From contig NW_021824222.1 in the NCBI RefSeq assembly GCF_006345805.1, positions 1-19,501 of the forward strand: a stretch of DNA of 19,501 nt. Reading direction: 5' to 3'. The DNA is from Octopus sinensis. Lineage: Eukaryota. Each line of letters begins with the position of its first letter. Within the stretch, counting starts at the first letter, position 1. The notes under the pieces are model-generated. The model searched no databases. It was given only the letters and a program-made list of their open reading frames with translations, and was not told the origin of the DNA. Below, piece by piece: positions 1 to 19,501 of this stretch. The position numbers were made by a program, and so were the translations under genes.

Positions 1-38
1 TACATATATATATCTATATATATATGGTATATATATAT

Positions 39-72
<34 letters not shown>

Positions 73-113
73 ATATATAATATATATATATATATATATA
101 TAAATATATATAT
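1..113. repeat. (TA)n microsatellite
   Basis: Near-pure TA dinucleotide run. Confidence 0.95.
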
Positions 114-521
114 GGACCTTTTCCGTTTGAACGGCATCTTTAAAATAATTTCTAGTTAACTAAACACTTTTAAACTTCGTATACTGGTAGAATGTGTTTA
201 TAAAACATCTTTTTCTCTTGGCTTTATTGAGAAAATTCTATAGTTTGTAAGATATTTGTTGTTTTTTTCTTCAATTTCTGCAATTTCAACCAATCAATGA
301 CGTCCATTGAGGTAAAAAAAACATTCCGTGCTGTATGAATATGTCCCTCGTTTAAGAAACGGATTGGGTTTATTTACATTTGTGAAGAAAAAAAACATAC
401 CTTTCCCCCACCCCTAACCCTAACCCTAAAACTGATTGAAATGCAATAGATCGATACTAGGGTCATAATTAATTTCATATGACCCTGCTAGAAAAAACTG
501 CCGTTCAAACTCAAAAGATCC
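114..521 (+). mobile_element. MITE (non-autonomous DNA transposon), copy 1, complete
   Basis: Starts GGACCTTTTCCGTTTGAACGGCA; the end reverse-complements to GGATCTTTTGAGTTTGAACGGCA (about 23-bp imperfect TIR). No ORF. Flanked by TA repeat on both sides. Homologous copies at 14195-14518 and 14519-14910. Confidence 0.85.
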
Positions 522-532
522 TATATATATAT

Positions 533-703
533 TACTCTCTTTTACTCTTTTACTTGTTTCAGTCATTTGACTGCGGCCTTGCTGGAGCACCGCCTTTAAT
601 TGAGCAACTCGACCACGGGACTTATTTTTGTAAGCCCAGTACTTATTCTATTGGTCTCTTTTGCCGAACCGCTAAGTGGCGGGGACATAAACACACCAGC
701 ATC
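533..703 (-). mobile_element. tRNA-derived SINE, 3' half
   Basis: Reverse complement of the 3' part of the full SINE at 15139-15533. Confidence 0.9.
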
Positions 704-781
704 GAGTTGCTCGATTAAAGGCGGTGCTCCAGCATGGCCACAGTCAAATGACTGAAACAAGTAAAAGAGTAAAAGAGAGTA
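702..781 (+). mobile_element. tRNA-derived SINE, 3' tail fragment (inverted partner of 533-612)
   Basis: TCGAGTTGCTCGATTAAAGGCGGTGCTCCAGCATGGCCACAGTCAAATGACTGAAACAAGTAAAAGAGT matches the SINE tail. Confidence 0.9.
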
Positions 782-1090
782 TTCAAAAATGCTGTAGACA
801 GTAACTTCGAAGTTCCGATCAGTTAAACCGTCATCAAGCTGTGACGCATCGAAGTTAATCTTGGCTTCATATAATCTCTGTTGAGTTAAAACCTTCCTTG
901 GATGTCTGGGTTTAAGTGAAGGGGTAATTAGTTTTCAGGTGGCTTGTTATGGAAAGGCGTTTTGAAAAATTTTTTTATTAATTTGGTGCTGTTTTTGTTC
1001 ATGTGTGTAGAAATGAGTGAGCAGGTGTATGACTCAGCTAAACCATGTAAAAATTTAGAGACACAGAGTTATATATATATATATATACAT

Positions 1091-1255
1091 ACGATGGGCT
1101 TCTTTCAGTTTCCATCTACCAAATCCATTAACAAGGCTTTGATCAACCCAAAGCTATAGTAGAAGACACTTGGCCAAGGTGTCACACAGTGGGACTGAAC
1201 CTAGAATCTCATGGCTGGGAAGCAAGTCTCTTACCGCACAGCCATGCCTGCACCT
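1091..1255 (-). mobile_element. tRNA-derived SINE, 5' half (diverged)
   Basis: Reverse complement matches the SINE head and central domain up to the internal microsatellite. Confidence 0.85.
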
Positions 1256-1387
1256 ACATATATATATATATATGTGTGTGTGTGTATATGTATGTATGTG
1301 TGTGTGTGTGCGTGTGTGTATGTATGTATGCATGTATGTATGTATGGATGGATGGATGGATGTTTTTATATATATATTATGTATATG

Positions 1388-1418
<31 letters not shown>

Positions 1419-1472
1419 ATGTAATGCATGTTTATGTATGAATATATATGTATGTTTATATACGTATATATA

Positions 1473-1503
<31 letters not shown>

Positions 1504-1514
1504 GTATGTGTATA

Positions 1515-1545
<31 letters not shown>

Positions 1546-2156
1546 GTATGTGTATATGTGTGTATATGTATGTGTATATATATATATATGTGTGTGTGGT
1601 GTGTATATATATATATATTGGTTTATGCATATATGTGTATATACAACTATGTGTGTATATATACTCACTCGTGAAGACCAGATATGCATAAGACAAAGTC
1701 AGTGTGTTTATGCATCTGTAAAGACAACATGAGGAGACAGAAATATACCTGATAAATATATATATATACATATATGTGTGCATGAATATATATATGTATA
1801 TACTATATATATATAACATATATATATATACATACATATATAGATATATGTATATATATTATATATATATATCTATATTACTATATATATATATAATATA
1901 CAATATGAGATATGTATATATTATAATACATATATAGATATATGTATATATATACATACATATATAGATATATGTTATATATATATATACATACATATAG
2001 ATATATGTATATATATATATACATACATATATAGATATATGTCATATATATAATAATATATATATTATATAATTATATAGATATATGTATATATATATAA
2101 TATACATACATATATAGATATATGTATATAATATTACATACATATATAGATATATG

Positions 2157-2187
<31 letters not shown>

Positions 2188-2562
2188 TATATTATATAAT
2201 ATAGATATATGTATATATATATATATATACATATATAGATATATGTATATATATTATATACATACAATATAGATATATGTCATATATATATATATATATA
2301 TATACATACAATATAGAATATGTATATATCATCATCATCTCATCAATCATCTTTGCGGCCTTTTCCATGCTAGCATGGGTTGGACGTTCAACTGGGGTCG
2401 GGGAGCCCGAGGCTGCACATATATAATCTATATATATAACATACATATATGATATATTATATATAATATATATATACATCCATATATAGATATATGTAAT
2501 TATATATATATATACATAATATATATAGATATTGTATATATTATATAATATATATTACATAT
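1256..2562. repeat. Compound (TA)/(TG)/(GGAT) microsatellite and ATATAGATATATGT-core minisatellite
   Basis: Visible low-complexity repeats, interrupted by a short non-repetitive stretch near 1660-1750 and by the RTE fragment at 2328-2418. Confidence 0.9.
2328..2418 (-). mobile_element. RTE LINE 3'-end fragment
   Basis: Reverse complement matches the 3' terminus of the RTE at about 17980-18066 (GAACGTCCAACCCATGCTAGCATGGAAAA...(GAT)n). Confidence 0.85.
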
Positions 2563-2588
2563 ATACTTTGATACTTTGATACTTTGAT
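2563..2588 (-). repeat. CR1 3' tail, (ATCAAAGT)x3
   Basis: Top strand ATACTTTG x3. Short tandem, often octamer, tails are typical of CR1-clade LINEs. Confidence 0.85.
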
Positions 2589-2649
2589 AGGTTTCGGCCA
2601 TTATTGGCCCCGGCCATGTCTAACTTAATAGCACCACCACTGGTGAAGT

Positions 2650-5590
2650 CTTTCAAGTCAGAATTTGGCACTATGGCCCACTCAAGTAGGGAGTTATTGT
2701 TTACAGAGACATATCCGGGTGTAGGGGGTTTTATCCGGGATTTCTTGAAGGAATCTGTCCAAGACTTCTTGAACCCTATAGGGTCAGTTTCTGTTTTAAT
2801 GCGTTTTGGTGTAATGTTAAAGAGAGCGGGCCAATTGAGGTGAAATAATTGTGCCGTATTGTTGTTATGAGATGAGAGTGCGATTTTTGTTTTGGGCGGA
2901 TGGCACGGGGCCCAAGCCTTGGATGTACCTTAAAGGTGATGCCAACATCATTTGGCAATGCTGATGGAATATTTTCCACATCATGCAGATGATGTAGCGC
3001 TCACGACGACGTTGGAGAGAATAGAGTTTTTTAGCTTTTCTAGTCGCCCCAATAGTCGAGCCTGTCATGCCATCTATCTTTTTGTGATTGCCCTTTGAGG
3101 TGCTTCGACTTTTATGATACCTTTGTATTGTGTGGGGAGACCACAGTGGACAACAGTATTCAAGGTGGGTCGGGCAAAAGTGGAGAAGAGAAGGATAATG
3201 GTGTGGATACTCTCGACTGGAAAGTTCTGAGAATCCAGGAACACATTCTGCGGGCCATGTCAACTTTGGTGTTTATATGAGTGGCCCAGCTTACGTTGTT
3301 GTCCACAATTACTCCCAAGTCTCTGATGTTGTTGGACGCCGTGAGAGTTTCACCTGAAGGAAGGGAGTATGGGAGTTTCAGGGCATCCTCTTTTCCAAAG
3401 TGGATTAGCTCAAATTTATCCTCGTTCAGCAGCATATTGTTTTTTTCTGCCCATTGGATAACAGCCAGTAGATCTGACTGAAGGCATGTCCGGTCACTCG
3501 CCTCATTTATGACCTTCTGTAGCTTGGAGTCATCTGCAAAGATTTTTAGTTGCTGTGCTTGATGATGTCATTAATGTCATTAATGTAAATGATGAAAAGA
3601 AGTGGGCCCAGCACAGTGCCTTGCGGAACGCCACTACTGACTTTGGCTGGGCTTGATTTTACCCCTTCAACTACAACATGTTGAGATCTGTCTGTCAGGA
3701 AACACTTATCCATTTCAGTAACTTTCCAGAGACACCAATGTTGGATAGTTTTTTCAATAGTCTTGTGATCGACCCTGTCGAAGGCCTTACTGAAATCAAG
3801 GTAGATGACATCGGTGTTGGAGCCCTCTCCCAAAGCTCTCAAAATGTCCTCAAAGTGATGCAGGAGCTGCGTTAGGCAGTCCCTTCCATTACGGAACCCA
3901 TGTTGGTTGGAGATCAGCCGTCTTTTTCTTCTCCAGAAATTGGGTTATTTGAGATCTCACCACCCTCTCAAATACCTTGATGATATGAGAGGTGAGTGAG
4001 ATCGGACGGTAATTCACTGCAAGGGACTTGTTTCCCTTTTTGAAAACTGGGACAACAGACTGGACAGAAGGTTTTTTGAATATAGCCACATCCAGTGAGT
4101 TTCTCCACAGATTAGCAAGGGGAGATGCAAGTTGGTGTCGACACACCTTCAGGACACAAGCAGGGAACCTATCGGGGCCTACTGCTGAATGTGTTTTATT
4201 TCGTTATATCGCCGCTAAGACATCAGGGGCACTAAACGTTATGTCCGATATAGTGTGTTGGGGGTGACATCACTGATACAGCCCAGATCGGCCATATCAG
4301 GATTGCTGAAAACAGAGCAGTAGTATTGTTTCTGCAGTATCTCGGCCATGGATTTGGCATTATCTTGGAGAGTGCCAGTTTCGTCAATTTAGAGGGCCTA
4401 CAGTGGAGACAGTGACCCTGCGTTTCCTCGCAAATGAAAAGAACACTTTGGGGTTGAGTTTGTTTTTTTTCAATGGCCCACTTCTCCTCAGCTGATCTTT
4501 GGTTATTGATGAGGGACTTCATGCATTGTTGGAGGTTATATTTTTTGGATTCAAGCAGTGCGATAGCTGTCGAATGTGTGTGTTGCTGTTGGCAGTACTT
4601 TAGTTTGTTAATTTTTTGTTTGTTCTTTTTATTTTTCTGATAATGGTTTTTCTGTTTTGGGGATTCTGCACTTTTTGTTCACAGGTCTTGGTGGGGAGTG
4701 TTTTGCACATATGTCTGTGACGGTGTCTACAAAGATCTGCCAAGATGTTTTATGGTTGGTGGAGATGTGTGTATGTGTAAAGGACCAGTCAACATTTGAT
4801 AGCTCGTTCCTGATTGCATCCCAGTTGGCTTTATGGAGATCCATGTTGTCAAATGGTGGGCTGGAGGAAGGTCACTAGGATTAGCTTTCGGCTGGTGGAA
4901 TTTCATGTTACAGAGAACCATGTCATGGTCTGAAGAAGGGTTTTTTCCACTGTAACGTTATGTATAGTGTTAGTGTGGTTACTAAACACTAGGTCCAAAA
5001 TGTTCTGATGTCTTGTTGGTGCAAGGACAAGTTGGGACAAGAAAAACTCATTCGTAAAGTCGAAAAGTGACTCTGCTGCTTCTTTGTCAGCGGTTGAGGC
5101 GGAGTGCTTGGTTTCAAACAGTTTGTAGTCCAGTCAACACAGGGTAGATTGAAGTCTCCCATCATGAGTATGTTGCTAGAATGGCACTGTTGAATAAAGC
5201 ACTTAATGCTGTTGAGGCATTCTTTAAAGCACAGTATGGGTGTTTGGGGCGGCCTATAGAGTCCAATTACTGTCAGATCATTGGCTTTGTTGTGCACGGT
5301 GACTGATTCACAGTAGCCGTTGGAGAATATACTATTTCCATCTGCCGTAAATGAATCATGCAGGAAAATGGCAGTTCCACCCTTCCTCCTGCCGATACGA
5401 TCCGCGCGGATGGTTGTGAAATTCTTCACTCTCACTTCGCTTCCAAGTGGGAGTTGTCAAGGTGGGTCTCAGTGAGAATGAAGAAGGGATGTGGTGTGAA
5501 TGGTTACCAAACCAGTCTTCAATGAATTGGACCTTCCATTTTTGTGCATTGATGGAAGGGCTGACACCTTGTGCATTGAGTAGGAATGTG
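2650..5590 (-). pseudogene. CR1 ORF2 (APE endonuclease plus reverse transcriptase), multiply frameshifted
   Basis: Motifs across frames: LLNAQG, FILTETHL, RADR..GG, LYRPP, MGDFNLP (APE); PVFKKG, NYRPISLTS, YLDFSKAFDRVDH, SGVPQGTVLGPLLFIIYIND, FADD (RT); IRDLGVIVD, LEYCCPLWSP, RRRERY (C-terminal). Confidence 0.92.
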
Positions 5591-6016
5591 GAGGTTAGTG
5601 TAGTGGCTGGTTTTGACTGTTGCAGGGGGCTTGGATTTTTTTGTGTGTGTTAGTGGCAGCAATGTGGGGAATTGGTGCACTGGGGTAATAGCATAGGATG
5701 GGTGTTGAGTGATGGCTAGAATGTTTTTGTGTATCTCTTTTGCCATGTTCAACATGGCTAAAAAGAATTTTCCTGCTTAGGGAGCAGTTTTTGGCTGGAG
5801 GTGTGGTTGCACTGTTGGATAGGGTTGTAGTTTCCACTTTTGTTGTTGTTGTTTTTGTGTCTTCCTGAAAAGACTGGACCAGCATTACTGCAGCATGGTG
5901 TGTTTCTATTTTTATTGTTATTCAGGTTTGTGTGTTGGCTTGAGGCCCCGTTTCTGTTTGTGCGTCGGGTCCCTGGAAGATGAGTGAAGGGACAGTCACT
6001 CAGTAGACATGTTCTC

Positions 6017-6880
6017 TCACGTTGGGAATACCGGCAGATTTTGGGACTCCGAGTTTGTGTGTGTTTTGAATTTCGATTTACTATTTGGTGGTGTTGATGT
6101 TATTGTGGGATGCGTGCTTTGGCCTTGGCCGGTAGTGCGTCTAGTGCCGGGTAGATGCGTGAAGATGCAGTCACTATTTGTGCAGAGTCTCTGGCGCAGT
6201 GAATAGCGGCATATTTGGGGATTTCTTGTTTGTGCCGTGGGGGGCGCATTCTGCTTCCTATATTTCTTTAAGTTTTTGTTACTGCAGTAGTATTGAGGTG
6301 GTGATGTGGGGGAAGAGGGCAGTGGTTTCTTATTTGGTTTTCTGTTGGTATTTTTGGTGATAGAAGACGATGGTGGCAGCGGTGGTGATGATGATGATGA
6401 TAATTGTGGTGGTTGCTGTGATAGCGGTGAAAAGATACTGGCATTTAGTGAATCGTCTAGTAAGTTAGAGTTGAGGAGTGGCTGTTGTTGTTCTTGTTGC
6501 TGTGGCTGTTGTTGTTGTTGTTGTGCCTGACCGATGTCAGGGTCAGCCATTGTGTTGGGAACCAGGAGTGGCTCATTCTGTTGTGTTGTTGTTGTGGCTG
6601 CTGATTTTCTAGCTGTTGTTGTTCTTGAACTGTGAAAATATGTAGAAGCTTTTCATAATGGCCTCTTATCAGTTTGAAAGATACTTCGATATGTTTCAAC
6701 TTGCTACGAATCTGTTTGACGGATCGTGTGTTTGACCACTTGTGATGTTTTTTCGGCAATCTCATTCAAACACAAGACATTTAGATTTTCTGTTTGGGAA
6801 AGAGAGAGCCATGTGTTTATTAAAACATCAATTTCGTTATCAGACCAATTTCGTCTGTTGCAGGCCTGCAAGTTAGTCAT
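6017..6880 (-). pseudogene. CR1 ORF1: Myb/SANT-like N-terminus, poly-Q and S/P-rich linker, CCCH zinc finger; at least 2 frameshifts
   Basis: ATG at 6880 gives MTNLQACNRRNWSDNEIDVLINTW...NEIAEK / HKWSNTRSVKQIRSKLKHIE. Track ORF 6017-6550 contains C-x8-C-x4-C-x3-H (CRYSLRQRLCTNSDCIFTH). Confidence 0.75.
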
Positions 6881-7203
6881 GTTTGTTTTTCTTTTGTTTG
6901 TTTTCCTTTTGATTTTTGAAATATATATATTCTTTCTTGGGGAGTTAAAGAAGTGTATATATATATAAATGTTCTCTCTTAAGGGTGTGAGTTTTTGATT
7001 ATTTGGTTGTTTGAGGATATTAAAAGAAACAGGTGTATATAACAATTTGTAGTTAAATGAAACCGTACTTACGGGTTTGTAGGCAAACACGTGGTTACAA
7101 ATATATATATATTTAAGGTCAGTTAGTTTTGAAGCTGTGTAGCTTGCTACTGACTCGGGAGAGAAACAATAGACGTCCGTCCAGTTCAACAGTTAATCCA
7201 CTA

Positions 7204-7241
7204 TAGATATATTTATATATATATATATACATCTATCTAGA

Positions 7242-7279
<38 letters not shown>

Positions 7280-7410
7280 CTTACATACTACATACATACA
7301 TCATACATACTACATATATATAGATAGATAGATGGCATACATATGTATATTATATTATATATATACATACACATACATACATACATATATAGATAGATAG
7401 ATAGGTATAC

Positions 7411-7459
<49 letters not shown>

Positions 7460-7468
7460 TATATATAT
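7204..7468. repeat. (TA)n/(CATA)n/(GATA)n compound microsatellite
   Basis: Visible repeats. Confidence 0.95.
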
Positions 7469-7768
7469 AGTGTTAATGATATATTTGTGAATAAAATCTA
7501 AAAAGAAATGCATTTATTGTTGATGGTGTTGTGTTTATTTCTAAATATTTTCGTCTTAAATTTAAGTGGAACGCAATTATGACACCAGATAATAACTTTC
7601 AGATTCCACAGAATTAAACACATCCTTCCAGTTTCATTTTATTGGCGACTTTCAATGTAATTACAAAGTGGTTTTTGTTTGAACAGAGCTGACAGTCACT
7701 CACTCCCTCTCCCCTCCGGTCTGCCACTCCCGCCATGACATTCCACATAAGCACATTTCAAATTACAT

Positions 7769-7826
7769 ACACAGGTATGGCTGTGTGTTAAGACGTTTAC
7801 TTCTCAACCATAAGGTTCGGGGTTCA
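7769..7826 (+). mobile_element. Degenerate SINE head fragment
   Basis: ACAGGTATGGCTGTGTGTTAAG...GGTTCGGGGTTCA resembles the SINE A/B-box head. Confidence 0.6.
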
Positions 7827-7881
7827 TTTAAATGTTTTTCTGTTCTAGCTTTGGGCTGATAAAAACTTCGTAGAAACCCAT

Positions 7882-8312
7882 GCCGCAGGAGTGGCTGTGT
7901 GGTAAGTAGCTTGCTAACCAACCACATGGTTCCGGGTTCAGTCCCACTGCGTGGCATCTTGTGCAAGTGTCTTCTGCTATAGCCCCGGGCTGACCAATGC
8001 CTTGTGAGTGGATTTGGTAGACGGAAACTGAAAGAAGCCTGTCCTATATATGTATATATATATATATATGTATGTATGTGTGTGTGTTTGTGTGTCTGTG
8101 TTTGTCCCCCTAGCATTGCTTGACAACCGATGCTGGTGTGTTTATGTCCCCATCACCTAGCGGTTTGGCAAAAGAGACCGATAGAATAATTACTGGGCTT
8201 ACAAAGAATAAGTCCCGGGGTCTATTTGCTCGACTAAAAAAGGCAGTGCTCCAGCATGGCCGCAGTCAAATGACTGAAACAAGTAAAAGAGTTAAAGAAA
8301 AGAGTAAAGAGT
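7882..8312 (+). mobile_element. Full-length tRNA-derived SINE
   Basis: A-box-like TGGCTGTGTGG, B-box-like GGTTCAGTCCC, central GTGAGTGGATTTGGTAGACGGAAACTGAAAGAAGCC domain (recalled as Nin/Deu-type, unverified), internal TA/TG run, AAAAGAGT-type tail. Confidence 0.92.
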
Positions 8313-8330
8313 ATGCTAAATCAGATGGTA

Positions 8331-8425
8331 GTCTGGTGCAGCGTCCCAGCTTACCAGCCTTGGTTAAACTGTCCAACCCATGCCAACATGGACAACGGTC
8401 ACTAAATGATGACGGTGATGATGAT
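8331..8425 (+). mobile_element. RTE LINE 3'-end fragment
   Basis: AACTGTCCAACCCATGCCAACATGGACAACGG...AAATGATGA(TGA)n matches the RTE terminus. Confidence 0.8.
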
Positions 8426-8555
8426 ATATATATATATATCTTAATCAAAGTGTGTAGTATAATATATCTATTACGGCCAATCTTGCCGATCAGTTTTGCA
8501 CTTGGGGTTGCAACGGAGTATTAGGAAATAGTCTGATTATGTAACCCTGAGCTCT

Positions 8556-8660
8556 TTAAGTACCAGTGAAATACTGGGGTCGATGTAATCAACTGGTCCC
8601 CTCCTACAGAATTTCAGGCCTTGTGTATTTATTAGGAAGGATTATGATTATTATTATTAT
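8556..8660 (+). mobile_element. 3' fragment of a second SINE-like family ending in (ATT)n
   Basis: TAAGTACCAG...TACTGGGGTCGATGTAATCAAC followed by an (ATT)n tail. Recalled as a common SINE core-to-tail segment; not verifiable within the window. Confidence 0.5.
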
Positions 8661-9204
8661 TGAGTGAGAGAGCAGTGCATGCCATCAAAGTGACACTGGG
8701 GTAAAATATACGAAGCCCAATATACCCATCATGACTACCCGTCTGATAAGAGTACACCAGGCACATGCATCACAACCATATGTGCGCGACATGGTGATCT
8801 CATATCAAGATAATCAGCACATGACCTTGCAGGTGGGGCCCAGTTAGAATTTTCTTCTGGTCGAGTAACCCATCCCGCTCAAAAGGTCCCTGAATAAGGG
8901 TTGTTTAAGGATGTTGAACGAAACACCCATGTTTCCAGAGGTGAATTATTCAAACCCCAAAGAATCCCTCTCAACACATGGCTATGATGCTCCCCCACTA
9001 CTTTTGCTCATGATCAGAGATGCACATATCGTCAGCCACTAAGGGACATGCTCAACTGGTTAAGCTCAAACAACTGACCAGCAAATCTGTGGTATTGAGC
9101 AGAATATTTGCTGTAAAACCCATCTTTTATACCAAGACAAAACAATGTACATGATAACACTTCCAATCAGTTAAGATCAGAAGCCATGAGAACCACTGCC
9201 AGGG

Positions 9205-9205
<1 letters not shown>
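8661..9205. mobile_element. About 545-bp non-coding element bounded by (TTA)n on both sides
   Basis: Sharp transitions from ATT repeats into higher-GC sequence at both ends. No ORF of 60 aa or more. Class and orientation unresolved. Confidence 0.55.
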
Positions 9206-9241
<36 letters not shown>

Positions 9242-9244
<3 letters not shown>

Positions 9245-9563
9245 AGCGTATAGGACGGATCCGGCTATCAGCTGAATCCATAGTGAAGATTGCCCTGCTG
9301 ACCTCCTTTAACTAGAGGGCAAGGCAGTTTTCCTTTGCCTAGTGGCTGTAGCAAAAGAGGTGGTATGGTGGACCCGTTTGAAAGGGCTAAAGTCAGACAC
9401 TTTCCTCTTTGGCCCAGGCCTCAACAACTTTTTCAAGTTTCACTTGAAAAGGAAGATGAGGTTAGAGAGGGAAGTGCTGTCTGATAGCAAGTTTTCTGAA
9501 AGGTGGATAAATGTCGCAAGAATGGCCAATATGAAAGGACCAATTCTGAGGATACACCTGTAA
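9242..9563 (+). pseudogene. Tx1/L1-like ORF2 C-terminal remnant
   Basis: LKRIGRIRLSAESIVKIALLTSFN / EGKAVFLCLVAVAKEVVWWTRLKG...KFSERWINVARMA. Fits the AK-x-x-W-x-x-R ... F-x-x-x-W pattern of Tx1-type ORF2 ends; one frameshift. Confidence 0.65.
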
Positions 9564-9849
9564 TATAAAAAGGTATTATAAAAGGAGAAAGGGACTCTCC
9601 AAACCCCTTTTGACCAGGATCCCGTGGCTTTTACGGGTTTTTCCACCAGGAACTTTTCGAAAAGCCGTCCCCTATTGGGAGTTTTTCATTGGTAAATATT
9701 TTCGTTGTTATACAGTTTTTTTACACGGATTTTCGCAAACGGACAAAACCCTTTGTAACTTTCTTTCTGTGTTTTGTCCCTTTATGTTATAATTAATTTT
9801 TGTCAGCCCTTGTGGCCAATAATAAAATTAATCATTATTATTATTATTA
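9242..9849 (+). mobile_element. 5'-truncated Tx1/L1-like LINE 3' end
   Basis: ORF2-like C-terminus, 3' UTR, terminal CAGCCCTTGTGGCCAATAATAAAA and (ATT)n. Confidence 0.7.
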
Positions 9850-9854
9850 ATGAC

Positions 9855-10093
9855 AAAGCACCAACCGATCGTGGCTGATGCCAGACCCCTCTGGCACCTG
9901 TGCAGGTGGCACGTAAAAAGCACCCGCTACACTCGCGGAGCGGTTGGCATTAGGAAGGGCATCCAGCTGTAGAAACGCTGCCAGATCAGACTGGAGCCTG
10001 GGGCAGCCCCTGGCTTCCCAGAACCCGGTCGAACCGTCCAACCCGTGCTAGCGCGGAAAACGGACGTTAAACGATGATGATGATGATGATGAT
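9855..10093 (+). mobile_element. RTE LINE 3'-end fragment
   Basis: One UTR subunit plus GGTTGGCATTAGGAAGGGCATCCAGCTGTAGAAAC...(GAT)n, matching 17840-18066. Confidence 0.9.
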
Positions 10094-10384
10094 CATTAAT
10101 TTTCTGGATGAAAAATTCCACCCACACAGCTTCTTGTTCCCTCATAAGGTCTGTCTTTGTATTGTTCGAAATTTGAACATCTCTGGCGAATTATAGAAAT
10201 TACTAACAGCATCATCGTCATCGCGACTACCGTCATCACCATCAATATCACCATTATCACCACCACCACACCAAACAGCGCACAGACATTCCTTCTCATC
10301 AGACGTCAACCAAAGACAAGAAAAATGCATTGTGGCTTCAACCGTTTCCGGTTGAATCACTTCCTGAACAGAATTTCACAGAAA

Positions 10385-10411
10385 TACATACATACATATA
10401 TATATATATAT

Positions 10412-10452
<41 letters not shown>

Positions 10453-10820
10453 TATATATGTAAATACACATGTAAGTATATATATATACATATACTTACA
10501 TATATACATACTTATACATATATATATTCAAACATTCATAAACACACATATATATGTATATATGTATATGTGTGTATATATATATATATACATATATATA
10601 AAAATAAATACATGCAGACATATATGTACATCACATACGTGTGTAGGTATATATGTGTGCCTATGTGTATATATGTGTGTATATATATATATATATACAT
10701 GTATGTGTGTATTCATATATATATATATATACACATGCATATATAAATATATGTCTAAAGACATACGGATGTATATTTGTGTGTGTTTGTATATGTATAC
10801 ATACATACACACATATACAA
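10385..10820. repeat. (TA)/(CA)/(TG) compound microsatellite
   Basis: Visible repeats. Confidence 0.95.
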
Positions 10821-10912
10821 AAAGAAATACGCCAGCTTCCGACAACGCCCAAATGAAACCACAACTATTCGTGTCACGGACATATGTACACCATTACAAA
10901 CTTACATCCAAC

Positions 10913-11647
10913 TGGGTGAATGTAGCAAGGATGGCACGTATGAATGATGAAGCCACCTTGAGCATGATCCTATGAACCCGGAAAATTTTAAAACAGAGAG
11001 TTACCTACTTGCAAATAAATGTGTTAACATGTGACATTATTGACCGAGGTTACCGTGGTCTTTTCCATAGGCTTTTCTTTCCACGGATAAACCTTATCTG
11101 CTTTTCCCTTTACACTTTATATCTCTTTTCTCTTTTTTTTTTCTTTTCCTTGTTTCAGTCATTTGACTGTGGCCATGCTGGAGCATCGCCTTTTTAATCG
11201 AGCAACTGGACCCCGGGACTAATTCTTTTGTAAGCCCAGTCTTGCTAAGTAACAGGGACATAAACACACCAGCATCGGTTGTCAAGCAATGACAAACACA
11301 GACACACAAACACACACGACGGGCTTCTTTCAGTTTCCGTCTACCAAATCCACTCACAAGGCTTTGGTCTGCCCAAAGAAGACACTTGCCCAAGGTGCCA
11401 CGCAGTGGGACTGAACCCAGAAACATGTGGTTGGTAAACAAGATCCTTACCACACAGCCGCTCCTGCGCTTCATGACATTTCTGTGATACATGATCCCTA
11501 TTGATTATTTTTTAAAATTTTCTTTCCTTTTTATGATCCCTTTTGATCGAAAACCTACCCTCCTTTTCTTTCTCCCCACCAAAAAGAAAAGCTCTACCTT
11601 GTAATTTGTCCCATCTGCGTTCAGCCCTGTGTGGCTAATAAAGAAAC
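10913..11647 (+). mobile_element. Second Tx1/L1-like 3' end, interrupted by a SINE
   Basis: WVNVARMARMNDEATLSMIL* (10913-10975) matches WINVARMANMKGPILRIHL* at 9563. Terminus CAGCCCTGTGTGGCTAATAAAGAAA at 11622-11646. Continuity across the SINE is inferred. Confidence 0.6.
11123..11470 (-). mobile_element. tRNA-derived SINE with internal deletions
   Basis: Reverse complement has head, central domain and tail; several internal segments are missing relative to 15139-15533. Confidence 0.9.
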
Positions 11648-11770
11648 ATATCTATTTACCTACCTAGCTATCTATGTATCTACCAACCCATCTATCTATC
11701 TGTCTGTCCATCCATCTATTTATCTAACTATATATCTGCCTGTCTGTCTATCTATCTATCTATCTATCTA

Positions 11771-11813
<43 letters not shown>

Positions 11814-11860
11814 TATACACACACACACACATATATATACATACATGTATATATAAAGAT
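11648..11860. repeat. (CTAT)n then (TA)n/(CA)n microsatellite
   Basis: Visible repeats. Confidence 0.9.
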
Positions 11861-12047
11861 ATAGTTACAAATTGAGATAGGGGTTGTAAATGCAACCCTC
11901 CATGGGATAACATATATCCAATATACTGGTGATTGAGTATTATCTGGTAATTGATATTTGATTTTGATGTATTTCTCCATTTTCTTATCTTGTATATAAA
12001 GATATATATATATAACGGGAAGGTTTACGAAAATAAACAAAAGACGT

Positions 12048-12460
12048 AGGCACAGAAGTGGTTGTGTGGTAAGTAGCTTGCTTACCAACCACATGGTTGC
12101 GGGTTCAGTCCCACTGTGTGGCACCTTGGGCAAGTGTCTTCTACTATAGCTTCAGGCCGACCAAAGCCTTGTGAGTGGATTTGGTAGACAGAAACTGAAA
12201 GAAGCCCGTCGTATATATGTATATATATATATGCGTATGTGTGTTTGTGTGTGTGTGTTTGTCCCCCTAGCATTGCTTGACAACCGATGCTGGTGTGTCT
12301 ATGTCCCCGTTACTTAGCGGTTCGGTAAAAGAGACCGATAGAATAAGTACTGGGCTTACAAAAGAATAAATCTGGGGTCGAGTTGCTCGATTAAAGGCGG
12401 TGCTCCAGCATGGCCGCAGTCAAATGACTGAAACAAGTAAAAAGAGAAAAAAAAGAGAGA
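12048..12460 (+). mobile_element. Full-length tRNA-derived SINE
   Basis: Head, central domain and tail as in other copies; no TSD seen. Confidence 0.92.
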
Positions 12461-12491
12461 GTATAGCGCTCAGGAATAGAAATAGAACAAG

Positions 12492-12529
12492 TCTTTTACG
12501 TTTTGAGCCTACGCTCTTCAACAGAAAGA
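12492..12529 (-). ncRNA. Degenerate minimal type I hammerhead ribozyme
   Basis: Minus strand UCUUU CUGUUGA A GAGC GUAG GCUC AAAACGU A AAAGA. Stem I UCUUU/AAAGA, stem II GAGC/GCUC, palindromic ACGU stem III; core deviations A6U and G12A. Confidence 0.65.
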
Positions 12530-12603
12530 TACACAGAAAAGAAACAAGGAGAGAAAAAAAATGCGTGCAGGAGGTAACGCTCTATCATGGCGTATATATA
12601 TAT

Positions 12604-12750
12604 TCTCTTTTCTCTTTTTCTCTTTTACTTGTTTCAGTCATTTGACTGCGGCCATGCTGGAGCACCACCTTTAATCGAGCAACTCGACCCCAGGACTTAT
12701 TCTTTTTTCTAAGCCCAGTACTTATTCTATCGGTCTCTTTTGCCGAACCG

Positions 12751-12752
<2 letters not shown>
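12604..12752 (-). mobile_element. tRNA-derived SINE, 3' fragment
   Basis: Reverse complement of the SINE tail, truncated at a TA run. Confidence 0.9.
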
Positions 12753-12793
<41 letters not shown>

Positions 12794-13630
12794 TTTCAGT
12801 GTGTCTATTTTCTTTCTTTCATTTGCTACTCAGTCACGAAGACACGCACACACACACACACACACATAACCACAAGCTGAAATATGTGTTACCTATAAAG
12901 AAAACAATATCAGCTACAAAGAAGCAAAGTACATATATATTAGTATAAATAATTTTATATCTGTATAGGGCAGGAGAGAGGTGGGGGGATTGAAAACATG
13001 AATAGATTGATACACACACACACACACACACATATATATACACACACACACACATATAGAAATATGCATATATATATATATATATGTGTGTGTGTGGGTG
13101 TAGCTGTTTGTATTTAGATGTACCTGAATGTGTATGTGTGTGTGCATTACTTCTTCAAATCCATTTTACTATAAACATACATATATGTGTGTGTGTGTGT
13201 ATTTATATAATACATATGTGTGTGTGTGTGTATATATATATATATACTTACAAATGAGAATGCCTGTATTTTGTGTGTGTGTATATATATAATGTATATA
13301 TATGTGTGTGTGTATATATATATGTATATATATATGTGTGTGTGTGTATTTATATAATATATATGTGTGTGTGTATATATATATACTTACAAATGAGTAT
13401 GCCTGTATTTTGTGTGTGTGTGTGTGTATATATGTATATATATATATGTGTGTGTGTGTATTTATATAATATATATGTGTGTGTGTGTGTGTATATATAT
13501 ATTTATGTGTGAGTGTGTGTGTGTGTATGTGTATAGTCTCCTTTAGAGAGATTTAGAAATAATATTTATATATACATATATATATATATATACATATATA
13601 CATAGATAGACACACACACACACACACACC
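12753..13630. repeat. Compound (TA)/(CA)/(TG) microsatellite region with a higher-order duplication
   Basis: Visible repeats interspersed with short non-repetitive stretches. TACTTACAAATGAG(A/T)ATGCCTGTATTTT occurs at 13245 and 13384. Confidence 0.85.
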
Positions 13631-14194
13631 TAATATCCCTGCACACAAAGAAATAAAAATGGTGTCCTGTGTGAATTTAAAAAGAGAAGGAAGTAAATAC
13701 TTTGATTAAATATCGGCCAGACTTATAGCCTGAAGGGTACTTCTTTGTCTGTGTATATACACATGTATATATATATATATATGTGTGTATATGTGTGTTG
13801 TTTATAACTACCATGAGACATTTTTCTCTCTCTTGTAACGATCCCTCTCTGATGCTCTTTGTCCTAACTTTAAGTTTCACGAGAATACAAATGTTCTCAT
13901 TATTGGATGGTTTAATATTCTGTAATAACAAATGCAAAGTTCCTTTATCCAGATTGCTCCTGGTCCTCACCATTTCAATGGTTATCCCTCTCTCTCATTA
14001 CACGACACCTCTGTAACTATATTCATCCCTCCGATGCCTTTTGTCATTACGCTAAGTCTCCTCACAGTAACACAAACAGGCTGGCAGTTTAATATTCTAT
14101 TATTAAAATGATGTTCGTTTAACCAATGTGATGCCTGGATGTTATTAAATCATTGGTTATCCCTGAGTCTCAAAGCACAGCCCCTCTGGTATTT

Positions 14195-14518
14195 ATTTCT
14201 CTAGGCTTTATAGACAAAAATCTATAGTTTGTAACATATTTCGTCTTAAATTTCTTGCATTTTGGCAATTTCAACCAATCAATGACGTCTATTGAGGTAA
14301 GAAACATTCTGTGCCGTATGAATATGTCCCTCCTTTAAGAAACAGATTGGGTTTATTTACATTTGAGAAGAAAAAAAGATACCCTTCCCCCTACCCCTAA
14401 CCCTAACCCTGACTCACCCTAACTCTAACCCTAAATCTAAAATAGATTGAAATGCAATAGATTGATACTAGGGTCATAATTATGGGTGACAATTTCACAT
14501 GGCACCACTAGAGAAAAT
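14195..14518 (+). mobile_element. MITE copy 2, truncated at both ends
   Basis: Colinear with about 210-500 of copy 1; expanded CCCTAA-like tract at 14395-14440. Confidence 0.85.
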
Positions 14519-14910
14519 GGCAGTTTTTTCTAGCAGTGTCATATGAAATTGTCACCCATAATTATGACCCTAGTATCGATCTATTGCATTTCAATCTGTG
14601 TTAGGGTTAGGGGTGGGAGGAAAAGTATCTTTTTTTTCTTCAGAAATGTAAATAAACCCAATCTGTTTCTTAAACGAGGGACATATACATACGGCACAGA
14701 ATGTTTTTTTACCTCAATAGACGTCATGGATTGGTTGAAATTTCAGAAATTTAAGAAAAAAAACAAATATCTTACAAATTCTAGAATTTTCTCAATAAAG
14801 CCAAGAGAAAAAGATGTTTTATAAACACATTCTACCAGTATACGAAGTTTAAAGTTTTTTAGTTATGTGGAAATTATTTTAAAAAACTGCCGGTCAAACC
14901 GAAAAGATCC
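14519..14910 (-). mobile_element. MITE copy 3, one TIR intact (14910), the other truncated
   Basis: Reverse complement begins GGATCTTTTCGGTTTGACCGGCAGTTTTTT and is colinear with copy 1. Confidence 0.9.
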
Positions 14911-14932
14911 CAAAATTTTATGAAACTTCTAC

Positions 14933-14944
14933 AAGGCAAAGACT
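14933..14944 (+). repeat. Left target-site duplication AAGGCAAAGACT
   Basis: Identical 12-mer at 15534-15545 brackets the 28S fragment plus SINE. Confidence 0.8.
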
Positions 14945-15138
14945 TCTTCCGAAGGTACGGATCCATTTTGCCGACTTCCCTTACCTACATTGGCGCTATC
15001 GACGAGAGGCTGTACACCTTGGATACCTGCTGCGGATGGTGGGTACGGACTGACTCGAGAGCTGCGATTCATTACGGACCCGGATTTTCCAGGGCCGCCG
15101 AGAGCGCACCGGCCACCGCCCAAGACACGGCGCTCTAC
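14945..15138 (-). pseudogene. 28S (LSU) rRNA fragment, about 194 bp
   Basis: Minus strand GCCCTGGAAAATCCGGG...CCGTACCCACCATCCGCAGCAGGTATCCAAGGTGTACAGCCTCT...AATGTAGGTAAGGGAAGTCGGCAAAATGGATCCGTACCTTCGG matches the conserved eukaryotic LSU segment ATCCGCAGCAGGTCTCCAAGGTGAACAGCCTCT...GTAAGGGAAGTCGGCAA. Isolated fragment, not an rDNA unit. Confidence 0.92.
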
Positions 15139-15533
15139 AGGTGTAGGAGTGGCTGTGTGGTAAGTAGCTTGTTTACCAGCCACATGGTTCTGGGTTCAGT
15201 CCCACTGCGTGGCACCTTGGGCAAGTGTCTTCTACTATAGCCACGGGCCGACCAATGCCTTGTGAGTGGATTTGGTAGACGGAAACTGAAAGAAGCCTGT
15301 TGTATATATGCATGTGTGTGTTTGTGTGTCTGTGTTTGTCCCCCTAGCATTGCTTGACAACCGATGCTGGTGTGTTTACGTCCCCGTAACTTAGCGGTTC
15401 GGCAAAAGAGACCGATAGAATAAGTACTGGGCTTACAAAAGAATAAGTCCCGGGGTCAAGTTGCTCGATTAAAGGTGGTGCTCCAGCATGGCCGCAGTCA
15501 AATGACTGAAACAAGTAAAAGAGTAAAAGAGTA
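15139..15533 (+). mobile_element. Full-length tRNA-derived SINE
   Basis: A/B-box head, central domain, CAGTC-AAAT-GACTG hairpin, AAAAGAGT tail. Confidence 0.93.
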
Positions 15534-15545
15534 AAGGCAAAGACT
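15534..15545 (+). repeat. Right target-site duplication AAGGCAAAGACT
   Basis: Identical to 14933-14944. Confidence 0.8.
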
Positions 15546-15601
15546 GATAGTGACTTCGAAGTTTCATTTGCACGCTAGCATCAGCCTAATGACAGCGTCA
15601 A

Positions 15602-15668
15602 GTGCTGGGATTGAAACTGAAACCCAAGAGATTGGGAAGTGAATACTTTGAGCAACACACTCAGCCAC
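15602..15668 (-). mobile_element. Possible old tRNA-like SINE head relic
   Basis: Minus strand GTGGCTGAGTG...GTTTCAATCCCAGCAC has A-box-like and B-box-like words at plausible spacing. Confidence 0.35.
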
Positions 15669-15821
15669 TGAAAGCACCTGATGTTTGGGTTTGAATATTT
15701 TAGTGGAATATTTAAGAAATGATGAGTGTATATATGGGTATATATGAATGTTTGTGCGTGTATGTGTGTGAGTGTGTGTTGTGTTTCTGTCGATGAGGGT
15801 TTGCAAGTATTTACGTGTCTT

Positions 15822-16332
15822 GTGTAAGAATAGCCTGGGCAAAGTTTAGAGAGCTCTTACCCCTGCTGGTGACAAAAGGCCTCTCGCTCAGAGTAAAAGG
15901 CAGACTGTATGATGCATGTGTACGTACAGCCATGCTACATGGTAGTGAAACATGGGCCGTGACTGCTGAGGATATGCGTAAGCTCGCAAGAAATGAAGCC
16001 AGTATGCTCCGATGGATGTGTAATGTCAGTGTTCATAACCGTCAGAGTGTAAGTTCCTTGAGAGAAAAGTTGAACCTAAGAAGCGTCAGTTGTGGTGTGC
16101 AAGAGAGACGTTTGCGCTGGTATGGTCATGTGATGAGATGGCTGAAGATAGTGTGTGTGCAAAAGTGTGCTACACCCTAGCAGTTGAGGGAACCTGTGGA
16201 AGAGGTAGACCCAGGAAAACCTGGGACGAGGTGGTGAAGCACGACCTTCGAACTTTAGGTCTCACTAAGAAAATGTCTAGAGACCGAGACCTATGGAAGT
16301 ATGCTGTGCGTGAGAAGACCCGGCAAGACTAG
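15822..16332 (+). pseudogene. RTE ORF C-terminal region (post-RT), frameshifted
   Basis: AWAKFRELLPLL...MLHGSETW...RRLRWYGHVMR / EGTCGRGRPRKTWDEVVKHDL...DRDLWK; stop TAG at 16330-16332. Confidence 0.9.
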
Positions 16333-17899
16333 TCAGGCCATAACCCGTGGCCCCTACCTGGGACATAGTCAGTCCTCCTGTGCATACCTTCCTTCTTGTG
16401 ACACTTATGAAGACCTGTTGAGGCAAGTGAAAATCAATCAAAAACAAATCAAAATAGATGAACATCAGCGGAATTGTATTCTTTGTGGACCAGTGCCGGT
16501 GGACACAAGAAAACCACCCAACGTGGCCGTAGCCAGTACCAGCATCGACTGGCCTCCGTGCTGTGGGCACAACAAACACCATCCGATCGTGGCCGTTCGC
16601 CAGCCTCATCTGGCACCTGTGTCGGTGGCACATAAAGACACCATCCGAAGACCCGGCGACGTAGTCAGTCCACCTGTGCATACCTCCCTCTTTATGACAC
16701 TTGTGAAGACCTGTTGAGGCAAGTGTGTGACACTTGTGAAGACCTGTTGAGGCAGAGGCAAGTGTGTGACACTTGTGGAGACCTGTTGAGGCAAGTGTGT
16801 GACACCTACTTATGACACTTGTGAAGACCTGTTGAGGCAAGTGTGTGACACTTGTGTAGACCTGTTGAGGCAAGTGAAAATCAAATCAAATCAAATCAAA
16901 CCAATCAAAATAGATGAACATCAATGGAATTTGTATCTTTGTGGTACCAGTACCGTTGGCACACAAGAAAACCATCCGAACGTGGCCGTAGCCAGTTACC
17001 GCATCGACTGGCCTCTGTGACGTGGGCACATAACAAACACCATCCGATCGTGGCCGTTCGCCAGCCTCATCTGGCACCTGTGTCGGTGGCACATAAAAAA
17101 CACCACGAAGACCCGGCAAGACTAGTCAGGCCATAACCGTGGCCCCTACCTGCGACGTAGTCAGTCCACCTGTGCATACCTTCCTTCTTGTGACACTTGT
17201 GAAGACCTGTTGAGGCAAGTGAAAATCAATCAAATCAAATCAAATCAAAATAGATGAACATCAATGGAATTTGTATCTTTGTGGTACCAGTGCCGGTGGC
17301 ACACAAGAAAACCATCCGAACGTGGCCGTAGCCAGTACCGCATCGACTGGCCTCCGTGCTGTGGGCACGTAACAAACACCATCCGATCGTGGCTGTTCGC
17401 CAGCCTCATCTGGCACCTGTGTCGGTGGCACATAAAAACACCATCCGAAGACCCGGCAAGACTAGTCAGGCCATAACCCGTGGCCCCTACCTGCGACGTA
17501 GTCAGTCCACCTGTGCATACCTTCCTTCTTGTGACACTTGTGAAGACCTGTTGAGAGGCAAGTGAAAATCAAAATCAAACAAATCAAAATAGATGAACAT
17601 CATGGAATTTGTATCTTTGTGGTACCATGCCGGGGTGCACACAAGAAAATCATCCGAACGTGGCCGTAGCCAGTACCGCATAGACTGGCCTCCGTGCTTT
17701 GGGACGTAACAAACACCATCCGATCGTGGCCGTCCGCCAGCCTCATCTGGCACCTGTGTCGGTGGCACATAAAAACACCATCGAGCGTGGCCGTCTGCCA
17801 GCCTCGTCTGGCACCTGTGTCGGTGGCACATAAAAACACCATCCGAGCGTGGCCGTTCGCCAGCCTCGTCTGGCACCTGTGTCGGTGGCACAAAAAATC
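16314..17899 (+). repeat. Four tandem units of about 335 bp plus extra subunits of about 60 bp
   Basis: GAAGACCCGGC starts units at 16314, 16647, 17107 and 17447 (lengths 333, 460, 340, about 336). Confidence 0.9.
16695..16876 (+). repeat. Five copies of a 33-bp minisatellite TGACACTTGTGAAGACCTGTTGAGGCAAGTGTG
   Basis: Direct tandem copies inside unit 2, with small insertions. Confidence 0.9.
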
Positions 17900-18066
17900 A
17901 CCCACTACACTCTCGGAGTGTTGGCGTTAGGAAGGGCATCCAGCTGTAGAAACACTGCCAGATCTGACTGGCCTGGTGCAGCCTTCGGGCTCCCCAGACC
18001 CCAGTTGAACCGTCCAACCCATGCTAGCATGGAAAACGGATGCTAAATGATGATGATGATGATGAT

Positions 18067-18220
18067 GTGTGTGTGTGTATATACACATATATATAAGTGT
18101 GTGTGTATATGTATATATATATGTATATGTGTGTATGTGTATATATGTGTATGTGCACAAGTCAGGTGTATGTCTATGCATTGTAAAATACACACACATA
18201 CATATATGCTTACATAACAC

Positions 18221-18258
<38 letters not shown>

Positions 18259-18338
18259 CATTTAAACACACATACATACATACAAACACCCACATAGACA
18301 CACATATATATCTATATCTATATATCTATATCTCTCTC

Positions 18339-18403
<65 letters not shown>

Positions 18404-18449
18404 ATATATATCGATCTATTAAATATATATATATATATTATATATATAT

Positions 18450-18487
<38 letters not shown>

Positions 18488-18654
18488 ACATACATGTAAT
18501 ATGTGTGTATAATATGGTGGATAGTCACTATTGACACAGAGTGGTCAGTACTGAAAATGTATTAGAGTCCTACAAAAAGAGTCAATTAGCCTCACACACA
18601 CACACACACACGAATGTATATGTGTACCTACACATATATAGCTTTCTATGCGCA

Positions 18655-18697
<43 letters not shown>

Positions 18698-18710
18698 ATA
18701 GATAAATGTG
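18067..18710. repeat. Compound (TG)/(TA)/(CA)/(TC) microsatellites
   Basis: Visible repeats with short unique interruptions. Confidence 0.9.
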
Positions 18711-18810
18711 TTACATATACAGAGGGAGATGTGTTAATTTAGAGATATTGTCACAAGAAAGAGTTTTGTTGTCCTGACAGCCAGACGGAGCTCTGTGTGC
18801 GTAAGAAGGT

Positions 18811-18860
18811 AACCCGGAAAACCATGTGGTTGGTAAGCAAGCTTCTTACCACACAGCCAC
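18811..18860 (-). mobile_element. SINE head fragment
   Basis: Reverse complement GTGGCTGTGTGGTAAGAAGCTTGCTTACCAACCACATGG matches the SINE head. Confidence 0.8.
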
Positions 18861-18875
18861 ATATATACACATATA

Positions 18876-19051
18876 TTTTTTTCCTCTGTCTTCCCTTCCT
18901 TGGATCTTTCCTTTTCCTTTGCTTCCGACGAAGAGCTCCGCTAGAAACGTTAAACCCTCCTTCTTTCCTTCTTTCCTGAGCGTCCAATAATACTTTATTT
19001 GTTCCACGTCCTCGCGTTGTTGTGTTTTTTTGTGCTTTCTTGTTTGGAATA

Positions 19052-19055
<4 letters not shown>
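18876..19055 (+). mobile_element. Penelope-like terminal-repeat fragment
   Basis: Hammerhead-like motif, downstream TTCCTGAGCG shared with the 12461-12592 element, T-rich end abutting (TA)n. PLE assignment is inference. Confidence 0.55.
18921..18955 (+). ncRNA. Degenerate minimal type I hammerhead ribozyme
   Basis: GCUU CCGACGA A GAGC UCC GCUA GAAACGU U AAAC. Three substitutions away from GCUU-CUGACGA-A-GAGC-UCC-GCUC-GAAACGU-U-AAGC. Confidence 0.6.
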
Positions 19056-19094
<39 letters not shown>

Positions 19095-19096
<2 letters not shown>

Positions 19097-19142
19097 GATA
19101 GGCTTCTTTCAGTTTCCGTCTCCCAATTCCACTCACAAGGCC
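19095..19142 (-). mobile_element. SINE central-domain fragment
   Basis: GGCTTCTTTCAGTTTCCGTCTCCCAATTCCACTCACAAGG is the reverse complement of the SINE central domain. Confidence 0.8.
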
Positions 19143-19207
19143 ATGATGGACATATAACACTGTATGTTTTGGATAATATATGTGTGTGTGTATCATCGTC
19201 ATATCAA

Positions 19208-19362
19208 GTGGTTGGCATTAGGAAGGGCATCCAGCTGTAGAAACCTTGCCAGATCAAATTGGAACAGGGTGTAGCCTACAGGATTGCCAGCCCTCGGTCA
19301 AACCGTCCAACCCATGCCAGCATGGAAAGCGGATGTTAAATGATGATGATGATGATGATGAT
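19208..19362 (+). mobile_element. RTE LINE 3'-end fragment
   Basis: GTGGTTGGCATTAGGAAGGGCATCCAGCTGTAGAAAC...CCAACCCATGCCAGCATGGAAAGCGGATGTTAAA(TGA)n. Confidence 0.9.
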
Positions 19363-19430
19363 AGTTATCCCCAAATTGGTTCCGATTTCTGGATTAATCC
19401 GAAAAGGATTTTTCCTTCAAAGACATATAT

Positions 19431-19501
19431 ATTTCTTTACTACCCACAAGGGGCTAAACGCAGAGGGGGACAAACAAGGACAGACAAATGAATTAAGTCG
19501 A
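19431..19501 (-). mobile_element. 3' end of an element with a Tx1-like terminus, cut by the window edge
   Basis: Minus strand TTTGTCCCCCTCTGCGTTTAGCCCCTTGTGGGTAGTAAAGAAAT resembles TTTGTCCCATCTGCGTTCAGCCCTGTGTGGCTAATAAAGAAA at 11605-11646. Confidence 0.6.

What the first reader, a model, noticed from the sequence alone, without database searches (positions are those of the whole stretch)
2563..2640. The abundant SINE's 3' tail is homologous to this CR1 LINE's 3' end, with compensatory stem changes
Seen: CR1 end (minus strand) is GGTGGTGCT-attaagttaga-CATGGCCG-g-GGCCA-ataa-TGGCC-GAAAC-ct-(ATCAAAGT)3. SINE end (15474-15533, also near 8245, 12397 and 720) is GG(T/C)GGTGCT-ccag-CATGGCCG-c-AGTCA-aa-TGACT-GAAAC-aagt-(AAAAGAGT)n. 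They share two motifs, a hairpin, GAAAC and an octamer tail. The stem differs by two compensatory pairs (G:C to A:T and C:G to T:A). Known: stringent LINEs of the CR1/L2 group recognise a 3' stem-loop that partner SINEs borrow. Inference: a CR1 family of this lineage mobilises this SINE, and driver and passenger both lie in this window. The spacer and tail differences suggest the actual partner is a sister subfamily. I cannot tell whether this pairing is already published.
Basis: partly seen in the sequence, partly recalled or inferred. Interest (0 to 1): 0.8.

Follow-up and report, generated by a model that had tools for sequence, protein, structure and literature searches.

The report
SINE tail copied from CR1-like LINE
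The abundant short repeat (SINE) in this cephalopod-like window ends in the same two-hairpin, octamer-repeat 3' module as a group of CR1-like LINEs, so it very probably rides on their reverse transcriptase, though on a different LINE family from the dead copy sitting in the window; this is a well-known kind of parasite-on-parasite pairing.

Summary
A decayed CR1-like LINE (minus strand) ends at 2642..2563 exactly as described. Seven SINE copies in the window, not four, end in a colinear, related sequence.

This is followed by a second hairpin (HP2), GAAAC and an octamer microsatellite.

A covariance model built only from 13 LINE 3' ends from elsewhere hit just eight places in the window's 39 kb (both strands). 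These were the seven SINE tails (E 8e-12 to 6e-9) and this LINE's end (E 2.4e-4). Both helices covary strongly.

The window's LINE is not the best match, at 67% identity. A different family of the same LINE group matches at 85-87%. It is found in the octopod Argonauta hians and in metagenome contigs. It shares the SINE's UCCA loop and differs by one compensatory pair in HP2.

So the SINE tail is LINE-derived and the likely driver is that second family. Mobilisation itself is inferred. I could not test strict CR1-clade placement or show that the driver family exists in this genome.

This is a new member of a known kind, since CORE-SINE/CR1 pairs are already published for bivalves.

The parts
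2563..2590 (-). LINE 3' terminus: ct spacer, (ATCAAAGT)x3 octamer microsatellite (2588..2565), then 'at'
   Evidence: TRF: period 8, 3.4 copies, 100% match. The Argonauta relative ends in (ATCTAAGT)n.
2591..2595 (-). GAAAC box between hairpin 2 and the microsatellite
   Evidence: GAAAC, GAAGC or uAAAC occupies this position in all 25 aligned tails.
2596..2609 (-). Hairpin 2 of the LINE 3' module: GGCCA-AUAA-UGGCC
   Evidence: RNAfold minimum-free-energy structure. The outer HP2 pairs covary across LINE tails.
2611..2639 (-). Hairpin 1 of the LINE 3' module: UGGU.GUGCUA-UUAAGU-UAG.CAU.GCCG. Here the stem is lengthened by CUA/UAG relative to the SINE.
   Evidence: minimum-free-energy fold. (R1 alignment, 13-nt insertion in the loop). 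The same extended form is in Argonauta at L001:12238-12264.
2640..5650 (-). Decayed ORF2 of the CR1-like LINE. The endonuclease is around 5456-4992 and the reverse transcriptase around 4203-3163, followed by a C-terminal conserved region down to about 2700. Many frameshifts and stops. The 5' boundary was not determined; an ORF1-like region runs up to about 6650.
   Evidence: frames. (Pfam RVT_1 E 1.9e-10, Exo_endo_phos_2 E 2.4e-6). (best hit Argonauta hians P0001, 58% identity). (nucleotide homology to L001 from window 5496 to 2563).
15145..15536 (+). Full-length SINE copy. It has a tRNA-like head with A- and B-box-like motifs, CCTTGGGCAAGT (CORE-like), an internal (TA)n(TG)n stretch and a 3' module at 15474-15536 (HP1 15474-15493, HP2 15495-15508, GAAAC 15508-15512, (AAAAGAGT)n).
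   Evidence: R1 48.5 bits, E 7.7e-12.
7887..8313 (+). Full-length SINE copy; tail module at 8238-8297
   Evidence: R1 42.2 bits.
12054..12458 (+). Full-length SINE copy; tail module at 12392-12451
   Evidence: R1 43.0 bits.
11128..11465 (-). SINE copy with internal deletions; tail module at 11135-11194
   Evidence: R1 38.5 bits.
12607..12753 (-). 5'-truncated SINE copy; tail module at 12614-12673
   Evidence: R1 45.1 bits.
537..709 (-). 5'-truncated SINE copy; tail module at 539-598
   Evidence: R1 40.4 bits.
702..777 (+). 5'-truncated SINE copy (76 nt); tail module at 716-775
   Evidence: R1 47.0 bits.

Best explanation
Positions 2642..2563 (minus strand) are the short 3' UTR of a dead CR1-like LINE (CR1/L2 group). 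It is a structured RNA module made of four parts:
- a long hairpin HP1 with one internal mismatch;
- a short hairpin HP2;
- a GAAAC box;
- an octamer microsatellite.

A wide group of marine-invertebrate LINEs carries this module, and its stems covary between them. The window's abundant SINE has a tRNA-like head and a CORE-like body and ends in the same module, so its tail was copied from such a LINE.

By analogy with experimentally studied 'stringent' LINEs, the LINE's reverse transcriptase would bind the hairpins of the SINE's Pol III transcript. It would then prime on the terminal repeats at a nicked target (target-primed reverse transcription).

The source, and the likely driver, is not the family in the window ('A-type': HP1 lengthened, tail ATCAAAGT). 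It is a second family of the same group ('B-type'), which has the SINE's UCCA loop and a CAGCC/GGCUG stem. One member (L004) has an AAAAGAAT tail unit, one base from the SINE's AAAAGAGT.

Shown here: homology, structure, covariation, and the better match of B-type tails. Inferred: binding by the reverse transcriptase, mobilisation, and presence of an active B-type element in this species.
For: **Sequence.** The tails are colinear up to the very 3' end.

**Independent model.** R1, built from 13 LINE ends from elsewhere, hits only the seven SINE tails and this LINE end in the window. R2 was built only from nine distant metagenome LINE tails (those whose coding-region identity to the B-type queries was reported are about 46-51% identical). 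It still ranks the seven SINE tails as its top seven hits (E 0.0016-0.06).

**Structure.**
- RNAfold gives the same two-hairpin fold on its own for the SINE (-16.2 kcal/mol, z = -3.0), the window LINE, Argonauta A-type, Argonauta B-type, L004 and L006.
- Pairing is 86.5% (A2) and 88.8% (A5), against 16-51% when partners are slid.
- 9 of 12 pairs (A2) and 9 of 13 pairs (A5) show changes on both sides. 0 of 500 shuffles reach the observed covariation score.

**Conservation.** The Argonauta hians relative (58% amino-acid identity) keeps GGTGGTGCT, the lengthened loop, CATGGCC, HP2, GAAAC and (ATCTAAGT)n. A mantis-shrimp relative carries the module too (E 1e-5).

**Better donor.** B-type ends lie directly after LINE ORF2 C-termini (L001:13817-14369, L001:13428-13680, L003, L004, L005). 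They are 78-87% identical to the SINE tail, four of the five at 85-87%, against 67% for the window LINE.

**Literature.** SINE/LINE tail sharing, stringent 3' recognition and the eel experiment are described in PMC3747384. The CR1 hairpin plus 8-bp microsatellite as the presumed recognition site of the reverse transcriptase is in PMC8665684. Bivalve CORE-SINE/CR1 tails with compensatory changes are in PMC4824008, with further bivalve SINE/LINE tail homologies in PMC11481361.
Against: - No B-type LINE was found in the window. None came from a source labelled Octopus.
- The organisms behind L003-L005 are unknown (ENA metagenome contigs).
- No LINE in hand has the SINE's exact stem (CAGUC/GACUG) or exact tail unit (AAAAGAGT).
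- The window LINE's own match to R1 is modest (22.5 bits), and it is not significant with the distant model R2 (8.6 bits, E 1.7).
- R1 includes four B-type tails that are near-identical to the SINE tail, so the SINE's high R1 scores are partly plain sequence identity.
- Alignment A4 is fitted to the model.
- No experiment bears on mobilisation.
Confidence: 0.8

Rival explanations
1. The LINE family present in the window (A-type, ATCAAAGT tail) is itself the SINE's driver. Its reverse transcriptase would tolerate the shorter HP1, a different HP2 stem and a different tail unit.
For: Same module architecture, same GGTGGTGCT/CATGGCCG arms and same GAAAC. It is the only LINE of this group seen in the same genome as the SINE.
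Against: Identity is 67%, against 85-87% for B-type tails. The A-type has a 7-nt longer HP1 apex, conserved as such in Argonauta, which the SINE lacks. Its tail unit differs from the SINE's AAAAGAGT at 3 of 8 aligned positions in the best register, against 1 of 8 for L004.
Confidence: 0.1
2. The direction is the reverse, or the tail is recombinant: LINEs picked up the tail from the SINE, for example by template switching.
For: Template switching between SINE and LINE RNAs is known in general (my own knowledge). Within octopods, the direction is not formally polarised by my data.
Against: The module sits directly behind ORF2 in many divergent LINE families from different organisms, including a crustacean. 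The SINE body was seen only in this window and not in 22 kb of Argonauta sequence. A LINE origin is therefore far more parsimonious.
Confidence: 0.05
3. The resemblance between the SINE tail and this particular LINE end is due to chance or convergence on GC-rich palindromes.
For: Plain local alignment puts the LINE end only just ahead of unrelated places (22 against 20 and 19). GGCC is a palindrome that forms stems trivially.
Against: The match lies exactly at the LINE's last 80 nt. It has the same order of elements and the same distance to an octamer array. R1 gives E = 2.4e-4 with no other hit in 39 kb. Intermediates (B-type tails) link the two forms.
Confidence: 0.03
4. The SINE is moved by an unrelated, more abundant octopus LINE (for example RTE), and the CR1-like tail is a relic.
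For: RTE and Dong-R4 LINEs are abundant in octopus genomes and include recently active insertions, and an RTE-class LINE is transcribed in the octopus brain (PMC8967140, PMC9115989, PMC13282606).
Against: All seven tails keep both hairpins nearly intact. The variable site in HP1 (U/C at the third position) keeps pairing (U.G or C-G). This argues that the module was needed during amplification. No RTE end was available to compare.
Confidence: 0.04

Closest known systems
Bivalve CORE-, V- and other SINEs sharing 3' tails with CR1-14_CGi, CR1-Zenon or CR1 LINEs (PMC4824008 section 11; PMC4758252; PMC11481361)
   Same: Mollusc SINEs with a tRNA-type head and a conserved central domain. The last 35-61 nt are 72-95% identical to a CR1-group LINE end. 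Stem-loops are conserved, with compensatory changes between SINE and LINE.
   Different: Those are bivalves; here the host is apparently an octopod. I could not compare sequences with CR1-14_CGi because figures are not held. The two-hairpin description and the best donor family are worked out here, not taken from those papers.
Amniote CR1 3' end: inverted repeat (hairpin) plus 8-bp microsatellite (ATTCTRTG)n (PMC8665684, citing Suh 2015)
   Same: No poly(A). A hairpin lies directly upstream of an octamer microsatellite and is proposed to be the recognition site of the element's own reverse transcriptase.
   Different: The sequences are unrelated as far as I can tell. Here there are two hairpins and a GAAAC box, and the octamer unit differs between families (ATCAAAGT, AAAACATT, AAAAGAAT).
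Eel UnaSINE1/UnaL2, the experimentally tested 'stringent' SINE/LINE pair (summarised in PMC3747384)
   Same: A CORE-SINE that shares the 3' stem-loop and terminal repeats with its LINE. This is the mechanism assumed here.
   Different: It belongs to the L2 clade, is a vertebrate element, has a single conserved stem-loop and was shown by assay. Nothing was assayed here.
Octopus SINEs OR1/OR2 (Ohshima & Okada 1994), listed as CORE-SINEs in PMC4758252 and PMC4824008
   Same: Octopus SINEs with a tRNA-type head and a CORE domain. The window's SINE has CCTTGGGCAAGT after a tRNA-like head.
   Different: I could not obtain the OR1/OR2 sequences, so identity with the window's SINE is a lead only. The 2013 table of SINE/LINE pairs lists no octopus pair (PMC3747384).

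Membership tests
SINE/LINE pair with a shared 3' tail (stringent type) | Colinear sequence similarity of the SINE and LINE over the last tens of nucleotides, up to the 3' terminus | tested here: met
   67% identity to the window LINE and 85-87% to B-type LINE ends. R1 E-values are 8e-12 to 6e-9 (SINE tails) and 2.4e-4 (window LINE).
SINE/LINE pair with a shared 3' tail (stringent type) | Both end in the same kind of short tandem repeat rather than poly(A) | tested here: met
   octamers in both. The units differ: AAAAGAGT (SINE), ATCAAAGT (window LINE), AAAAGAAT (L004), AAAACATT (Argonauta B-type).
SINE/LINE pair with a shared 3' tail (stringent type) | Conserved 3' stem-loop(s) maintained by compensatory changes | tested here: met
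   (85-89% of cells paired, 9-10 pairs with changes on both sides, slid controls 16-51%). (same minimum-free-energy fold in six sequences).
SINE/LINE pair with a shared 3' tail (stringent type) | The partner LINE with the matching tail lives in the same genome and was active at the same time | tested here: inconclusive
   Only the less similar A-type is in the window. There is no B-type fragment there. B-type was found in Argonauta hians and in unlabelled metagenome contigs. No octopus-labelled B-type protein was found.
SINE/LINE pair with a shared 3' tail (stringent type) | Trans-mobilisation of the SINE by the LINE's proteins | not testable with these tools
   Needs a retrotransposition assay.
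CR1-clade LINE | ORF2 with an AP-type endonuclease and a reverse transcriptase | tested here: met
   Exo_endo_phos_2 (E 2.4e-6) and RVT_1 (E 1.9e-10). Both lie in decayed frames.
CR1-clade LINE | Reverse-transcriptase phylogeny places it in CR1 rather than CR1-Zenon, L2, Rex1 or others | not testable with these tools
   No reference LINE library is at hand and the hits are unnamed. PMC11481361 shows that the CR1 versus CR1-Zenon distinction matters in molluscs. I therefore call it 'CR1-like (CR1/L2 group)'.
CR1-clade LINE | 3' end with a hairpin plus a microsatellite of about 8 bp and no poly(A) | tested here: met
   The feature is as described for CR1 in PMC8665684.
CORE-SINE (tRNA-Core) | tRNA-derived head with a Pol III A box and B box | tested here: inconclusive
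   TGGCTGTGTGG (A-box-like) and GGTTCAGTCCC (B-box-like) lie 43 nt apart. However, ARAGORN and Rfam report no tRNA.
CORE-SINE (tRNA-Core) | CORE central domain | tested here: inconclusive
   CCTTGGGCAAGT follows the head. It contains the CCTTGGG string that PMC5786205 names as conserved. No CORE consensus was available for an alignment.

The most novel reading that the evidence does not exclude
The dominant SINE of octopus genomes owes its expansion to one specific, so far undescribed CR1-like LINE family ('B-type'). A two-hairpin 3' module (an HP1 whose loop is YCCA in most members and which has one internal mismatch, then HP2, then GAARC) is the ancient recognition element of the reverse transcriptase for a LINE lineage shared by cephalopods and crustaceans. 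This would give a covariation-defined RNA target that could be tested directly.
Probability: 0.45. Interest if true: 0.45.

Novelty: new member of a known kind. Interest (0 to 1): 0.33.

Why it matters
SINEs make up about 12% of the Octopus vulgaris genome (PMC13282606) and about 40% of the repeat content of octopus genomes (PMC8967140). I found no paper in the searchable library that names the LINE that moved them. The 2013 list of SINE/LINE pairs has no octopus entry (PMC3747384).

Pinning the tail to a defined CR1-like family would have three uses. It says which reverse transcriptase to look for when asking whether these SINEs are still mobile. It gives repeat annotators a reason to label the family tRNA-Core-CR1 rather than tRNA-Core. 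It also yields a compact, covariation-supported RNA element for binding and mobilisation tests.

It does not change any principle. The phenomenon has been textbook since 1996-2002 and is documented for bivalve CORE-SINEs.

Tried and rejected
- Rfam scan of the whole window: only low-complexity and palindrome false positives (miRNA families below threshold). Rfam and ARAGORN on the SINE head found no tRNA.
- Plain Smith-Waterman statistics: the LINE end ranks top but by too small a margin to stand alone. I replaced this with covariance-model searches.
- Exact-pattern scans for the tail: genome contigs gave three chance hits in bacterial metagenome-assembled genomes, and viral contigs gave none.
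- P0124, a LINE fragment deposited as 'Escherichia coli', was not on record. L008 is a chimeric contig without a tail. L094 has no tail. L002, a Logan contig, has a different tail, (ACCCAAGGT)n.
- The third protein search (P0122) was meant to find an octopus-labelled B-type LINE. The nearest hit remained P0121 (63%). The only species-named hit listed was from a mantis shrimp.
- I looked by eye at the flanks of the four full-length SINEs for target-site duplications. I saw none clearly of 6 nt or more and draw no conclusion from this.
I also rejected the 'spacer' reading of the ccag and attaagttaga segments.
- Literature searches found no statement of an octopus SINE/LINE partner. Albertin 2015 was not held under the PMC id I tried, and no SINEBase supplements are held as text.

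Full report
**1. What is at 2563-2640**

Read on the minus strand, the window has a long, decayed non-LTR retrotransposon.
- Pfam finds an AP-type endonuclease (Exo_endo_phos_2, E 2.4e-6) in the frame at 5435-4989 and a reverse transcriptase (RVT_1, E 1.9e-10) at 3842-3546.
- The coding region has to be followed through all three frames, across many frameshifts and stops.
- The best database relative of a stitched RT-to-C-terminus query is a hypothetical protein of the octopod Argonauta hians (P0001, 58% identity). All other hits are around 50% and unnamed.
- The element ends ...cagt GGTGGTGCT attaagttaga CATGGCCG g GGCCA ataa TGGCC GAAAC ct (ATCAAAGT)3 at. Its last base is at 2563, where an (AT)n tract begins.

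**2. The SINE**

- BLAST of the copy at 15145-15536 against the window finds four full-length copies: 15145-15536(+), 7887-8313(+), 12054-12458(+) and 11128-11465(-).
- It also finds three 5'-truncated copies: 12607-12753(-), 537-709(-) and 702-777(+).
- There is one 5' part (1085-1255) and two scraps.
- Seven copies carry the tail GGYGGTGCT ccag CATGGCCG c AGTCAAATGACT GAAAC aagt (AAAAGAGT)n.
- The consensus starts with a head of about 75 nt. It holds an A-box-like TGGCTGTGTGG and a B-box-like GGTTCAGTCCC 43 nt downstream.
- The head is followed by CCTTGGGCAAGT. This contains the CCTTGGG string that PMC5786205 gives as conserved in CORE domains.
- Next come a variable (TA)n(TG)n stretch and a body of about 190 nt.
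- ARAGORN and Rfam do not call a tRNA, so 'tRNA-Core SINE' is likely but not proven here.
- Octopus SINEs are reported as mainly tRNA-Core and tRNA-Deu (PMC8967140).

**3. Is the resemblance more than chance?**

A generic local alignment puts the LINE end first among all non-SINE places in the window, but only just (22 against 20 and 19; background 10.6 +/- 2.4). I therefore looked for independent LINE ends.

*The Argonauta locus L001 gave two.*
- The first is the end of the P0001 element. It reads GGTGGTGCT attaggttagc CATGGCC tg GGCC cggcgc GGCC GAAAC tt (ATCTAAGT)n. Every motif of the window LINE is conserved in a 58%-identical relative.
- The second, found by chance 1.5 kb away, is a 5'-truncated LINE of another family. 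It reads GGTGGTGCA ccag CATGGCCG c AGCC gactg GGCT GAAAC atttt (AAAACATT)3. It has the SINE's own 'ccag' and 'c'.
- A second copy of this second family lies at L001:13428-13680.

*A search with its 153-aa ORF2 C-terminus led to ENA metagenome contigs.*
- L003, L004 and L005 end the same way.
- L004 reads GGCGGTGCT ccag CATGGCCT c AGCC act GGCT GAAAC ggtt (AAAAGAAT)2.

*More distant relatives show the same plan with other letters.*
- For the members whose coding-region identity was reported, it is about 46-51% amino-acid identity to the B-type queries.
- The plan is cGGTGTAC ccca GTACAaCG, then a variable hairpin, then GAAGC, then an A-rich microsatellite (L006, L009, L010).
- A related-loci scan of metagenome contigs added more (L019, L031, L042, L052, L055, L059, L084, L037).

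**4. The structure**

Aligning 13 such LINE ends (A2) shows that 'motif 1' and 'motif 2' are the two arms of one hairpin.
- In the SINE, GG-U-g-GUGC pairs with GCAU-g-G-CC around a UCCA loop.
- In the distant LINEs, CG-g-UGUAC pairs with GUACA-a-CG around CCCA.
- The internal mismatch falls at nearly the same place in both forms, one pair apart in the alignment.
In the window LINE and its Argonauta relative, the stem is lengthened by CUA/UAG with a UUAAGU loop.

The counts on A2 for nine HP1 pairs and the three outer HP2 pairs are as follows.
- 86.5% of cells are paired, against 20-50% when partners are slid by 1-3 columns.
- 9 of 12 pairs have changes on both sides.
- The covariation score is 0.543 against 0.258 +/- 0.033 in shuffles (0 of 500 reach it).

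The subset of nine distant tails alone gives 88.8% paired and 9 of 13 pairs with changes on both sides.

RNAfold, run on single sequences, returns the same two hairpins for all six tested:

| Sequence | Energy (kcal/mol) | z-score |
|---|---|---|
| SINE | -16.2 | -3.0 |
| Window LINE | -18.9 | -1.85 |
| Argonauta A-type | -21.8 | -0.54 |
| Argonauta B-type | -21.1 | -2.78 |
| L004 | -19.8 | -2.45 |
| L006 | -11.4 | -2.16 |

The SINE fold makes up 94% of its ensemble. HP2 of the SINE is CAGUC-AAAU-GACUG, and the last G is the G of GAAAC.

**5. The test**

Model R1 was built from A2. It contains no window sequence and no SINE.
- Run over the window with filters off, it reports the seven SINE tails (38.5-48.5 bits, E 7.7e-12 to 5.9e-9) and the LINE end 2574-2642(-) (22.5 bits, E 2.4e-4).
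- Nothing else scores below E = 4.9.
- Four B-type tails in R1 are close to the SINE, so I built R2 from the nine distant tails only.
- With R2, the top seven hits are again the seven SINE tails (E 0.0016-0.06). The window LINE end, with its lengthened HP1, drops to E 1.7.

So the SINE tail is a member of this LINE 3'-module family on structure as well as sequence. The window LINE's membership rests on four things: R1, the motif-by-motif identity, the shared fold and the Argonauta conservation.

A relative in the mantis shrimp Oratosquilla oratoria carries the module at the end of its ORF (25.2 bits, E 1.1e-5). The module therefore predates cephalopods.

**6. Which LINE gave the tail?**

Identity was measured from the first G of HP1 to GAAAC:

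| LINE 3' end | Identity to the SINE tail |
|---|---|
| Window LINE (A-type) | 32/48 = 67% |
| Argonauta A-type | 58% |
| Argonauta B-type | 85% (second copy 78%) |
| L003 | 85% |
| L004 | 87% |
| L005 | 87% |

- In HP2, the SINE differs from B-type stems by one compensatory pair (C:G to U:A).
- L004's tail unit AAAAGAAT is one base from the SINE's AAAAGAGT.
- In Argonauta, A-type and B-type are 42% identical over 112 residues of the ORF2 C-terminal region. They are separate families of one group, not close subfamilies.
- tblastn finds no B-type remnant in the window.
- Neither protein search found a B-type protein labelled as Octopus.

The direction LINE to SINE is the parsimonious one. The module follows ORF2 directly in many divergent LINE families, while the SINE body was not seen even in 22 kb of Argonauta sequence.

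**7. Mechanism (inferred)**

- For 'stringent' LINEs, the 3' UTR is needed for retrotransposition. SINEs that share it are thought to recruit the LINE's enzymes, and this was shown by experiment in the eel (PMC3747384).
- For CR1, the hairpin plus 8-bp microsatellite is the proposed recognition site of the reverse transcriptase (PMC8665684).
- By analogy, a B-type reverse transcriptase would bind HP1 and HP2 of the SINE's transcript and start cDNA synthesis in the octamer repeats.
- The near-perfect preservation of both stems in seven copies fits a requirement for the structure during amplification. So does the U/C polymorphism in HP1, which keeps pairing as U.G or C-G.
- The 5'-truncated SINE copies fit LINE-type reverse transcription.

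**8. Comparison with what is known, and novelty**

- The same kind of result is published for bivalves: a CORE or V SINE tail shared with a CR1-group LINE, with stem-loops and compensatory changes (PMC4824008, PMC4758252). PMC11481361 adds further bivalve SINE/LINE partnerships, with 35-61 bp of homology at 72-95% identity.
- That last paper also warns that some 'CR1' partners are really CR1-Zenon. I could not resolve this here for lack of a reference library.
- I found no statement of a partner LINE for octopus SINEs. The 2013 compilation lists none (PMC3747384). Repbase and Dfam entries could not be consulted.
- Verdict: a correct and neat observation, a new member of a known kind, and of moderate interest mainly because these SINEs are such a large part of octopus genomes.

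Noticed in passing
window 533-612 and 702-781: Two 5'-truncated SINE 3' parts lie head to head as an inverted repeat. It is 80 nt long, 96% complementary and has 89 nt between the arms. This is closer than typical copy-to-copy identity, so one event may have produced both, but that is unexplained. It also causes a spurious Rfam MIR5048 hit.
   Followed up: partly
window 14239-14761: A near-perfect palindrome of about 520 bp, made of nested inverted repeats and centred near 14520. It carries telomere-like (CCCTAA)n at 14389-14434 and the mirror TTAGGG copies. It looks like a foldback or MITE-like element and gives the top, sub-threshold Rfam 'MIR2646' hit.
   Followed up: partly
window 16695-17902: A composite satellite made of a 33-bp unit (16695-16876), a 340-bp unit x2.8 (16844-17784, 93% match) and a 62-bp unit x3.1 (17711-17902).
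   Followed up: no
window 412-429: A short interstitial telomere-type repeat, (CCCTAA)3.
   Followed up: no
window 6155-6211(-) and 5980-6036(-): The LINE's 5' (ORF1-like) region holds two copies of a CX8CX5CX3H motif, ICRYS.R..C..SDC.FTHLPGTRRT, in different frames. There is no Pfam match. It may be a duplicated zinc knuckle of ORF1.
   Followed up: partly
window 2600-2929(-): One reading frame of the decayed LINE stays open through both 3' hairpins (...GGAIKLDMAGANN). Read by eye from the sequence, it continues into the octamer tail. In the Argonauta relative, the sequence shows a stop about 22 nt before HP1. The open frame here is therefore probably incidental.
   Followed up: partly
SINE copies, alignment A3 columns ~250-290 (e.g. 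window 8045-8105, 15313-15339): The SINE carries an internal (TA)n(TG)n microsatellite whose length differs between copies. One copy (1085-1255) ends in it.
   Followed up: no
L001 (Argonauta hians) 13817-14369(-), 13428-13680(-), ~6697-6750(+): Two 5'-truncated B-type LINE copies lie within 22 kb of Argonauta sequence. A third short stretch with the GGGCTGAAAC box and the (AAAACATT)n tail also lies there, though it did not reach the R1 threshold. One of the copies is next to the A-type element. The family is clearly multi-copy there.
   Followed up: partly
L095:1965-2024 (Oratosquilla oratoria, GCA_046742065.1): A LINE relative in a mantis shrimp (48% amino-acid identity to P0122) has the same two-hairpin module overlapping the end of its ORF (R1 25.2 bits, E 1.1e-5).
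   Followed up: partly
P0124: A 94-aa fragment of this LINE group is deposited as a hypothetical protein of Escherichia coli, on a 563-bp contig. This is almost certainly animal-DNA contamination of a bacterial assembly. It is not on record for look-up.
   Followed up: partly

What the first reader, a model, noticed from the sequence alone, without database searches (positions are those of the whole stretch)
14933..15545. Antisense 28S rRNA fragment and a SINE inserted together inside one 12-bp TSD
Seen: AAGGCAAAGACT - 194 bp antisense 28S - full-length SINE - AAGGCAAAGACT, with no spacer at the 28S/SINE junction. The final CT of the left TSD also matches the expected continuation of antisense 28S (2-nt microhomology, assuming the usual AAGG in the rRNA). 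Known: ordinary template-switch chimeras such as U6-L1 keep both RNAs in the same sense, whereas inverted 5' segments arise by twin priming. Inference: the second nicked strand primed reverse transcription on a different RNA (28S) and the two cDNAs were joined, which is twin priming in trans. Alternatively this is a composite SINE that is itself mobile.
Basis: partly seen in the sequence, partly recalled or inferred. Interest (0 to 1): 0.8.

Follow-up and report, generated by a model that had tools for sequence, protein, structure and literature searches.

The report
Backwards rRNA piece fused to SINE
A 194-base backwards copy of ribosomal RNA and a full-length jumping element (SINE) sit inside one 12-base duplication in an octopus-like genome, as expected if one insertion event copied two RNAs from the two sides of the same DNA break; this kind of event has already been proposed for human LINE-1.

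Summary
AAGGCAAAGACT occurs exactly at 14933-14944 and 15534-15545. Between the two copies lie 194 nt of antisense 28S rRNA (14945-15138) and a 395-nt SINE with A- and B-box-like motifs (15139-15533), with no spacer.

A true 28S contig (L001) matches 14943-15142 at 193/200. The match runs 2 nt (CT) into the left duplication and 4 nt (AGGT) into the SINE head, so both junctions carry microhomology. Five of the seven differences are CpG transitions in the window copy, which marks it as an aged genomic pseudogene. Neither part has a duplication of its own.

The polarity fits a cDNA primed by the nicked top strand on sense 28S rRNA and then joined to a near-full-length SINE cDNA, that is, twin priming on two RNAs.

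I could not test copy number or an empty site. No collection I could reach holds host DNA, and a SINE-core positive control found nothing.

The mechanism is not new. A 2026 human catalogue attributes antisense 5S, tRNA, U5 and some 28S LINE-1 chimeras to twin priming. What is new is the setting: a SINE as the sense partner, and an octopod element with an 8-nt-repeat tail. An inverted SINE dimer at a paralogous site (533-781) may be a second case.

The parts
14933..14944 (+). Left target-site duplication AAGGCAAAGACT. Its last two bases (CT, 14943-14944) also continue the antisense 28S homology.
14945..15138 (-). 28S rRNA fragment, sense on the minus strand, about Rfam LSU model positions 1758-1945, ending just before the GGAUUGGCUC core. 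With the overlaps the homology spans 14943-15142.
   Evidence: Rfam E = 5e-07. 193/200 identity to the true 28S contig L001, with 5 of 7 differences being CpG transitions in the window copy.
15139..15142 (+). AGGT. These 4 nt are shared by the antisense 28S continuation and the SINE 5' leader, giving microhomology at the join of the two cDNAs.
   Evidence: L001 reads ...GCTCTAC-AGGT-ACCATA. SINE copies at 1255(-) and 12046 begin GTAGGT / GTAGGC. VPVERR (GTA CCT GTA GAG...) is conserved in 7 independent 28S-derived ORFs.
15139..15533 (+). Near-full-length SINE. It has an A-box-like TGGCTGTGTGG at 15150-15160, a B-box-like GGTTCAGTCCC at 15193-15203, an internal TA/TG microsatellite at about 15300-15335, and a 3' tail GTAAAAGA GTAAAAGA GTA at 15515-15533.
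   Evidence: Alignment with other window copies. The only database relative of a SINE-derived ORF is from Argonauta hians. ARAGORN and the Rfam tRNA model do not call the head.
15534..15545 (+). Right target-site duplication AAGGCAAAGACT. Its first AAG could equally be tail, so there are up to 3 nt of overlap at the first-strand priming site.
14191..14912 (.). Context only: a palindromic (foldback) repeat X centred at about 14520, ending ...AAAAAACTGCCGGTCAAACCGAAAAGATCC 20 nt before the left duplication.
15546..15563 (+). Context only: the right-flank motif GATAGTGACTTCGAAGTT, shared with 798-815 next to the inverted SINE dimer.

Best explanation
One retrotransposition event produced the whole 589-bp insert.

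1. A LINE endonuclease nicked the bottom strand at the left edge of AAGGCAAAGACT. That 3' end primed reverse transcription on the 8-nt-repeat tail of a SINE RNA and ran to, or within 2 nt of, its 5' end.
2. The top strand was cut 12 nt downstream. Its free end (...AAGACT-3') paired through CT with an internal AG of a sense 28S rRNA, the most abundant RNA in the cell. It primed a second cDNA of about 196-200 nt.
3. The 3' ends of the two cDNAs annealed through AGGT/ACCT and were filled in. This left antisense 28S, then sense SINE, inside one 12-bp duplication.

Shown directly: the architecture, the polarity, the three overlaps, the pseudogene-type decay, and the absence of separate duplications. 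Inferred: which enzyme acted, the order of steps, and that the 28S template was RNA rather than DNA.
For: - The exact 12-nt duplication abuts both outer boundaries. There is no duplication around either part alone.
- 28S homology to the true 28S contig L001 is 193/200 over 14943-15142, overlapping the left duplication by CT and the SINE by AGGT.
- Polarity is right: the 28S position nearest the rRNA 3' end (model ~1945) lies against the left duplication, and the 5'-most (~1758) at the inner junction. This is what top-strand priming predicts.
- ACCUGUAGAG is conserved in seven independent 28S-derived ORFs, so the AGGT overlap does not depend on L001 alone.
- Five of the seven differences are CpG-to-TpG/CpA changes in the window copy, which points to real, aged genomic DNA.
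- Template switching and RNA ligation give same-sense chimeras, while antisense partners are attributed to twin priming (PMC13174262; PMC2912911).
- The inverted SINE dimer at 533-781 has SINE tails at both outer ends and a 3-nt TCG overlap at the join. It suggests the same machinery can prime from both sides of a break.
Against: - This is a single locus. No orthologous empty site, no reads and no genome-wide copy count were available.
- The 2-nt overlap is weak on its own (1 in 16 by chance).
- The 4-nt overlap assumes the SINE RNA carries the AGGT leader. Two of four other 5' ends in the window have it (GTAGGT, GTAGGC) and two start 6 nt further in.
- End joining that captures a pre-made 28S cDNA or rDNA fragment would leave the same scars.
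- The partner LINE and its nicking preference are unknown.
- The species of L001 is not given, so some of the seven differences could be between species.
Confidence: 0.6

Rival explanations
1. Filler capture. The SINE inserted by ordinary target-primed reverse transcription. While its 5' end was being joined to the upstream target by end joining, a free 28S cDNA or rDNA fragment was captured in a random orientation. No priming by the top strand was involved.
For: Short overlaps of 2 and 4 nt at both joins are also the signature of microhomology-mediated end joining. The single duplication would be kept.
Against: It needs a pre-existing DNA copy of an internal 28S segment at the break. The left overlap sits exactly at the 3' terminus of the cut top strand, as priming predicts. 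A reverse transcriptase and abundant 28S rRNA are already at the site. The human catalogue reads antisense partners as twin priming.
Confidence: 0.15
2. Composite RNA. A SINE copy lying antisense inside an rDNA unit or a 28S pseudogene was transcribed from upstream, or the reverse transcriptase switched from the SINE 5' end onto an antisense rDNA transcript. The 28S-SINE RNA was then copied as one template. This includes the reader's alternative of a mobile composite family.
For: It would give one duplication and a spacer-free junction. Nothing I could search excludes other copies, because the controls show no host DNA in the collections.
Against: The A- and B-box-like motifs lie downstream of the 28S piece, so polymerase III would start at about the SINE 5' end and leave the 28S piece out (direct reading). 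Antisense 28S RNA is very rare compared with sense rRNA. None of the other SINE copies or fragments in the window has 28S upstream. The only protein hits to junction-spanning ORFs are true 28S ORFs that stop matching at the junction, although the database holds almost no octopod ORFs.
Confidence: 0.12
3. Two separate events. Either the SINE inserted first and a later break exactly at its 5' junction took up a 28S fragment, or a tailless 28S retropseudogene came first and the SINE landed at its edge.
For: Tailless, 3'-truncated rRNA retrocopies flanked by duplications exist in mammals (PMC2912911). SINEs are dense here, at about one per 3 kb.
Against: No second duplication flanks either part (best 5 and 6 nt). 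The second event would have to hit the junction to the base without loss of the duplication or of the SINE head.
Confidence: 0.07
4. Assembly or library artefact. A chimeric read joined rRNA-derived sequence to a SINE locus.
For: rRNA is a common contaminant. I had no reads to inspect.
Against: The fragment differs from true 28S by CpG-decay changes, including one at a conserved core position (GGAGACC to GGATACC). It lies precisely between a duplication and a SINE 5' end, with microhomology at both joins.
Confidence: 0.04

Closest known systems
LINE-1 twin priming (5' inversion; Ostertag and Kazazian 2001, as summarised in PMC2912911 and PMC12016303)
   Same: Two cDNAs are primed from the two sides of a staggered break. 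The 5' segment is inverted, there is a single target-site duplication, and there is microhomology at the upstream junction and at the inversion junction.
   Different: There both cDNAs copy one L1 RNA. Here the two templates are unrelated RNAs (28S rRNA and a SINE), neither is the LINE itself, and the element has an 8-nt-repeat tail rather than poly(A). In humans 5' inversion is very rare for Alu (0.02% of germline insertions).
Antisense ncRNA/LINE-1 chimeric insertions in human (5S rRNA, tRNA halves, U5, 17% of 28S/LINE-1; PMC13174262, 2026)
   Same: An abundant non-coding RNA fragment lies in antisense at the 5' side of a retroelement inside one duplication. The authors explain this by twin priming on a second RNA. 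28S fragments there have a median of 269 nt, against 194 nt here.
   Different: The sense partner there is LINE-1 with a TT/AAAA nick site and poly(A). Here it is a SINE in an octopod-like genome, and the bottom-strand nick is at GCCTT/GTAGA. The 28S region commonly used there (3636-4115 of human 28S) is not the one used here.
U6/L1-type template-switch chimeric retrogenes (Buzdin et al. 2002, 2003; cited in PMC2912911)
   Same: Bipartite retrocopies of two RNAs inside one duplication, with no spacer.
   Different: Both parts there are in the same sense, and the 5' partner is usually a full-length small RNA. Here the partner is inverted and is an internal 28S segment.
SINE28 and other rRNA-headed SINEs (cited in PMC13174262)
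   Same: 28S-derived sequence joined to a LINE-dependent element.
   Different: Those are multicopy families in which the rRNA part is in sense and forms part of the transcribed unit. Here the 28S part is antisense and upstream of the polymerase III boxes, and no second copy was seen.
Tailless retropseudogenes of tRNA, rRNA and snRNA (Schmitz et al. 2004; PMC2912911)
   Same: A 3'-truncated internal rRNA fragment copied into DNA without a tail, primed by short complementarity.
   Different: Those stand alone within their own duplications. Here the fragment shares its duplication with a SINE.

Membership tests
Twin-priming product (5'-inverted non-LTR insertion) | One target-site duplication around the whole insert, and none around either part | tested here: met
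   12/12 at the outer edges. The best repeat around the SINE alone is 5 nt, and around the 28S piece alone 6 nt.
Twin-priming product (5'-inverted non-LTR insertion) | The 3' segment is in sense, with its tail against the downstream duplication | tested here: met
   The tail GTAAAAGAGTAAAAGAGTA ends at 15533 and the duplication starts at 15534.
Twin-priming product (5'-inverted non-LTR insertion) | The 5' segment is inverted, with the template's 3'-proximal end against the upstream duplication | tested here: met
   Rfam model position ~1945 lies at 14945 and ~1758 at 15138, on the minus strand.
Twin-priming product (5'-inverted non-LTR insertion) | Microhomology between the cut top-strand end and the template, and at the inversion junction | tested here: met
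   CT (2 nt) and AGGT (4 nt) against the true 28S contig L001. The AGGT leader is seen in 2 of 4 other SINE 5' ends.
Twin-priming product (5'-inverted non-LTR insertion) | Both segments derive from one RNA molecule, with nearby breakpoints | tested here: not met
   The segments are 28S rRNA and a SINE. This makes it the in-trans variant, not classic twin priming.
Twin-priming product (5'-inverted non-LTR insertion) | Made by a LINE endonuclease and reverse transcriptase | not testable with these tools
   The partner LINE was not identified. The degraded LINE at about 2865-5435(-) shares no 3' end with the SINE.
Template-switch chimeric retrogene (U6/L1 type) | Both RNA-derived parts are in the same orientation | tested here: not met
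   28S is on the minus strand and the SINE on the plus strand.
Antisense ncRNA/LINE-1 chimera (PMC13174262) | The sense partner is LINE-1, with a poly(A) tail and a TT/AAAA nick site | tested here: not met
   The sense partner is a SINE with an 8-nt-repeat tail, and the bottom-strand nick context is GCCTT/GTAGA.
Antisense ncRNA/LINE-1 chimera (PMC13174262) | An antisense ncRNA fragment lies 5' of the retroelement inside one duplication | tested here: met
Mobile composite SINE family | Several copies share the internal junction and have different duplications | not testable with these tools
   The junction pattern is absent from metagenome contigs. However, the SINE-core positive control is also absent from the metagenome, genome and viral collections. 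The protein databases hold almost no octopod ORFs.
Mobile composite SINE family | The promoter is placed so that the whole composite is transcribed | tested here: inconclusive
   The A- and B-box-like motifs (15150-15160, 15193-15203) lie downstream of the 28S part, so a polymerase III start near 15139-15143 would exclude it. This is read from the sequence only.
tRNA-derived SINE | A tRNA-like head with A and B boxes, many dispersed copies, and a LINE-type 3' tail | tested here: inconclusive
   Box-like motifs are present, there are at least 7 further copies or fragments in the window, and there is a relative in Argonauta hians. Neither ARAGORN nor Rfam calls a tRNA in the head.

The most novel reading that the evidence does not exclude
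The LINE machinery that moves this octopod SINE primes from both sides of the break far more often than L1 does with Alu, and picks up whatever RNA is at hand (28S rRNA, or a second SINE RNA). It may also prefer one short site in a foldback repeat. On this reading, the 28S-SINE chimera and the inverted SINE dimer at the paralogous site 533-781 are two products of one recurrent process within 19.5 kb.
Probability: 0.2. Interest if true: 0.55.

Novelty: new member of a known kind. Interest (0 to 1): 0.4.

Why it matters
The locus is a clean, base-resolved example showing that a second reverse transcription primed by the top strand can use an unrelated cellular RNA even when the primary template is a SINE, and in a non-mammalian, non-L1 system. 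Because 5' inversion of Alu is almost never seen in humans, a genome-wide count of such octopod chimeras would show whether second-strand priming depends on the LINE clade. It would also show how often rRNA pseudogene fragments are seeded this way. As a single locus, it mainly extends a mechanism already proposed for human LINE-1.

Tried and rejected
1. **Copy number and empty site.**
   - An exact look-up of the junction-spanning 106-aa ORF found no record.
   - Homologue searches with the plus-strand and minus-strand junction ORFs returned only true 28S ORFs, whose match stops at the junction.
   - The junction pattern found nothing in metagenome contigs.
   - These nulls carry no weight. 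A 41-nt SINE-core control found nothing in the metagenome, genome or viral collections. SINE ORFs found one Argonauta protein and then nothing.
2. **Argonauta locus L002 (20 kb).** It holds only one partial SINE (positions 68-162), so it gave no help with the 5' end.
3. **A paralogous empty site in the window.** The paralogue of the left flank (114-521) either ends before the site or carries its own SINE insert there.
4. **Octopus-specific 28S break.** It lies in helix 88, far 3' of this fragment, so it does not explain either boundary (PMC13321053). Whether the fragment's 5' end is the start of the protostome 28S-beta half could not be tested.
5. **Similarity of the duplication to the tail unit.** Only AAAGA is shared. 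I dropped this idea.
6. **Homology of the spacers between the two paralogous insertion sites.** It is not significant (1508 of 5000 shuffles).
7. **Species of L001.** The run SRR23636718 is not mentioned in the paper library.

Full report
**What is there**

The sequence reads CTAC-AAGGCAAAGACT-[194 nt]-[395 nt]-AAGGCAAAGACT-GATAG. The two 12-mers lie at 14933-14944 and 15534-15545.

The 194-nt block (14945-15138) has 59% G+C in a window of 39%. Rfam assigns it to eukaryotic LSU rRNA on the minus strand (E = 5e-07, model positions about 1758-1945). It falls below the gathering score only because it is a fragment.

The 395-nt block (15139-15533) is a SINE. It aligns with full or partial copies at 7886-8300, 12046-12452, 11136-11465(-), 1081-1255(-), 12612-12753(-), 537-709(-) and 702-777. 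It has an A-box-like TGGCTGTGTGG, a B-box-like GGTTCAGTCCC, an internal TA/TG microsatellite, and a tail of GTAAAAGA units. ARAGORN and the Rfam tRNA model do not call the head, so "tRNA-derived" is only a reading of the box motifs.

**Comparison with a true 28S**

A 106-aa ORF (14920-15240) happens to run through the left duplication, all of the antisense 28S and into the SINE. Its only database relative is P0001, an antisense ORF on a 1641-nt Logan contig (L001, run SRR23636718). That contig is a genuine 28S (Rfam 634.7 bits).

L001 matches window 14943-15142 at 193/200 without gaps. The reference reads ...GGAGCCAATC-CT-TCTTCCGAAGG... at the left end and ...GCGCTCTAC-AGGT-ACCATATCC... at the right end.

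Seven further 28S-derived ORFs from the representative library all read VPVERR (GTA CCT GTA GAG CGC). The ACCU upstream of GUAGAG is therefore conserved, and the overlap does not depend on L001 alone.

Five of the seven differences are transitions at CpG sites of the reference, and one of the two others hits a conserved core position (consensus). This is what an aged pseudogene looks like if CpG sites are methylated in this host. It is not what a contaminating rRNA read looks like.

**The SINE 5' end**

Two other copies begin GTAGGT/GTAGGC followed by (G/A)CAG(G/A)AG. Two begin 6 nt further in, at GCAGGAG, which is about tRNA position +1 relative to the A box. The copy in question begins AGGTGTAGGAG. 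It is therefore full-length to within 2 nt. The AGGT can be read as SINE leader, as 28S, or as both. With only four comparators this is the weakest link in the description.

**One event or two**

The longest direct repeat around the SINE alone is 5 nt, and around the 28S piece alone 6 nt. Both are ordinary chance values in this window. The 12-mer abuts both outer boundaries exactly. A two-step history would need the second event to strike the first junction to the base.

**Mechanism**

- With the SINE tail on the right, first-strand priming came from the bottom strand nicked at the left edge of the duplicated 12-mer. Up to 3 nt (AAG) are shared with the tail.
- The top strand, cut 12 nt downstream, ends ...AAGACT-3'. 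A cDNA primed from it appears on the plus strand as antisense template, and starts with the template's 3'-most copied base.
- This is exactly the observed polarity: model ~1945 next to the duplication and ~1758 at the inner junction, with CT as the primer/template overlap.
- The 3' ends of the two cDNAs can pair through AGGT/ACCT.
- Template switching from the SINE 5' end, or RNA ligation, would put sense 28S upstream of the SINE. An antisense rDNA transcript would be needed to obtain the observed orientation (reasoning from target-primed reverse transcription; orientation rule as stated in PMC13174262).

I therefore favour top-strand priming on sense 28S rRNA (0.6). The rivals are:
- end-joining capture of a 28S cDNA or DNA fragment (0.15);
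- a composite or read-through RNA, which includes a mobile family (0.12);
- two separate events (0.07);
- an artefact (0.04).

**What could not be tested**

Copy number, the empty site and read support were out of reach. The junction is absent from the metagenome collection. However, a 41-nt SINE-core control is also absent from the metagenome, genome and viral collections. The protein databases hold almost no octopod ORFs: there is one Argonauta hians hit for one SINE ORF and none for another. These nulls therefore say nothing about copy number. The Argonauta hit and the 96.5% match to L001 place the window in or near the octopods, but the species is not established.

**Comparison with what is known**

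- Classic twin priming uses one L1 RNA (PMC2912911).
- A 2026 human catalogue describes chimeric LINE-1 insertions with antisense 5S rRNA, tRNA halves and U5, and reports 18 28S/LINE-1 chimeras of which 17% are antisense. It explicitly proposes twin priming for the antisense classes (PMC13174262).
- 5' inversions of Alu are almost absent in humans, at 0.02% of germline insertions (PMC12016303).

The present locus is thus a new member of a known kind. It has the same architecture and the same inferred mechanism. It differs in having a SINE rather than the LINE as the sense partner, a tail of 8-nt repeats rather than poly(A), a nick site unlike that of L1, and a cephalopod-like host. It fails the one-RNA criterion of classic twin priming and the same-sense criterion of U6/L1-type chimeras.

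**A possible second case in the same window**

At 533-781 a minus-strand SINE segment (positions about 393 to 220, with the reverse-complemented tail at the left edge) is joined through TCG to a plus-strand SINE segment (about 315-393, with the tail at the right edge). Tails at both outer ends are what two priming reactions on two SINE RNAs from one break would give. At best a 4-nt duplication (TATT) flanks it.

Its flanks are paralogous to those of the 28S-SINE insert:
- the end motif AACTGCCGKTCAAAC...AAAAGATCC of a foldback repeat lies on the left (496-521 against 14885-14912);
- GAYAGTRACTTCGAAGTT lies on the right, 16 and 12 nt after the respective SINE tails;
- ACTTCGAAGT occurs nowhere else in the window.

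The SINE parts are 96% alike, while the repeat arms are 88.5% alike and the spacers are not significantly similar. This favours independent insertions close together in two copies of one repeat. Whether that reflects a preferred site is unexplained.

**Verdict**

Novelty is modest, because the mechanism has been proposed for human LINE-1. Interest is 0.4.

Noticed in passing
window 533-781: An inverted SINE dimer. SINE positions ~393-220 lie on the minus strand and are joined (TCG shared) to positions ~315-393 on the plus strand, so SINE 3' tails sit at both outer ends. At most a 4-nt TATT duplication flanks it. It looks like two priming reactions on two SINE RNAs at one break.
   Followed up: partly
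window 492-532 and 782-815, compared with 14881-14921 and 15546-15563: The flanks of the SINE dimer and of the 28S-SINE insert are paralogous. They share a repeat-end motif on the left and GAYAGTRACTTCGAAGTT on the right, and ACTTCGAAGT occurs only at these two places. Two SINE-type insertions therefore landed within about 30 nt of each other in two copies of one repeat. This could be a hot spot or chance.
   Followed up: partly
window 14191-14912 (centre ~14520) and 114-521: A long near-perfect palindrome (arms 82-94% complementary) built from a ~400-bp repeat with inverted ends. It contains telomere-like CCCTAA/TTAGGG runs at about 14390-14440 and 14597-14617.
   Followed up: partly
window 15566-15680, minus strand: A different short SINE-like element with box-like motifs (TGGCTGAGTG, GGTTTCAGTTTCAATCCC). 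Its 3' end abuts the right duplication. A similar head fragment lies at about 7780-7830.
   Followed up: no
window ~2865-5435, minus strand: A degraded LINE with a reverse transcriptase (RVT_1, E = 1.9e-10) and an endonuclease domain (Exo_endo_phos_2), broken by frameshifts. It shares no 3' similarity with the SINE.
   Followed up: partly
window 15815-16180, plus strand: A 121-aa ORF that resembles the C-terminal region of a LINE reverse transcriptase. This is my reading only; there is no Pfam hit.
   Followed up: partly
window 16844-17784 (also 16695-16876 and 17711-17902): A tandem array with a 340-bp unit (2.8 copies, 93% matching), flanked by 33-bp and 62-bp sub-repeats.
   Followed up: no
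protein P0008 (database hit, not in the window): A 593-aa predicted protein that starts as a 28S-derived reading frame and continues into a zinc-finger/Myb-like region. This would fit an R2-type element inserted in a 28S gene of some invertebrate.
   Followed up: no
window 12612-12753 (minus strand) and 1081-1255 (minus strand): SINE fragments truncated exactly at TA microsatellites. The SINE's internal TA/TG tract varies from about 9 to about 40 nt among copies.
   Followed up: no
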